From: Armatimonadota bacterium
GTDB lineage: Bacteria > Armatimonadota > HRBIN16
DNA: 64,000 nucleotides
Reading direction: 5' to 3'
Assembly: GCA_963677485.1 (NCBI GenBank)
Contig: OY781964.1
Coordinates: forward strand, 1,792,001 to 1,856,000
How positions within the stretch are numbered: position 1 is the first letter of the stretch; each line of letters begins with the position of its first letter. Both the position numbers and the translations under genes were made by a program. Below the pieces are notes generated by a model, which searched no databases, was not told the DNA's origin, and worked only from the letters and a program-made list of their open reading frames with translations. Positions 1 through 64,000 of this stretch are shown piece after piece.

Positions 1-251
1 ATGTCGCCATCACTCTGCACCGCTTTGTCCGGCTCAGCTGCTAACGCACACAGCGTCTTGAGGTTAATCACCGTCGGCAGCGCACCTGCGGAAGCGCTGA
101 ACTCACAGCCTTGGTTGACTAAACCAAGGCCGCTGCCTGGTGATAAAGACCGCGCATGGTTGAAGTTGCCCTGCCACGTCTGCGATCCGAGCCCAGTGGC
201 GGTATACTTCATGCTGATATCTACACTCACATTGCCTCGAAGCTCACCCAT
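1..251 (-). CDS. phage protein (5' part only; runs off window)
   Basis: ATG at 251 overlaps the 3' end of the head-closure gene; frame MGELRGNVSVDISMKY... stays open to position 1. Confidence 0.5.
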   Translation of the reverse strand, partial: MGELRGNVSVDISMKYTATGLGSQTWQGNFNHARSLSPGSGLGLVNQGCEFSASAGALPTVINLKTLCALAAEPDKAVQSDGD

Positions 252-570
252 TGGATGGCACCCTCCTTGCGATTACGTTGAGCACCAGCCGACGGCTGTC
301 GGCGTCCGTGCTCTGCACTTCATAGGTCTCGCCCAGAATGACCAGGCGACGCTGCTGCCGGATATGCTGGCAGAACCGGCAGGTGATCTTCACCACATCG
401 TCCGGGATGTTCACCCCGCTGGCCAACCGGTCCTTTTGGGTGAGTCCGGTCATGGCCACCGGCACCACAGCGAGCTTTGTCCAGTCGCCCTTCTTGTATC
501 CACCGCGCCCGTCTGGAACATCAGGACGCCCCTGCACTTCGGCTTTATACCGCAGCCTCCCAGCTTCCAT
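244..570 (-). CDS. phage head-closure / head-tail adaptor (SPP1 gp16-like)
   Basis: MEAGRLRY...DGRGGY...W motif typical of the family; TAATG coupling to the endolysin stop. Confidence 0.75.
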   Translation of the reverse strand: MEAGRLRYKAEVQGRPDVPDGRGGYKKGDWTKLAVVPVAMTGLTQKDRLASGVNIPDDVVKITCRFCQHIRQQRRLVILGETYEVQSTDADSRRLVLNVIARRVPSNG

Positions 571-1034
571 TAACCCCTCCACTCGCAATGCGGTAAATCC
601 CGCAGCGACCTCCACGCCCCGCCCCAGGTCAAGCCATGCGCCTTTACGGCACTCCCGTAGACCACCCAAGTGGTGCAGGCTGCGTCCCAGGTCACCACAC
701 CGTTCACCAGAGGCACCACGTCCATGGCCAGTCCCTTGCAGTGCATCGAGTTCAACGTGCCGGTCAGGACATCGTCTTTGGCTAGATATCCAGCCTTCCG
801 GGCCGCGGAGATCTCCTCATAACTCAACCCCGCTGCCCGCAGGTAAGTGTCAGACCGTCCCGCACAATACAGCTTCCTCTGCACCGACACGGGCCGTAGA
901 ACCTGGGTGACCATGAGCTCCAGCCCATGGCCCCTCACGTCCGCCAACACCGCCCGGAACTTCCGCGCCGCCACCTTGTTAACCCCCGCCTGCGATATCA
1001 TCTTGTCATTACACGTCTGCTCAGGCATATACAT
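570..1034 (-). CDS. endolysin, M15 family (L-Ala-D-Glu peptidase-like)
   Basis: R...Q..LY..GR, SMHCKGLAMD and WGGAW..LRDLPHCE zinc-ligand motifs. Confidence 0.88.
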   Translation of the reverse strand: MYMPEQTCNDKMISQAGVNKVAARKFRAVLADVRGHGLELMVTQVLRPVSVQRKLYCAGRSDTYLRAAGLSYEEISAARKAGYLAKDDVLTGTLNSMHCKGLAMDVVPLVNGVVTWDAACTTWVVYGSAVKAHGLTWGGAWRSLRDLPHCEWRG

Positions 1035-1581
1035 GCCTCCTTAACAAGCTAATGATGGACTTGACACTCATCGGCACCTCGCCCAAGCTGCGGCCATCAT
1101 CTACCGCTTCCCGGTGCTCATACCAGTGCGCCGTGCACATCAGGATCGCCGCTCTGGCAAGCGGCTCGATCTTATCTCTGCCCATGGTTACCGTGAGGAT
1201 GGAGTGATCGCCGCACTCGCCAAGATCATTCATGGCCACATACCCGCGGCGCAGGGCCTCATTGTTGAGGTCGACCGCAGTTAGGGTGCCGTCATCCGCC
1301 ACACGCACCAGCGTTGGTGTGTCCACGTCCAGGCTGCCGGAGTAGATAGGCAGGTTATAAAGACCCTCGTTATTTCCCTCATTGACGACCTCGAACCGGC
1401 GCACCCGCACGCAGAAGGTCTGGTTGGTCGCTCCCTCGATGTAGTCTGTGGCTGCCTCAACAAGCCCAGCGATGAACTCCCGTTCTGCCTCGTCGGCTTC
1501 CAACAGTCGCATATGCACAATGGCTTCGTCCACTGTGGCCACTGGGGTCAGTGGGGTGTCACTGCTTATCCGAGTTATCAT
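1021..1581 (-). CDS. phage head-tail connector (HK97 gp6-like)
   Basis: TVDEAIVHMRL...AATDYIE and AILMCTAHWYEHREAV...VPMSVKSIISLLR motifs. Confidence 0.88.
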   Translation of the reverse strand: MITRISSDTPLTPVATVDEAIVHMRLLEADEAEREFIAGLVEAATDYIEGATNQTFCVRVRRFEVVNEGNNEGLYNLPIYSGSLDVDTPTLVRVADDGTLTAVDLNNEALRRGYVAMNDLGECGDHSILTVTMGRDKIEPLARAAILMCTAHWYEHREAVDDGRSLGEVPMSVKSIISLLRRHVYA

Positions 1582-1966
1582 CTCTGACCTCCTGAGACTG
1601 GTTGAGCACTGCCAGACTCCGCCTCAACGCTGGGGCGATAGGTATACCAAGTTTGCCCATGTTCTCCAGGATGGATATGCCCTCGGCAACGACATAGAAG
1701 CTGGTGATGGTGCCCCCGGCAGGGATCGCCCCATTGGTGGCGTGTTCTATGCCGTAGCCGAATCCCACAATGAGCAGCACTATGCTCTTCTTGGTCATGC
1801 CCACCCGGCTAGCCGATGAACTGACAGTGCCAGCCATCGCAGCAGCGGTCACACCGGTGATGACATCGATGATGATGGCAGCAATGAGCAGCCACACAAT
1901 CTTCGGGATTGCCAGCATGACTGCGACAAGAGAGCCGTATGTTAAGGCTCGCTCATTGTTTCCCAC
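1559..1966 (-). CDS. phage holin (Phage_holin_4 / toxin secretion-phage lysis holin type)
   Basis: IIDVITGV.AA...SS....GM.KK...FYVVAEGISILENMGKLGIPI signature; several TM segments. Confidence 0.88.
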   Translation of the reverse strand: MGNNERALTYGSLVAVMLAIPKIVWLLIAAIIIDVITGVTAAAMAGTVSSSASRVGMTKKSIVLLIVGFGYGIEHATNGAIPAGGTITSFYVVAEGISILENMGKLGIPIAPALRRSLAVLNQSQEVRDDNSDKQ

Positions 1967-2319
1967 TACGGCAGCCCCACCAATATCACCATGATCCGCG
2001 CCACTACGATCGCCTCACTTGGCATTCCAGCCGTGGCTTGCAGCACCCAACCCTTCACTTTCGTCACAGCCGCAGCCCGCAGTATCGCCTCCTCCCAGTC
2101 CGGCAGCGGCTCAACCACGCTATCCAGAAGCTTGGCGGCCATCCGGTCGATTGCTCCCGGTCCGCCATTGCGAACCTGGCCGTAGGTGGCACGCACTGCA
2201 TACGCCACGGCGATCTCCATTTCCGCCGGGTGCTTGCGGATCACGTCGCCTCCGCTGTTCTCATCCTCCGGTAGATGAAACACACGGTCCCGCAGCCAAA
2301 CCCAGATTTTCTTAAACAT
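1966..2319 (-). CDS. phage hypothetical protein
   Basis: 117-aa ORF tightly packed in the operon with a GGAG RBS. Confidence 0.6.
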   Translation of the reverse strand: MFKKIWVWLRDRVFHLPEDENSGGDVIRKHPAEMEIAVAYAVRATYGQVRNGGPGAIDRMAAKLLDSVVEPLPDWEEAILRAAAVTKVKGWVLQATAGMPSEAIVVARIMVILVGLP

Positions 2320-2331
2320 AGTGCGCTCTCC

Positions 2332-3366
2332 TTAGCTCCTCGTCCATGTGTGCCGGAATGTCAGATAGACCTTCTTGGCACTCGTCTTGGGTAGTGGTGT
2401 CGCGAATTTGCACACAAGACCCGGTTCCCCAATCCCTGTCACCCCACTGGCTGTTTTTGCGAATCCTCGTGTTACCAGTGAGGCGATATTCATATTCAAC
2501 ACAGCCTGTGGTATCTCTAGCTTCAAGTCTAGCCAGTAGTTATCCCCACTCTTGCCGGTGTTGGGTTTTGTGATATTCCCACTGCCATTCGAAGAGGATG
2601 CTAAAGCCGTATAGTCGGTGTTGGCGATCCCGCTTGCGAAACTCAAGGCGGTAGAACTGGCATACATGTTCGCGGTAGCCTGCGTATACAGCCCTCCAGC
2701 GGACGCACCGCTCCCATGCAGGAAACAGTCGGCCAGCCACTGGTTGTTCACAAACGAGACGATGCTGTTGTTTGTCCCTAAGTCGCCGACCTCTGTGATC
2801 GCAGTGGCGGCGAACGGGTCGCCGACACGTGTCACCGTGATGCGGGCGGTGATGTTCATCGTGTGCGAGCTGTCTTTCACGATGGTGGTCGGGTCGCCGT
2901 TCACGTCCACGATCCGGTTTCGACAGAAGAACTTCCCGGCGGTGTTTGTCAGGCCATTCAACAGCCCCATCTCAGAGATGTTCCCGTTGGCCTCATTTTC
3001 ACCAAATGCCGCCACCAGCGTGAAGGTGATCGGCGATGTGTTGCTGGTCAAGTCGATGGTCTTGGAACCCAGGGTGTAGTCATACGCCTTAGCAGCCACG
3101 AACGTACCCAGGGTTGTGTCAGTGAAGGCGGGAGCAGCGGTACCGCTCCCCACTGCAATGGCGTTATAGTAGCCATCCTGCGTTCCATTAACACACCTAA
3201 ACAGACCTCCATGATCTGTAAATGAGGTGTTCATGAAGAAGTCCATACCGGTGTCGAGTATGGTGTTCTTGTGGAACGGGATGTGCCGCTCGATGATGCC
3301 GGTCTTGGCGTTGATAAGGTCAACCGACCACTCGCATTTGATGCCGGTTTTGATTTGCCCAACCAT
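2332..3366 (-). CDS. virion structural protein, tail-collar/fibre-base-like
   Basis: IAVGSGTAAPAFTDTTL...EANGNISEMGLLN...FFCR motif seen in phage fibre-associated proteins; RBS AAGGAG before ATG 3366. Confidence 0.6.
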   Translation of the reverse strand: MVGQIKTGIKCEWSVDLINAKTGIIERHIPFHKNTILDTGMDFFMNTSFTDHGGLFRCVNGTQDGYYNAIAVGSGTAAPAFTDTTLGTFVAAKAYDYTLGSKTIDLTSNTSPITFTLVAAFGENEANGNISEMGLLNGLTNTAGKFFCRNRIVDVNGDPTTIVKDSSHTMNITARITVTRVGDPFAATAITEVGDLGTNNSIVSFVNNQWLADCFLHGSGASAGGLYTQATANMYASSTALSFASGIANTDYTALASSSNGSGNITKPNTGKSGDNYWLDLKLEIPQAVLNMNIASLVTRGFAKTASGVTGIGEPGLVCKFATPLPKTSAKKVYLTFRHTWTRS

Positions 3367-3386
3367 GTGTTTACTCTCTCTCCTTG

Positions 3387-5468
3387 TTATCGCGTGCTCA
3401 GCGAGCATTCGTCGAACCATACCACGCTGTTTATCGTGCCGGGGTTTTCGAGGAATATACGGACATTCGACGCACCCGCGGGAGTCGTGAAATCATATGT
3501 CACTTTTTGCCATGTTGTCGTTGCGTTTCCCGTTGACACATCAGCCGGTGTGATATATGTGTTCGTGGTCCTGTCATGTATGAAGAACTTCCCAGCATTC
3601 GTGCCGTCACCTCGGCACCAGAACGACAGGCGGTAGTTGGTAGACGGCTGTAGTATGGTGTCCCTGTGCAACCATGGGTTTGTGTCGTAGAACGTGCTGC
3701 CGTCAGCCGCCAGGCGCACAGCTTTAGTTCCCGAGTAGAACTCGCCTGCAGCGGTGGCGATGGAGGCTGTACCGTGGTTGCCATTGGTAGCGTCGTTCTT
3801 GACCCAGTTCGCGAAGTCGCTTTCAAACGCCGGGTTATAGCCGTCCCACAGGTTCGGAGCGGCCACCTCCCAGTCGATGTTGGTGATGGCACTGGCCACG
3901 CCCACCTGGCGGGTGTTCTCATAGGTAGTGATGGGCGTAGAGGCCACATCCCAATCGACATTGGTGATGAGATGAGCAACTCCGGCTTGTGCTCCATGCT
4001 CATAGGTTGGAACAGGAACGATCCAATACACATTAGTGACAGCATTCGACATACCCGCTGAGGCGTCTACCGGGTTGGCAGAGACCGGCGTGAGCGGACT
4101 TAGCGTGATGCTGAAGTCATCGAACCAGACCTCGCCAAGACCTACGCTGGCCCCGTATAGTAGCAACCTGACATTCGAGCCACCAGAGGGAACAACGAAG
4201 GCGAACTCCACCTGCTGCCATGTGGTGCTAGCGTTGTCCGTGGACATGACACCTGGGGTGATGTCGACATCCGTTGTTTTGTCATACATAAAGAAGCGGC
4301 CAGCATTGGTACCATCACCTCGGCACCAGAATTTGAGGGCGTAACGCGAGCCGGCCACAAGCGTATTGTCCTGCTGTAACCTTGGCTCAGTGGTCATATC
4401 CACTGTGCCGGAGGTGAGCTTGACGGCTTTGGCTCCAGTATGGATCTCCCCCTCGGCAGTGACCACCGACACCGTACCGTTCGCGCCGTTACGGCTGTCG
4501 GTTGGGGTCCACCAGTCCAGGTCAGATTCAAAACCCTCATTGCTCATCTCATTGACCGGAATGACTTCCCAGTCTACGCCAGTAACCACATGGGCGATGG
4601 CCACACCTGCGTAGTGCTCATAGGTGTCCACAGGCACCACGTATAAGGCCCAGTCCAGGTTAGTGATCGCGTGCGCCAGTCCTGCGGTGTTAGGCTCCTC
4701 GGTCACGTCAAGCGATGCCACGGTGACCTCACCGAAGTATAGGTCGTCATACCACACGGTGCCACCCACCACATACGGCGCATATAACACACTCCTGGCC
4801 AGTGTAGCTCCAGCAGGGGCAACGAAGGTATATGACACCTTCTGCCAATCGGTCGTTAGCCCTGTGATTGGCACAGGCTCCGGAGTGATGCTTGCGTCTG
4901 TCGTCCGGTCGTACATAAAGAAGTGTGGGGTATTGACACCATCGCCCTTCGCCCAGAACGAAAGCATGTAGGTCTTCCCGGGTGTGGTCGCACAGTCCTG
5001 TGATAGCCGGGTTATGTTGGTCGGGTCTGTTGTTCCAGATACCAACTTCGCTGCTTTTGACCCAGAGTGGAACTCGCCAGCGACAGCCGTCGATGTAACT
5101 TGTCCATAGAACCCATTAGTGGCATCATGGATGGAATACCAGTTGATGCCATCTTCGAAGCCAGGATTGATGAATTGATTGTCTCCAAGAGTGCCCTCCA
5201 GAATCCACTGAAGGGCTGTGATAGCGTGCCCAATGCCCGCCGCGTTCGCTTCATCGTATGTGTCCAGCGAAAGGGTATATACCGTCCATTCCAGCCCTGT
5301 GATGTCATGCGTCACACCGGCTCCGTTGGCCACCAGCCGCGGGGCCAGTGTGGGCCAGTCGATACCGGTGATGGCGTGGCCCACACCCACCGCGTTACGG
5401 TGAATGGGGCCTTTGGGGACGGGTATCCTGCGTTTTGCGGTCGCAGCGAACAGTATGATGAGGCCCAT
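3387..5468 (-). CDS. virion protein with three CBM4/9-like carbohydrate-binding domains and eight short repeats
   Basis: Three N..FE....W / Y.LSFW.KG / WQKV.Y.F / VWFDD domains; start reassigned to ATG 5468 just after the upstream stop. Confidence 0.75.
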   Translation of the reverse strand: MGLIILFAATAKRRIPVPKGPIHRNAVGVGHAITGIDWPTLAPRLVANGAGVTHDITGLEWTVYTLSLDTYDEANAAGIGHAITALQWILEGTLGDNQFINPGFEDGINWYSIHDATNGFYGQVTSTAVAGEFHSGSKAAKLVSGTTDPTNITRLSQDCATTPGKTYMLSFWAKGDGVNTPHFFMYDRTTDASITPEPVPITGLTTDWQKVSYTFVAPAGATLARSVLYAPYVVGGTVWYDDLYFGEVTVASLDVTEEPNTAGLAHAITNLDWALYVVPVDTYEHYAGVAIAHVVTGVDWEVIPVNEMSNEGFESDLDWWTPTDSRNGANGTVSVVTAEGEIHTGAKAVKLTSGTVDMTTEPRLQQDNTLVAGSRYALKFWCRGDGTNAGRFFMYDKTTDVDITPGVMSTDNASTTWQQVEFAFVVPSGGSNVRLLLYGASVGLGEVWFDDFSITLSPLTPVSANPVDASAGMSNAVTNVYWIVPVPTYEHGAQAGVAHLITNVDWDVASTPITTYENTRQVGVASAITNIDWEVAAPNLWDGYNPAFESDFANWVKNDATNGNHGTASIATAAGEFYSGTKAVRLAADGSTFYDTNPWLHRDTILQPSTNYRLSFWCRGDGTNAGKFFIHDRTTNTYITPADVSTGNATTTWQKVTYDFTTPAGASNVRIFLENPGTINSVVWFDECSLSTR

Positions 5469-5470
5469 GG

Positions 5471-5893
5471 CTACATGCTTACCAGCGAGATATCTATGGT
5501 CTGTGCGGTGGTCTGTGCCACAAGGTCGCCCCGTACACCGCTCTGAAACCGCACCAGGTGCTTCGACACACGCAGGCTCATGTCGGCGGTGAGCGGGAGT
5601 GCACACAGCCCCACAGGGGTCTCGGCGATGCTCTCGCCGTTCTCAAGCATGTCGCGCCAGGTCACCCCGTCATCTATGGAGTCCTGGAAAGAGATTTTAC
5701 CAGTCCAACCTAGGCTAAATCCCAGCTCATCGATGCGCCAGCCGTCCGGTATCTGGACAGCGGAGCTCTGACTGGCCTCGGCCTCGATAACGGCAGACAG
5801 CGCATTCGGTAGCCGTATGCCCTGCGTCACCAGCACCGGATTGTCCGGCACATTGTCAATGGATACCCGCCCGATATAGTTGTCTGCCATCAT
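5471..5893 (-). CDS. phage hypothetical protein (possible head decoration)
   Basis: 140-aa ORF with AAGGAG RBS directly downstream of the capsid terminator. Confidence 0.6.
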   Translation of the reverse strand: MMADNYIGRVSIDNVPDNPVLVTQGIRLPNALSAVIEAEASQSSAVQIPDGWRIDELGFSLGWTGKISFQDSIDDGVTWRDMLENGESIAETPVGLCALPLTADMSLRVSKHLVRFQSGVRGDLVAQTTAQTIDISLVSM

Positions 5894-5915
5894 TACTCCT
5901 TATCTGTCTCGGTCG

Positions 5916-5943
5916 AAAAGGGGGCCGTTTTGGCCCCCCTAAA
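5916..5943 (-). terminator. intrinsic terminator after the capsid gene
   Basis: AGGGGGCC-loop-GGCCCCCT stem followed by a T run on the minus strand. Confidence 0.7.
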
Positions 5944-5961
5944 GCGAGGCTAAGCCTCCTC

Positions 5962-7152
5962 CTAGGCCGCCTTCACCTTCAGAACCTGGGCGTGCGAGTC
6001 CTTCATCAGCTTCCCGTCACCGCTCCACACCGCACGGAACGTGCGCTGCCGCTTGTCAAACTGGAAGTGGTCGCTCAACTCAATCTCCAGACCGCCGTCC
6101 TTCAGCACGTAGCTCAGCAGGTTCACAAACGCCATCACCTTCGTGTTCGCAGTCCACACCGGCGCACCACTCGACAGGTTCACGGGCCGTCCGATGAGCT
6201 GCCACTGGTAGCCATCCACCAGGGAGGGAGCCCACAGAGTGTCACCGGTCACCGCATTACTCACGTCGGCGATCATCTGCGCGGTCGATCCGCCCATGAT
6301 CCACTCAGCCCGGCCGAGGTAGAACTCCGGCATACCCCAATACAACGCCTCGATCTCCTTGCGGGTGATCGCGGTCGCACTGGCGGTGGTCTTCTTCAAA
6401 ACCCCGGCGTTCAAAATGCCCTGCAGCGCATCGGCTCCACCGGCACCGTTGATGATCTCGCCCTCCAGGAACTCGGCTAGACCCTCGGCAAACAGTCCGC
6501 GAAGCCACCCTTCTACGCTCACGGTAGAGCTGCTCATGTTCTTATCCACGCCGATAAGCCACTGCGCGGTCTGTGTGACTAGCGGCAACTGACCAGTCGC
6601 CGGGTCCTTCGGAGTCGTGGTCTCGTTCTGCTTCACGTACTGGAAGCCGCCCTTGCTGGTCATGGTCGGCACATTCACCGCCCAGTCGGTCGAGGGCATC
6701 CTCTTCACGCGGCCAACCACTGGGGCCAGCGACTTGGTCAGATCCCAGATCTCGTTGTAGGTCACCGTCGGGATGAGGTAACCGCCCTCTGTGCCGGTGA
6801 CGGCACCAAGAACACGCAGCTCACGGTCATCACCCCGCACCAGGAACTGAGCGAACGCGTCCCGGTACTCCTGGCTAGCGTGCAGCTCGGTCGGCACCAT
6901 CACCCTGTGCTCAGGCGGAGCGGCCCCAACCGCCAGGCGACTCATGCTCACATGCTCCGAGGCGCGCATCTCGTTCATCTCGTCAATGGTCCCGATCTGC
7001 TCATTCAGTGTCTTGGCCTGCGCCATGATCTGGTCACGGCGGCTTCTCTCTTCGTCGGTAAACCCGCGGTTCTCACCCTCAGCGGTGTTCAGCATCTGCT
7101 CCAACTCCGCCAACAGTTGGTTACGCTGGTCAATCAATCTCTTTCGGTTCAT
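5962..7152 (-). CDS. major capsid protein, HK97 family
   Basis: N-terminal coiled-coil delta domain; EGGYLIP, IINGAG...GIL and LIGRPV motifs. Confidence 0.95.
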   Translation of the reverse strand: MNRKRLIDQRNQLLAELEQMLNTAEGENRGFTDEERSRRDQIMAQAKTLNEQIGTIDEMNEMRASEHVSMSRLAVGAAPPEHRVMVPTELHASQEYRDAFAQFLVRGDDRELRVLGAVTGTEGGYLIPTVTYNEIWDLTKSLAPVVGRVKRMPSTDWAVNVPTMTSKGGFQYVKQNETTTPKDPATGQLPLVTQTAQWLIGVDKNMSSSTVSVEGWLRGLFAEGLAEFLEGEIINGAGGADALQGILNAGVLKKTTASATAITRKEIEALYWGMPEFYLGRAEWIMGGSTAQMIADVSNAVTGDTLWAPSLVDGYQWQLIGRPVNLSSGAPVWTANTKVMAFVNLLSYVLKDGGLEIELSDHFQFDKRQRTFRAVWSGDGKLMKDSHAQVLKVKAA

Positions 7153-7757
7153 CGTCCCTCCATTAGCTTCTTCAGCATCATCCAGTCGTTGTTCAGGGTA
7201 GGCTGCGCATTAAGTTCCTCAGCAGGTTTACCCTCTGGTCGCTTGCACCGAGCTTCGTAATAGCTCCTCACAGCCACACTAGTGGCTACATACGCCGGTC
7301 GCACCACCGGACCAACGTCATCGATCTCCCGGATATCTAGCAGCTCCCGCAGCATCACCCCGTCCCCGCGGTCCGTCCAGGCATCCTTCGTCACCCAGAA
7401 CGCGAAGCTGCAGCCCTGCAGGTCACCCCGTCGCACCAGCTCAATCACCTGGTCGCCTATCATCGTGCGGGCCACATCGCCCTCAAACCGCAGACCGTGG
7501 TCATCTGTCGACAGCCGCAGCGTACCGCCCGCCACACTCGCCACCATCTGGTCATAGCTGTGGTTGAACAGGCACACCACTTTATCCATGTTGGTGGTCC
7601 GGAACGCCTCCGGACGGATCACCTCATAGGTGTCTCTGAAAATCATCGTCTCCGAGTTGAACACCGCCGCATACCCGTTGATAGTGCGGCTCTCCTCGCC
7701 AGACATTCGCAGCTCCGCGTTGTGCTGCATCCACCGAAACTGTAGGTTGTCGCTCAC
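7149..7757 (-). CDS. prohead protease, HK97 family
   Basis: INGYAAVFNS, LFNH, DDHGLRFE, GDLQGCSFAF and PAY motifs. Confidence 0.95.
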   Translation of the reverse strand: MSDNLQFRWMQHNAELRMSGEESRTINGYAAVFNSETMIFRDTYEVIRPEAFRTTNMDKVVCLFNHSYDQMVASVAGGTLRLSTDDHGLRFEGDVARTMIGDQVIELVRRGDLQGCSFAFWVTKDAWTDRGDGVMLRELLDIREIDDVGPVVRPAYVATSVAVRSYYEARCKRPEGKPAEELNAQPTLNNDWMMLKKLMEGR

Positions 7758-8953
7758 TTCCTCACACTCCCCGGCTCGCTGTTGCCCACCTGATCCGCAG
7801 CCTGGCCGATCGGCACCATATTCAACGGCACGTAGTATTCATCGCCACCCTCTATCGGGGGCAAATCCTCATACCGTCGTATCTCATTCACACACAGCCA
7901 GCCGTTCTGCTTGGCGATGGCGTACGATGCATATCGCTTGTCCAAGTCGCCTCGTAAAAGGCCGTCGACTTCAAACTTCACGAATATCCGCCCACGCTCC
8001 CATGGCGTCAACAGGCTCCGGCTGATCGATTGCTCCAGCCGCACAATCCAGGGCCGCAACGTCAACGAGTAGAACTCCCTAGCCCGCGCCTCGTCGCTGG
8101 CATATGTCCCTCCGGGTGCCATGACCATATGCATCGGAACACCGAACACGCGGCAGACCTCCGCCACTTGAAACTCCCGGTTCTTCAGAAACTCGCTGTC
8201 CGCGAAGCTGATTGACAGCGCATCGAACTTCACCCCCTGCTGAAGCAGCATGATCCGCCCAGCGTTCGAGGCCCCTTCGTACAGCCGTCGCCACGCGTCG
8301 ATCAGGTTCTTCTCGGCGTCTTCACTCATCTCGTCCGGAGTGCTCAACACCCCAGACGGCTTGGCCCCCTGCCGAAAGTAGCTCTCAGCCAGCGTGTCGG
8401 CAGAGATGGTGATCCCGAACACCGTCCGGAACCTCTCCAGCAGCGAGCTCCCGCGCAGACCGTCATAGCCCTGGCCGGGGATGTGCATCACATCGCTGTC
8501 TGCCAGTTTGTGCGCCGTGCCCGCCCGCGTCACGGTGTAGTTCGGGGTGCCGTCCAACTCGGCATCTGCGTAAACCTCGGCAGGGCACAACGGCCACAAT
8601 TCCGCCGGCCGGGTGTTCTCATCGCGTGCGATCTCCACATACCCGTTGCCCAGCAGCACGATGTTCTCGACCACCGACTGCCAAAATACGCACGGGATCA
8701 TCCGCCGGTTCGGCGTAGAATACAGGAGGGATTGAAGGGGGTGGCTTGGCTTCGGCACTCTGCCATCTTTGGTCATCTGGTATACATGGATCGGCAGCGT
8801 CGCGATGCTCTCGCTGATCACCGCCACGCACCGATGCAACGCTGCGATCTGCATCGCCGCATTCGTAGGCCGACCGTACTTGTCGACCCCGCCGATCACC
8901 CACGGATCAGCAATTCTCTTTTCCTTACGCTGCCACGGCCATCTCAAATTCAC
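7754..8953 (-). CDS. portal protein, HK97 family
   Basis: CVAVISESIATLP, LLGNGY, VCRVFGVP and NEIRRYEDLPP motifs; GTG start at 8953 after GGAGG. Confidence 0.95.
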   Translation of the reverse strand: MNLRWPWQRKEKRIADPWVIGGVDKYGRPTNAAMQIAALHRCVAVISESIATLPIHVYQMTKDGRVPKPSHPLQSLLYSTPNRRMIPCVFWQSVVENIVLLGNGYVEIARDENTRPAELWPLCPAEVYADAELDGTPNYTVTRAGTAHKLADSDVMHIPGQGYDGLRGSSLLERFRTVFGITISADTLAESYFRQGAKPSGVLSTPDEMSEDAEKNLIDAWRRLYEGASNAGRIMLLQQGVKFDALSISFADSEFLKNREFQVAEVCRVFGVPMHMVMAPGGTYASDEARAREFYSLTLRPWIVRLEQSISRSLLTPWERGRIFVKFEVDGLLRGDLDKRYASYAIAKQNGWLCVNEIRRYEDLPPIEGGDEYYVPLNMVPIGQAADQVGNSEPGSVRK

Positions 8954-9116
8954 AGCCCTCCATATACTAGGGGGCAAACAATCAGAAATGGGAAGTGGCC
9001 TGATAATCCAGTAATATACTGGTATTAAATGGAGGATAACCAAAGGATGACACCGTATATATACTGCGGATATTGCTATTAATAGATCAATCGATTTGCC
9101 TTCAAAGGAATGTCAA

Positions 9117-10193
9117 ATGGCTAATAGAAAGCTCGATACAAGTAATCGGTCTACCAAAATTGGCGTGAGAAGTTCATCGTTTATATATGGTAAACAAACA
9201 TTAAGCAAACACCGCCCTGTTCAAACAAGCGAACCCATAGTTGAGAAACAAGACCGGGTTTTTTCTGCTGCGAAGCAGGAGATGATCGACAGATTAATGA
9301 CTAACGCCAAAGAATGGAACCAATGGCGCATCGATAACAAAGATGCCGTTATCGACCTTGATGACACCGATCTGCGAAATGTGAATTTGTGCTCATACAA
9401 CCTTCGTGGAGCGAGGTTAAACAATGCTGACCTTCGAGGTGCTGAACTATATGGGTCCGACCTCAGTGATGCATCACTATGGGGAGCTAATCTTAACGGA
9501 ATAGGCGATAGGACGGACCTTCGCGGTGCTGACCTACGGGGTGCGGATTTCTTAGGAGCTGACTTAAGACAGACGGATTTCGGAATGGCTAATCCACGAG
9601 GTGAAGGAACAGGGACCAACCTAAGCTATGCTGATTTTAAACTAGCATATTTAGATGGAGCCGACCTCAGCGGCGCGGACATAACGGGAACAGGCTTCCG
9701 CGGAGCTAGCCTGATGGGCGCAGACGTGAGGGGTGTGATCTACGATCGAAAGTTAATGGACGGCAACTACAGAGGTATACGGATAGACGGTTGTTATGGT
9801 GATGCTGTATTTAAACGTGATGCCCAGGATCAAGACTACATAGATACCCTTGAACCAAGGTGCCGCCGAGGTTGGCGAAAACTCCTGTTTTCATGGTGGA
9901 GATTCACCGATTATGGACGTAGTATTCCAAGTGTAGCGTTAGTAGCCATTACGTGCATGATCGCATTTGGTTGCTTATTCTACATACCTGGAGTAACCAC
10001 CCATACAACTAAAGGATTCGACATAACACCCCTCTATTTCTCAATAGTCACATTCACGACACTAGGGTATGGCGATGTCTCAGCTAATAACACCTTCGGG
10101 CAGTGCCTTGTAGCAGTAGAAGTGGCTCTCGGTTATATTACCCTTGGACTCCTCCTGGCTATATTGGCTAATACCGTTGCCCGCCGCAGCTAG
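9117..10193 (+). CDS. pentapeptide-repeat protein fused to a 2-TM K+ channel (Ion_trans_2) domain
   Basis: Many A(D/N)LxG pentapeptide repeats; C-terminal TM-pore-TM with LYFSIVTFTTLGYGD filter. Confidence 0.9.
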   Translation: MANRKLDTSNRSTKIGVRSSSFIYGKQTLSKHRPVQTSEPIVEKQDRVFSAAKQEMIDRLMTNAKEWNQWRIDNKDAVIDLDDTDLRNVNLCSYNLRGARLNNADLRGAELYGSDLSDASLWGANLNGIGDRTDLRGADLRGADFLGADLRQTDFGMANPRGEGTGTNLSYADFKLAYLDGADLSGADITGTGFRGASLMGADVRGVIYDRKLMDGNYRGIRIDGCYGDAVFKRDAQDQDYIDTLEPRCRRGWRKLLFSWWRFTDYGRSIPSVALVAITCMIAFGCLFYIPGVTTHTTKGFDITPLYFSIVTFTTLGYGDVSANNTFGQCLVAVEVALGYITLGLLLAILANTVARRS

Positions 10194-10310
10194 CTACTAC
10201 GGTATGTCATAATGGAATCGAAAAACCCCTTAAGCCTCTACAGCCTCGGCTGCAGGCTCAAATTGAGGGGTTCTTATTCAGTAGCACATTTACATGTCCC
10301 AGAGGTTGTT

Positions 10311-10535
10311 ATGGATATGAAAAAATACGCGAATCGCCGGGGCAATTCGAGTGTGGAGTGGTATGGTATAGCCCCCGACCGTATCGAAGTGATATTTGTC
10401 AATCGACACCGATTTGTGTATACCAACGAGTCCGTGGGGCAGGGGAAAGTAGCATTCATGAAAGTACTTGCGGAATCCGGTGTGGGCCTCTACACCTTCA
10501 TCATGAAACATATAAATAAGGACTACGACCCGTAA
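10311..10535 (+). CDS. small KTSC-like hypothetical protein
   Basis: MKKYANRRGNSSV..YGI....IEVIF....FVYTN...MKVLAESGVGL..FI pattern of a small conserved family; RBS AGAGG. Confidence 0.6.
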   Translation: MDMKKYANRRGNSSVEWYGIAPDRIEVIFVNRHRFVYTNESVGQGKVAFMKVLAESGVGLYTFIMKHINKDYDP

Positions 10536-10730
10536 CCCTCAATCGGGAACATACGGCGCACGGTCCTCATACACGCTGCGCTTCGGTTGCCCTCCGCCCA
10601 GCATCGCCCGGCTGAGTGCCGTCACCAACGCTGCGATGCAGTCAATCCGACCGTCCGACTTCGACTTCGTCGGCTTGATGTTGTCCGCGTCATCCTTGAT
10701 GACTGCCACATTGTTTGCACACCAGCCCGC
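10536..10730 (-). pseudogene. orphan duplicate of the terL 3' end (63 codons plus stop)
   Basis: 195-bp direct repeat of 12390-12584 with 17 mismatches by manual alignment and only 2 amino-acid changes. Confidence 0.92.
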
Positions 10731-10888
10731 CAAAACATGGTCGACCCTCCAGCTCCTTAAGATCAACACCGCAAGCGTCCCACCGATCCATGCCCTTCGT
10801 GCGAACACGCTGTGTCCAAGTTGACTAGGATACAGCGAGACCGACACTAGTTGCTCCACCTAAAGCTGCAGTCACACCACGATCATGG

Positions 10889-11857
10889 TCATGCGCTGAG
10901 ACTGAACTCGGCTGTCAGTTGCCGTAAAGCTTCGCCTGCCTTTCCACGGACATCTGGAGGCACACTCATGTCTTGGGTCAACTGCGTCAGATATGGAAGT
11001 ACACCCCTGTGGCGAATTGTATCATCTAACATCATCCGACGCTCATCATTCAGCGAGCTATTTTTAAGTGCTGCTTCAATGCACTCACTTACCAATCGCT
11101 GGTTACAATGTTCCAGCATCGCTCCCGCTCGCCAAGACGGACGCAGCATCGGAGATCGTGCAACCACATCAACCAGTTTACTGATGGCTTGACGATTGTC
11201 CGCCACTCGTCTCAATGCCCGCGTGAGGTGCCGTCCGAAATAGGCAGCACAGACGGCGACATATGCCACACGGTCATCATCAAGCGTCAGGTCATCTAGA
11301 TGCAATACGATTAGGGAAAACTCTCTTAGGGTCAGGATAACATCGCCAATACCCACCCATGTTTTGAAAGAGTGCTGAAGGATCTGCTGGATATTCTGAA
11401 TCTCTTCCGTTTGTTCTGTAGGGGTGGCTCTGAGTTGACGTATGATCCTTTCAAGGTTCTGGGCAAGCGTCCTTGCACCCTCCATGGTATTCTCATACTT
11501 GAAGTATCTGATCCAGCCGAGATCGAATGGTACATCATCTCGATCTTGTGTAATCAGCACTACATGGCGCTTTATGGCATGAGCAAGTCCAAGCTCATAG
11601 AAGACGTTCGGATTCCTGTGGGTCAGATCTGCAATGATGATCTCAGATCGCAGAATGCTATCGAATATCCCCGACATAATATCCAGCGAAGAGAAGCTTT
11701 CATCCGCACGGTGGGGTTTCATGCCGAGGGCTTCGAGGGCAGGCCGTATGCCAGCGTCGTATACGGAATCCATCTGATCGCCAAAAGGCATGATTATAAA
11801 ACACAGCCCTGGTTCTACGGGTACATCCGTCCTGAGTAGAATTTCACACGGTTTCAT
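10889..11857 (-). CDS. nucleoside 2-deoxyribosyltransferase-like (NDT) domain protein with a helical C-terminal domain; candidate defence effector
   Basis: CFIIMPF...RAD...IIADLTHRNPNVFYELGLAHA...VPFDL motif. Confidence 0.82.
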   Translation of the reverse strand: MKPCEILLRTDVPVEPGLCFIIMPFGDQMDSVYDAGIRPALEALGMKPHRADESFSSLDIMSGIFDSILRSEIIIADLTHRNPNVFYELGLAHAIKRHVVLITQDRDDVPFDLGWIRYFKYENTMEGARTLAQNLERIIRQLRATPTEQTEEIQNIQQILQHSFKTWVGIGDVILTLREFSLIVLHLDDLTLDDDRVAYVAVCAAYFGRHLTRALRRVADNRQAISKLVDVVARSPMLRPSWRAGAMLEHCNQRLVSECIEAALKNSSLNDERRMMLDDTIRHRGVLPYLTQLTQDMSVPPDVRGKAGEALRQLTAEFSLSA

Positions 11858-12198
11858 TCAATACCCCCTTACAGGAGAGGTTATAAAGTGGTGTAAATTG
11901 CCAGCTTCCTTGGAATGTTAGTTGCTATTTGGTTGTATGGGTAAGCTATCACCTGCTTTCCTGTTCTGCTACGAGTTGTATATACCCTTTTCCATTGGGG
12001 TTGTCAAGGCCGCGAAACGCCCGAAGGGGAAGCCTTTACTAGTCCAGTGTGAAAGGGCACGATATTCGGCAGAAGAACAGGCGAATTACTACTTCAACAG
12101 CCCAATAATCTGACATGATGACGATGACAACAACCATGGTAAGTAGTCTATATGTGAACCATGCATCATTGAGTCGGGTATCAAAATAGGGTGCCAAC

Positions 12199-12380
12199 AT
12201 GACGATCTATAAGAATCTATCCGGTGAGTCTAATGTCAAGAATTATTCAACAGGCGATAACTATATCACAGTTATATCTGACGGGGCGTTTTGCCAGACA
12301 TGTGTATATACATATGAGATGCCAGGTTGTGATGAATTGAACAAATGAAGATATTGGCTGAGAGTGGAATTGTTTCCTAA
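12199..12380 (+). pseudogene. frameshifted paralog of the KTSC-like gene at 10311
   Basis: MTIYKNLSGESNVKNYSTGDNYITV...VYTY, then in a shifted frame IEQMKILAESGIVS*, matching MKVLAESGVG. Confidence 0.7.
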
Positions 12381-12392
12381 TCCGCCCTCCCC

Positions 12393-14138
12393 TCAATCCG
12401 GAACATACGGCGCACGCGTCTCATACACGCTGCGCTTCGGCTGCCCTCCGCCCAGCATCGCCCTGCTGAGCGCCGTCACCAAGGCCGCGATGCAGTCTAT
12501 CCGTCCGGTCGACTTCGACTTCGTCGGCTTGATGTTATCTGCGTCATCCTTGATGACAGCCACATTGTTCGCACACCAGCCCGCTACAGGATCACCGTTG
12601 TGACGAAGCGCATTGTATTTCCATTCCTGCCGCACATATGGCTTGATCGCGCTAGTATTGACCCCATCTGCCTTCATCTGCTCAAGAACTAACTGGGCTT
12701 CCAGCACCCGACGATCCTGATCCTCCTCGAACTTCATGCGGTATTCCTCAACCTGCTCCGGTGTGGCCGCTCCAAGAACCACCGCCGCTTCCAGTTCCTT
12801 GGATGGTGCCGACAGTGTGATGTATCCCTGCCTGCACTGAACCATCGTGATCTTGTCCTCCTCCTCAAGCTCCGTCGCCAGATGCAGCGCTCCCCACGGG
12901 TCATATGCCAGTTCTGCAAGCTTGTATCTTGCAGCGATATCCTTGATCTCCTCACGGATATACCGGTAGTCAATTCGCTCGCCCGGTGTAGGAATAAGCC
13001 ATCCCGCACGCGCCCATTCGGCATAGTCCACACCATCCCGCCGAGACCGTTCAACCATCGTGGCCTCCGGGGTCCAGGTTCGCCAGATCACGTCATACGA
13101 ACCATCGGCATTCGGAAATACCAGGCACAGCGAACTCAGGTCCATCGTGCTCGAAAGGTCGAGCCCCCCATAGCAAACTCGGCCGTCAAGCGGCTCAATT
13201 GGTTCTTTGCAGCACGCCTTCCAACGGCTCATGTCCAGCCATCTGTTCACCTGGTTCGTCCAGATATTGAGGTGGAACCTCTTGAAATCCGGCTGGCTGC
13301 TCGGTGTATCGATAGCCTTCTGACACGCCTGTTCCATATACTCGCGGTTTATCGTCACACCCCAACTAGGGTTAGCCGCCGCCCACACCTCTTCAGATGT
13401 CCAGTCCGCATCCTCCTCTGCCTCATAGATCACGGGATACCAGCGGTCATTCTGGACCGAACCATTCAATACCCGCTTGGCATAGTCATACTGCTCCCAA
13501 CAAAAAGTGGTCCGGTCGAAACCCGCAGTGGTCAACATCATGATCATCGGCTGACGCCTGGACACCATGCCTGTATCCAGCGCGGTGTAGAGCTCCCGGT
13601 TCTTGGCCACCAGCAACTCGTCATACACCACAAAATGCGGGTTGGTGCCCAGCTTCGCATCGGCGATCCGCGACAACGCTGTAAAACTGCTGTGCTTCTT
13701 GGGGTAGATCAGGGTGAATTCACTCTCAATAGGCCGCAGCTTATTCCATAACGACGGCTGTGCTTGAAGCATATTCACAGTGGATTTAAACACAATACTT
13801 GCCTGCGGTTTGTCACCAGCAGCCGAGTACACCTGGGCGCCTGGCTCACCGTCCGCCATCATCATATAGCTTGCGATCGGTGCGTTGAATGTGGTCTTTC
13901 CGTTCTTTCGTGGCACGAAGACAAAAACATACCGAAACCTGCGGTAACCAGTTTGCCTATCTACCCAGCCAAAGATGTCCCGGATGACATGGCGCTGCCA
14001 GTGCATGAGTTGAAGCTTCTGGCCAGCCCATTCACCTTCCCAAAGCCGGAGGCTCTCCATCCAGCGGCATATTCGATCTGCTTTAACCTCATCGAATCTC
14101 CATCGGTCTGTTTCGTATAGCTCTAGATATGGTCTCAC
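12393..14138 (-). CDS. terL: terminase large subunit
   Basis: Walker A VPRKNGKT, Walker B VVYDEL, MLTTAG, nuclease GGLDLSSTMD and GRIDCIAA. Confidence 0.97.
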   Translation of the reverse strand: MRPYLELYETDRWRFDEVKADRICRWMESLRLWEGEWAGQKLQLMHWQRHVIRDIFGWVDRQTGYRRFRYVFVFVPRKNGKTTFNAPIASYMMMADGEPGAQVYSAAGDKPQASIVFKSTVNMLQAQPSLWNKLRPIESEFTLIYPKKHSSFTALSRIADAKLGTNPHFVVYDELLVAKNRELYTALDTGMVSRRQPMIMMLTTAGFDRTTFCWEQYDYAKRVLNGSVQNDRWYPVIYEAEEDADWTSEEVWAAANPSWGVTINREYMEQACQKAIDTPSSQPDFKRFHLNIWTNQVNRWLDMSRWKACCKEPIEPLDGRVCYGGLDLSSTMDLSSLCLVFPNADGSYDVIWRTWTPEATMVERSRRDGVDYAEWARAGWLIPTPGERIDYRYIREEIKDIAARYKLAELAYDPWGALHLATELEEEDKITMVQCRQGYITLSAPSKELEAAVVLGAATPEQVEEYRMKFEEDQDRRVLEAQLVLEQMKADGVNTSAIKPYVRQEWKYNALRHNGDPVAGWCANNVAVIKDDADNIKPTKSKSTGRIDCIAALVTALSRAMLGGGQPKRSVYETRAPYVPD

Positions 14139-14536
14139 AGCATCTCATCTAACGCATCCAATTCTTCATCGTCTACGGGTTGCACCCTCAACCTGGCCAA
14201 TGGAGTAAGCCCGAACTCTGTTTGATACCGCCTCACCTGATCAAGCGCCTGGGCCTTGATACGTGTGGCTGGATGGGCCACCGTTCCACGCTCGTTCGAC
14301 AGCATCAACCCCTCGCGTTGGAGTAATATATCGGCCTCGATCATGGTGTTGTAGGCGCTACAATAAGCCACCATCGCGTCGTAGTCTATGTCGTTGGCCA
14401 CCCCGCCAAGTTTAGGCAGGATGCGCTTCCACAACAGCTTCCCATGCGGCCCCATCCATGCCGGAGGCTGTACACATTTGCTGATTTTCGTTCCGCTAGT
14501 AACCGCAGCCTTCGGCTTCCGCCCTCTATTCCCCAT
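14135..14536 (-). CDS. terS: terminase small subunit, P27 family
   Basis: RGRKPK, PPAWM, HPA and EFGLTPLARLR motifs; overlaps terL start. Confidence 0.92.
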   Translation of the reverse strand: MGNRGRKPKAAVTSGTKISKCVQPPAWMGPHGKLLWKRILPKLGGVANDIDYDAMVAYCSAYNTMIEADILLQREGLMLSNERGTVAHPATRIKAQALDQVRRYQTEFGLTPLARLRVQPVDDEELDALDEML

Positions 14537-14570
14537 GCAGCCTCCATCCAATTACCATTCACTCACCCGA

Positions 14571-14775
14571 CGCCATCGCAGCGCACGCCATCGCAGGGCA
14601 CGGCATCGCAGCGCACGGCACGGCATCGCTGCGCACGGCATCGCAGCGCACGGCACGGCATCGCTGCGCACGGCATCGCAGCGCACGGCACGGCATCGCT
14701 GCGCACGGCATCGCAGCGCACGCCATCGCAGCGCACGCCATCGCAGCGCACGGCAGCGGAGCGCATCGCAGGGCA
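14571..14775. repeat. array of 41 pentamers (CGGCA/TCGCA/GCGCA variants) with 15- and 35-bp higher-order units
   Basis: Read directly; in perfect 5-bp phase over 205 bp. Confidence 0.95.
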
Positions 14776-14779
14776 TGTT

Positions 14780-14880
14780 AAATCTCGCGAAAAACTCAAT
14801 TTCGCATTTCCCCGCACGCGATTACACGCCCGGTAGATTGGTCGATGATATTTCAACATATCGACCCCCCTCCCCCGTGG
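14780..14880 (-). other. putative cos (packaging) region
   Basis: Between HNH and terS; minus strand reads GGGGGAGGGGGGTCGA...ACCGGGCG...CGCG...GCGAAATT, resembling cos regions of HNH/P27 phages. Confidence 0.55.
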
Positions 14881-15200
14881 ACACGGCCATGGCAGACGCG
14901 GCACAAGCTTTGAAGGTTGCTGTGCTTGTACTGGTCACCACCAACAATCAGGGGCACGATGTGATGCACGATCTCCATCGGACTAACAACACCACGCTCC
15001 TGGCAAAGCTCACAGAGTGGATGCTTCTTCACATAGGACGCACGCGTCCGCTTCCACTTCGCATCGTAGCCACGATCATGAGCACTCGATCTCGTGTCGT
15101 CATCCCAGGCTCGCTTGGTGTGATGCTCGCAGTATCTGGTGCCGCGGACCAACTCACGGCATCCAATGAAAGCGCATGGCTTGAGAGGTGCTTGGCTCAT
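14853..15200 (-). CDS. terminase-associated HNH endonuclease (HK97 gp74-like)
   Basis: RGYDAKW, PLCELC, VHHIVP, NLQSLCRVCH. Confidence 0.93.
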   Translation of the reverse strand: MSQAPLKPCAFIGCRELVRGTRYCEHHTKRAWDDDTRSSAHDRGYDAKWKRTRASYVKKHPLCELCQERGVVSPMEIVHHIVPLIVGGDQYKHSNLQSLCRVCHGRVHGGGGSIC

Positions 15201-15562
15201 TCAATCACGTCCAGTGCAGAGCGTCCGAAGGCCTCTACAAGCACGGTGATGACCCCACAGCTCGACCATGCGTTAAGCTTGCCACATGCACGTTCAAAGG
15301 CCAGGTTGACCGCCCTGGTGCAGATATGCAGGAAGTCTGCTATCTCAGCAGCCGACACGTCATACAACCTGGCCACCAGCACAATGCATTCGGTGGGGGA
15401 GATCACCTCAGCCCTGAGCGCAACGGTCACCTCCTCCTTGACTAACTCAGAGCAAGCAGAGCCTGGCGGCCAATAGCTGGGTGTGGTCAGCCGTTCCGCG
15501 AGCACCTCCACATCGGTAAGCACTACCAGGTCACGCCACGGGTTCTTAGTCACAAACGGCAT
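15197..15562 (-). CDS. putative transcription regulator with sigma region-4-like HTH
   Basis: SAAEIADFLHICTRAV....ERACGKL HTH-like segment; position just before the packaging module. Confidence 0.5.
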   Translation of the reverse strand: MPFVTKNPWRDLVVLTDVEVLAERLTTPSYWPPGSACSELVKEEVTVALRAEVISPTECIVLVARLYDVSAAEIADFLHICTRAVNLAFERACGKLNAWSSCGVITVLVEAFGRSALDVIE

Positions 15563-16389
15563 CCCTCCGCATCATAGTTCATCCACAGCACCTCTACAGC
15601 CGTATCACCAGTGCCGTTACGCCCGCAGCTAGACGGCTTCACCTTGGGCGGTGCTTTCACCACCCGCCAGCCAGACAGTGCCATCGTATACAGCTCGCTA
15701 TCGTATCCGCTGATCGCCACCCGACCTTTGCACCTCTGGCAGAGTTCAAGCAGCTCGGTATGCTGACGGTCATTCATCTCGTTCTGATACTGCGCCGTTT
15801 TGCTCGATCTTGACGCCAGCACATAGGGCGGGTCGAGGTAGAACAACGCCTCCGGACGGTCCCACCGCTCGATCACTTCACGTGCATCCGCGCACTCGAT
15901 CACGACCCGGCGCAGGCGCTCTGCCACCGGGTATAGGCGGTCCACTGCTGTGATCCACTTCGAACACATGCCATTCATGCCGTTCGCAGACGAGTAAGCA
16001 CGGCCCCAGTTGGACGCCTCCTTATGACGGCCGTAGAAGCCAAGCACCGGAAGCATGAACCACATCCTGGCCCGCTCGATCATATCGTCGACCTGGCTCA
16101 GTCCCTTGTTCATGTCGATCGCCATCGCATATTCATGCTTGCTGTTTGGGGTGAGTTTCAATCGGGTAATGAGCTCGTCCGGGTGGTCTCTCAGCACCCT
16201 GAAGAAGTTCACGCAGTTGAGATACAAGTCGTTGTAGACTTCGTTCTTGGCAGGCTCCCGGTTAAGGAGCACGGCAGCCGATCCACCGAACGGCTCGATA
16301 TAGAATTCAGAGGCGGGTAGATTGGGCAGTATGAAGCCCAACTGGCTGTTCTTGCCACCAAAGTAGCTGAACGCGGTAAGCTTGTGCAT
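15550..16389 (-). CDS. DNA adenine methyltransferase (Dam/D12 class), orphan
   Basis: YFGGK, EPFGGSAAV, VYND and YLDPPY motifs. Confidence 0.93.
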   Translation of the reverse strand: MHKLTAFSYFGGKNSQLGFILPNLPASEFYIEPFGGSAAVLLNREPAKNEVYNDLYLNCVNFFRVLRDHPDELITRLKLTPNSKHEYAMAIDMNKGLSQVDDMIERARMWFMLPVLGFYGRHKEASNWGRAYSSANGMNGMCSKWITAVDRLYPVAERLRRVVIECADAREVIERWDRPEALFYLDPPYVLASRSSKTAQYQNEMNDRQHTELLELCQRCKGRVAISGYDSELYTMALSGWRVVKAPPKVKPSSCGRNGTGDTAVEVLWMNYDAEGCRL

Positions 16390-16473
16390 ACATAACACTT
16401 CCAGAAATGTGATTATCGGTAACCACACATCATTATGTAGAAATATATACACGTTTATCCAGTCGGCGGTCAA

Positions 16474-16776
16474 CTAACGAATACCCTCCAGGAAAGCGTC
16501 CATCTGAGAGGGGCGCAGCACAAACGCCTCACGCCCCGCATCTCGAAGCTTCAACAGCCAGTCTTTTTGCTCAACGGTCACCCGACCGTCTTCTCTCTTG
16601 AGTTCGATAAACAACACACGCTGGCCACGGACCGCCACCACATCAGGGAACCCCTTGTTGCTACGTCGGCTGTCGTGGGTGTGATACCACAGCCATCCAA
16701 ACAGGCTTAGGGCGTCGGTCACTGTGTCCTGGAACTCCTTCTCGCTTACTTGGCCGCTTTTTGATGCTCGGAGCAT
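16474..16776 (-). CDS. VRR-NUC domain nuclease
   Basis: EKEFQ...GFPDVV...FIELK..GRV..EQ..W PD-(D/E)xK pattern. Confidence 0.85.
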   Translation of the reverse strand: MLRASKSGQVSEKEFQDTVTDALSLFGWLWYHTHDSRRSNKGFPDVVAVRGQRVLFIELKREDGRVTVEQKDWLLKLRDAGREAFVLRPSQMDAFLEGIR

Positions 16777-17252
16777 AACACCTTCCCGTATCGCTTGCCA
16801 GATAGCGCAGCCTGGCCGGATGTCAGTGCTACGCCACATACGACGCATGTCTCGGCGGTCGGTATTGGTCGATTTGTCGTAATAGTGCTTGTATCTGTAG
16901 ATATTCTAGCACTATCTAGCAGTTGGTTGTCAACATCCACGTCGGCGGTCCCATACCCGGCAAAGCGCAAGGCTCTACCCACAGCCCCACTTTCGGCTTT
17001 TTCGACGTAGTCGGGGAAGCTCTGGCGGGTCTCCTGCTTGTGTGCTGTGGCCACCACCGTGCCGGTCTCGCTCATCACAGTAGCGGCGGCCAAGCAGCTA
17101 TCGCCGTCGACCGTGACTTCGCAGATGATGCCCCAGTCTGGGTGTTCGGTCCTAAACCAGGCGATGGCTGCACTCACCGGCAGATACGTCCGGTTCCCTT
17201 GCACCTTGATCAGGTGATCTGATGGGTTAAACCCCTTCGGTTCGTTACTCAA
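16746..17252 (-). CDS. putative ssDNA-annealing/recombination protein (Rad52/Sak-like)
   Basis: YLPV...WFR.EHP...EKAESGAVGRAL..AGYG motif; C-terminal CxxC...CxxH. Confidence 0.55.
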   Translation of the reverse strand: MSNEPKGFNPSDHLIKVQGNRTYLPVSAAIAWFRTEHPDWGIICEVTVDGDSCLAAATVMSETGTVVATAHKQETRQSFPDYVEKAESGAVGRALRFAGYGTADVDVDNQLLDSARISTDTSTITTNRPIPTAETCVVCGVALTSGQAALSGKRYGKVLCSEHQKAAK

Positions 17253-17538
17253 TATCGAAAACTCCTATTGAGGCCCATGCGGGCCAGTGTTCATGTCGTG
17301 TCATCCTAAGTTTGGTATGCCAGTTGGCTTCAACGGGACGTATCCCATCGGTGAACTTGATATGGCCATCTATGAGGCATTTTGCACACAGCCCACGCAG
17401 GTAAGTCTCGTGTGGGTTGATGCTTTTCGTTTGCGCAACAACCACATACGGCGCGTCGCATGTCCTATGCCGCCATATACGCCCGTTGGCCCGCATGACA
17501 TGCTGCCCGATGAACTCGTGTGCCTGCCTCACTTGCAC
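17245..17538 (-). CDS. phage hypothetical protein
   Basis: 97-aa ORF overlapping both neighbours in the operon. Confidence 0.45.
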   Translation of the reverse strand: MQVRQAHEFIGQHVMRANGRIWRHRTCDAPYVVVAQTKSINPHETYLRGLCAKCLIDGHIKFTDGIRPVEANWHTKLRMTRHEHWPAWASIGVFDIE

Positions 17539-18074
17539 CCTCCCAGCAGACCGGGAAGTGACCGCAGCGAGTCGCCGATGGACCCCATTCCAGACCGACG
17601 CCCTTCAACCATAGGCCGTTCCTCGATGGGTTTGTCCAGGACGTGCTTGCGTAACTCCCCATATGTCACCCTGAACTCCCGGCTAATATCCTCCGATGTC
17701 ATCTCGCAGAGCCGGTAATATCCGATCGTGGCCACGGCTTTTGCGATGATGGGGTGGCTGTATTTCGGTTGACCTTGATAGCGGTTGAGGGTCTCACGCA
17801 CCTCCCACAACGCATCCGCCACAGTCGGCACGCCTTCGATCTGGGCGTGTTCACGCGCCTCCACCACGTAATGCAGCACTGCACCTGGCGTTCGTGGCAT
17901 GAAGTTCGACTCTTTGGTCATCAGGAACTTATCAAGAGCGGCGTCAAACTCATCGTCAGTGATGTCGTGGCGTTCGATCTGAACCCTCCACATGGTCTGC
18001 TGCTTCTGGCTGTATTCAGCACCGTAGGTGATGGCAAAGAAGGCCATCGCGTCGGCAAATCTTTCATCGGTCAT
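17529..18074 (-). CDS. replication protein, helicase loader/inhibitor-like
   Basis: Directly follows the initiator; W..V......Y...P...HPII..AV..IG...LC...F...Y pattern. Confidence 0.55.
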   Translation of the reverse strand: MTDERFADAMAFFAITYGAEYSQKQQTMWRVQIERHDITDDEFDAALDKFLMTKESNFMPRTPGAVLHYVVEAREHAQIEGVPTVADALWEVRETLNRYQGQPKYSHPIIAKAVATIGYYRLCEMTSEDISREFRVTYGELRKHVLDKPIEERPMVEGRRSGMGSIGDSLRSLPGLLGGCK

Positions 18075-18933
18075 TGTAGAGTTCTCCCATCACATTCGCG
18101 GCGTTAGCTCTGGCCCGCGCCTCGAGTTCATCATCAGACAACCTCGGCGGTTTGCTACCACTTCCCGGCGGTTTGGACTGCATGGCTTCGGCATCGGTCA
18201 AGTGCCTGAGCGTGTATGCCAAGCTCCACACGTTCAGGCTCTGTGGGCTGCATTTGGTTCTAGCGTTGATCCATGCGGCGGCGATCCTGGTGGGTGGCCA
18301 CCCGGAGGCGAGGGCTTGTTTCATGGCCCGCAGCAGTGGGGTTACCTCGCTGCTGGGCGGCTCCGGAAGCCCGGCCAGCGAGTAGGTCTCGATCACGGAG
18401 CGGTAGGGGTCCGGCTTCGGCTCTTTGGGTTTTGGAGGTTGAACGGGAGGGTGTTCAGCCGCTTCGGCGTCAGCCGAACCCGTAAGGGAATCTTCGTTCA
18501 ATGAGTCTCGTTCAATTGGGTATCGTTCGGGTCTAGATTTTAGACTACCGGTAGTCTGTTTTTTAGACTGGGGTAGTCTATTTTCTGGACTACCTGGTTG
18601 ATCATCTAGACTACCATCACCCTGGTCATCATCGGGTACCATCATGGTGTAGAGGTTGCTGGCTGGGTCGCCGTCATCGTCGTATCTAGCCGTCTTTACC
18701 ACCAGCCCTTTTTGGACGAGTTCTTTGACCGCCTCGACAGCAGATGCACGGCAAACCCCGGCATCGCTCGCGATGGTAGCATAACTTGGCCAGCATTTGC
18801 AGGTGTTGCCATCCGACCTGTCAAGCAGACATGGGTAGACAGCTTTTGCCGATGCGGACAGGCTTCGCCATAGCCCGGTTCGTATAATCGAAGACGGGAA
18901 TGGCGTAAATTTCTGTGCGGGTTTGAGCCTCAA
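18064..18933 (-). CDS. phage replication initiator (N-terminal HTH_36-type)
   Basis: LSASAKAVY..L...CWPSYATIA...V.R......KELVQKGLV...SNLY; TTG start after GGAGG. Confidence 0.85.
   Translation of the reverse strand: MRLKPAQKFTPFPSSIIRTGLWRSLSASAKAVYPCLLDRSDGNTCKCWPSYATIASDAGVCRASAVEAVKELVQKGLVVKTARYDDDGDPASNLYTMMVPDDDQGDGSLDDQPGSPENRLPQSKKQTTGSLKSRPERYPIERDSLNEDSLTGSADAEAAEHPPVQPPKPKEPKPDPYRSVIETYSLAGLPEPPSSEVTPLLRAMKQALASGWPPTRIAAAWINARTKCSPQSLNVWSLAYTLRHLTDAEAMQSKPPGSGSKPPRLSDDELEARARANAANVMGELYNDR
18529..18615. repeat. iteron-like repeats; putative phage replication origin
   Basis: Four ~22-bp imperfect palindromic units (GGTAGTCT...AGACTACC) inside the initiator linker, as for lambda O. 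Confidence 0.7.
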
Positions 18934-19104
18934 TGTGTGCCTCCCGCCGTGACTAATAATGAGTCTATGATCCTCGCCGAGCAACACATGGCAACGTCAC
19001 GGTAAGATATTACTGTGTGCTCATTTCCTTCATTAGCAATGTAGTAATCATTTGAGGTACTATATTTGCGTATACATATATAAACTATATCCGGAGGTCC
19101 CATC

Positions 19105-20145
19105 ATGGCCGTACAAGACAAACAGAAAGCACTCGATATCGCCCTGGGGGTCATTGAAAAGCAGTTTGGCAAAGGCTCCGTGATGCGACTGGGCGACAAA
19201 ACCGGTATGCAGGTGGAGTCGATCCCCACCGGATCCATCGCACTCGACTATGCGCTGGGCATCGGCGGCGTACCGCGTGGACGTATCGTGGAAATCTACG
19301 GCGCGGAAAGCTCCGGTAAAACCACCCTGGCACTGCAAATCGTGGCGGAAGCACAGCTTAACGGCGGCATCTGCGCCTTTGTGGATGCGGAACATGCTCT
19401 GGACCCCGATTATGCAAGCAACATCGGCGTGAACATCGACCAGCTCTATGTCTCGCAGCCCGGCACGGGTGAAGAGGCACTGGAGATCATGGACGCGCTG
19501 GTACGCACCGGTGCAATTGATGTGATCGTGCTGGACAGCGTGGCGGCATTGGTACCGAAAGCGGAAATCGAAGGCGAGATGGGTGATGCCCATGTGGGCA
19601 TCCAGGCGCGTTTGATGAGCCAGGCGATGCGCAAAATCGGCGGTTCCATCAGCAAGACCGGAACCGTGGCGATCTTCATCAACCAGTTGCGCGAAAAAAT
19701 CGGCGTGATGTATGGCAACCCCGAGACCACTCCCGGCGGCCGCGCGCTGAAGTTCTGGGCCAGTGTGCGTCTGGATGTGCGCCGCGTGGACAGCCTGAAG
19801 CAAGGCACCGATGTGGTGGGCAACCGCGTGCGTGTGAAAGTGGTCAAGAACAAGGTGGCCCCGCCCTTCCGGCAGGTGGAGTTTGACATCATGTTCGGCA
19901 AGGGTATCAGCAAAATCGGCGGCGTGCTGGATATGGCCGTGGAAAAAGACGTCATTAAGAAGAGCGGCACATGGTTCACTTACGGCGAAGTCCGGCTGGG
20001 ACAGGGTCGGGAGAACGCCCGTACCTTCCTGACTCAGCATCCCGATGTGTTTGCCGAGGTAGACCAGAAGACCCGCACCATCCTCAATGGCACCCCCGTA
20101 GTGGGGCCTGTCAGCACAGATGAAGAGGAACCAGAGGACGAGTAG
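19105..20145 (+). CDS. recA: recombinase RecA
   Basis: [54 protein letters not shown]. Confidence 0.99.
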
Positions 20146-20166
20146 TACCGGATTTCGATGATTGAC

Positions 20167-20200
20167 CAACGGGTGGCTGACATGCCGCCCGTTGTGTTTT
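20167..20200 (+). terminator. intrinsic terminator after recA
   Basis: CAACGGGTGGC/GCCGCCCGTTG stem followed by TGTTTTT. Confidence 0.75.
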
Positions 20201-20237
20201 TACGCCGACCGGATGACTGTTGATGTGGTATATTTAC

Positions 20238-21041
20238 TCAGCTTCTCACTTTTGATATCACCCATGCAATCCCAACCAGTATAAAGGATACAGCTGCGAT
20301 CGCAGGTCCAGATGGAACGTCGAGAGTGATCGACATCGATAACCCCACTATCGTTGCGATGGAAGCCGCTCCGATGGCGACAGCGAATACTCTTTTCATA
20401 CTCTGAGTGATCAGCAGTGCTGTCACAGCCGGCATAACCAAAAAAGCGAATACCAACAGCGTCCCAGCCAGCCTGATCGACATCGAGATCACCACACCCA
20501 GGATAATGAAAAAGAACATATCCCAGGCTGATGACCGGATGCCTGAGGCTTGAGCTGTTTCTGCATCGAAGGCGGAATACATAAACTGCTTCATAAACAG
20601 CGTATGAAGCAAGATGGCGGCTATTGCCACCCCCGCCATAGTCCATACCTGAGGCATCGTGACAGTCAAGATATCGCCAGAAAGCACATCCAGCATATGC
20701 CCCTCACCCTGGGCACTTTTGGCCACGAACAACACAGCCAAAGCTGATGCCAACGCATAGCCTATACCTATGAAACTCTCCTGGGTAATCCGTTTGTCTT
20801 TTGGCTTGACGGAGAAGGCAGCCACACCGCCCATAGTGAGTGTGAGTGCTACCACCGATGGGTTCCAACCGAGAAGCATGGCAAGTCCGACACCAGCACT
20901 TGACACCTGAGCAAGCGCTGCCCCGACGAACACCACTCGGCGAAGCACCACATATACTCCCAGATATGCGCATACAATGCCAACTACCAGGCTCCCCATG
21001 AGAGCTACGCGGAGAAACGAATCGTGGAACATACTAAGCAT
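20238..21041 (-). CDS. Zn/Mn-type metal ABC transporter permease (ZnuB/MntB family)
   Basis: LGVYVVLRRVVFVGAALAQ, FDAETA, GTLLVFAFLVMPA, DVPSGPAI. Confidence 0.92.
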   Translation of the reverse strand: MLSMFHDSFLRVALMGSLVVGIVCAYLGVYVVLRRVVFVGAALAQVSSAGVGLAMLLGWNPSVVALTLTMGGVAAFSVKPKDKRITQESFIGIGYALASALAVLFVAKSAQGEGHMLDVLSGDILTVTMPQVWTMAGVAIAAILLHTLFMKQFMYSAFDAETAQASGIRSSAWDMFFFIILGVVISMSIRLAGTLLVFAFLVMPAVTALLITQSMKRVFAVAIGAASIATIVGLSMSITLDVPSGPAIAAVSFILVGIAWVISKVRS

Positions 21042-21804
21042 TACATCCTCCTGTCAGTACCACGCGGTGTTGGCCATTATTCTCCACACTTACCGGGATG
21101 CCGTAAATAGCGCTCAATCGGTCTGAGGTAAGCACATCCTCCGTCTTGCCCACTAATTGAACGCCGTCATCAACCAAAGCGAGGGTCTTGACATAGTCTG
21201 ATACCACATTAAGGAGATGGCTGACCATCACAATGGTGATACCATCGGATTCGTTAAGCTTCTCAAGCAGCTCCATGATCGCATATTCACTGCCGATGTC
21301 CATGTCGTTAGTGGGTTCGTCTAGTATCAGCACCTCAGTCTCAGAGGCTAAGGCACGGGCTATGAGTGTTCGTTGCTTCTGCCCGCCCGAAAGCTCCCGA
21401 TATGGCCGATTGGCAAGATCGGTAATACCTACATGCTCAAGGCACTTTCGCACAGCCTCTTTATCCTCTGTGCGTGGTCTTCCGAATACACCTAAAAGCG
21501 GGTAGCGGCCCATCAGCGCCACGTCAAGCACCGTCAGAGGATATACCTCGTCAATAAACTGCCGCTGTGGCACGTAACCGAACCTGACACCTGGACGCCT
21601 AGTGATGTCGCCGGACTGAGGTTTCAGGATGCCCAGAATGGCCTTCAGAATGGTGGTCTTACCCGTTCCGTTAGGGCCCACAATTCCTAAGAAGTCACCT
21701 TTTGTCAGACTCAAATTCAAACCTGTGATAACACTTCGTCGTCCATACCCCAGGTTTGCATTTTGAAATGAAAGAAGATTGTTGTCCGTATCGCTGTTAT
21801 TCAT
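21034..21804 (-). CDS. metal ABC transporter ATPase (ZnuC family)
   Basis: GPNGTGKTT, GYVPQ, LSGGQKQR, ILDEPT. Confidence 0.93.
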   Translation of the reverse strand: MNNSDTDNNLLSFQNANLGYGRRSVITGLNLSLTKGDFLGIVGPNGTGKTTILKAILGILKPQSGDITRRPGVRFGYVPQRQFIDEVYPLTVLDVALMGRYPLLGVFGRPRTEDKEAVRKCLEHVGITDLANRPYRELSGGQKQRTLIARALASETEVLILDEPTNDMDIGSEYAIMELLEKLNESDGITIVMVSHLLNVVSDYVKTLALVDDGVQLVGKTEDVLTSDRLSAIYGIPVSVENNGQHRVVLTGGCNA

Positions 21805-21855
21805 ATGATATATATTGAGCAGGCCAAGCAGTTTCATGGCCTGCTCAAGACCTTT

Positions 21856-22782
21856 CTAGCGGAGTGCCGCTTTGTACTTCTCTACCCAGGCATCGATCAG
21901 ATCGATGTAATTCTTCGTGCCCATTGAGCCCACCGAATATGGGACCACCTGATATTTCACTCCCGTCTCACGGGCGATCAGGTCAGGGAACCGTTGGGGG
22001 TACACCGATTCTATAACCATGGCATCAATATGCTGGTCTTTCATCCTGCGTATCAAGCCTTGAATGTGCGATGCAGACGGAGGAATACCTGGTTTATCTT
22101 CCAGGGTTCCGCCTTCCTCCAACCCAAACCGATTCAGGAAGTAGATGGTGCTTTCATGATAGTGGACGACCTTCTTGCCCTTATATGGCAAGAGCTCTTT
22201 GTGCCATTCGACCATACGATGGTCGATCTCTTTGGCAAAGTTCTCGTAGTTTTTCTCATATGTGGCCTTATTCCCCGGATCAATACGAGAGAGACCTTCC
22301 ATGATGTTTCTGGCAACCACCTTGCCGCACAGCGGGTCATAGAAGTAATGAGGGTTGCCCATGACATGGATATCGCCCGATGCACCGGTGACCTGTTCCT
22401 TAGGAATCTCCAGCCGTCGAACACCTTCAGAGGCGTCAACATATCCTTTGGCACCGCGATACACTGACCGATTACCGGATGCATTAATCAACGCATCCAT
22501 CCACATGTCGAGGTCAAGGCCTACACGAACCACCATCTCAGCACGAGATAATCTACCGACATCGCTGGGTCGTGCATCCACCCTGTGGTAATCCCGGTTT
22601 GGCTTAGCAACCGAGTAGACGGAGACTCGATTTCCTCCCACCTGTTCGGTAATGCTAGCGAGTTCAGGTGTTGATGTCACCACATTTATTGCTGCATGAG
22701 CATGTGAGGCGAAGGTTATACATACAGTTGCTGTCAGTAAACTGCCAGCAACGATTTTCCAAATTAGGTTCTTGCGGTTCAT
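21856..22782 (-). CDS. metal ABC transporter substrate-binding protein (ZnuA/TroA family)
   Basis: Signal peptide; DYH, GDIHVMGNPHY, YH and KPGIPPSASH ligand motifs. Confidence 0.92.
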   Translation of the reverse strand: MNRKNLIWKIVAGSLLTATVCITFASHAHAAINVVTSTPELASITEQVGGNRVSVYSVAKPNRDYHRVDARPSDVGRLSRAEMVVRVGLDLDMWMDALINASGNRSVYRGAKGYVDASEGVRRLEIPKEQVTGASGDIHVMGNPHYFYDPLCGKVVARNIMEGLSRIDPGNKATYEKNYENFAKEIDHRMVEWHKELLPYKGKKVVHYHESTIYFLNRFGLEEGGTLEDKPGIPPSASHIQGLIRRMKDQHIDAMVIESVYPQRFPDLIARETGVKYQVVPYSVGSMGTKNYIDLIDAWVEKYKAALR

Positions 22783-22800
22783 TCTATGCTCTCTTTTCTG

Positions 22801-24090
22801 TTATTCCAGGTTGTGCGTGTGAGGCCCGATACCGCATACCCACATCAGCCACAGTTCGTTGTATTCGTCTGCCCCCGGTCTCCAACCATGGTTTCCTTGC
22901 AGACGCAGATAGTATTGCTCGGAAAACTGGTGGGTATATGTGAGCGACAGGGCGGATTCGTGAAGATCGGTGGACTGGGGGAACTGGCTCCAGCTATACA
23001 CCGAGCCGATGCTGTTGTATTTATTCAACCAATAGCTGCCTTCGACGTAGTAACCGGATGCGGTAGCTTGGTTAGGGGTGTGCATCTCTTGACGCCAAAA
23101 CTGCTCCCCTCGCAGTGTGAATTTCGTGTCGTGATCGCCATAGTGACGATAGTTCAAGTCAAGACCAGTGAGGCGGGTTCGGCCATCGGTCGGTACCGAG
23201 CTGTCCTCGGAATTCCCTTCTGCATACGAGTAGCCAAACTCTAATTCGTTATCGGGAGTGACTGAATAGCCTGTCCAAAGCCGGGCGGTGTTAAACACCC
23301 CATTGAAGGCAGCTCCCTGGCCGACCACCATGTCAGGAAGGCTGGATGACTCACCACCCTCCCCGCCAGCCCATGTTCCCAGATCAAGCTGGGCAAACAA
23401 GTTGTTGTGAGTAGGCAACAGGTAGCTAAGCTGCATACCTTCACCCGTCAAGTTCTCTTCCGACACAAGGTTGCGAAACGCCAGAGGTCTGTTCACCCAC
23501 GGCCAGGAGTGGCTATGAAGTTGATTTGTCCTGCCGAAAGGTACGTATTTCTTTCCAACATAGAAATTCAACCCCTTAGCCAAGCCAAAATACGATACAT
23601 ACCCTTCCTCAAGCTGGGCAGGGCTGTCTTCCTTTGGGCTCATAGAGATGAAGGCATCAGCCTTAACGTTGGGATAGACCCATCCCTGGATGCCAAGTTC
23701 ACCTTCCGTTAACCTTGTGGTATTTCTGTCTGGGTCTCGCTTGTCTGAGCTTGTAAACCCTTTGGTCTGCAGAATGAAGCTGATATCGGGTAGGGCAAGC
23801 GCTTTACCGCCAGAGGCTGCGCCTGACTGATTATCCGGTTCTGTCTTGGCTTCAGTTTCTGATGTTTTGGCTTCGTCTTGCTGACTGACAACCGCCGCAC
23901 CATTGTCAAGAAGTGCCTTCAGATGCTTCTCCAGTTCAGCAACCCTTGCTGTTAAAGCATCGAACGCCTGTTTCGAGACAGTCACAGTTTCCGTATTTTG
24001 TTCGGAGCTATTGTTGTCAGTAGCATCCTGGCACCATGCCGGCAGGGCAAGCGCGAACAGGCATGACAATGCCAATAGTATTTGTTTCAT
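22801..24090 (-). CDS. putative outer-membrane beta-barrel metal uptake protein
   Basis: Signal peptide, coiled coil, FGRTNQLHSH and C-terminal GPHTH; first gene of the metal ABC operon. Confidence 0.7.
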   Translation of the reverse strand: MKQILLALSCLFALALPAWCQDATDNNSSEQNTETVTVSKQAFDALTARVAELEKHLKALLDNGAAVVSQQDEAKTSETEAKTEPDNQSGAASGGKALALPDISFILQTKGFTSSDKRDPDRNTTRLTEGELGIQGWVYPNVKADAFISMSPKEDSPAQLEEGYVSYFGLAKGLNFYVGKKYVPFGRTNQLHSHSWPWVNRPLAFRNLVSEENLTGEGMQLSYLLPTHNNLFAQLDLGTWAGGEGGESSSLPDMVVGQGAAFNGVFNTARLWTGYSVTPDNELEFGYSYAEGNSEDSSVPTDGRTRLTGLDLNYRHYGDHDTKFTLRGEQFWRQEMHTPNQATASGYYVEGSYWLNKYNSIGSVYSWSQFPQSTDLHESALSLTYTHQFSEQYYLRLQGNHGWRPGADEYNELWLMWVCGIGPHTHNLE

Positions 24091-24223
24091 TGTGTTAATC
24101 TACCTTCTGATAGGGAATAGAATGATTATACGATGAACGTTATTGCACTAGCGCGAGCGCCATATTGCACCATAACCCTCATTGAGTTTAATGTGATGAT
24201 TCTTATTCGGTATAGGAAGTAAA

Positions 24224-24598
24224 TTATGCTGGAGGAGCGCGGGGAGAGGCGGATCGGTCTATGCGTTGGAGAGGTGTTGAGATGACGATGTTTATTTGGA
24301 CTGCATCATCTGGCAAGGGTATGATGATGTCAGGATTACGGGCAGGTTCAGGGGTGGTGCTGTTCGCCACGGTGCAGATGGGGCACTCGTGACTCTCTTG
24401 ATAGTGATGACCGCACCAAATGGTGCCATGGGCGACATTGCATCCGTCGATTGCCTCGTGCGTATGCAGATTCGCAAGCAAGGGCTGCAACAATGCCAGC
24501 AAAGCAAACAGCGTAGGAAATACTAATGCGCTGTGTTGCTTCCGATGTGGCCATATGTTCAGCATCATCTCACGTAACATAGTTCCATAATACCGCAA
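24224..24598 (-). CDS. DUF2946-like leader protein (His-rich, CxxC, C-terminal RAPP)
   Basis: TM segment, HTH...HH..HECPIC, ends SPRAPPA; start codon uncertain. Confidence 0.7.
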   Translation of the reverse strand: MRYYGTMLREMMLNIWPHRKQHSALVFPTLFALLALLQPLLANLHTHEAIDGCNVAHGTIWCGHHYQESHECPICTVANSTTPEPARNPDIIIPLPDDAVQINIVISTPLQRIDRSASPRAPPA

Positions 24599-24749
24599 TG
24601 GTTCGTGAATGAAGAAGACAGAGCATCCTCGCTTGGCTTGCTACCGTTTGCGAAACCACCGGTAACGAAAGTGGTAAATCACGGCTATATGAGCATCGAA
24701 GATTCAATGGAATGACCATGCCGACTACTGACACGCCGTGATGGCAGCT

Positions 24750-26408
24750 TCACACCCCGGCCAGCAGCTCGCGCGCGTGCAGGATGGCCACCTCGCTGCG
24801 GCCGCCCAGCATTCGCGCGATTTCCCTCACCCGCTCATCCCCATCGATGACGTGAACCTGGCTGATCGTGCGGCCGGCCTCCTCGTGCTTCGTAATCACG
24901 AACTGTTGGGCCGCGAGGCAGGCGATCTGAGGCAGATGGGTGATGCACAACACCTGCCGGTGAGAGGCCAGATTATTGATCTGCCGGCCGACCGTCAAGG
25001 CGGTGTCACCGCCGATGCCCGCATCCACTTCATCAAAAACCAGAGTGGGCACGCTGCCGATGTCCACCATCACGCCCTTTAAGGCCAGCATCACGCGGGA
25101 CAGCTCACCACCGGAGGCACATCGGGCCAACGACCGCTCGGGCTCACCCGGGTTCGCGCTTAACAAGAACTCTACGCTCTCCTGCCCCAACTCGTCCAAG
25201 GGTTTTGGCGTCATCTGCACCTGAAAACTGGCATGGGGCATGGCCAGCGCAGCCAAATGCTGCAGCATCAGCACGCTCAAACGATCTGCCGCTTGACGCC
25301 GCTGGTCGCTTAACTGATCGGCGATCGCAGCAGCCTTCTTGCGGCAGACCTCCTGCTCGTGCTCCAGATCCTCGCTTCGCTGCTCGCCGCTCTGCAGCCG
25401 CTGCAGCTTCAAGGCGAGCTCATTCGCCAGCTCTAAAATCTCATCTACACTATCGCCATATTTGCGCTTTAGGCCTTTGATGGCATGAAGCCGGTCCTGT
25501 ACCTCTTCCAACCGCTCAGGACTAAACTCAATCTCCTCGCGGTAGCGGCGCAACTGCTCCGAGGCATCCTGGCACTGCACAAGGGCGCCCTGCAGACCCT
25601 CCACCATCGGCTCGAGCGTGGCATCATACCGGCATGCCTGCTCCAGCGTGGAGATCGCCTGTGAAATCAGAAGCTCCGCACAAGGTTCCCCCTGAGTCAG
25701 GGCTTGTTGGGCCCCCTCCGCGCTCTCAAACAACCGCTCCGCGTGCTGCATGCGCTGGAACTCGGTCTCGAGCCGCTGTTCCTCACCCGCCACAAGGCCC
25801 GCCTGCTCGATTTCGTTGAGTTGGAAGCTGGTGAGGTCGATGAGGTGCAGCCGGTCACGCGCTTCGGCTTGAAGCTGCTTTAGCTCACGCTGCTTCTGAT
25901 GCCACTCACGCACGGCGTGTGAAAGCTGCTCACGGAGCTGCAACGCCTTTGACCCCGCCCACTGGTCGAGTAGGCGCAACTGCTCATCCACATTTAATAG
26001 CGACTGGTGGCCATGCTGGCCAAGTAAATCTACCAGCCTGTCACCGACCGCCTTCAACTGGCTGACGGGCACCGCCATACCATTGATGCGGGCTTGGTTG
26101 CGGCCAGATGCCGATATCTCCCTGCTGAGATACAGCCGGCCGTCTTCTGGTTCGATCTCAATCTCAGCCAGCTCAGACGCCAGCCAGCCGTCCTGGCTGA
26201 CATCAAACACCGCGGTGACCTTGGCTTTGTCTGCTCCAGCCCGAATCATCTCTGTGTCAGCCCGTTCGCCCAACGCCAGGTTGAGGGCGTTGATGAGTAT
26301 GCTCTTGCCCGCGCCCGTTTCGCCCGAAAGCACCGTCAGCCCGGCATTCAGCTCCAACCGAAGATGCTCAATGAGCGCGAATTGGTCCACAGAGATTTCG
26401 ATGAGCAT
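24750..26408 (-). CDS. recN: DNA repair protein RecN
   Basis: GETGAGKS, GQHGHQSL, ANPGEP, ASGGELSR, FDEVDAG, ITHLPQIA. Confidence 0.98.
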   Translation of the reverse strand: MLIEISVDQFALIEHLRLELNAGLTVLSGETGAGKSILINALNLALGERADTEMIRAGADKAKVTAVFDVSQDGWLASELAEIEIEPEDGRLYLSREISASGRNQARINGMAVPVSQLKAVGDRLVDLLGQHGHQSLLNVDEQLRLLDQWAGSKALQLREQLSHAVREWHQKQRELKQLQAEARDRLHLIDLTSFQLNEIEQAGLVAGEEQRLETEFQRMQHAERLFESAEGAQQALTQGEPCAELLISQAISTLEQACRYDATLEPMVEGLQGALVQCQDASEQLRRYREEIEFSPERLEEVQDRLHAIKGLKRKYGDSVDEILELANELALKLQRLQSGEQRSEDLEHEQEVCRKKAAAIADQLSDQRRQAADRLSVLMLQHLAALAMPHASFQVQMTPKPLDELGQESVEFLLSANPGEPERSLARCASGGELSRVMLALKGVMVDIGSVPTLVFDEVDAGIGGDTALTVGRQINNLASHRQVLCITHLPQIACLAAQQFVITKHEEAGRTISQVHVIDGDERVREIARMLGGRSEVAILHARELLAGV

Positions 26409-27284
26409 CTACAGGTTCACCCTTTCGCCCCATAACAAGCGTGTACGCAGTTTGCAGTAGAACTCATCGGGGTCAAAGGTGATGAGGCGCGTGATCTGCG
26501 CCGCTTTGGATACCGTCACACGGTCACCAGATTGCAGCCGCCAAACTTCCCAGCCGTCTGTCTGCAGCACGATCTGGTCGTCCTGCGCCTTCACGGTCAC
26601 ACTCACCGTGCGGTGAGCGGGCAGTATCATGGGCCGCGCGGCCAATGTGTGCGCGCAGATGGGGGTCAGCAGAATCACCTCGCAGGTCGGATCGACAATA
26701 GGCCCTCCGGCACTCAGCGAGTAGGCGGTCGAGCCCGTCGGTGAGGCGATCACAAGCCCATCGGCACTGTATTGAGCCAGCGGATTATCGTCGATGTAGG
26801 TCTGGAAATCCACCATGTGGCTGACCGATCCACGGCTGATCACGATGTCGTTCATGGCCAGGTTGTTCGCCACGACCACGCCATTTCGCGACACATCGCA
26901 ACTGATCATCATGCGGTTTTCGGTTTCATACTGACCGGATAGCACGTCAGCCAGCCGCTCGATGCACTCCTCGGGCGGGATCTGTGTGATGAAGCCAAAC
27001 CGCCCCAACCTGACACCAAACAGCGGCGTTTGCCGTTGCGCACCCAGTTTTGAGGCGCGCAGAATGGTGCCGTCACCGCCGATACTGATCACCAGATCGG
27101 TATGGCTCAAAGCCTCCATATCCGCCGCGGGGGTAGATAACTGCGCGGCCTCCACAAGCTCTGCATTGGCCAGGCAGTCGACCCCGCGCGAGGCTAAATG
27201 TGCGACGGCTGCGCGTACCAGCTCAAGGGCTGCCGGCCTTTTGACATTCGCAACCAGTGCCGCGGATCGGATGGCTTCAGGCAT
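26409..27284 (-). CDS. nadK: NAD+ kinase
   Basis: GGDGTIL, ND, DGLVIASPTGSTAYSLSAGGP; canonical nadK-recN linkage. Confidence 0.96.
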   Translation of the reverse strand: MPEAIRSAALVANVKRPAALELVRAAVAHLASRGVDCLANAELVEAAQLSTPAADMEALSHTDLVISIGGDGTILRASKLGAQRQTPLFGVRLGRFGFITQIPPEECIERLADVLSGQYETENRMMISCDVSRNGVVVANNLAMNDIVISRGSVSHMVDFQTYIDDNPLAQYSADGLVIASPTGSTAYSLSAGGPIVDPTCEVILLTPICAHTLAARPMILPAHRTVSVTVKAQDDQIVLQTDGWEVWRLQSGDRVTVSKAAQITRLITFDPDEFYCKLRTRLLWGERVNL

Positions 27285-27288
27285 CGGG

Positions 27289-28737
27289 CTATTTCCCATA
27301 TCGGGCCAGGTTGGCCTGTGCATCTGAGTAGTCAGGTTTCACCTGAAGTGCCTTGCGGAAAAGCTGTTTCGCCTCATCGTTACGGTTCTGCTTCTCGCGG
27401 ATGACCCCCAGATTGTTATATGGGTATGGATACTTCGGGTCGGCTTGAATCGCCTTTTCAAAGCTGCTGGCCGATTCGGTGAGCTTGCCTAACTTCTCGT
27501 AGACCAAACCCAGACCGTTTAATGCCTCTGCACTTTTCGGCTCCTTGGCGATCACTGCAAGATAATGCTTCTCAGCATCTACCGCACGTCCCTGTTGAAT
27601 CAGCAGCGCACCAAGTGCGTTTCGTGCCCGTAGATGAGCGGGGTTAGCGGCCACCAACTGGTTCAGCGTCTGAATGGAATCCTCTGTGCGTCCCAGTTCC
27701 AGCAGCACAAGACTGAGCTGCCATAAGGCGTCCGCGTCTTTGGCATCCTTCACCAGCAGCTTGCGATAATGTCCCTCGCTTAGCTTGAAATCCTTCCTGG
27801 CTTGTGCAATCACTGCCGCCGCGCGGGTCGCACTGATGCTGTCCGGCTTCACAACCAGCGCCGCGTCTATCGCCTTCTGCGCATCTTCGTAGCGAGCCAG
27901 ACGGTAACACACGCTGGCCAGGTTGAACTGGGCCTCAAAGCTTCCAGGGCTGACAGCCACTGCACGCTCCAGGTTCTTGATGGCCTCATTCAAGCTGTTG
28001 TTTTGGACAGCGATATTGGCTGTACCGATGAGGGCGGTCAGGCTGTTTGGGTCAAGCTTCAGTGCGGTGCTGAAAGCCTTCTGAGCCTCTGTGGTCTTCT
28101 TGGCCCCCAGCAGCGCGTTGCCATAGTTCGCCCAGTAGACGGAAGTGGACGGTGCCAGCTTGGTAGCTTTGACACCGGCATTTGCAGCAGAAGTCCAATC
28201 TTTACTGCGCTGGGTCAGCGTGTTGATATAGTCCCAGGCACTCGCATCGCGTGGATTCAACGCCACGGCGGCTTTGAAGCTGACGAGTGCATCGGTCATC
28301 TTGTTCAAACGCACCTGAAGCACACCCATGCTGTAGACCGCAGCGGAATCTTTTGGGTTCAGTTTGGCTGCATTCTGGTAAGCCTGCAACGCCTCAGCGG
28401 GACGGTCTGCCTGATCGAGCGCAGCCCCAAGATTGAGGCATATCTGCGTATTTTTCGGGAACTTCTTGTTGGCGTCCTGCAGCACACTGACCGCGGCAGA
28501 AGCATTACCGCTCTTCAGATAGGTATATCCCAGCCAGCTCAAGGTGGCTTCATGAGATGGGCTCTTTTGGCGTCCCTCTTCAAGCAGGCTGATCGCCGAG
28601 GCGGTCTTTCCCGCGTTGAGTGCCGTTACGGCTTCGGCCACCAGTCTATCCGCCGCGGCGGTATCGATCGGTGCCGCCAGGCAGTGCATGGTGCACAGTA
28701 TCGGAAGTATGAATGTTAGCGTGTAGATGCGTTTCAA
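27289..28737 (-). CDS. exported tetratricopeptide-repeat protein
   Basis: Signal peptide followed by many NLG/A..L.P TPR units. Confidence 0.9.
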   Translation of the reverse strand: MKRIYTLTFILPILCTMHCLAAPIDTAAADRLVAEAVTALNAGKTASAISLLEEGRQKSPSHEATLSWLGYTYLKSGNASAAVSVLQDANKKFPKNTQICLNLGAALDQADRPAEALQAYQNAAKLNPKDSAAVYSMGVLQVRLNKMTDALVSFKAAVALNPRDASAWDYINTLTQRSKDWTSAANAGVKATKLAPSTSVYWANYGNALLGAKKTTEAQKAFSTALKLDPNSLTALIGTANIAVQNNSLNEAIKNLERAVAVSPGSFEAQFNLASVCYRLARYEDAQKAIDAALVVKPDSISATRAAAVIAQARKDFKLSEGHYRKLLVKDAKDADALWQLSLVLLELGRTEDSIQTLNQLVAANPAHLRARNALGALLIQQGRAVDAEKHYLAVIAKEPKSAEALNGLGLVYEKLGKLTESASSFEKAIQADPKYPYPYNNLGVIREKQNRNDEAKQLFRKALQVKPDYSDAQANLARYGK

Positions 28738-28883
28738 AGGTCACCTCTTAACGTGGGCTCTGCGATTGTATACTGGTTCGATTATAGCAGAAGGCAGGCC
28801 GCACCATCATATCTGACGGTTTCCAGCCTGCCACCATTACAAGAGGGCTTGTGAACGAGCCGTAATCTGGGCGTATTTCGCGA

Positions 28884-28917
28884 GGCTGGCCACGCTATTC
28901 TCCACAGCGTGGCCAGC
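28884..28917. terminator. hairpin downstream of the fibre-like gene array
   Basis: GCTGGCCACGCT/AGCGTGGCCAGC 12-bp stem. Confidence 0.55.
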
Positions 28918-28927
28918 TCACATTGGG

Positions 28928-31168
28928 TTATTGGCCTAGTATATTAGGCACGAACAGCACGCGAAGTGTGCTGCCTCTGTGCCAGAAGGACGAATCAGAG
29001 CTTGAATCATAGTCACCCTCCAATTGAAATGTGATGACTTGTCCCATATTTGCTGGTTGGTTCCAGTTGATAACTACTTGCTGTTCGATTCGTATGAAAT
29101 TCGCGAGGTAGGCATAACAGTTTCGAAGAAGTATCTTATTGCCCGAATTGGTTGCATCATAGAGGTTCAGGTGGAACTCCGATGGTGTATGAACCGAGGC
29201 ATCGGTGCCGTAGTCGAAGGTAGCATCGACGATGAAATACCCATTTGATGGTGCCTTCACCGTGGCGGTCTCCAGGTATTTCACATCTCCGGGGTTCCAG
29301 GAGGTATATCCACCGTGAAAGTAGAAGCAGACTGCCGGCAGGTTTTTGGCAGACAGATTACCCGCCATCGACATATTACCGCCTACATCAATGTTGGCCA
29401 TTTCTCCGCCTGTGCCGCCGAACACGGCGATCTTGCCAGTGCCGAAGTTGCTGACGTTCAATACCCCATCTACGCTCTTGCCCGACCCGCCCAATCGCAA
29501 TGCTGGCGAGCTGTTGTCGGTGTCATTCGTATTTTCGATGTATGCCAGGGGAAGGGAGTAACCGCCATTTCTGGATCCCCTCACATGCAACTTATATTGG
29601 GGTGGGTTGATGCCTATCCCTACATCACCGGATTGTGTGATGCTCAGCCGCGGGGTGAAGTTGGTAGCCAGATCGATCCCGTACTGGTTACCCCCAGTCG
29701 TCCGTTTGCTGAAGATACCCTCACCTGATGATGTACCAAATCGGATACCACCTGCTGTGAGGTCACCGTTATTGGCGTTTCCGGGATCTACGTTTAGGTT
29801 CAGGGTACTGATGGTACCGCTGGCCGTCAGATCGGTGAACGAGCTACCAAGCGGCTTCCAGGTGCCGACACCAACCGAGTTGCTGCTTAATATGTAGCCA
29901 TTACTTGCACCTGTAGTCATCTTGAAGCCGCCTATTTGTGCCTGGCCGTCGACCAGCAACATAGGGCCTTTTTGGGTGCCAGCGATGTGCAGTGTGGGCA
30001 CTATGGAATTTGCGTTGTCGATACCCAGCACCATCGCTTTACCGGTGCCTTGATTAATCAAGCTAAATAGGTCGCTGGCATTGGATGTTGTGTTTGTATA
30101 CGGCAGGGCCAGTCCGTCCTTTCGCCAGCTTGCACTACCAGCGGCGTCGGAGCCCAACACATAACCGTTCGTCGCGCCGGTGGCCATCTTGAACCCGTTG
30201 GTCTGGATGACACCTTCGAACAGGCCGGCTAGTCCGGTTCCTGGTGTGGCTTTGATGGCAGGTCCGCTGCCTGTGGTCTTCGCAAGTATGCTGGGCGCGG
30301 TGCTGGTGGCTTTGACAACGTCAAATACCCCGGCTGACCCGCTGCCGGTGGTGTGAGAAGTAAGGTTGTCGGTGCTCCCTGCCACGCTGTCGAAATAGGC
30401 TGCACCGCCGGTGGCCTTGTTGTTGACCACCAGCGAGGTGGCAGAAGACGTTCCGGTGGATTCAAATGTGCCAGCAGTGCCGCCAGCGGTCGCACTTCCA
30501 TATACTCCATTCCCAGTGCTACTGGTGGTGCCGTAGACACCGCTGCCTCCGCCGCTGGTGGTGCCATATACAGCGTTGCGGCTGCCGGACGTGGAAGCAT
30601 GTAACGCGTTGCCTGTGCCGTTGGTGTTGGCCAGCAGAGCCGCGGTGGAGTTAGCAGCGTTGTTGATGACGAAAGTGCCAGCCCAGCCGGTGCCTGAATT
30701 CACTGCCGATATGGCTGACCCTGCCCCGGTATTAGTGAGGGTCAACAAAGGATTCGCATTTGATATCGAAGCCACTGCTGGCCAGAGCAGTTCCACCGCT
30801 TTCAAGGCATATGGTACGGCTCCTAAGCCGATTCGCGGCATGGGGGTGTCGGTGCCCATCTGCACCTGCAGGAAAGTGTTCGCCGTAGGAAGTGCTGCCG
30901 AAGGAACTGGCCCAATGGAAGCTGTAAATAGCCCCTTGTTAAGGGCGACAGTCTTGTTACCGCTGCCCCAAAGCTGGTTTCCCCCTGTTACGGCATCCCA
31001 GATGCTGAATATCATCTGGTAGTTGCCGTTGGGCAGTGGGGTTCCAGCGGTGTCGGTCAGCCTGCCCTGGTAGTTGAAGCTGCTGGGCAGTGTCTGTGCG
31101 ACGGTGATGGAGACCATCGTCAATCCAAGTAATACTATAACCGTCGCGATCAGAATAGTGCATTTCAT
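28928..31168 (-). CDS. secreted fibre/adhesin-like protein, paralog 3
   Basis: Signal peptide, FNYQGRLTD N-domain, G/A/T/N-rich repeats, GDVGIG motif, ends LRVLFVPN. Confidence 0.75.
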   Translation of the reverse strand: MKCTILIATVIVLLGLTMVSITVAQTLPSSFNYQGRLTDTAGTPLPNGNYQMIFSIWDAVTGGNQLWGSGNKTVALNKGLFTASIGPVPSAALPTANTFLQVQMGTDTPMPRIGLGAVPYALKAVELLWPAVASISNANPLLTLTNTGAGSAISAVNSGTGWAGTFVINNAANSTAALLANTNGTGNALHASTSGSRNAVYGTTSGGGSGVYGTTSSTGNGVYGSATAGGTAGTFESTGTSSATSLVVNNKATGGAAYFDSVAGSTDNLTSHTTGSGSAGVFDVVKATSTAPSILAKTTGSGPAIKATPGTGLAGLFEGVIQTNGFKMATGATNGYVLGSDAAGSASWRKDGLALPYTNTTSNASDLFSLINQGTGKAMVLGIDNANSIVPTLHIAGTQKGPMLLVDGQAQIGGFKMTTGASNGYILSSNSVGVGTWKPLGSSFTDLTASGTISTLNLNVDPGNANNGDLTAGGIRFGTSSGEGIFSKRTTGGNQYGIDLATNFTPRLSITQSGDVGIGINPPQYKLHVRGSRNGGYSLPLAYIENTNDTDNSSPALRLGGSGKSVDGVLNVSNFGTGKIAVFGGTGGEMANIDVGGNMSMAGNLSAKNLPAVCFYFHGGYTSWNPGDVKYLETATVKAPSNGYFIVDATFDYGTDASVHTPSEFHLNLYDATNSGNKILLRNCYAYLANFIRIEQQVVINWNQPANMGQVITFQLEGDYDSSSDSSFWHRGSTLRVLFVPNILGQ

Positions 31169-31260
31169 ATGGGTTCCTCCCATGAGATAGCCTTGCAGGG
31201 CATATCACCAGTTGTCAGTATGTCTCGTATTTACGGCATAATATCAATCGTGTTGACCTA

Positions 31261-33474
31261 TTACGGTGTCAACTGGTTGGGCACAAACAGCACGCGCAGT
31301 GAGCTTCTGTTGTGATGGAATGTGTACGGATTGGAGCTGCTGATCAGCTCTCCCTCGAGTTGGAAGGTCACAGACTGTCCTTTGTTGACTGGATACACCC
31401 AGTTTACTGTCTGACTGATTTCGTTTACTATATTAGTGCTGGTGGCAGTGAGGGTAAAAAGATACGCGGTTGATTCCAGGTAGATTTTGTTGCCACTGTT
31501 TGTGGCATCGTATAGAGTCAGGTAATACTTAGCATTATCGTATGCGGGCGTGAGGCCGGCTCGGACGGTGACCGCTCCATCCAGCACGAAATATCCGTTT
31601 GCTGGGGCTTTCACAGGAATAGTTTCAAGATACTTCACATCACCGTGATTCCAGGAGATGTCGTCCCTGTGATTGGAAAAGGCCACCGCGGGCATGTTTT
31701 GGATCGCCAGGCTGCCGCCTACTGTGACGTTCCCTGCTACCGTCAGGTTGCCGCTGGTGTCGATATTGGCTACCTCTCCGCCTGTTCCGCCGAACACAGC
31801 CACTTTGCCCGTGCCGAAGTTGCTGATGTTCAGCACACCATCGACACTGTTGCCAGACCCGCCCAGCCGTAAAGCCGGTGCGCTGTTGCCGGTGCTGTTG
31901 GTGTTTTCTATGTACGACATTGGAGTGGAATACCCGCCCGTTTGCAAACCTTTCACATGGAGCTTGTGTGCCGGTACATTGGTACCGATACCCACGTTAC
32001 CCGCCCCAGTGATGACCAGCCGCGATGTGAAGTTGGTGGCAAGCTCCAGTCCGTACTGGTTGCCCCCCGCCGTGCGTTTGCTGAAGATACCCTCGCCAGA
32101 TGCTGTGCCTAACCTGATGGCACCACTGATCACAGTTCCAGTATTAGTGTTGTTCGGATCGACATTCAGACTTAGCGCACTGAGACTCCCGGTGACGGAA
32201 AGATCACTGAACGTGTTATCTATGCGCTGCCAAGTGCCTATGCCGTTGATGTCGCTCTTCAGAATATAGCCGTTGTTGGCCCCGGTAGCCATTCGGAAAC
32301 CGCCCACTATCGCCTGGCCATCGACTAGCAATCCAGGCCCCTTGTGGTTCCCTGTCACATGCAGCGTTGGAGCCGTGGAGTTGGCATTGTCTATCCCCAG
32401 CCACATGGTCTTGCCTGTGCCGCGGTTTAACAGCTTGAAGGTTTCATCTGTTGTGGTGGCGGTGACATTGTATGGAAGAGTCAGCCCGTCACGCCGCCAT
32501 GAAGCGATACCTGCGGCATCGCTGCCCAGCACATAGCCGTTCGTGGCTCCGATGGGGAGTTTCAACGAATCGGCTTGCAGGGCTCCCTCAAACAGCCCCG
32601 CCAGACCGGTGCCAGGTGTAGCCTTTATGGCAGGACCGCTACCTGTTGTGGTAGCCAAGACGCTGGGCTGGGTGTTCGCTGCATTGACGATCTCAAAATG
32701 GCCCGCAGCCCCTCTGCCTGTGGTATGTGACGCCAATGCACTGGCGGCTCCCCCCACGGTGTCGAAATACGCTGCAGAGCCGTTGGCTTTATTCTTCACC
32801 ACCATAGTCGTAAAGTCTGTGCTGCCGGTAGTTTCAAACTTGCCGGCGAAACCACTGCCTGTAGCCAGACCGTATACAGCGGTGCCAGTGCCGTCTGCGG
32901 AAGCTTGTATCGCAAGACCCCCGCCGTTCGTACTAACGAATAGAGCACTGTTGTTGTTGGCTGCGTTTTTAATTTGAAAAACACCGGCTGCACCGTTGCC
33001 AGTATTAATCGCCATGATCGCAGCTCCTGCTCCCGAGTTTGTGAGGGACAGCACAGGGCTTCCACTTGATATCGAGGCCACAGCAGGCCACAGTAACTCC
33101 ACCGCCCTGAGGGCATACGGCACCGCACCAAGTGCGATGCGTGGCATGGGCGTATCGGTGCCCAACTGCACCTGCAGGAACACGTTCGCAGCCGGAAGTG
33201 CTGCCGAAGGAACTGGCCCAATGGAGGCGGTGAATAGCCCTTTGCTTAATGCGATTGTCTTGTTGCCGCTGCCCCAAAGCTGGTTTCCCCCTGTTACAGC
33301 ATCCCAGATACTGAATACCATCTGGTAGTTCCCATTCGGCATGGGGGTGCCGGCGGTGTCGGTCAGTCTGCCCTGGTAGTTGAAGCTGCTGGGCAGCGTC
33401 TGCGCGTGCAAAGATGGAGATAGAACGGAGCCTATCATAAATAATGCAACCCAGAGTGTCATGTATTGTTTCAT
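31261..33474 (-). CDS. secreted fibre/adhesin-like protein, paralog 2
   Basis: Same architecture; GNVGIGT motif. Confidence 0.75.
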   Translation of the reverse strand: MKQYMTLWVALFMIGSVLSPSLHAQTLPSSFNYQGRLTDTAGTPMPNGNYQMVFSIWDAVTGGNQLWGSGNKTIALSKGLFTASIGPVPSAALPAANVFLQVQLGTDTPMPRIALGAVPYALRAVELLWPAVASISSGSPVLSLTNSGAGAAIMAINTGNGAAGVFQIKNAANNNSALFVSTNGGGLAIQASADGTGTAVYGLATGSGFAGKFETTGSTDFTTMVVKNKANGSAAYFDTVGGAASALASHTTGRGAAGHFEIVNAANTQPSVLATTTGSGPAIKATPGTGLAGLFEGALQADSLKLPIGATNGYVLGSDAAGIASWRRDGLTLPYNVTATTTDETFKLLNRGTGKTMWLGIDNANSTAPTLHVTGNHKGPGLLVDGQAIVGGFRMATGANNGYILKSDINGIGTWQRIDNTFSDLSVTGSLSALSLNVDPNNTNTGTVISGAIRLGTASGEGIFSKRTAGGNQYGLELATNFTSRLVITGAGNVGIGTNVPAHKLHVKGLQTGGYSTPMSYIENTNSTGNSAPALRLGGSGNSVDGVLNISNFGTGKVAVFGGTGGEVANIDTSGNLTVAGNVTVGGSLAIQNMPAVAFSNHRDDISWNHGDVKYLETIPVKAPANGYFVLDGAVTVRAGLTPAYDNAKYYLTLYDATNSGNKIYLESTAYLFTLTATSTNIVNEISQTVNWVYPVNKGQSVTFQLEGELISSSNPYTFHHNRSSLRVLFVPNQLTP

Positions 33475-33516
33475 GCTATCGCTCCTGTTGTGTCGACGCG
33501 CTCACGGTTCCGCTGG

Positions 33517-35433
33517 CTACAACCCCGTTGGTACGAACAGCACTCTCAGGGATGTTTCACGGCTTGTTAAGCAGTTAGCTGTTGCACCAGAGGAGTATTG
33601 GCCGCGCAAGTAAAATGTGATTGTTTGTCCTTTTGTGACTGGATAGGAGTAAAAAACCGTCAAATCCTGGTTCATCCTGGTGCCCCTGTCTTGAAAAAGA
33701 TAGGATCGCTTCAACGATGTGACACTGCCGTTTTCAATCTGGCCGTAGAGGTAGAAAGAAAATTCTGCAGGGTAATTCACTAAAGTATTGACAGCCACTT
33801 GCATGGCACCATCGATTATGAACTCGCCTGCAGAAGGTGCCTGGACGGTCATGGTCTGAATATCTTTCACTTCACCCACCGCCCATGTAGTGTAGCTATT
33901 TGTATAGCCATACTTCACGAAAGTGTGATTATTCACGACCAGATTTCCGTCAGTGTCGATGCAAGCCACTTCCGCGTTGCTGTTTCGGAATGAAGCGATC
34001 TTTCCAGTGCCGGTGTTCATCACATTCAACACGCCGTTTGGATTGGAACCTGATCCGCCGACCTTCAACGCTGGGGCGGTATCACCTCCACTGTTGGTGT
34101 TGTTGATGAAAGCCATAGGGGTAGTGTGATCACCTGACAGGCTGTCTTCCATGTGAAGCATGTATAAAGGCATCTTTGTTCTAATGCCCACATTTCCGGT
34201 GTTCGTGATGCTGATGCGGGGCTCATAATATGTGGTGATGTCCAGCCCATTCTGGTTTCCGCCGGGGGTCCGTTTGCTGAATATCCCCTCGCCGGAGTTA
34301 CCACCAAATGACAAACCACCTTCGATCAGCATACCATCGTTGACGCTGTTCGCATCGGCGACCACATAGCGAGCACTCAGTCTGTTGGTCAGGGTGAGGT
34401 CGGTGAGAAGGTCTGCACGATTCCAAGTGGCATTTCCGTGTCCGTCGCTCTTCAGCACATATCCTGAGGCTGCGCCTGTGGGCATCGTCAGGCCAGTAAG
34501 CTCTACAGTGCCCTGGAACAGCCCTGCCAAACCTGTGCCTGCACTCGCTTTTAGTGCCGGGCCGCTGCCTGCGGTTGTCGTGATCAGACTGGGTAGACTG
34601 TTTGTGGCGGTATAGGATTCAAAAGAGCCAGCACTACCTGAGGCAAAGTTCCGCGAGACCAGACTGGTTCCAGTTCCGGCTGAGGCCTCAAAATAGCCGG
34701 CGTTGCCAGAAACTGTGTTGAGCGCCAGCAGCGTAGGCTTCACGGTCGTTCCTGTGGTGACGAACATCCCGGCATTGCCATTACCGGTCGCCTTGCCCTC
34801 AATCGCATAGCCTGTTCCAGAGGTTTGTCCAAAAACGGCGATGCTTCCGCCGGAAGTCGATGCTTCCACAGCATTGCCTGTGCCGTTGGTTCTGGCTATC
34901 AGAGCCGAACCGGCACTAGCCGGATTCGCTATTTCGAAGAATCCACCGTTCCCGGTGCCGGTGTTCTGCACTTTCAAGCCATATCCACTACCGGAGTTTA
35001 CAATCGACAGAACCGGGTTGGTATTTGAAATTGAAGCGATGGCCGGCCAGAACAGTTCCACAGCTTTGAGCGCATATGGAACGGCTCCTAATGCGATACG
35101 AGGCATGGGTGTATCTATGCCCATCTGCACCTGCAGGAACACATTCGCAGCCGGAAGTGCCGCCGAAGGAACTGGCCCAATGGAGGCGGTGAATAGCCCT
35201 TTGCTCAATGCCACCGTCTTGTTACCGCTGCCCCAAAGTTGGTTCCCGCCAGCCACTGCGTCCCAGATACTGAATATCATCTGGTAGTTGCCGTTGGGCA
35301 GCGGGGTACCCGCTGTGTCGGTCAGCCTGCCCTGATAGTTGAAGCTGCTGGGCAGGGTCTGAGCGTGAAGAGAACTCACAACCATAGGCCAAAGGACGAA
35401 AAGAGCAGTTCCGATTTGCAAAAGGTGCTTCAC
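33517..35433 (-). CDS. secreted fibre/adhesin-like protein, paralog 1
   Basis: Same architecture with a shorter shaft. Confidence 0.75.
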   Translation of the reverse strand: MKHLLQIGTALFVLWPMVVSSLHAQTLPSSFNYQGRLTDTAGTPLPNGNYQMIFSIWDAVAGGNQLWGSGNKTVALSKGLFTASIGPVPSAALPAANVFLQVQMGIDTPMPRIALGAVPYALKAVELFWPAIASISNTNPVLSIVNSGSGYGLKVQNTGTGNGGFFEIANPASAGSALIARTNGTGNAVEASTSGGSIAVFGQTSGTGYAIEGKATGNGNAGMFVTTGTTVKPTLLALNTVSGNAGYFEASAGTGTSLVSRNFASGSAGSFESYTATNSLPSLITTTAGSGPALKASAGTGLAGLFQGTVELTGLTMPTGAASGYVLKSDGHGNATWNRADLLTDLTLTNRLSARYVVADANSVNDGMLIEGGLSFGGNSGEGIFSKRTPGGNQNGLDITTYYEPRISITNTGNVGIRTKMPLYMLHMEDSLSGDHTTPMAFINNTNSGGDTAPALKVGGSGSNPNGVLNVMNTGTGKIASFRNSNAEVACIDTDGNLVVNNHTFVKYGYTNSYTTWAVGEVKDIQTMTVQAPSAGEFIIDGAMQVAVNTLVNYPAEFSFYLYGQIENGSVTSLKRSYLFQDRGTRMNQDLTVFYSYPVTKGQTITFYLRGQYSSGATANCLTSRETSLRVLFVPTGL

Positions 35434-35471
35434 AGATATGCCTCCATACCAGTTACAACGGCGTTGTTATT

Positions 35472-36134
35472 CTAGTTGTCGCCTTGAGAACCAAAGAACA
35501 TGTCGATGATCACGTAGTCGAACAGCGTGACATAACCGTCCATATCCAGATCGGCCATGGGAACATTGGTCTTGCCGAAGTTGATGTCAAGTTGAACGAA
35601 GTCAAAAAGGTTGACCTGGTTGTCTCCGTCTGCATCACCGTTGGCTAGCTGCACATTGACTCCTGGCAGTTCACCATACAAGTCTACTGTTTGCGCCTTA
35701 CGCAGCCAGTGCGGAGCTTGGAACAAAATGTTGTAGTTGCCATCGTCTGGTATCTCCAGCGCATACTGGCCTTGCGCGCCCAACGAGAGCGGGATCGTGT
35801 TGACAATCTGCCCGTTTTGGCGTAACACGGCTGTTGCGGCTACCTGTGACGGGCTGCCCAGTATAGACATCAGGTTCACGGTGCCTGAGAGCCGCGACGC
35901 GAACGGCACAGCCAGCAGGAAGCTGCTGCGCATCTGACTGGTGTTGGAGTTCACGATAGAAGCCGCGCCGCCGTCCAGGCTGCTCCAGAGCATCACATTG
36001 CCCTGGGCACTGTAGGAGGCACCTCCGGTGGTGCTGGAGAACGGCAGCAGAGTGGTCTGCGCTTGCAGGAAACTGCTCATGCTGAGTAGAATTGCTAGCA
36101 TGATGTAACGTACTGGTATGTGTGCCATATCCAA
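35472..36134 (-). CDS. exported protein with C-terminal dockerin-like double Ca-binding repeat
   Basis: HWLRK...GDADGDNQVNLFDF...ADLDMDGYVTLFDY; type common in Armatimonadota. Confidence 0.75.
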   Translation of the reverse strand: MDMAHIPVRYIMLAILLSMSSFLQAQTTLLPFSSTTGGASYSAQGNVMLWSSLDGGAASIVNSNTSQMRSSFLLAVPFASRLSGTVNLMSILGSPSQVAATAVLRQNGQIVNTIPLSLGAQGQYALEIPDDGNYNILFQAPHWLRKAQTVDLYGELPGVNVQLANGDADGDNQVNLFDFVQLDINFGKTNVPMADLDMDGYVTLFDYVIIDMFFGSQGDN

Positions 36135-36232
36135 TACCTCGTTTAGAGATTATTCATTATAGCACTTGCAGATGTGTTTAAGTACGATCATTTACATTAT
36201 TTATTACAGAACAAGCATCTGGAGGTATTTAC

Positions 36233-37465
36233 ATGGCCCTGAATGATAGACATGAGCGCACCACAGCCAACCCAACCGCACGCCAACTCGACTACCAGCG
36301 TTTGGAATACGGGCTGTTTGTGCATTACGGTTTAGCAAGCTACTACCCAGACCGTCGCGACTTCGATGACACGAAGATGCAACCCAGTGCATTCCAGCCC
36401 ACACAGTTGGATCCTGAACAGTGGATACAGACCGCTGAGCGAGCGGGGATGAAATATGCCGTGTTTACGGCGAAGCACCACGATGGCTGGTGTAACTGGC
36501 CCAGCAAATATACTAGCTTCTGCATCTCGAACTCCCCCTGGAAAGAGGGCAAAGGAGATCTGGTGGCTGAGTACGTGGAGGCCTGCCGACGGCACAACTT
36601 CTGGATTGGGCTCTACTATTCGCCTTACGACGAGCAGTGTACGGAATATGCTGACGACAAGGCGTATGACGACTACTTCATCAACCAGCTCTCTGAGCTG
36701 CTCAGCAACTACGGCAGGATCGACATCCTCTGGCTTGACGGCTGCCGCCCTGCCAGCGCGATGGCGCACGAATACGACTGGCCGCGGATTTTCGATGCGG
36801 TTTTCGCTCTGCAGCCGGACATTTTGCTGTTCAACACCGACGCGCAGAAAATCCGCTGGGTGGGCAATGAGCGCGGCATCGCGCCCAGCCCCTGCTGGAA
36901 CTGCGAACCCGGTACTGATGGCGGTTTGGTCTGGCTGCCCGCTGAATGCGACTGCAAAATCCGGGACCACTGGTTCTACCGACCTGGGCTGAACGACCTG
37001 AAAAGCGTGGATGAGCTGCTCGGGATGTTTGATTACAGCATCGGCCGAGGCACCAATCTGCTGTTGAATGTGGGGCCTGAACCCTCCGGACTGCTGCCCG
37101 CAGAGGATGTGCAACGGCTGATGGAGCTAAAATCGGCCGTGGATAAGCGACGATCCAAGCCGTTGGGTATTCTAGCCGATGGCGAAAGCAGTGCGGAATG
37201 CTGGCACTGGAAGTCGAGTCTGTGGCCCGCCCCGCTGTTGACTATGGTAGAGCTACAAGAGGAACTGAGCTCCGGTGAGCATGTCATCGGCTGGCGTGTG
37301 GAGCTGTTTGTGGACAACCAATGGATACTGGTGGGTCAGGGCGAAAGCCTGGGAAACAGGGCGATCTGCCGCTTCCCGCCATTCCGCTGCTCGGAGCTGC
37401 GAGTGCTGCTGCAGCAGAACCCCGGCGGCCAGCCGCTTCGCGGCGCGGCTGTTTACGGCGTGTGA
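36233..37465 (+). CDS. alpha-L-fucosidase, GH29
   Basis: GLFVHYG, AKHHDG, GLYYSP, LWLDG, RWVGNERG, SIGRGTNLLLNVGP. Confidence 0.92.
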   Translation: MALNDRHERTTANPTARQLDYQRLEYGLFVHYGLASYYPDRRDFDDTKMQPSAFQPTQLDPEQWIQTAERAGMKYAVFTAKHHDGWCNWPSKYTSFCISNSPWKEGKGDLVAEYVEACRRHNFWIGLYYSPYDEQCTEYADDKAYDDYFINQLSELLSNYGRIDILWLDGCRPASAMAHEYDWPRIFDAVFALQPDILLFNTDAQKIRWVGNERGIAPSPCWNCEPGTDGGLVWLPAECDCKIRDHWFYRPGLNDLKSVDELLGMFDYSIGRGTNLLLNVGPEPSGLLPAEDVQRLMELKSAVDKRRSKPLGILADGESSAECWHWKSSLWPAPLLTMVELQEELSSGEHVIGWRVELFVDNQWILVGQGESLGNRAICRFPPFRCSELRVLLQQNPGGQPLRGAAVYGV

Positions 37466-37558
37466 GGCAAATGGTCGATCAGACCGGCGCGGAAGGTATC
37501 TGCACAGCAAGCGCAGGTGTACCGAGAAACCGCGCCGGTCATTTCGCCCGATGCTTCT

Positions 37559-39280
37559 CTATATTTTCTTCGTGGTGTATGCGACTGTAGAATCGAACAG
37601 CCGGCTTTCGGGCATATCTGTTGGGCAAACCTCCAGAACGGCTGCCGTTACACGCTCATCGCGATGCTGCTGCAGGTGATCGAACCGCTGCTCCTGGGTC
37701 AGATTGCGCATGCGAGCCTGGTAGGCCTTCAAGACAGCGGCGATCTTTGATACGACTCTGTTGGGCCGATGAACCAGCAGCGCGCTCGCGATGCAGAGTG
37801 TCGCCAACACCATCGGCAGAGTACGCACTGCGGATTCAACGTTGTTGATGTCCCTAAGCATCAGCAGCGAAATTCCAGCGGGTAGTAGTGACCACAGTGG
37901 GCCGTTTTTCAGGCGTGAAAGCTGAGCGCCATACCCAAGTATCAATGTAGCCATCAACAAATAGAGGGTTCCCGTGGTGTTGCCTAAATATGTAGCCGCA
38001 TAAATTGGTAATCCGTAGGCTTGTCTTGCCAACACTATAGCCGCAATGCTGCACACCAAACTGAATATCAACGGCCACATCCTCATCTCCTGACAGTGCA
38101 GCCACTTGCTGCCTTTCATGTATATATCGATGGCCGTAATGGCAGCCGTCGGGTAATCTAACCGGCACCGTTGAGGTTCAGTGGATGGAACTGGGCTGGG
38201 CTTGACACTGCGTGACAAGAGATCCACGTCTATGTAGTCGGCATTCGTCAATGGCCAATGTGAGATAGAGACGGTGGGGTTGTCGTAGGTCACATCGATC
38301 GTAATATGCTCAAGCTGCACCAGTTGTGTGAGCCCCGCGGCGGCGGCCATCGAATATTGCTCTGGCTCCAAAGCAAGGCTGCACATAGAGGCCGACAGAT
38401 CGGGCAGATCGCCATCCACCGGTGGTTTCCGCTTATTACGAATGTAGGCAAGGGATAGTTGGTACAGATAGCTCCCTAACACGACCAAGCTCAGCATCAC
38501 CGCAAGCATCATCTTGATGGGTATCTGCGATATGTAGGTCTGATTTGGTTTCGGCGCGCGACCCTTCAGCGTGCCGTCCCATGTGACATGCATCAGTGTG
38601 TTGCGATCGCCGTAGTATTTGTAAATTGACGGCTTGCCATCAAGAGGAACCACTCGATCGAGTTTGTCTGGGTTACTGGACTCAAACAGCTCCGCAGTGG
38701 CTGGTAATGGCCGATTCGTGCTGTCGAACAAGCGGATGTCCTGATGCGGCAAGGCCAGACACGGAAGGATCGGGATTTCGATCCACAGGTTGCATTTCCC
38801 TTGTTTTGAAGATGCCAGTCCGGTTTGCGTGGTCGTGATCCTCACGCGGTGGTTACCGTCTGTCAAGTTCCAGGGAATGGCGAGCTCGTCATATTCGGCC
38901 CTGTCGGTGATCTGAGGTAGAACCTCTTTACCATCAATCTGCACAGTGGCCGATTTCAGGCGTTGCGTGGTCGAAAGCAATTCCAAGCTATCAAAAGTGC
39001 GCGGGTAACGTAACATGAGGCTCTTTGTGCGCTCACTCACAGTCGCCACCGCATCGATAGAGACCTTCGCGTCACCCCATTTATCAACCCGGATGTGTAA
39101 ACTCCCAGTGCCGTAGAAGGGCACCGGATCAAACTTTTTATCTTTATAGCCAGGATTCACCACTAATGAGACGAGTATCAGAATCGCTGCCGTCAGCGTG
39201 ATTGGGGTAAACGTGGTCGCCCATGGTGAGCCTGGTCTGCGGTGATGATCTGACTGCTCTGCTTTGGTGCGGTGTTCCAA
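37559..39280 (-). CDS. membrane protein of unknown function (DUF2207-like topology)
   Basis: N-terminal TM, extracellular domain, central TM, multiple C-terminal TMs. Confidence 0.55.
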   Translation of the reverse strand: MEHRTKAEQSDHHRRPGSPWATTFTPITLTAAILILVSLVVNPGYKDKKFDPVPFYGTGSLHIRVDKWGDAKVSIDAVATVSERTKSLMLRYPRTFDSLELLSTTQRLKSATVQIDGKEVLPQITDRAEYDELAIPWNLTDGNHRVRITTTQTGLASSKQGKCNLWIEIPILPCLALPHQDIRLFDSTNRPLPATAELFESSNPDKLDRVVPLDGKPSIYKYYGDRNTLMHVTWDGTLKGRAPKPNQTYISQIPIKMMLAVMLSLVVLGSYLYQLSLAYIRNKRKPPVDGDLPDLSASMCSLALEPEQYSMAAAAGLTQLVQLEHITIDVTYDNPTVSISHWPLTNADYIDVDLLSRSVKPSPVPSTEPQRCRLDYPTAAITAIDIYMKGSKWLHCQEMRMWPLIFSLVCSIAAIVLARQAYGLPIYAATYLGNTTGTLYLLMATLILGYGAQLSRLKNGPLWSLLPAGISLLMLRDINNVESAVRTLPMVLATLCIASALLVHRPNRVVSKIAAVLKAYQARMRNLTQEQRFDHLQQHRDERVTAAVLEVCPTDMPESRLFDSTVAYTTKKI

Positions 39281-39399
39281 TCCAATACTCCTAAAATGAA
39301 ACTGCTGGTTGGCTCATCTGCGTTGTGACTTCTGCCCATTGGCTGCAAACGTCGCCCGATGCCGATGGAAGTATACCGTATTTATTGGGTTTTGGTGTC

Positions 39400-39530
39400 T
39401 ATTTGTGTGTATTCGTGGTTAACCGAAGACAAGTAGGACGAGTAGGTCGAGTAGGACAAGTGCCGTAACCTCCGCGCCCTCCGCGTCTCCGCGTGAGATT
39501 CCCGCCCTCTTCCGCGGCTTCGCGTGAGCT
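39400..39530. repeat. mosaic of 9-bp-periodic repeat arms
   Basis: ATTCGTGGTTAA, (GACGAGTAG)n and CCTCCGCG..CTCCGCGTGA arms; similar to 42445-42520. Confidence 0.65.
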
Positions 39531-39539
39531 AACCGCCCG

Positions 39540-42251
39540 TCACTGCTTTCGCTTCAGCACGGTGATGCCGCCTGCGGGGGCGGGGCCAGTAGTCGCCCCA
39601 CTGAGCACCAGCCGGATGTTGTGCAGACCAGCGGGCACGGTGACCCACAGCCCCTTCACGGAGGCCTCGTAGATGACAGCCAGCCCTGTCTGCTTCACGC
39701 CATCCAGCCACACCTCAGGAACCGTGCTGAGGCCCATCACCTGCACCTTGCCGTCGCGCCAGAGCTCCACATTGAAGCTCACCGCATCCTTCTGCACCGA
39801 GGTGTCCGCCAGCCAACGGCCGGGCAATTGAAGCCCGATGCCCAGATTGCGATAGATTCGATAATCCCAAAGCGGTTTGCCGGTGTAGTATGGCACCGCC
39901 AGCGAAAAGACCATCGCTGGGTTTATGGCCACCCCATTCTGTGTCTGCGAACGCAGATTATACGAGTCCGGCAGCCAGCCTTCGAACTGCGGGTCGAAAC
40001 TCTTCGTAAATCCCTGTTGGATTCCGCTGGCTGTAATACCCCGCCAAAGCTGGTTCCACGGGCCGGTGGGGTCAAAACGCTCCAGCCGCCGGATGGCATC
40101 CGCATAGAACAGGCCGCACCACTGCACCGGCAAACCTGTCCAGCTACCCGTCCAGTTGGTGGCTCCCAGAACCGGGATGGTGGCATAGGGTCCGACCGCG
40201 CCCTCAGTGGGGTTGACCAGGTAGACGAACGGCACGCCCGTCCAAGCCCAAGTGATCGCACGGCTTAGAAGTTGCTGGTCACCGGTCAACTCATAGGCAT
40301 AGAGATAGGCAATGCACATCCAGCCGCTGGCCATGATGTCTGGGGTATGCAGCGGCACCTCCCAGGTCTGTGCACCACGTGGAGCCTGGTCATCGTAGAT
40401 CGAAAGCAGACGGCAAAGCTTCACCGCCTCCTGCTGCAAGCCCGCATCGCCGGAGAACACGGCGTGCTTCAGGGCCTGGGCAATCTGCTGACCTGACATG
40501 CCGTTCGCGTGGTCGGCCCAGTGCGTGCGGCCGTAGTTTGTGCCGGTGGCCGGGGGAACATAGGGCACAGTGCCATCAGCCCGCACTGGAGCCAGGAAAC
40601 CGGGTGCTTGTGCCTTGGAACTCTGCACATTCTGCAGCCAGTTGCCGTAGATCAACGAGGGGATGGGATAGGCGTTGCTGGCAATACCCCAGTTGTTTAT
40701 AGCCGCATCGGGAATGTCCTCCCAGGAGGGCGTCACCACCGGCTGCAAGCGGGCCTGCAGGATCGCATCGGTGGTGTTTCTCGCCAACCAGTCGATGTTA
40801 TAAGCTACCTCGCTACTGTATTGTGGGCTCCAGGTGGCACCATACCAGGCGAGTGGGCGGTATTGGCTTCCCACTTTTTGGCCGGTATCCAGCCATCCGG
40901 CACTGGTGAGTTTGATATAACCCTGCAGATCATAACCCGGGTTGGGCAGCGGACACAGGCCGTATCGTGCCACGTAGGCCTGCATGGAGGGCACCACATT
41001 ACTGCCCTCTCCGGCTTTGATGCTAAACCTGCCGGTATAGCTCTGACCAGCCGCCAGCGGCTCTGGGATCTGCGAGATGGGGTTCATCTGGTCGCGCGTG
41101 GTCTGCTCCCAGTCGCTCAGTATCGCCCCCATCAGGTGCTTGCCGCTGTTGAACAGGCGGTCGGGGGTATCGTATACCGGCTGCACCTGTCGGTTTTGCT
41201 GCCAGTTCAAGCTGATCCACCTGCCGTTGGCCTGCATACTCATCATAGGAAAAGTGAGCTTCTCGGGATCGGGCACCCGCCGCTTAGCGTCTTCGCACTC
41301 AAAATCGGCCCGGCTGCTGCTGGTGTCCTGCGGGTCGAGATACTCCATGCCGGGCAGAAGGCCCCGCTCGCGCGCTTCGGGGAACATCATACACAGCGGG
41401 AGGAAGTAGATACTGCGCGGTCGGTCCACGCAGACCGTGCTGGTCAGGTCGATGCTGTTGGTCTCCACAGATGGGGTAAAGCTCTGCGTGAACCGCCAGA
41501 TGGCCCCGTCGGGGTCGGTGAAGATGCTGAACACTGTGATCGCACCGTTCTGCAACTGAACGGAGGTCGGGGCCGACTGCATATCTACCCAGACCGCGCT
41601 GCCGGAGCTGTTCTGGTAGCATAGCCACGGCCGATCCCACCCAACCGCCATGCGGTTGCCGTTGTATTCCAGCACGTAGCGTCCCAATTGGGTCGCGCTG
41701 TGTGCCAGGTTCAGGCGTCCGCTGCTGATGCGCAGCGCACCCTCACCGGGTTCCTGGCCTGACGCCCCGCCCCAAGCGGGACTGGGCACATCGATGAGCT
41801 CCTGGAAGCGGATCCACTGCACCCAGCACTTGCCTGTGCTGCCGGGAGGGTCCAGCCGCAAAGCGCTCTGCGCGGGCAGGGCGGGCAGCTTCATCTTGAT
41901 CTCTCGCCAACTGCCTTTGGGCACCAAGAAGCTCACCTCATTACCGCCCACCGGCCCGTTCGGCTTGGTGAACCAGAAAAACTCACCAACGCCGCCCGCC
42001 TCCGAGAAGATGCGGATGGTCGCCAGCAGTGGACGGTTGGTGAAATCGCGCCATGGGCCGCTGAGGAAGGGGTCGATGCCGCTCAACGCCAGCTCCATGC
42101 CTTTGCCCTCGACGTAGCTTTGGCTGCTGATATCATGCGCGCCGGTCCAGGCCGCCACATCCGCGGGGCCGGTGAATTCGTAACTTGGTAAAGCTGCCCA
42201 AGCAGTTGCAGTGCAGTATATGAAGCATAGGAAGGCGATGAAGCGTCGCAT
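39540..42251 (-). CDS. large exported protein, possible glycoside hydrolase/lyase with alpha-barrel C-terminus
   Basis: Signal peptide; Trp/Tyr-rich; PRGAQTWEVPLHTPDI segment; family not assignable by eye. Confidence 0.6.
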   Translation of the reverse strand: MRRFIAFLCFIYCTATAWAALPSYEFTGPADVAAWTGAHDISSQSYVEGKGMELALSGIDPFLSGPWRDFTNRPLLATIRIFSEAGGVGEFFWFTKPNGPVGGNEVSFLVPKGSWREIKMKLPALPAQSALRLDPPGSTGKCWVQWIRFQELIDVPSPAWGGASGQEPGEGALRISSGRLNLAHSATQLGRYVLEYNGNRMAVGWDRPWLCYQNSSGSAVWVDMQSAPTSVQLQNGAITVFSIFTDPDGAIWRFTQSFTPSVETNSIDLTSTVCVDRPRSIYFLPLCMMFPEARERGLLPGMEYLDPQDTSSSRADFECEDAKRRVPDPEKLTFPMMSMQANGRWISLNWQQNRQVQPVYDTPDRLFNSGKHLMGAILSDWEQTTRDQMNPISQIPEPLAAGQSYTGRFSIKAGEGSNVVPSMQAYVARYGLCPLPNPGYDLQGYIKLTSAGWLDTGQKVGSQYRPLAWYGATWSPQYSSEVAYNIDWLARNTTDAILQARLQPVVTPSWEDIPDAAINNWGIASNAYPIPSLIYGNWLQNVQSSKAQAPGFLAPVRADGTVPYVPPATGTNYGRTHWADHANGMSGQQIAQALKHAVFSGDAGLQQEAVKLCRLLSIYDDQAPRGAQTWEVPLHTPDIMASGWMCIAYLYAYELTGDQQLLSRAITWAWTGVPFVYLVNPTEGAVGPYATIPVLGATNWTGSWTGLPVQWCGLFYADAIRRLERFDPTGPWNQLWRGITASGIQQGFTKSFDPQFEGWLPDSYNLRSQTQNGVAINPAMVFSLAVPYYTGKPLWDYRIYRNLGIGLQLPGRWLADTSVQKDAVSFNVELWRDGKVQVMGLSTVPEVWLDGVKQTGLAVIYEASVKGLWVTVPAGLHNIRLVLSGATTGPAPAGGITVLKRKQ

Positions 42252-42309
42252 AATGACCTCCTGAGACCGGGTGTACGGTATCAGTATACCCATTCTGGAT
42301 TGAGCAGAT

Positions 42310-42555
42310 GGGATTCAACGCAAGGGCGCAAAGAAGCAAAGGCGCAAAGGTATGTGACCGAACCGGGTGGTCGGTTTGACATTGCTTGGCCGATTACCAT
42401 TGCATCCTTTGCCCCTCTGCGCCTTTGCGTTAAGTATTGGCTATTCGTGTCCATTCGTGTCCATTCGTGGTTAACGAGCCACAACAAGACGAGTAGGATG
42501 AGTAGGACGAGTAGGACAAGGGTTGGCTGCAGCCATTCGTGTTTTCGTGGTTAAG
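42310..42555. repeat. palindromic element with periodic arms plus extra half-arms
   Basis: AACGCAAGGGCGCAAAG...CTGCGCCTTTGCGTT inverted arms; similar element at 62610-62776. Confidence 0.7.
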
Positions 42556-42574
42556 CGATTACTACCCCCTATAA

Positions 42575-42610
42575 CAAAAAGGCCGGTGCGGGTTTGCCGC
42601 ACCGGCCTTA
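42575..42610 (-). terminator. intrinsic terminator
   Basis: AGGCCGGTGCGG/CCGCACCGGCCT stem with T tail on the minus strand. Confidence 0.8.
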
Positions 42611-42625
42611 GGGTCTATGGCCTGA

Positions 42626-42937
42626 CTATTCGAACATCTCGAAGATGCCGCCCAGGAACCCCTTCTTCTTTTGTTTACGGGGATCGGTGCTGCCACCACG
42701 ATGGTCGTCGTCATCACCGAATCGATGACCTCGATGATCGTCATCATCATCGTCGTCGTCACGATCTCGTCGGATCGACCGGTCATCCAGGCTTCCGCTG
42801 CCGCGTAGTTCAAGCTGCATCAGCTTCTCCAACTCACCGCGGTCCAGCCATACACCTTTGCATTGGGGGCATACGTCGATCTCGATTCCGCTTCTATCTA
42901 CTGCGCGAAGCGTATTGTTGCATACGGGGCACTGCAT
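42626..42937 (-). CDS. zf-TFIIB zinc-ribbon protein
   Basis: MQCPVC...EIDVCPQCKGVWLDRGELEKL...KKKGFLGGIF. Confidence 0.9.
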   Translation of the reverse strand: MQCPVCNNTLRAVDRSGIEIDVCPQCKGVWLDRGELEKLMQLELRGSGSLDDRSIRRDRDDDDDDDDHRGHRFGDDDDHRGGSTDPRKQKKKGFLGGIFEMFE

Positions 42938-42968
42938 CGGGCACTCTCCAGTATTTGTGTTGGGTCTA

Positions 42969-43745
42969 CTAGAAACTACGCAAATACTCGATGGCCCGTT
43001 TCACGTCACCGATGGGATCATCGCCCGCTTCACGCTCGATGGTGTAGGCTCCGTTGTAGCCATGGGCCTTCAGAGTGCCGATATAGCCTGGCCACGGCAC
43101 ATCACCCTCGCCTATCGGGGCTTCCCGCCACTTGCCAGGATCGACATAACCATCTTTGGCATGGGTATGCACGATGTAGGGCATCAGCGCATCAACCGCC
43201 TCGAACAGGTCGTAGCCCGCCATGGTCAGGTTGGCCGGGTCGAAGTTGACCCGCACCGCACTCGTCTTCAGTGTTTCGAGGAAAGCGCGCAGCACAGGGC
43301 CGCTCTCGGGGCCGGTTTCGGTGGCGAAGACCACGCCCTTGTCTTCCGCATACTTGCCGATTTGGTTCAGCGCATCAGCCATCACTTCCCATGTGGCATC
43401 GGGCTTCGATGGCACCGTGCCGATGTGCGTGGTGATGATGCCCACACCCAGATCACGGGCCAAGTCAACCTGAGCCTGCAGCATCGGGATAAGCTGCTTG
43501 TTGCGCTCCGCATCCACCATGCCCAGACCGAAGTCCGCGCAGGTGGCGGAGATCGTCAGGCCAAGATCCGCCACAAACTGCTTGAACTCCGCACGGGCCG
43601 CCGCGTCACAGTTCTCAGGTAGAAGCTCTCCGGTGGTGGTAAATATCTGGAAGCTGCTCAGTCCCAGCTCTTTGACTTTTCGTATACCGTCGCGAAGGGG
43701 CAGTTTTAGGTTATCTGCAAACACACCGATCTGTAGACTACTCAT
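42969..43745 (-). CDS. sugar phosphate isomerase/epimerase (xylose isomerase-like TIM barrel)
   Basis: ETGPE, NFDPANL, HTHAKD, GEGDVPW, TIERE. Confidence 0.88.
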   Translation of the reverse strand: MSSLQIGVFADNLKLPLRDGIRKVKELGLSSFQIFTTTGELLPENCDAAARAEFKQFVADLGLTISATCADFGLGMVDAERNKQLIPMLQAQVDLARDLGVGIITTHIGTVPSKPDATWEVMADALNQIGKYAEDKGVVFATETGPESGPVLRAFLETLKTSAVRVNFDPANLTMAGYDLFEAVDALMPYIVHTHAKDGYVDPGKWREAPIGEGDVPWPGYIGTLKAHGYNGAYTIEREAGDDPIGDVKRAIEYLRSF

Positions 43746-43777
43746 TGAATATCTCCTGCATTCCGATCTCGTAACAA

Positions 43778-44815
43778 CTATATTTTAACCGGCTCGCCGG
43801 TCTCTGCGCTCTTGTACAGGGCATCCAGTATCTCCATCACGATCAAGCCCTCTTCGCCGGTGGCGGGGTGAGGGGTGTCGGTCTTGATGGCTTCCAGGAA
43901 GGTGTACATCGCGCCGTGTGATCCTGGAACAGGCGGGTGGAGCGTCATATCGAACTGGCATCCGGCCCGCTCGACGAAGAGCTCCGCCTCAAAGTCGTAT
44001 CCCTGGTTGCGGTTGCGCTGCACCAGGCCGCCCTCGGTGCCCAGCAGACGGGTTTCCATCAGCTCATTTTCCTTGATGTTGGAGGCCCAGCTCGCCTCTA
44101 CCTCAAGGGTGGCGCCGTTCTCAAAGCGGATCATGCCCACCGCCATATCTTCCACGGTGTATTCCTTGCCGTTCTGCTTGGCCAGTTTGCTGGCGATGTG
44201 GTTATATGCACCCGCCAAAACCCACTTCGGCTTGGGATATCCCATCAGCCACAAGGCCAGGTCCAGGCGATGCACACCCAGGTCGATCAGCGGACCGCCC
44301 CCGGCGAGCTCTTTGCTGGTAAACCAGCCGCCCATACCTGGGATGCCGCGCCGGCGCAGCCAGATGGTGCGCGCGAAATAGATGTCGCCCAAAATTCCGG
44401 TCTCAACTTGCGCCTTGAGTGCCTGGCTCTGCTCGGAGAATCGGTAGCTGAAGTCGATCATCAGCCGCTTTTTCGCATTTTTGCTGGCAGCCAGCATCTC
44501 GCGTGCTTCGTCGGCGCTCATCGCCATCGGCTTCTCACACAGAACGTGGCATCCGGCTTTGAAACCGGCCACGGTCACCTCTTTATGCACCGAGTTGGGG
44601 GTGCAGACGCTCAGCACATCCAGCTTCTCTTTGGCCAGCATCTCTTTATAATCGGTGTATCGGTTAGCCGCGTTCAGGTTGTCTGCCACCGTCTTCAGGC
44701 GGTCGGGGTTCATGTCGCACAGGGCCACAATCTCCGCTGAGGGGTGCGTCAGATAGCCGTTGGCGTGGTGCTGGCCGATGCCCAGACCCACGATACCTAT
44801 TCTTATTTTCTTCAA
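43778..44815 (-). CDS. Gfo/Idh/MocA family oxidoreductase
   Basis: IGIVGLG, HVLCEKPMA, GGGPLIDLGVH. Confidence 0.93.
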   Translation of the reverse strand: MKKIRIGIVGLGIGQHHANGYLTHPSAEIVALCDMNPDRLKTVADNLNAANRYTDYKEMLAKEKLDVLSVCTPNSVHKEVTVAGFKAGCHVLCEKPMAMSADEAREMLAASKNAKKRLMIDFSYRFSEQSQALKAQVETGILGDIYFARTIWLRRRGIPGMGGWFTSKELAGGGPLIDLGVHRLDLALWLMGYPKPKWVLAGAYNHIASKLAKQNGKEYTVEDMAVGMIRFENGATLEVEASWASNIKENELMETRLLGTEGGLVQRNRNQGYDFEAELFVERAGCQFDMTLHPPVPGSHGAMYTFLEAIKTDTPHPATGEEGLIVMEILDALYKSAETGEPVKI

Positions 44816-44970
44816 AATGAGTGCTCCTTATCGCCGAATTATCTGCGGTTTCGGTTCATGATATATCACCGCCCGGGTAATTTCAATAGGTGGGGTAATG
44901 TGGGGTATATACCATCAGCCTATGTGTATGAGTTTGCCAATTAGCCAAATGTCATGGCTCAGCCTTGTTT

Positions 44971-45827
44971 GCCTATGTCCGGGGCGGTCTGTCGGTACGC
45001 TAACACTAACAGAAGGCTGTAGACCGCGCCGGTCTGGCGGATAGCCGGAATTCGCTTGACCCGCATGAACAAGACCGGCGCGGTTAGGGAAAACCGCCCC
45101 GGACAATGGCAATTGGTTGTTTTAGGAAGTCATGAAGGACTATGTCCGGAGCGGTCTGTCGGTACACTAACACTGACAGAAGGCCTCAGACCGCGCCGGT
45201 CTGGCGGATAGCCGGAATTCGCTGGACCCGTATGAACAAGACCGGCGCGGTTAGGGAAAACCGCCCCGGACAATGGCAATTGGTTGATTCGGGAAGTCAT
45301 GAATGCCTATGTCTGGGGCGGTCTGTCGGTACGCTAACACTGACAGAAGGCCGTAGACCGTGCCGGTCTGGCGGATAGCCTCAGTTCTCTTGACCCGATG
45401 AACAAGACCGGCGCGGTTAGGAAAAACCGCCCCGGACAATGGTAATTGGTTGTTTTAGGAAGTCATGAATGCCTATGTCCGGGGCGGTCTGTCGGTACGC
45501 TAACACTAACAGAAGGCTGTAGACCGCGCCGGTCTGGCGGATAACCTCAGTTCTCTTGACCCGATGAACAAGACCGGCGCGGTTAGGGAAAACCGCCCCG
45601 GACAATGGCAATTGGTAGTTTTAGGAAGTCATGAAGGACTATGTCCGGGGCGGTCTGTCGGTACGCTAACACTGACAGAAGGCTGTAGACCGCGCCGGTC
45701 TGGCGGATAGCCTCAGTTCTCTTGACCCGCATGAACAACACCGGCGCGGTTAGGGAAAACCGCCCCGGACAGTGGCAATTGGTTGTTTTATGAAGTCATG
45801 AATGCCTTTGTCCGGGCGGTCTGTCGG
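44971..45827. repeat. tandem array of five ~167-bp palindromic units plus a partial sixth
   Basis: Unit starts near 44973, 45140, 45307, 45473, 45639 and 45806; each has outer TGTCCGGGGCGGT/ACCGCCCCGGACA and inner ACCGCGCCGGTCT/AGACCGGCGCGGT inverted repeats. Confidence 0.95.
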
Positions 45828-45837
45828 CCGATGAATC

Positions 45838-45867
45838 TGGGGCAAGCACGGGGGCTTGCCCCTACGG
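45838..45867. repeat. REP-like palindrome
   Basis: GGGGCAAGC..GCTTGCCCCTAC (GTAG-type end). Confidence 0.65.
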
Positions 45868-45871
45868 TTCG

Positions 45872-48800
45872 CTACTTCACGCTGAGCTCCACGCGGCCCG
45901 ATAAGCCGGTGAGGTCGATTAGCCCAGTCTTCGCATCGAAGTGGCTCCAGGCCTGACCATTTACGGTGACCGCCTTGATTTTGCCCATGGGCACGCACAG
46001 CTCCACGCGAGCTGGCTTCAGATCGCCCGTGGGTATCTGCACAATGGCGTCCACCCGCAGAGGCTTCTGCTGGGGCCGCAGTTCATAGCTCACCACGCCA
46101 AAACGGGTGGGCAGGTTCTTTACCACGACTGGTTTGTCACCCTTCATCCAGTCTGACGGGATGAACGGAGCCAGCCGTAGGGTGTCGTCGAAGTCGGTGA
46201 CCATCATCATGCGGCTCTGGTGCAAGAACCCGCCTGTTTCGTGCGTCTTGTTGAAGGCGCCTGGGAAGAAGTGCTCCCAAACGGAGAGGTCCTCCTTATT
46301 CAGCAGCGAGGAGATGTTGTTGAAGTAGGTGCGGATATACGCTTTGCGGTTGTCAAGCATGGCATATATCTCGGCATGGCGCGAGTAATAAGGCTGCACC
46401 TTGGCATATCCGCCGCGGTTGAACCAGTCAGCGCGGTTGCCGGCCTCGTCGTAGCGGTTCCAGCCGCTGTTGAGGAAGTAGGTGTCCTCCATGTGCTGCA
46501 GCATCGGCTCCACGGCGGCATCGGTGGCCGCCATCACGCCAAGCGGTACCATATGGTGTGATCCCAGTTCTACGTCATAGGCCCAGCTTCGGCCCACATC
46601 AAAACCTGGGTAGAGGGCTGCGACAGGCCCAGGGCACAGCGCATGGGTGGGATACATGGGCACCCATCGGCCATCGGCCAGAGGCACCACCGGGGCCTGT
46701 TGGCGTATGAGGTTGAAGGAGCGCATGATGCACTCTTTCAAATCCTGTGCGTCTTTATTCAGTTTAGCCGCCTCGGGAACACCCACCGAAGCCAATGCCT
46801 TGGAGGCCGCATTCAAGCCAGCGTAATAGTAGCCGTTCAGATAGTAATAAGGCGCATACACCTCCCAGTCGGCCATCACGCCGGGGGGCATCATGCCCCA
46901 CTCGGGCACCTTGCTGCCGTCCGGGTTGGTATGCATCGTCTTGAGCCGCTGGTCGGCAATCCACTGGCTGGCGCGTGTGATGGTGGGTGCGTTTTGCTTC
47001 ACCCACTCTTGGACAGGGAAGAGCGAGGCGTATTCGCCCAGTGTCCAGAGGTGCCATCCGGTGCCCATCAGGGTGTAGCCGGTGGTGAGGTAGCCTTTGT
47101 CGTTGACCTGGTTGAGGAAGAACTGCAGGCCGCGTTGGGTGAAGTCCCCTTCACCCATGGCCATCATGCCTCGGATGACGGAGTGCGACTCGCTCTCCAA
47201 CGGACCGTAGTATGTGGACGCGATCCAGGGCACGACCAGTTTGCCTTTCTGCTCGTTGCGAGCGGCCATCCAGCAGTGGATGCGGTTGGCCTGGATAGCG
47301 TGCTGAAGCATCGGGTCGGGCAGCTCGATCTGCGCGCCGCTCTTTTCCACCGAACCCCAGTATTTGCGCAGCGAATCTGCGGGCGTGCCGAGGTTCAACT
47401 GCGCCTGAAGCTGCTGAGTCGTCATGCTAGTGCTGGGCAGTGCCAGCCATACTTTAGCACTCTGTCCCGGTTGCAGCTTGCCGGAGGCAGTATATGCTCC
47501 GCCTTCGGTAGTGCTCTTCCAGCCAGGCTGGTCGCACCCCAGATATGCGCTGTAGCCGTTAGGCAGCGCGATGGTGCTGACCGCGCCGTCACTGGTGATG
47601 GCCATCAGATTGCTGCCGACCCTGCCGCTGATCTGCACTGAGCCATCTGCAGCTTCGGTGCCGGTGTTCATGGCAGTGTATTCTGCGACGAACACCACCG
47701 CATCGCGGTACCAGGCGGGGGAACCCTGCGGTGCTTCACCGAGGGGCAGCACGGTGCTGCTCTGGTGATACTGCACTTTTCCTTCGTGGTAGGTGACCTG
47801 CGGCGAGGGCAGGTAGCCGTCCAGCATAGTCCGGCTCACGAACTCCGCTTTGGTACCCAGTTTGGGCGTGACCACCCATGGGTAACTCCGGCCGATATTT
47901 CCCTGGGTCATGGCCAGCATGGTGGGGCTCCAGTCCAGGCTGAACTCCCCGGATCGCTCCGCCAGTATCTTGTGCTGACCAGCCGCCAGTGAGAGCAGCG
48001 TGGGGCCTGCGTCCTGTTCCGGCCAGGTGAGGTGTTTGATCGCCTGGCTGAAGCTCTGCTCCGGCATCTTTTGGATGCGGGCTAGTATGGTGCTGCCGCG
48101 CTTGGTCGGAGCTCCAGCTGGCAGGGGTGCCAAACCGGCCTCCAGACTGAACTCCGGTGCCCAGATGCGCTTGTTTTTGATCATATCGTCGATGCCCAAA
48201 CCGCATCCGCCGTCACGCCACTTCAGCACCAGGCGAGAGCTGTCCTGAGGGGCATAGTTGCTATCGGCGACCAATAGTTTAAGGGTTAAAGGTGCCTTGC
48301 GATCCCACTGCACGTTCAGAGCATCGGGAGACTTCTGCAGATAGCAGTTATACAGCTCTATCGTGGTGGGAGAGCCGCTTCCGCGCAGTTGGATGGTGAG
48401 CGGCTTGAACAGCGTCCGGCTGTATGCCAGAGGCCGTCCGACCAGGGCGCTGTCGGTCACGCCGTTGATCAGCCAGCGGATCTTCAGGCTGCCCGGTGTG
48501 GAGAGGCGTGTGCTGTTGACGGTGGGGACGAACACCGCACGGCCATCCTGCAGTGACAAATCACCCTCAAATGGTTCCCAGGTGCCCTGCCATCGTGAGC
48601 CGCCACCCGTGATGTGCTTAGTCTCCCACACCCAGTGCTGCACACTGATCTGCGAGAGTTTGATTCCGCTGCTGGCGGGAACCGGCAGCTCCATCTTGCT
48701 CAGTTTGCGCCGTTCGATCCACTCCAGCCCGACACAGCCGAGTCCATTGATGGGGTTGAGCTTCACCATCCCGGCCGAGTTGGCCTTCAGAGGCGTGCCC

Positions 48801-49450
48801 ACATATAGCTCATCCGCAGGGAACTCCTGCGTGCGTCCGTTGGGAGCTCCTTCGGTGCGGTGACCGTCCCACTCCATGAGCTGGGCAAAGCGGCCGATCT
48901 CAATCTGGGGGCGTTGAGATATCGGAAGACTGGCAGGGTCTGTGATGAATCGGGCATCGCAGAGCACCGGCATATCGCAGGAGAGGCCATCGCCTGCATC
49001 ATCGGTGAGTATTTGCATCATCTGCACCCCCTTCACCTTTAGTGAAAGTGCCACCGGCTTGTCGCCGTTGCGCATGATCTTGCTTTGGTAGATGCGCTTG
49101 CCATCGGCCAGGATCGACATCCGGATGCTGGCGCTGTCGTACTGCTGCTTCTGCACACCCACCTGCGCTTCGAAGCGTTCATACATGCCGCCCAGCTCGA
49201 TCAGCGTCTGGCTAGGAGCGTGGATGCCGATGCCGCGCTTGTAGGGTGTGGTGCCGATCTGCAGCGGCTCTGCCGCCTTGGTGGCCTCGTGTGCGGCACC
49301 GTTGATGCCCATCACACCCCATCCCTGGTTGTGCTGCACGATCAGCGAGAGGTGCTCATCGAGATAATGGGCCTGCGGGGCATCGGCTAAAGCGCCAAGC
49401 CCAATTACCGTGAACATCAGCGTCAAGAGTATCATGAGCCTCGAATGCAT
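45872..49450 (-). CDS. exported NPCBM/NEW2-domain protein with putative (alpha/alpha)6 glycosidase domain, paralog B
   Basis: YKRGIGIHAPS...FEAQVGV...DAGDG NPCBM motif; C-terminal LRLAPFIP..W...LPTRFG. Confidence 0.75.
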   Translation of the reverse strand: MHSRLMILLTLMFTVIGLGALADAPQAHYLDEHLSLIVQHNQGWGVMGINGAAHEATKAAEPLQIGTTPYKRGIGIHAPSQTLIELGGMYERFEAQVGVQKQQYDSASIRMSILADGKRIYQSKIMRNGDKPVALSLKVKGVQMMQILTDDAGDGLSCDMPVLCDARFITDPASLPISQRPQIEIGRFAQLMEWDGHRTEGAPNGRTQEFPADELYVGTPLKANSAGMVKLNPINGLGCVGLEWIERRKLSKMELPVPASSGIKLSQISVQHWVWETKHITGGGSRWQGTWEPFEGDLSLQDGRAVFVPTVNSTRLSTPGSLKIRWLINGVTDSALVGRPLAYSRTLFKPLTIQLRGSGSPTTIELYNCYLQKSPDALNVQWDRKAPLTLKLLVADSNYAPQDSSRLVLKWRDGGCGLGIDDMIKNKRIWAPEFSLEAGLAPLPAGAPTKRGSTILARIQKMPEQSFSQAIKHLTWPEQDAGPTLLSLAAGQHKILAERSGEFSLDWSPTMLAMTQGNIGRSYPWVVTPKLGTKAEFVSRTMLDGYLPSPQVTYHEGKVQYHQSSTVLPLGEAPQGSPAWYRDAVVFVAEYTAMNTGTEAADGSVQISGRVGSNLMAITSDGAVSTIALPNGYSAYLGCDQPGWKSTTEGGAYTASGKLQPGQSAKVWLALPSTSMTTQQLQAQLNLGTPADSLRKYWGSVEKSGAQIELPDPMLQHAIQANRIHCWMAARNEQKGKLVVPWIASTYYGPLESESHSVIRGMMAMGEGDFTQRGLQFFLNQVNDKGYLTTGYTLMGTGWHLWTLGEYASLFPVQEWVKQNAPTITRASQWIADQRLKTMHTNPDGSKVPEWGMMPPGVMADWEVYAPYYYLNGYYYAGLNAASKALASVGVPEAAKLNKDAQDLKECIMRSFNLIRQQAPVVPLADGRWVPMYPTHALCPGPVAALYPGFDVGRSWAYDVELGSHHMVPLGVMAATDAAVEPMLQHMEDTYFLNSGWNRYDEAGNRADWFNRGGYAKVQPYYSRHAEIYAMLDNRKAYIRTYFNNISSLLNKEDLSVWEHFFPGAFNKTHETGGFLHQSRMMMVTDFDDTLRLAPFIPSDWMKGDKPVVVKNLPTRFGVVSYELRPQQKPLRVDAIVQIPTGDLKPARVELCVPMGKIKAVTVNGQAWSHFDAKTGLIDLTGLSGRVELSVK

Positions 49451-49494
49451 TGGTATCCTCCAAGGGTGTATTTAGCATATCCCCATCTGTATTA

Positions 49495-49586
49495 TCCGCG
49501 GATGGACGCAGATGGACACGGATGGGGACGGGGAATGCACGTAGGGGCACGGCGCGCCGTGCCCTGGGGCGAGGCACGCCTCGCCC
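49495..49586. repeat. periodic arm plus two REP-like hairpins
   Basis: (GATGGACGCA/GATGGACACG), GTAGGGGCACGGCGCGCCGTGCCC and GGGCGAGGCACGCCTCGCCC. Confidence 0.7.
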
Positions 49587-49594
49587 AAACGCCA

Positions 49595-52500
49595 TTATTT
49601 CACCGACACCTGCACATTGCCGGTGAGGCCGGTGAGGTCGATGAGCCCAGTCTTCGCGTCAAAGCGGCTCCAAGCCTGACCATTCACACGGACGGAGCTT
49701 ATCTTACCTATTGGTATACACAGCTCCACACGGGCTGGCTTCAGACCGCCCGTAGGAATCTGCACACTGGCCTCAATCCGTGATGGGTTCTTGTGCGGCT
49801 GTATCTCGTAACTCACCACACCGAAGCGGGTGGGCAGGTTCTTCGCCACGATCGGCTTGTCACCCTTCATCCAGTCTGATGGCACGAACGGTGCAAGGCG
49901 CAGCGTGTCATCGAAGTCGGTGACCAGCATCATGCGGCTCTGGTGCAGGAAGCCGCCGGTTTCGTGCGTCTTGTTGAAGGCTCCAAAGAAGAAGTGCTCC
50001 CAAATAGAAAGGTCCTCTTTGTTCAGCAGCGAGGCGATGTTGTTGAAGTAGGTGCGAATGAATGCCTTGCGGTTGTCCAGCATGGCGTAGATTTCGGCAT
50101 GGCGTGAGTAATACGGCTGCACCTTAGCAAACCCGCCGCGGTTGAACCAGTCGGCGCGGTTACCGGCTTCATCGTAGCGGTTCCAACCGCTTTTAAGGAA
50201 GTAGGTGTCCTCCATGTGCTCTATCATCGGCTGCACAGCAGGGTCGGAGGGTGACATCACGCCGAAGGTCACCAGGTGATGGGCACCCAGCTCGATGTCA
50301 TAGCACCAGCTTCGTCCCGCGTCAAAACCCGGGTAGAGGTCCACCACAGGTTCCGGGCAGTAGGCGTGGGTGGGATACATCGGCACCCAGCGGCCATCGT
50401 TGAGCGGTACGACCGGTGCCTGCTGGCTGATGTTGTGGAAGGCGCGCATGATGCACTTGGACATGTCATTCGCTTCCGCATTGAACTCAGCAGCTTCAGG
50501 GATACCTATTGAAGCCAACGCCTGGGCAGCCTGCTTCAGTCCGGCGTAGTAATAGCCGTTCAGGTAGAAGTAATAGGAATAGACCTCCCAGTCGGCCATT
50601 ACGCCAGGAGGCATCAGGCCCCACTCGTCCACTTTGCTGCCATCGGGATTGGTATGCATGGTCTTGTGGCGCTGCTCAATGATCCACTTGCATGTGCGCA
50701 CGAGCGTCTCTGAGTTCTGCTTGACCCAGTCTTTTACAGGATACAGCGAGGCATACTCACCGAGGCACCAGAGGTGCCAGCCGGTGCCCATGACGGTGTA
50801 TCCGGTAGTGAGGTATCCCCTCGGGTTCACCTGATCTTCGAAGAACTGCAGGCCGCGCTGAGCGAAGTCCTGCTCGCCCATCACCATCATGCCGCGGATT
50901 ACGGCGTGCGATTCGCTCTCCAGCGGACCGTAGTTGGTGGAGGCGATCCAGGGGGCTACTATGTTGCCCTTGGACTCGTTGCGGGCGGCCATCCAGCAGT
51001 GGATGCGGCTGGCCTGAATAGTGTGCTGCAGCATGGCATCGGGCAGTTGAATCTGTGTGGCGTTCTTTTCCACTAAATTCCAGTAGCTGCGCAGCGAATC
51101 TTCCGGATTGCCACCAGCCAGTTTGGCTTGAACCTGCTGCGCGGTCATATCGGTGCTGGGTATCACCAGCCACATTTTGGCCGATTGGCCAGGCTGCAAC
51201 ATGCCAGAAGCGGTGTAGGTGTTGCTCTTTGCGTTACCGGTGAAGCTGGCGCCTTCGCACCACATCCATGCGGTATACCCATTTGGCAGGCTGATCCTGC
51301 TGATGTTGCCTTCGGTGGCTATATTCTGCGGCTCGCTGCCCACTCTGGCGCTCATCTGCACAGAGGCTGCGGCTGCGTCCTTCCCGGTGTTCGTGGCGGT
51401 GATTTGCTGCACGTACATCACAGCATCCCGGTACCAGCTCGGTGAGCCTTGAGGGGCGTCGCCCAGAGGCAGCACGCTGCCGCTCTGATGGTAACGCACT
51501 TTTCCTTCGATGTGGTCGATCTGCGGCGACGGCAGGTAGCCGTCCAGCATGGTTCGTGACACGAATTCGGCCTTATTCACTCCGATTTTGGGCGCGATGA
51601 CCCAGCTGTAGCTGCGTCCGATGCCGCCCTGCACCATCGCCAGGATGCTGAGGCTCCAGTCGAAGTTGATCTCGCCGGTTCGTTCCGCCAGTATCTTGTG
51701 CTGGCCAGCGGCTAGTGATAAAAGCGTCGGGCCTGTGTCCTTCTCCGGCCACGCAAGCGCCTTGAGGGCCTGCTTGAATGTCTGCTCGGGCATACTTTGG
51801 ATGCGGGTCAGTGTGGTTTCGCCATGTTTGACCGGCGCGCTTTTCGGCAGCGGAGCGATACCGGCTTCAAGATTGTACTCCGGTGCCCAGATGCGCTTAT
51901 TGTTGATCATATCATTGATGCTCAAACCGCATCCGCCACCGGCCCACTTCAGCACCAGCCGAGAACTGTCCTGCGGCGAGTAGTGGCTTTCAAACATGAT
52001 CAGCTTGAGGGTGAGCGGCGACTTGCGGTCCCAATTCACGCTCAAGGCATCTGGTGAATCCGCCAGATAGCAATTATAGAGTTGGATGCTGGCTGGTGAG
52101 CTGCCCACACCACGGAGCTGCACTGTGACGGGGCTGGCCAGGGTGCGCGTGTAGACCAGCGGGCGGCCAACAAAAGCGGCTGCGCTTAGACCGTTGATCA
52201 GCCAGCGCACTTTCAACACGCCGCCCACGGTGATCTGTGCCCCCAGTGAGGTCGTGCTGAACACCACGCGGCCGTCCTTCACGCTGAGCTGACCATTCAT
52301 CGATACCCAGGCACCTTGCCAGCGAGAGCCGCCGTTCATGTACTTAGGCTCCCAAGCCCACTGCTGCAGCGTGACTTGTGAGGGTTTGATACTGCTTCCT
52401 GCGGTGATCGGCAGCTCCAGGCGGCTGATGCGCCGTCGCTCGATCCACTCCAGCCCGATGCAGCCAAGCCCGTTGATGGGGTTGACCTTCACCAGGCCGT

Positions 52501-53176
52501 CGGTATTTGCCTTGACCGGGGTGCCGAGGAACAGCTCATCTGCAGGGAACTCCTCGGTGCGGCCGTTCGGACTACCCTCGGTGCGATGGCCATCCCACTC
52601 CATGAGTTGGGCAAAACGGCCGATCTCCATCTGCTGGACCTGCGTTCTGCGCACACCTTTAGGGTCGACAGTCAATCGGGCGTTACACAGGTTGAAGGCG
52701 TCGCACATGAAGCCATCGCCGGCATCATCGGTGACTATCTCCAGTATCTGTGCGCCTTTGATCTTCAGCGAGATTTTCACCGGCTGATCGCCGTTGCGCA
52801 TCAGGCCGCTTTTGTAGATGCGTTTGCCATCAGCCAGGATGGTGAGGTGTACGCTGCCCTCAACTTGCGGCTGCTTATGCACACCGACCTCGGCCTCAAA
52901 AAGCTGATACTGACCACCGAGGTCCAGGATCGTCTGGCCGGCGGCATGGATGCCCAGGCCGCGCTTGTATGGCACGGAGCCAATCTGCAGCGGCTGTGTG
53001 GCACCTGCAGGATCGTGAGCGGCGACATTGATCCCCAACTGTCCCCAGCCCTGGCTGTGCTGCACGATCAGCTGCAGATGGTCATCAAGGTAATGCACCT
53101 GCGGCGTATCGGCTGAAACACGCAGTCCCATTGTGATAAACAGGAGCGCAAACACGAGAGATAGCTTAGAAAGCAT
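49595..53176 (-). CDS. exported NPCBM/NEW2-domain protein with putative (alpha/alpha)6 glycosidase domain, paralog A
   Basis: Collinear with 45872-49450 along its full length; GGAGG RBS before ATG 53176. Confidence 0.75.
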   Translation of the reverse strand: MLSKLSLVFALLFITMGLRVSADTPQVHYLDDHLQLIVQHSQGWGQLGINVAAHDPAGATQPLQIGSVPYKRGLGIHAAGQTILDLGGQYQLFEAEVGVHKQPQVEGSVHLTILADGKRIYKSGLMRNGDQPVKISLKIKGAQILEIVTDDAGDGFMCDAFNLCNARLTVDPKGVRRTQVQQMEIGRFAQLMEWDGHRTEGSPNGRTEEFPADELFLGTPVKANTDGLVKVNPINGLGCIGLEWIERRRISRLELPITAGSSIKPSQVTLQQWAWEPKYMNGGSRWQGAWVSMNGQLSVKDGRVVFSTTSLGAQITVGGVLKVRWLINGLSAAAFVGRPLVYTRTLASPVTVQLRGVGSSPASIQLYNCYLADSPDALSVNWDRKSPLTLKLIMFESHYSPQDSSRLVLKWAGGGCGLSINDMINNKRIWAPEYNLEAGIAPLPKSAPVKHGETTLTRIQSMPEQTFKQALKALAWPEKDTGPTLLSLAAGQHKILAERTGEINFDWSLSILAMVQGGIGRSYSWVIAPKIGVNKAEFVSRTMLDGYLPSPQIDHIEGKVRYHQSGSVLPLGDAPQGSPSWYRDAVMYVQQITATNTGKDAAAASVQMSARVGSEPQNIATEGNISRISLPNGYTAWMWCEGASFTGNAKSNTYTASGMLQPGQSAKMWLVIPSTDMTAQQVQAKLAGGNPEDSLRSYWNLVEKNATQIQLPDAMLQHTIQASRIHCWMAARNESKGNIVAPWIASTNYGPLESESHAVIRGMMVMGEQDFAQRGLQFFEDQVNPRGYLTTGYTVMGTGWHLWCLGEYASLYPVKDWVKQNSETLVRTCKWIIEQRHKTMHTNPDGSKVDEWGLMPPGVMADWEVYSYYFYLNGYYYAGLKQAAQALASIGIPEAAEFNAEANDMSKCIMRAFHNISQQAPVVPLNDGRWVPMYPTHAYCPEPVVDLYPGFDAGRSWCYDIELGAHHLVTFGVMSPSDPAVQPMIEHMEDTYFLKSGWNRYDEAGNRADWFNRGGFAKVQPYYSRHAEIYAMLDNRKAFIRTYFNNIASLLNKEDLSIWEHFFFGAFNKTHETGGFLHQSRMMLVTDFDDTLRLAPFVPSDWMKGDKPIVAKNLPTRFGVVSYEIQPHKNPSRIEASVQIPTGGLKPARVELCIPIGKISSVRVNGQAWSRFDAKTGLIDLTGLTGNVQVSVK

Positions 53177-53202
53177 ACGGTCCTCCGGCTTGAAATTTAG
53201 CA

Positions 53203-53277
53203 TATATGGCCTTAGTTTACACGCGGACTGAAGCAAGTTGAATAGAATTTATGGCACAATATTTGTCATTCTGTGCA
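53203..53277 (-). promoter_or_regulatory. sigma70-type promoter with upstream activator site
   Basis: TTCAAC-17-TAAACT plus GCACA-N13-TGTGC; same layout at 56516-56590. Confidence 0.65.
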
Positions 53278-53390
53278 AATTGGGTGATATTGGATCAAGG
53301 ATGGTAATTTGGGGCTGTTTTGAAGGCGGGCGGGGGTGAACCCGCCCTTGATTGAGGATTCCCGAAAGACCGGCCCGAAGGAAACAACAA

Positions 53391-53605
53391 TCCACAGATT
53401 ACTCAGATTACACAGATTTTGGTAATGACCGCGCCGGTTTCTCAGTACGCTGCCAATTTCTATGCAGCCCGTCTCCGGCGCGGTCTGGCGGCTAGCCCTC
53501 TCTCTCCATCCGAACCTATCCGTGTAATCCGTGTAATCCGTGGTTCAGACAAAAGGCTGGCGGATAACCCGTATTTCCGTTCCCTTCGCGTCTTCGCGTG
53601 AAACT
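53391..53605. repeat. nested palindromic element with 9-bp-periodic arms
   Basis: CCACAGATTACTCAGATTACACAGATT vs ATCCGTGTAATCCGTGTAATCCGTGG enclosing GACCGCGCCGG/CCGGCGCGGTC. Confidence 0.7.
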
Positions 53606-53617
53606 AACCACCGCCCT

Positions 53618-56458
53618 CTACGGCGTCTCCTCGTAGTAAACCACCAGCGAGTTTTCACCCATATGCGTGACTCCCAGCAGATCAACCCAGCGGGTGAGGT
53701 AGCCTCGGTTGCGCGGGTAGCGGTATTCATTCACCGCCACAGGTTGGCCGTTGATCCACACCGACAGCTTCGCCACCGAAGGGTTTGAGCTGATGGGCAG
53801 CACCAGGATGGGGTGATCGTAGAAGCCCGGTTCACAGCCGTAGGAGTTGATGAACGGCAATGTGATGCTGCTGGAACACCACCAGCTCTTGCTGCTGCCC
53901 AGCTCTTTCGGGCTGGAGATAGCTTGCAATACCGGCTCATCCTTCTTGACCGTCCTGGCTGGAACTGTGCTGCGTGTGGTGAGCAGCGTGAACTCCGTCG
54001 GCTGCATCTCGCCGAAGGCGTTATCCACGTACGCCCCACCGAAGTGGGCCAGCGCACCGGTCTGAGAGGCTCCGTCTGCCGAGAGCGGCGTCTGGATGCT
54101 GTGCGTGGAAGGTAACCCGGCTGGCCAGTTTTGCTTCATGCCTTCGTCGAGGCTGCCGGGCATTACCTGCCAGCGACGGATCTCAGTGGTGGGCGTCTGC
54201 CGTCGGAAAGTGAGGTCAACCTCGGCCCCTAATGAGTCTGACTTCGTCAGCTTCGCCTGGGTGACCTCGAATGGCCAGTGACGGCGGTCCATCTCCGGAA
54301 TATCGGTGCGTATCTCCAAACCTTTCACCTCGGCGGAGCCATTCGGCAGCACCACCATGGCTTTTTCGGAGCTGCCCTGGAAGCCCGAGGTTTTTACGAG
54401 GTAGCCATCGGCGGTTTGTGTAACACTGCCGGGCAGACCGTATAGACGAGGTTTGGTCACGCTTTTGGGGGCTGGCCGCACCTCCAGCACGATCACCTCC
54501 TGAGCAGGCGCATCGATCAACAACGACTGGCCGATCTTCACAAACGGACCATTTTCCGTCAACCGCATCCGTTCGGAGGGGTAGAGCTCCACCAGCTCGC
54601 AATCTGCGGAGCCAGAGAAGCCAAGCCGGGCGTCCAGCGGCACCTCAACCTGCTTGCTCCAGTAGTTCGGGTTCACGATGAAGATGAAACCGCGGCCGTT
54701 CTGGGCATGGCTGTAGATCTCCACGCCGCCGGGCTGCGGGTCATCACCCATGTGGTAGGTGCGCTTCCACAGCTCGAAGTTCTTCTTCAGGAATTTGGTC
54801 CATTTGGTGTAGAAGCTCTGCACCTTCGCCTGATTGGTTGGGCTCAGCTCATCATACCAGGGGCGTACCTCCGCCAGGCAGAGGTTGGGTGTGACCGCGA
54901 CGGTCGAAAGAGCACCGTACTCGTAGTTCTTGCGGATGTCGGGCACCACGGAATTCTGACTGAAGAAATACTGGCAGTTCGTGTAGTATCGATACGGCAG
55001 GAACCGCGAGTAATGCAGGTTGACCATCTGCTCACGACGGGCGTCATCCAGCAGACGGGTCATGTTCAGCCCCTGCCACGGAGAGGCGATGAAGGGGTCG
55101 GTCAGGTAGAGGCACGGGGTATACCATGCCAGCTTGGGCAGCAGTTCCGACCAGCAGCCGGAGTTCGGCCAGATCATCATCGTGGGAGAAGTGGCATTCA
55201 CCGCCTCAGCGAAGTCCACCAGACCCTTCACCTGTGCGTAGATGCTGTCCTCCCCTACCGGATGCCCGTGCGCAGCGTTCTGGCACTGTCCGATGCTCAG
55301 GAAGTCCAGCGCGTGCATCTCAAATCCGTATTTTTTACAGGTCTTCACCACCGTATCGGTATACCACTTTTGGAATTTGCCGTAACCAAAGCAGGGGTAT
55401 AGATCAGTGCCCTGCAGAGTGTTGTTGTACTGGTTGTAGTGCTGACAGAACACCGCAGTGGTGCCCGAATAGTCACCGATGCGCACGCCGTTCTTCTTCG
55501 CGTGGGCGACGATGCTCTCCACCAGCTCCGGTTTCGGGTCTGAGGCCACCCAGTCAAACACCCCTGGGAAGACCTGGTAATACTCCATACCCAGCTTGGG
55601 CAGCAGGGTGATTTCACGGCGCAGGATGTCCTGATTGATGGACAGGGTGGGGTGGTCCTTCATCGTGTAGAAGATGGCCCCATTTTGTATCTGCGTATAG
55701 CGGTTCACGATGCAGGCACTGGTGAACATCGGCTTCTCAAAGCGGGGCTTTTGGTGGCCCTGGATGTAGCGGTCCATCGCCTCCACTTCGCCCTCGTAAT
55801 AACCGTAGCGCATTTTGCCGGTGATCTCGGTGGCACCCAGCGTCAGCGAGTGGCAATTGTAGGTCTCATCAGCTTTGAGCGCCTTAAAAGGGGGATAGGT
55901 GATGTTGAACTGTCCGCCTGCCTGACGAACCTTCGAGTAGGGGAAGTCCAGCGAGGCAAACAGTCCCGCCTGTTGCTGTCGGCAGAAGATCGCGATGTCC
56001 AGCAGGCTGGTACTGGCCGTCAGCGGCTGAAGCTGCTCCGGTATCTGCTGCATGGTCACCCGCTGCACGGTCAGAGCATTGAGCGGCTCAAGGCTGAGCT
56101 GTTTTGTGATTCGGCCCGGACCTGAGAGCGTATACTTCGCCATCCAGCGGAAGAGGCTGTTCTGGCCCACAAACACCGCCTCTTTAGCGGGATTGCCCAC
56201 AGGCTTTGCGAGCCTTGCCTCTGAGCCAGCGGAGCTCTGAGAGCCTTTATCGGTATCCACCACCCAGCAGAGTGAGGCGGGAGCTTCCAGTCTCACTTTG
56301 TGTGTGACCAACTGGGTCTCCTGCAGCCCGCTGCTGCCATAACTGAGCTCCACCGATAACAACTCGTCACCCACTGTGACCGTGCCGCACTGAGCCGCAC
56401 CGCTCAACATCAAGCCTGGCAGCAGCGAAAGGATAATTCCTGTATTACTTAACTTCAT
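53618..56458 (-). CDS. large exported protein, possible glycoside hydrolase
   Basis: Signal peptide, 946 aa, aromatic-rich central region, carbohydrate gene context. Confidence 0.55.
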   Translation of the reverse strand: MKLSNTGIILSLLPGLMLSGAAQCGTVTVGDELLSVELSYGSSGLQETQLVTHKVRLEAPASLCWVVDTDKGSQSSAGSEARLAKPVGNPAKEAVFVGQNSLFRWMAKYTLSGPGRITKQLSLEPLNALTVQRVTMQQIPEQLQPLTASTSLLDIAIFCRQQQAGLFASLDFPYSKVRQAGGQFNITYPPFKALKADETYNCHSLTLGATEITGKMRYGYYEGEVEAMDRYIQGHQKPRFEKPMFTSACIVNRYTQIQNGAIFYTMKDHPTLSINQDILRREITLLPKLGMEYYQVFPGVFDWVASDPKPELVESIVAHAKKNGVRIGDYSGTTAVFCQHYNQYNNTLQGTDLYPCFGYGKFQKWYTDTVVKTCKKYGFEMHALDFLSIGQCQNAAHGHPVGEDSIYAQVKGLVDFAEAVNATSPTMMIWPNSGCWSELLPKLAWYTPCLYLTDPFIASPWQGLNMTRLLDDARREQMVNLHYSRFLPYRYYTNCQYFFSQNSVVPDIRKNYEYGALSTVAVTPNLCLAEVRPWYDELSPTNQAKVQSFYTKWTKFLKKNFELWKRTYHMGDDPQPGGVEIYSHAQNGRGFIFIVNPNYWSKQVEVPLDARLGFSGSADCELVELYPSERMRLTENGPFVKIGQSLLIDAPAQEVIVLEVRPAPKSVTKPRLYGLPGSVTQTADGYLVKTSGFQGSSEKAMVVLPNGSAEVKGLEIRTDIPEMDRRHWPFEVTQAKLTKSDSLGAEVDLTFRRQTPTTEIRRWQVMPGSLDEGMKQNWPAGLPSTHSIQTPLSADGASQTGALAHFGGAYVDNAFGEMQPTEFTLLTTRSTVPARTVKKDEPVLQAISSPKELGSSKSWWCSSSITLPFINSYGCEPGFYDHPILVLPISSNPSVAKLSVWINGQPVAVNEYRYPRNRGYLTRWVDLLGVTHMGENSLVVYYEETP

Positions 56459-56515
56459 ACTTCCCCCTTGCGTTCATATACCCATGGAATTTGCCGGTCA
56501 ACCGTATTATGACCG

Positions 56516-56590
56516 TATATGAGCTTAGTTTACTCATATGGTGAGGCCAGGTGAATGGATACAGTGGCACATTCTTTGCCAATCTGTGCA
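56516..56590 (-). promoter_or_regulatory. sigma70-type promoter with upstream activator site
   Basis: TTCACC-17-TAAACT plus GCACA-N13-TGTGC. Confidence 0.65.
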
Positions 56591-56725
56591 TGTCGGATTC
56601 GCCGTTTTTAGGTAGTTATCAACTCCAAACTGGCGCGGTAGCCTTCCTGGTTTGGTATCGGGAACAAGACCGGCTCGGTCCATAGACCAATCCATTTAAC
56701 ACAAATACATCACGCAGCACAGTTC

Positions 56726-56948
56726 GGTCCGGGCACCCACAAAGTGGGTAAGATTCTTATAGCCACGGGTGAGCGCCAGCGAAACCCGTGGTGAGCGGTG
56801 CATTGTTCCTACCCCGAAGTGGGTCGAACCTGATGGTCACGGAAACCGACCCACGTTCGTGGGTAGATGGTTTCGGACTGCCCTCCACGGGTTGCGCTTC
56901 GCTTACCCGTGGCTATAAGAATCTTACCCACTCCGTGGGTGCCGGACC
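56726..56948. repeat. long palindromic MITE-like element
   Basis: About 60-bp imperfect terminal inverted repeats (GTGGGTAAGATTCTTATAGCCACGGGT / ACCCGTGGCTATAAGAATCTTACCCAC). Confidence 0.85.
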
Positions 56949-57164
56949 ATCAAGAGCACATTTTATGCTCTTTCCATACCATTACCTTAATACAAAACTC
57001 GCGTTGTGGGTTATGGTTGGTCTATGGCCAGCGGCCATTGATAGCCGCTTGCCAGACCGACCCGGACAGTGGCAGCCAAGGTGATGTACAAGCAAACATA
57101 TGCGATCAGTGGTATAAATAGTTGGCTCACCGAATTTACCAATTCATGCAAACAAGAGGATGAG

Positions 57165-58052
57165 ATGGCACAGTATATAAATGGACACACCTGGCGTAGA
57201 AGAACCGAGACCCAACCTTGCCTGTTGTGTGCGGTGCAGACCGAAATCGACAACGATGGCGGTACCTCAGCCTGCAACAATGCTGTGTGGGTGCTGGACT
57301 ACAGTTGGGGGGCCTGCGGCGACTATCGCGTGCCCAGCCACACCTCAGAGTGGTGCGCCCGTAAGCCGCTGGAGGCGCACCTGTATGCACCGGGATGCAG
57401 TTACTGGGAGCGTATGCGGTACAGCAAACAGCGCTGCGCTTTTATGTTGTTTGACTGGGACAAACCGACGGCACCTTTAGCGTCCGTCGTCGAACACGGG
57501 TATGGAATCATCCGCGATACTGAAGGTGCTCTGGGGCAAGCCATCAAGGCCACTGCACTTCTTGGACAGACCCTGGGCGAGGATGGCTTCTGGCAGGCCC
57601 AGGCGGAGCTCTGCAAGGTTCTGGCTCTGCTGCAGGATGTGGTGTGGGATGGCACCCAGGGTTGGCTGGGCCCATCGCAGATCACCAGCGTCAAAGCCTG
57701 GGAGAACGAAGTGCGGCAACTGATCGCCAAACACACCCATGAAACCCTGAGCCTGGACGAACTGGCCTCCGAGCTGGGTGTCAGCCGCAGCACGCTTTCG
57801 CATCGCTACCAGGCCGCCACGGGCGAGAGTCCGATGCAGTGCCACGCCCAGTTCCGACTCACCGAGGCGCGGAAACGGCTGCTCACCGGCCAGCCCGTTA
57901 CGCAGGTCGCCATGGAATTGGGGTTTGGTGACATCTATCACTTCTCGCGCTTCTTTAAACGCTGGCAAGGGGTCTCGCCGCGGGAATACGCCCGTTCGTT
58001 CTTCCGTATGGACACACACTGTACTGAAACTGATGTCATAGTGAACAGTTAG
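57165..58052 (+). CDS. AraC family transcriptional regulator
   Basis: LDELASELGVSRSTL...VAMELGFGDIYHFSRFFKRWQGVSPREY. Confidence 0.93.
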   Translation: MAQYINGHTWRRRTETQPCLLCAVQTEIDNDGGTSACNNAVWVLDYSWGACGDYRVPSHTSEWCARKPLEAHLYAPGCSYWERMRYSKQRCAFMLFDWDKPTAPLASVVEHGYGIIRDTEGALGQAIKATALLGQTLGEDGFWQAQAELCKVLALLQDVVWDGTQGWLGPSQITSVKAWENEVRQLIAKHTHETLSLDELASELGVSRSTLSHRYQAATGESPMQCHAQFRLTEARKRLLTGQPVTQVAMELGFGDIYHFSRFFKRWQGVSPREYARSFFRMDTHCTETDVIVNS

Positions 58053-58172
58053 CCCGGGAGTCAGCCGAAATCCCCCCGATATCACCATCTGATGCGTGAA
58101 CACGGCTTGTTTTGGATAACCTACCTTCAGGAACACAACCTAATCGAAATCACATCTGGAGGATACCGACAT

Positions 58173-59069
58173 ATGGGAAATCTACTAGACGTACGTATCG
58201 GAACGCTTGTCAATGTCAGCTCAGGCGTTAAACAATACATCGACAAAATCAAAGGCCATGGCTTTGAAAGCTACAGCCTGACTTTCGGCGACCGCGTGGA
58301 CGAAAGCGCACTGCCGAAGAACATTGAAGAGGCCCTGGAAGCCAGCAGCTCCACCGGAGCCGTCATCAGCAGCGTGAGCTGCTTCGGCAACCCGCTGGCC
58401 GACGACGAATCCGCTGCAAAAACCCGCGAAGGGTTCGCGATTTTGATCAAGAACGCCAGCAAGTTCGGCTGCAACATCGTCTCCGGATTTGCCGGACGCG
58501 TGCCAGGCTGTCCTCTTCCTGACAGCTACCCCCGCTTCCTGGAGGTTTTCAAGCCTCTCGTCAAGCTGGCGGAAGACCACGGTGTGCGTATCGCCTTCGA
58601 GAACTGCGACATGGGCGGACGCTGGGAAAGCGGAAGCTGGAACATCGCTCAGACCCCCGTGGTGTGGGACTGGATGTTCAACGAAATCCCATCCGACAGC
58701 CTCGGCCTGCAATGGGAACCCTGCCATCAAATGGTGAAGCTGATTGACCCCATCCCCCAACTACGCAAATACGTAGGCAAGGTCTACAACGTACATGGCA
58801 AGGACGCCACAGTGATGTGGGACGTGGTTCGTGAGCATGGCGTATACGGCAGCCACCAGTTTGCCTACCACCGAACCCCTGGGTTTGGCGATACCAACTG
58901 GGCAGACGTGGTCACCATCCTTCGCCTGAATGGGTATGTGGGCAGCATCGACATCGAGGGCTGGCACGACCCTGTGTACAACCAGACCCTGGAGATGACT
59001 TCGCAGGTCTACGGCTTGAACTACCTGAAAGCCTGCCGCGGCGGGGCTGTTCAGATCGCCAACCCATAG
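58173..59069 (+). CDS. sugar phosphate isomerase/epimerase
   Basis: IAFENC, WEPCHQ, VHGKD, PGFGDTNW, IDIEG. Confidence 0.88.
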   Translation: MGNLLDVRIGTLVNVSSGVKQYIDKIKGHGFESYSLTFGDRVDESALPKNIEEALEASSSTGAVISSVSCFGNPLADDESAAKTREGFAILIKNASKFGCNIVSGFAGRVPGCPLPDSYPRFLEVFKPLVKLAEDHGVRIAFENCDMGGRWESGSWNIAQTPVVWDWMFNEIPSDSLGLQWEPCHQMVKLIDPIPQLRKYVGKVYNVHGKDATVMWDVVREHGVYGSHQFAYHRTPGFGDTNWADVVTILRLNGYVGSIDIEGWHDPVYNQTLEMTSQVYGLNYLKACRGGAVQIANP

Positions 59070-59140
59070 GATCATCGGACATCTGGGGCGGTCGCCAGGC
59101 CGCCCCCACATACGGCAAATGTCTGCCGTGAGGTGCCATC

Positions 59141-60106
59141 ATGACCACCATCGTGGAAAAACTGTTAGGGTGTCAGGAACCATCCATCCGCTACAAAATC
59201 CGCACAAAGCTGCAGGACGAAGATCCCCACTCGCCGGGAATCATCGCGCTTCGCGAAGAGATCAGACACTCCCCTCGGGTAGATGCACTGCTCCATCCGC
59301 CGGAACGGATGTCTGGCATCGCTCAGCATGTCTACCGCAAATTCGCCGGTGCACACTGGGTGCTGGCCTCGCTGGCCGACATCGGCACCCCGCCTGGTGA
59401 CCCGCGAATCGCCCCGCTGGCGGAGCTGGTATACGCCTGCTGGCTTCATCCGCGGCATGTGCAGTGCCTGCTTGTGCTTGATGGCCGTGTTCGGAAATGC
59501 GCCTCGCAGGAAGGGAATGCCATCTACTCGTTGATCACGCTGGGTTTTAGCGATCAGCGGATTGAGCAGCTCGCCGATATCTTGATGAAAACCCAGTGGC
59601 CAGATGGCGGCTGGAACTGTGACAGGCGTCCTCAGGCGTGCCACTCATCGTTTTGGGAAAGCCTGCTGCCCTTGCGCGGGCTCTCGTTGTATGCCCGCAT
59701 CTCCGGCAACCCCAAGGCACGCGAGGCCTCAGAACGGACGGCGGAGCTGTTTCTAAAGCGGCACCTGTTCCGCAGGCTGCGCGATGGGGCGGTGATGAAC
59801 AACGAGTTCACATCGCTGCACTATCCTTGTTACTGGCACTACGACATCCTGGCAGGGCTGAAAGTGATGTCAGAAGCCGGCTTCCTCTCAGACCCCCGCT
59901 GCAATGATGCCTTGGACCTGCTGGAGTCCAAACGACTGCCCGAGGACGGCTGGGCGGCCGAAGGGAAATACTACCGGATGTCGAAAACGCCCACCGGCTC
60001 CGGAGGCTGCGAACTCGTCAGTTGGGGTGTCAGCGGCAAAACACGCATGAACGAGTGGGTCACGGCCGATGCACTAGCCGTGCTGCACGCCGCCGGGCGG
60101 GTGTAG
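59141..60106 (+). CDS. hypothetical protein with prenyltransferase/cyclase-like QW repeat
   Basis: QWPDGGWNC; HYPCYWHYDIL.GL. Confidence 0.6.
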   Translation: MTTIVEKLLGCQEPSIRYKIRTKLQDEDPHSPGIIALREEIRHSPRVDALLHPPERMSGIAQHVYRKFAGAHWVLASLADIGTPPGDPRIAPLAELVYACWLHPRHVQCLLVLDGRVRKCASQEGNAIYSLITLGFSDQRIEQLADILMKTQWPDGGWNCDRRPQACHSSFWESLLPLRGLSLYARISGNPKAREASERTAELFLKRHLFRRLRDGAVMNNEFTSLHYPCYWHYDILAGLKVMSEAGFLSDPRCNDALDLLESKRLPEDGWAAEGKYYRMSKTPTGSGGCELVSWGVSGKTRMNEWVTADALAVLHAAGRV

Positions 60107-60148
60107 ACAACAGGCTGTAACGCAAGCTGCTAGCGACGAATATTGTAT

Positions 60149-60382
60149 GGCCAGTAGGTCACCGATTCCGCGACATAAATGTCTCGGCTATTGAACACCA
60201 AGACTGCTGAAGCAGTCTTCATTAACGTTATCTTTGTCGGCAAGGAGCTCCACAGCCCGGTTTAGCGGGCTTGTTGATCAGTAGCCGAGACATTTATGTC
60301 GCGGCACATGGTCGATACGATCCCAACTGGATTTGTGGGTAAAAGACTGACATTTGTGTCGCGGAATCAGCGATCTACTGGC
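60149..60382. repeat. palindromic MITE-like element
   Basis: CCGCGACATAAATGTCTCGGCTA / TAGCCGAGACATTTATGTCGCGG inverted pair plus an outer degenerate arm. Confidence 0.75.
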
Positions 60383-60491
60383 TCTGCGGCCAATAAACTG
60401 AGCTGCACCGCGGAGGCTGCACAGGCAGGTATACTGACATCACTTACTGAAATACCAAATAGAGGTAAACAACTGCTGGGAGGTATGATCA

Positions 60492-61232
60492 TTGGCTGAA
60501 AAGATGCTTCCGCATTCGCTGGAGATGCTTCGCAAGTTCTGGGACAAGATAAAAGTGCCCACAGAGCCCTTCAACCCGAATGGCACATGGGTCAACACGT
60601 ATAGATGCCAGCTCATGACCAACGAGAAGGTCAGTTCCTGGAACGCAGCATCGCTGCGCATCCAGCGGAGAGGCTTGCCAGACGGCATCCAACTGAATGT
60701 CACGCAGACAAAGCCCATCACCGGCCCCAAGACCAACCTCACCCACGCCAGCATCGAGTGCCAGCCCGATACGCTGACCACCCCGCGGAAATGGCAGGTG
60801 GGGTCAGTCATCATGGACCACACCTCCAAACCGATGGACTACACCCGATACAACTTTACTGGCCAGGCCGAAGGCTCAGTGGTAAAGCTGATTCCGGGCA
60901 CCAGAAAGATGCAGATGGGCAAGCGGTATAGCAGCAACTGGTCGCTGTTCGACGCCGTGCAACGGCTGCCGTTTGGCGGTAAGGCTATTGAGTTCGACAT
61001 GCTCGAAGAGCTTCAAAAACCCAGACGGGGGCACAAAATCCAGTATTCCGGCTCGCTGGAGCTGACACTGGGAGGGAAACCCACACGGCTTCATGGCTTT
61101 GTGCATACAGGGCAGGGCATCTGGGATGGCGCCTATTTCCTGGACGATAACCACAGACTGCTGATCGCCTCAGTGGGATTGATGGAGTATTTCTATGACC
61201 CGCAGGCCAAGCTGGTGGAGGAAAGACGATGA
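60492..61232 (+). CDS. hypothetical protein
   Basis: 246-aa ORF with GGAGG RBS, coupled (ATGA) to the sulfatase. Confidence 0.65.
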   Translation: MAEKMLPHSLEMLRKFWDKIKVPTEPFNPNGTWVNTYRCQLMTNEKVSSWNAASLRIQRRGLPDGIQLNVTQTKPITGPKTNLTHASIECQPDTLTTPRKWQVGSVIMDHTSKPMDYTRYNFTGQAEGSVVKLIPGTRKMQMGKRYSSNWSLFDAVQRLPFGGKAIEFDMLEELQKPRRGHKIQYSGSLELTLGGKPTRLHGFVHTGQGIWDGAYFLDDNHRLLIASVGLMEYFYDPQAKLVEERR

Positions 61233-62584
61233 GCAAATCTGGTTTAACCCGTCGCGATTTTATCAAGGGGGCGGCCGTGAGCACCGCAGCCTATGCGTTG
61301 ACTCAGAACCAGCCGTCTACCTCCGCAGCCGCCAGAGCTAAATCCAATCGCCCAAACCTGATCTTTATGCACACGGACCAGCAGCACTTTCAGGCGATAT
61401 CGGGGCAAGGCTGCAAGGATCTGCATACGCCGAATATGGACAGGCTGATGAAACACGGGGTCACTTTCGCTGATTCCTATTCAGCCAACCCCGTCTGCTG
61501 TCCGGAGCGGGCTTGCTGGTATACCGGCCGTTGTTCGTCTGAGAACGGCATGTTAAGCAATAACCATACCCTTAATACAGAAATGCCTGACCTGGGCCAG
61601 TGGTTCGGTGCCAACAGCTATGAGTGCTTCTATTCCGGTAAGTGGCACGTGCCGGGACGGGACCCGAACACCAGCTTCAACTGCCTCACCGCCAATACCT
61701 CCGGTCAGGGACAGCACCAGGATTCGATCGTCGCCCAAACCGCGCAGAGTCTGCTGCAAAGCTACAGCGGAGAGAAGCCATTCTTCCTCTCGCTGGGGTT
61801 CCTGCAGCCGCACGACTGCTGCTATTGGGCGTTCACGCACAAGACGGTTCCCGACCAACTGCCATTCCCGCTCACCGACCGCGATCTGCCCAAACTGCCC
61901 ATGAACTATGCGCATACCCAGCGTCAGCCCAAAGTGGTGGACGCCCACTTCAAGGGTGTCTCCAACATGACTAAAGGCTGGACCGACATGCACTGGCGGC
62001 TGTATATGCATGACTACTACCGCATGGTGGAGGAGGTGGACGCTGAGATCGGGCGGGTGCTCGACGCGCTGGAGGGCTCCAGGTTCGCATCGAACACGGT
62101 GGTGGTATTAACTGCCGACCACGGTGACGGTCTTGCCAGACGCAAGCTGTTGCAGAAATGGTGGCTGTATGATGAGGCGGTGCGAGTGCCGATGGTCATT
62201 TATGCCCCTGGGGCGACTGATGTGCGCATCGACCGCTCGCACGTGGTCTCTGGCCTGGATGTCGCGCCCACTCTATGCGACTACGCCGGCATTCCCTGTA
62301 TCCCCAAAGCGCGCGGGCGAAGTCTGAAACCGCTGGTCGAAGGCCGTCCCACGGAGTGGCGCGAGTTCGTAGTCAGCGACGCCAACATCACCGGCCGGAT
62401 GGTGCGCACGCCCGAATACAAGTTCATCGCCTACAAGAATGACCCCGTGGTGCAGCTGTTTGACATGCGCCACGACCCCTGGGAGATGACCAACCTGGCC
62501 GACGAGGCCAAACACGCCGACACCGTGGCCTCCCTGCAGAGGGCGCTGAAGGACTGGGAGAGCCATCTTGAGGTGGCGGGGTAG
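61229..62584 (+). CDS. Tat-exported sulfatase (Cys-type)
   Basis: TRRDFIK Tat motif; PNLIF..TDQ; CCPER (CxPxR); GKWH; TADHG. Confidence 0.93.
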   Translation: MSKSGLTRRDFIKGAAVSTAAYALTQNQPSTSAAARAKSNRPNLIFMHTDQQHFQAISGQGCKDLHTPNMDRLMKHGVTFADSYSANPVCCPERACWYTGRCSSENGMLSNNHTLNTEMPDLGQWFGANSYECFYSGKWHVPGRDPNTSFNCLTANTSGQGQHQDSIVAQTAQSLLQSYSGEKPFFLSLGFLQPHDCCYWAFTHKTVPDQLPFPLTDRDLPKLPMNYAHTQRQPKVVDAHFKGVSNMTKGWTDMHWRLYMHDYYRMVEEVDAEIGRVLDALEGSRFASNTVVVLTADHGDGLARRKLLQKWWLYDEAVRVPMVIYAPGATDVRIDRSHVVSGLDVAPTLCDYAGIPCIPKARGRSLKPLVEGRPTEWREFVVSDANITGRMVRTPEYKFIAYKNDPVVQLFDMRHDPWEMTNLADEAKHADTVASLQRALKDWESHLEVAG

Positions 62585-62589
62585 CAAGT

Positions 62590-63180
62590 ATGACGCGGAT
62601 GGATCAGACGGGATTCAACGCAAAGACGCCAAGAGGCAAAGACGCAAAGGTCTATGACCGCGCCACGTAGTAGGCCTGCACCGCGCCTTTTCCGCATTCC
62701 ATTGCGTCCTTTGCCCCTCTGCGCCTTTGCGTTGAGTTCCCGGTATTTGTGTTCATTCGCGTCCATTCGTGGTTAAGACAATCTGCGTCATCTGTGTCAT
62801 CTCTGGATAAATATCTCCTTTGCGTTGAGTTCCGGCAATCCGCGTTCATCTGTGTCCATTCGTCTCTATCGGTGTTTATACGTGGTTAAGAAAATGCCTC
62901 TTCTACCCTTCGTGCCGATCGCCGCACACCTTGGAGAAAGACCGGCGCGGTCTTGGGCCATCAGTAACCGCTAGCTTACCGCCAGACCGCCCCGGACATA
63001 GCCAATTGGGCTGCGGCGGCCACCATTAATCTGCGTCATCTGTGTAATCTGTGGATATAAATTACCCTTGCGTCATTTGCCCCACTGCGCCTTTGCGTTG
63101 AGTTCCCGGTATTTGTGTTCATTCGCGTCCATTCGTGGTTAAGACAATCTGCGTCATCTGTGTAATCTGTGGATTATTTC
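62590..63180. repeat. mosaic of palindromic element arms containing a ~105-bp direct duplication
   Basis: About 62702-62810 repeats at about 63068-63176; includes a half copy of the 167-bp family near 62938-63005. Confidence 0.8.
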
Positions 63181-63377
63181 TCCTTTACGTTTCGTTCCGT
63201 ACGGCCGTCAGCGCCGCCCACGAGTATCAGGTATAACCTGGGTTCACGCCGGTTCACGATGCCCTGCATGGACGTGACCAGATGGGTTTCATCCCAAATG
63301 CGCCGGAGCTGCCGGGCATTATCACGCGGCTGCGACACGGTATGCGTTAAGTCATATATATAGAGCGGTTTTGGCAC
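63174..63377 (-). pseudogene. truncated N-terminal fragment of a GxGYxYP-type protein
   Basis: SMQGIVNRREPRLYL resembles that family's N-domain; has an RBS but stops at the repeat mosaic. Confidence 0.45.
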
Positions 63378-63395
63378 TACTGCCCTCCTGCGGTA

Positions 63396-63698
63396 TTACT
63401 GGTTGTAGTCCTGTCGCCGTCTCATTTCGGCCAGCTCCTTGCGCAACTGACGCACCTCTTCGGCCAGGGCCTTTATTTCAACTATAGAGGCCGCATAATC
63501 GTCCGCGTGCAGTATCTGGTCGTTCATCTCATTTTGACGGAAGTTGGCATCTACCTGAAAGCGGTTCTCCTGTAGTCGGAGTTCGCGGTTTTTGACCGAC
63601 CAGCCACGGGATATGGCCAGAATCGCGATGATGATTCCGCCGATGACTGGAACTCCGAATATCAAGAATATCGCCAACTCAGCAATACTCATGACCAT
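63396..63698 (-). CDS. small membrane protein with coiled coil
   Basis: Hydrophobic N-terminus, AGGAGG RBS. Confidence 0.65.
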   Translation of the reverse strand: MVMSIAELAIFLIFGVPVIGGIIIAILAISRGWSVKNRELRLQENRFQVDANFRQNEMNDQILHADDYAASIVEIKALAEEVRQLRKELAEMRRRQDYNQ

Positions 63699-63730
63699 TT
63701 TTCACCTCCTGTATTTTGTAGGCAACTAGA

Positions 63731-63898
63731 TTGGCTATGTCCGGGGCGGTCTGTCAGTACGCCTGCGGAGACTACTGTCTATAGACCGTGCCGGTCTTGT
63801 TCCTGACACAAATCTATCATGGCTAACCGCCAGACCGGCGCGGTCTCGAGCCTTCTGCATCCGCTAGCCTACGCACAGACCGCCCCGGACATAGCCAA
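63731..63898. mobile_element. 168-bp MITE-like element, same family as the 44971-45827 array
   Basis: Perfect 24-bp terminal inverted repeats TTGGCTATGTCCGGGGCGGTCTGT; inner GACCGTGCCGGTCT/AGACCGGCGCGGTC. Confidence 0.8.
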
Positions 63899-64000
63899 CG
63901 ATTACATGTAACAATGAGCGAGCGGCCCTTCGCACCTAACTGTTTATATCTGCAGCTCAGGCCAGTATCGCAAGATCAGATCCACGCTCTTTTGGACACC

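What the first reader, a model, noticed from the sequence alone, without database searches (positions are those of the whole stretch)
8960..12584. Stacked accessory cassettes between terL and portal, each headed by its own terL 3' end and KTSC-like gene
Seen: the last 63 codons of terL occur twice (12390-12584 and 10536-10730). They differ at 17 of 195 nt, 12 of them synonymous, with 2 amino-acid changes. Each copy is followed by a convergent KTSC-like gene (frameshifted at 12199, intact at 10311) and then a different AT-richer cargo gene (NDT-like effector; pentapeptide K+ channel). Inference: the synonymous bias means both terL ends evolved under selection in different phages. One cassette therefore entered carrying a replacement terL C-terminus and displaced the resident one, as in Rhs/CDI orphan accretion. 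This points to a terL-anchored, exchangeable defence-cassette hotspot, the best candidate for an undescribed system here.
Basis: partly seen in the sequence, partly recalled or inferred. Interest (0 to 1): 0.82.

Follow-up and report, generated by a model that had tools for sequence, protein, structure and literature searches.

The report
Stacked phage cargo with leftover terminase ends
Between the DNA-packaging (terminase) gene and the portal gene of a prophage, two unrelated cargo gene sets sit one behind the other, each preceded by its own copy of the terminase gene's last 63 codons, and the same leftover-end pattern in sibling prophages and in an unrelated bacterium suggests that phages swap and pile up cargo by recombining at this gene end.

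Summary
The last 63 codons of terL plus the stop and 3 nt occur twice (12390-12584 and 10536-10730). They differ at 17 of 195 nt, with 2 amino-acid changes and dN/dS 0.09.

Each copy is followed by a convergent small gene of a ~75-aa family only distantly like KTSC, then by different cargo of lower G+C. One small gene is intact; the other is frameshifted and truncated.

The genome holds three sibling prophages. One has an empty terL-portal gap. A second has a different stack: an FGE-sulfatase gene, a decayed terL end, the small gene and a hybrid histidine kinase.

Arcanobacterium hippocoleae, in another phylum, also has three sibling prophages. Two of them carry terL-end orphans between terL and portal.

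Chimeric terL ends show crossovers inside this segment, so it acts as a homologous anchor for cassette exchange. Orphans are displaced resident ends.

No recombinase or attC-like site lies at the cassette borders.

The cargo is mixed, so "defence hotspot" is only partly supported.

Duplicated ends are rare: 1 of 78 genome loci, 0 of 75 viral contigs and 0 of 229 phage records. Five literature searches found no description.

Orphan starts cluster 53-90 codons before the stop. This is unexplained.

The parts
14135..14551 (-). terS (small terminase subunit)
   Evidence: Pfam Terminase_4, E 1.7e-18.
12393..14138 (-). Active terL (large terminase), 581 aa, complete
   Evidence: Pfam TerL_ATPase and TerL_nuclease. 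90% and 78% aa identity to the terL of two sibling prophages in the same genome. Mosaic against the P2 terL: nt 1-700 about 75% identical, nt 700-1746 90-100%.
12390..12584 (-). Repeat copy 1: last 63 codons, stop and 3 nt of the active terL
12199..12380 (+). Outer small KTSC-like gene, a pseudogene: frame change at 12345-12348 and loss of about 17 C-terminal codons; convergent with terL
   Evidence: Sequence read. Matches the family HMM at E 1.8e-6 over model positions 1-46. The family motif continues in another frame.
11858..12198 (.). Divergent intergenic region between the outer cargo gene and the broken small gene; holds a dispersed repeat at about 11885-12029
   Evidence: blastn finds 71-85% matches of 41-126 nt at four other genome places.
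10889..11857 (-). Outer cargo, 322 aa: N-terminal nucleoside-2-deoxyribosyltransferase/TIR-like domain plus C-terminal armadillo/HEAT-like repeats
   Evidence: PADLOC TIR effector model PDLC00733, E 1.4e-9. Pfam NDT 18.5 bits, below the 28.8 cut-off. AF2 model with a 68-row alignment, pLDDT 93.6. Best PDB fold matches are NDT chains, E 2e-3, TM 0.58 on the target. E88 in a YELG motif is invariant in 68 sequences. The N-domain is fused elsewhere to Hsp70, kinase, FGE-sulfatase and TPR domains.
10731..10888 (.). Junction spacer between the outer cargo and the orphan end; no similarity to terL or to the sibling prophages
10536..10730 (-). Repeat copy 2: orphan terL 3' end (63 codons, stop at 10539-10541, plus 3 nt); no terL upstream
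   Evidence: 93.3% identical to the active terL end of sibling prophage P2, 91.3% to the window's own, 79% to P3. dN/dS 0.05-0.09 against the active ends.
10311..10535 (+). Inner small KTSC-like gene, 74 aa, intact; convergent with the orphan end, 3 nt from its stop
   Evidence: 639 representative relatives at E<=1e-3 by profile search. 86% nt and 80% aa identity to the P2 copy. No Pfam hit. phrog_17428, E 1e-13.
10221..10275 (+). Hairpin and dispersed repeat between the channel gene and the small gene
   Evidence: Inverted repeat I3. 86% copies at two other genome places. Rfam abiF RNA only 27.2 bits against a gathering score of 37.
9096..10193 (+). Inner cargo, 365 aa: pentapeptide repeats fused to a two-helix K+ channel pore (TLGYGD filter)
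   Evidence: Pfam Pentapeptide 92.1 bits and Ion_trans_2 35.3 bits, both over their cut-offs. The filter motif is read in the translation.
7754..9043 (-). Portal gene. The ORF call starts at 9043; similarity to sibling portals starts at about 8972-8998, so the true start is probably near 8946
   Evidence: Pfam Phage_portal, E 6e-94. blastn against P2 and P3.

Best explanation
The terL-portal junction of this HK97-type prophage is an accessory-gene (moron) hotspot. The conserved last ~60-80 codons of terL serve as the left-hand homology arm for swapping whatever lies downstream.

Most exchanges between related phages, or between a phage and a prophage remnant, are clean replacements. Occasionally the right-hand join is illegitimate and falls inside the resident terL. 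This could be a crossover between two co-resident or tandem sibling prophages. The recombinant then keeps a complete terL with its own cassette, followed by the displaced 3' end of the other terL and that phage's cassette. This gives a stack.

The orphan end has no function of its own. It can decay, as in prophage P2. It can also be used again as a crossover site, which refreshes its last codons together with the cassette behind it.

What is shown: the duplication; the purifying-selection signature; the variable content among siblings; the recurrence in another phylum; chimeric ends.

What is inferred: the illegitimate join; the order of arrival; the role of co-resident siblings; any benefit of the cargo.
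For: 1. Structure and selection signature.

2. Three sibling prophages in the genome.
- P3 has a 170-nt terL-portal gap.
- P2 has terL, FGE-sulfatase, a degraded terL end (62% aa), the small gene, and a PocR-PAS hybrid kinase, then portal.
- P1 and P2 are 94-99% identical on both sides of the interval over 3.7 and 16.6 kb. Inside it they share only the inner orphan plus small gene, at 79%.

3. Crossovers inside the terL end.
- A 48-nt stretch at the end of the P2 orphan (45 nt of coding sequence and stop, plus the next bases) is 47/48 identical to the window's active terL end. In the 114 nt upstream of the last 48, 50 differ. Comparing the last 48 nt up to the stop with those 114 nt gives Fisher p about 1e-6.
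- Two Actinomycetaceae genomes share a host flank and the first ~195 nt of a terL fragment at 96.8%. They then diverge for the rest of the fragment and all the cargo, and one of them continues like a third genome.

4. Independent recurrence in Arcanobacterium hippocoleae, which has three sibling terL.
- One prophage has an orphan of 74 codons, 84% nt, dN/dS 0.09, 5.2 kb downstream and before the portal. A ~130-nt leader is repeated three times ahead of cargo genes.
- A second has an orphan of about 61 codons with a frameshift.
- The third has one cargo gene and no orphan.

5. The gap is often occupied in distant relatives: more than 350 nt in 23 of 68 genome loci and 20 of 72 viral contigs where a portal was found. 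The cargo there is mixed.

6. No recombinase gene lies in the interval. No shared hairpin sites sit at the cassette borders.
Against: - The illegitimate join is inferred. No donor phage for either cassette was found, so no parental junction can be compared.
- A random join does not predict what is seen. Orphan 5' limits in intact prophages lie 53-74 codons before the stop in four cases. Seven of the 9 terL fragments mapped in other Actinomycetaceae genomes lie without a full terL nearby, and three of those seven start 74-82 codons before the stop.
- Duplicated ends are rare: 1 of 78 genome loci, 0 of 75 viral contigs, 0 of 229 phage records. The process may therefore be confined to genomes with several sibling prophages.
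- The variable sites of the 195 nt show no chimeric pattern in the window itself.
Confidence: 0.68

Rival explanations
1. The cassette is a site-specific mobile unit. An element made of a terL 3' end plus cargo inserts into a defined region of terL, using an integrase, integron-like recombinase or homing nuclease supplied in trans. It carries a replacement gene end, as phage 21 and e14 do in icd (recalled, not from a call).
For: - Orphan limits cluster in a ~30-codon region at the conserved H-G-G-x-P-V-x-x-W block in two phyla.
- In Actinomycetaceae, units made of a terL fragment plus cargo also occur outside the terL-portal context. One lies next to a host oxidoreductase gene and one lies beyond an endolysin gene.
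- An earlier scan note reports integron-like cassettes in the same gap of a Flavobacteriaceae prophage.
Against: - The limits differ by up to 20 codons among intact prophages and by more among remnants, so they are not one site.
- There is no recombinase gene in any of the four intervals read.
- There are no repeated hairpin or att-like sites at the cassette borders in the window.
- There is no Rfam match above threshold.
- The junction spacers share nothing.
Confidence: 0.12
2. The orphan ends are kept by selection because they do something. They might carry the promoter, terminator or 3' UTR of the neighbouring cargo. Or they might be translated into a TerL C-terminal peptide that interferes with packaging by competing phages.
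For: - The window's orphan lies in a 106-aa ORF with a GTG start.
- Minimal retained lengths are similar in four cases.
- The last ~16 codons stay nearly intact in the otherwise decayed P2 orphan.
- Prophage remnants keep a terL fragment plus cargo.
Against: - The P2 orphan has dN/dS 0.45-0.75 and no start upstream of the homology.
- The second Arcanobacterium orphan is frameshifted.
- Promoter-like and terminator-like sites in 8800-12700 are no more frequent than in shuffles.
- The preserved tail of the P2 orphan is equally well explained by a recent crossover.
- No RNA data were examined.
Confidence: 0.1
3. The repeat is an in-place tandem duplication of a unit made of the terL end, the small gene and cargo, followed by divergence.
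For: It is a direct repeat with a homologous small gene after each copy.
Against: - The terL ends differ at dS 0.34 with strong purifying selection, which an untranslated orphan would not show.
- The two small genes are only about 30% alike, and the cargo genes are unrelated in family and strand.
- The orphan is closer to the P2 terL end than to its own neighbour.
Confidence: 0.03
4. The repeat is an assembly artefact that joins alleles of two strains or two sibling prophages.
For: Three related prophages in one genome could confuse an assembler.
Against: - Contigs with 0 differences bridge each repeat border in 4 runs of 2 studies.
- The genome is one contig.
- The same architecture occurs with different content at a second locus and in another phylum.
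Confidence: 0.03

Closest known systems
Rhs / CDI (CdiA-CT) orphan toxin-immunity arrays
   Same: A full gene is followed by downstream fragments. Each fragment begins with a piece of the conserved part of the gene and brings its own variable module. The fragments can recombine with the main gene. Arrays grow by displacement. (The description of Rhs/CDI is recalled, not taken from a call.)
   Different: Here the repeated piece is the conserved end of an essential packaging enzyme, not the junction to a variable toxin tip. The variable part is separate genes downstream, on either strand. The protein itself does not change function when modules swap.
Phage morons and hypervariable hotspots (for example the P2 old/tin and Z/fun hotspots)
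   Same: Variable cargo of different composition lies between two conserved, syntenic structural genes. The cargo is a mix of defence and host-fitness genes. The P2 hotspots are described in passages I read of bioRxiv 10.1101/2024.10.15.618418. Rousset et al. 2022, PMC9122126, was seen only in the search listing.
   Different: Neither the passages I read nor the listings mention duplicated ends of the flanking gene. Here the hotspot is marked by leftover terL 3' ends that record earlier exchanges.
Modular theory of phage evolution with short conserved boundary sequences as crossover points (Botstein; lambdoid 'linker' sequences; recalled)
   Same: Homologous crossovers in a short conserved stretch at a module border move the neighbouring module between diverged phages.
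   Different: The conserved stretch is coding sequence for the TerL nuclease C-terminus. Out-of-register products persist as stacks.
Integrative elements that bring a replacement 3' end of their target gene (phage 21 and e14 in icd; tRNA-gene integration; recalled)
   Same: The target gene stays intact through a mostly synonymous replacement end, and the displaced native end remains as a direct repeat on the far side.
   Different: No integrase and no defined core site were found here, and the limits vary by many codons.
Integron-like attC cassette array between terL and portal in a Flavobacteriaceae prophage (earlier scan note e1-5134819)
   Same: Same genomic gap; stacked small cassettes.
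   Different: That array is reported to have structured hairpin sites and, in other genomes, a recombinase. In the window I found none of these at the cassette borders.

Membership tests
Phage accessory-gene (moron) hotspot | Variable content between conserved syntenic genes in related phages | tested here: met
   The three sibling prophages have an empty gap, one stack and a different stack. Flanks are 94-99% identical. The gap exceeds 350 nt in 23 of 68 genome loci and 20 of 72 viral loci of distant relatives.
Phage accessory-gene (moron) hotspot | Cargo composition differs from the phage backbone | tested here: met
   G+C is 0.38-0.53 in 9000-12300 against 0.55-0.64 in the flanks.
Phage accessory-gene (moron) hotspot | Own promoter and terminator; expression in the lysogen | tested here: inconclusive
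   The consensus scan finds no more sites than in shuffles. No RNA data were examined.
Rhs/CDI-type orphan array | Orphans begin with part of the conserved region of the main gene and lack its 5' part | tested here: met
Rhs/CDI-type orphan array | The variable module is the C-terminal tip of the same protein, paired with an immunity gene | tested here: not met
   The repeated terL ends are 97% identical in protein. The variable part is separate genes.
Integron / attC cassettes | IntI-type tyrosine recombinase next to the array | tested here: not met
   No such gene lies among the ORFs of 6000-16000 or in the P2 and P3 intervals.
Integron / attC cassettes | Imperfect inverted-repeat site at each cassette border | tested here: not met
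   There are only 3 short inverted repeats in 8900-12700, none at the cassette borders and none repeated.
Integrase-driven insertion with a replacement gene end | Integrase gene inside the inserted unit, and one defined crossover core | tested here: not met
   The 1854-nt unit has no integrase. Orphan limits lie at 53, 61, 63 and 74 codons before the stop.
KTSC domain (Pfam PF13619) | Score over Pfam's gathering threshold | tested here: not met
   No hit for the window's or P2's copy even at E<=10. Of 40 family members, 6 match KTSC, the best at E 0.02. It is a separate ~75-aa family with a KTSC-like pattern.
Nucleoside 2-deoxyribosyltransferase (PF05014) / TIR-like effector domains | Sequence score over the family threshold | tested here: not met
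   PF05014 scores 18.5 bits against a 28.8 cut-off. CAP12-PCTIR_TIR scores 13.6 against 24.7. The PADLOC TIR effector model matches at E 1.4e-9 over residues 29-126.
Nucleoside 2-deoxyribosyltransferase (PF05014) / TIR-like effector domains | Flavodoxin-like fold with a conserved catalytic Glu | tested here: met
   Confident model, pLDDT 93.6. The top PDB matches are NDT chains, with a SPARTA TIR lower in the list. E88 is invariant in 68 sequences. Activity was not tested.
Two-helix K+ channel (Ion_trans_2) | Pore domain over threshold with a T-x-G-Y-G filter | tested here: met
   35.3 bits against a 22.5 cut-off. TLGYGD is present in the translation.
Known anti-phage defence system (PADLOC models) | A complete set of system proteins | tested here: not met
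   Of 5 proteins scanned, only one domain of one protein matched one model.

The most novel reading that the evidence does not exclude
The conserved last ~60-90 codons of terL act as a general cassette-capture site, a recombination hot region that plays the part attI plays in integrons but works through homology. Phages would use it to collect accessory and defence genes in stacks. Bacterial chromosomes that retain a bare terL fragment (as seen next to a host oxidoreductase gene in two Actinomycetaceae genomes) would use it to strip cargo from incoming phages. The clustering of orphan limits would then reflect a defined initiating event, such as a break or pause in that conserved block.
Probability: 0.2. 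Interest if true: 0.8.

Novelty: new variant of a known kind. Interest (0 to 1): 0.55.

Why it matters
Phage genomes are known to be mosaics with cargo hotspots, but the record of how cargo enters is usually erased. Here leftover terL ends act as scars that date and order exchanges. The chimeric ends point to one short coding segment of an essential gene as the crossover point.

If this is general, three things follow:
- There is a simple computational marker for finding phage cargo islands and their history: C-terminal-only TerL nuclease matches downstream of a full terL, or alone in a chromosome.
- It explains how unrelated cargo accumulates at one place without any recombinase.
- It suggests a way to load cargo into phages by homology to the terL end.

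The unexplained clustering of orphan limits is a concrete, testable question about recombination in phages.

Tried and rejected
Searches for relatives:
- Close relatives of this phage, sought with the single terL protein: none in genome contigs or viral contigs; none among 60 related genomes; one 77-nt portal match in 50,697 phage records. The nearest database terL (79%, 71%, 63% identity) sit on short contigs whose DNA I could not fetch.
- A donor for the NDT-like cassette: 27 of 400 other phylum genomes match, but only the N-terminal domain matched in them.
- The small-gene family in 400 phylum genomes: one other genome, in a chromosomal, non-phage setting. The family is therefore not a general terL neighbour.

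Structure and family look-ups:
- A single-sequence fold of the 322-aa protein failed (pLDDT 39). It was redone with an alignment.
- The solved-structure search for the small-gene family gave only chance matches. The protein atlas gave only unnamed clusters.

Tests on the window:
- A chimeric pattern among the 26 variable sites of the 195 nt in P1-active, P1-orphan and P2-active: the sites are interleaved and give no crossover point.
- DNA folds of the spacers and of the orphan end are no more stable than shuffles.
- No looped-out form appears in contigs of 4 runs. Contigs cannot show rare forms, so this says nothing either way.

Wider surveys:
- The class-level TerL_nuclease search added only divergent full-length terL and no usable orphans.
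- One apparent fragment (G523) is merely cut by a contig end and was dropped.

Literature: five searches found no paper describing duplicated or displaced terL 3' ends. I read passages of only two papers. The rest I saw only as listings. Supplements were not opened.

Full report
OBSERVATION

The window holds the packaging and head genes of a prophage on the minus strand: terS 14135-14551, terL 12393-14138 and portal 7754-9043. The repeat finder reports one long direct repeat, 10536-10730 and 12390-12584, 195 nt, 91% identical, 1854 nt apart.

The pairwise alignment shows abrupt limits. Upstream of the 63rd codon from the terL stop the two copies are unrelated, and similarity stops 3 nt after the stop. 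The 17 differences comprise 12 in synonymous codons and 5 in two replaced codons. Nei-Gojobori gives dN 0.032, dS 0.344, ratio 0.09.

Downstream of each copy lies a small gene on the other strand, 3 or 12 nt from the terL stop. The inner one (10311-10535, 74 aa) is intact. The outer one (12199-12380) changes frame at 12345-12348 and lacks about 17 C-terminal codons. Both match a profile of the same ~75-aa family, the broken one at E 1.8e-6.

Cargo follows in each case:
- A 322-aa protein at 10889-11857, minus strand.
- A 365-aa fusion of pentapeptide repeats with a K+ channel pore at 9096-10193, plus strand.

G+C falls to 0.38-0.53 in the interval, against 0.55-0.64 in the flanks.

Contigs of four public runs from two studies bridge every repeat border without a difference. 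The genome is a single contig. I see no sign of a mis-join.

WHAT THE PARTS ARE

The small gene finds nothing in Pfam, even at E 10. A word-based search found only three proteins. A profile search of 1.84 billion representatives found 639 at E<=1e-3, mostly ~75 aa.

Of 40 aligned members, 6 touch Pfam KTSC, the best at E 0.02. The family is therefore KTSC-like in pattern but not a KTSC member by Pfam's rule. A passage in PMC9503650 calls KTSC a DNA-binding domain. I have no test of that for this family.

In 400 genomes of the phylum only one other genome has a member, and it sits among chromosomal genes. Earlier scan notes name the phylum as Armatimonadota; I did not check this.

The 322-aa protein folds confidently once an alignment is supplied (pLDDT 93.6). 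Its first ~145 residues resemble nucleoside 2-deoxyribosyltransferases (best PDB E 2e-3, TM 0.58 on the target). A PADLOC TIR effector model matches at E 1.4e-9. The remainder is armadillo/HEAT-like. Glu88 in a YELG motif is invariant in 68 sequences. The N-domain occurs fused to Hsp70, kinase, FGE-sulfatase, TPR and DUF4062 partners. That is the usual look of an effector domain in conflict systems, but its activity and its role are not shown.

THE SIBLINGS

Searching the own genome with the orphan and with terL gave the key result. There are three related terL genes: the window's (P1), one at 640.5 kb (P2, 90% aa) and one at 1.47 Mb (P3, 78%). There is also a second orphan end, 1.2 kb downstream of the P2 terL.

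Reading the three intervals gives:
- P3: 170 nt between terL and portal.
- P2: terL; a secreted FGE-sulfatase-domain protein; a degraded terL end (about 53 codons recognisable, 62% aa, dN/dS 0.45-0.75); the small gene, convergent and 80% aa identical to P1's; a 1018-aa PocR-PAS-HisKA-HATPase-receiver kinase; then portal.

P1 and P2 are 98.9% identical over 3.7 kb upstream of terS and 94.5% over 16.6 kb from the portal onward. Within the interval they share only the inner orphan plus small gene, at 79%. The interval therefore turns over much faster than its flanks.

The P1 orphan is slightly closer to the active P2 end (93.3%) than to P1's own (91.3%).

EVIDENCE FOR CROSSOVERS INSIDE THE terL END

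The P2 orphan is heterogeneous. A 48-nt stretch at its end (45 nt of coding sequence and stop, plus the next bases) matches the active P1 end at 47 of 48 positions. In the 114 nt upstream of the last 48, 50 differ from P1's. Comparing the last 48 nt up to the stop with those 114 nt gives Fisher p about 1e-6. The simplest reading is a crossover about 16 codons before the stop, which brought in a fresh tail together with what lies behind it.

The P1 and P2 terL genes are themselves mosaics: about 75% identical in the first 700 nt, 90-100% after that, with a near-identical tract around nt 1170-1400.

RECURRENCE ELSEWHERE

With an alignment of 14 terL proteins I collected the best 80 loci from species-representative genomes and the best 80 from IMG/VR. 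All are 34-45% identical to the query.

A portal was found downstream in 68 and 72 of them. The gap exceeded 350 nt in 23 and 20. Ten of the larger inserted ORFs were scanned:
- ParB-DNA methylases: 3
- TauE transporter: 1
- SBF transporter: 1
- EamA transporter: 1
- LRR protein: 1
- FRG protein: 1
- GmrSD-like protein: 1
- Unknown: 1

The gap is thus a common, mixed-cargo insertion place.

I then searched each locus for a second copy of its own last 100 terL codons (tblastn, E<=1e-3). This gave 1 of 78 testable genome loci and 0 of 75 testable viral contigs. In the phage collection, 229 records matched the P1 tail and none matched twice.

The one positive locus is in Arcanobacterium hippocoleae DSM 15539 (L065). 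It reads: terL; two unknown genes; a response regulator and a histidine kinase; an unknown gene; an orphan of 74 codons (84% nt, dN 0.07, dS 0.80, ratio 0.09); an unknown secreted protein; then portal. A ~130-nt leader recurs three times ahead of cargo genes.

That genome also has three sibling terL genes:
- One sibling has terL, one 192-aa gene, then portal.
- Another has the same terL and 192-aa gene, then 2.3 kb more. The extra stretch holds an orphan end of about 61 codons with a 1-nt deletion, followed by two genes, then portal.

So two genomes from different phyla each have three sibling prophages, and in each genome two of the three carry an orphan.

A TerL_nuclease search of 151 genomes of that bacterial family found 38 with a match. 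Ten of the matches are C-terminal-only fragments in short frames. An eleventh is cut by a contig end and was dropped.

By tblastn, the 9 fragments in the other genomes cover:
- the last 74, 82, 82, 90, 122, 124, about 174 and 182 codons; and
- one internal piece of 81 codons.

Seven of these 9 lie without a full terL nearby.

Two genomes carry such a fragment next to the same host oxidoreductase gene. They are 96.8% identical through the flank and the first ~195 nt of the fragment. They then diverge for the rest of the fragment and for all the cargo, and one of them continues like a third genome's fragment and leader. This is a second, independent case of cargo exchange with the crossover inside the terL end.

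MECHANISM

I conclude that the last 60-80 codons of terL work as the left homology arm for exchanging the downstream cargo. They encode the most conserved block of the nuclease domain and are followed at once by the hotspot.

Stacks arise when the other join is out of register and falls inside the resident terL. The recombinant is viable because one terL is complete. The leftover end is then free to decay (P2, and the second Arcanobacterium orphan) or to be used again as a crossover site.

The low dN/dS of the P1 and Arcanobacterium orphans shows that most of their divergence arose while they were still parts of working genes, so they were displaced recently.

The presence of several sibling prophages in both genomes suggests that co-resident relatives are the partners. 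This is inference. I cannot tell which cassette in P1 is the newcomer, because both orders need one illegitimate join at 10730/10731.

WHAT REMAINS UNEXPLAINED

The orphan limits are not random. In the four intact-prophage cases they lie 74, 63, about 61 and about 53 codons before the stop. All are at or just upstream of the H-G-G-x-P-V-x-x-W block. Three of the seven fragments without a full terL nearby start 74-82 codons before the stop.

Possible reasons:
- Survival bias: long direct repeats delete the outer cassette.
- A need to keep signals for the neighbouring cargo.
- A true hot region for breaks.

The limits differ by many codons. No recombinase or shared site is present. I therefore rank a site-specific mechanism low but not excluded.

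COMPARISON AND NOVELTY

It works like Rhs/CDI orphan accretion and like the boundary-sequence exchange of the modular theory of phage evolution (both recalled). It belongs to the class of phage accessory hotspots. The P2 hotspots are described in passages I read of 10.1101/2024.10.15.618418.

It is not an integron, not an integrase-borne island, and not a recognised defence system.

Five literature searches found no description of displaced terL ends.

I rate it a new variant of a known kind. It is a clear and recurrent footprint of how cargo enters phage genomes, with one open mechanistic question. It is not a new molecular machine.

Noticed in passing
window 14570-14776: A tandem array with a 35-nt period (about 5 copies, built from 15- and 20-nt subunits) lies between the HNH endonuclease gene (14853-15200) and terS. 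Sibling prophages P2 and P3, whose terS genes are diverged, have no comparable array at this place. It could be terS recognition repeats near cos, or one of the genome's periodic intergenic repeats.
   Followed up: partly
window 10221-10275 and about 11885-12029: Short dispersed repeats sit inside both cassettes' intergenic regions, with 71-87% copies at several other places in the genome. The first is a hairpin that scores below threshold for Rfam abiF RNA, 27.2 bits against 37. They may belong to the REP-like families noted earlier in this genome.
   Followed up: partly
window 12740-12970 (terL nt about 1170-1400) against G000:C1 641.7-641.9 kb: A tract of 97-100% identity between the P1 and P2 terL genes sits in a background of about 92%. 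This suggests recent gene conversion between co-resident prophages.
   Followed up: no
L065 11580-11710, 15222-15351, 16794-16875: In the Arcanobacterium prophage a ~130-nt leader recurs three times, each time directly ahead of a cargo gene. Two of these follow a terL end. The 238-aa and 215-aa cargo proteins share a similar signal-peptide-like N-terminus, 36% identity.
   Followed up: partly
L065 17891-20634: The portal gene of this Arcanobacterium prophage ends early: 360 aa, Pfam positions 2-276 of 321. A large serine recombinase gene follows. Either another element is inserted or the prophage is defective.
   Followed up: no
L197 6545-6784 and L199 4592-4837: Bare terL 3' fragments of 82 codons with different cargo behind them lie next to the same host pyridine-nucleotide-disulphide oxidoreductase gene in two Actinomycetaceae genomes. 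No phage structural genes were detected next to either fragment; in L197 a complete terL lies 11 kb downstream.
   Followed up: partly
L196 8447-9438: A 74-codon terL fragment lies beyond an Amidase_3 (endolysin-like) gene and is followed directly by a convergent Abi_2-domain gene. This is the same convergent layout as the small gene in the window. Part of this block recurs rearranged in another genome, L199 12044-14616.
   Followed up: partly
window 10889-11857 and G000:C1:642352-643314: The N-terminal NDT/TIR-like domain of the P1 cargo protein is fused to FGE-sulfatase domains in some database proteins (P0214, P0216). A stand-alone FGE-sulfatase protein is the outer cargo of sibling prophage P2.
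   Followed up: no
G000:C1:1473663-1473831: The empty terL-portal gap of prophage P3 holds a long GGAG/CTCC-rich inverted repeat, seen in the alignment. It is absent from P1 and P2.
   Followed up: no
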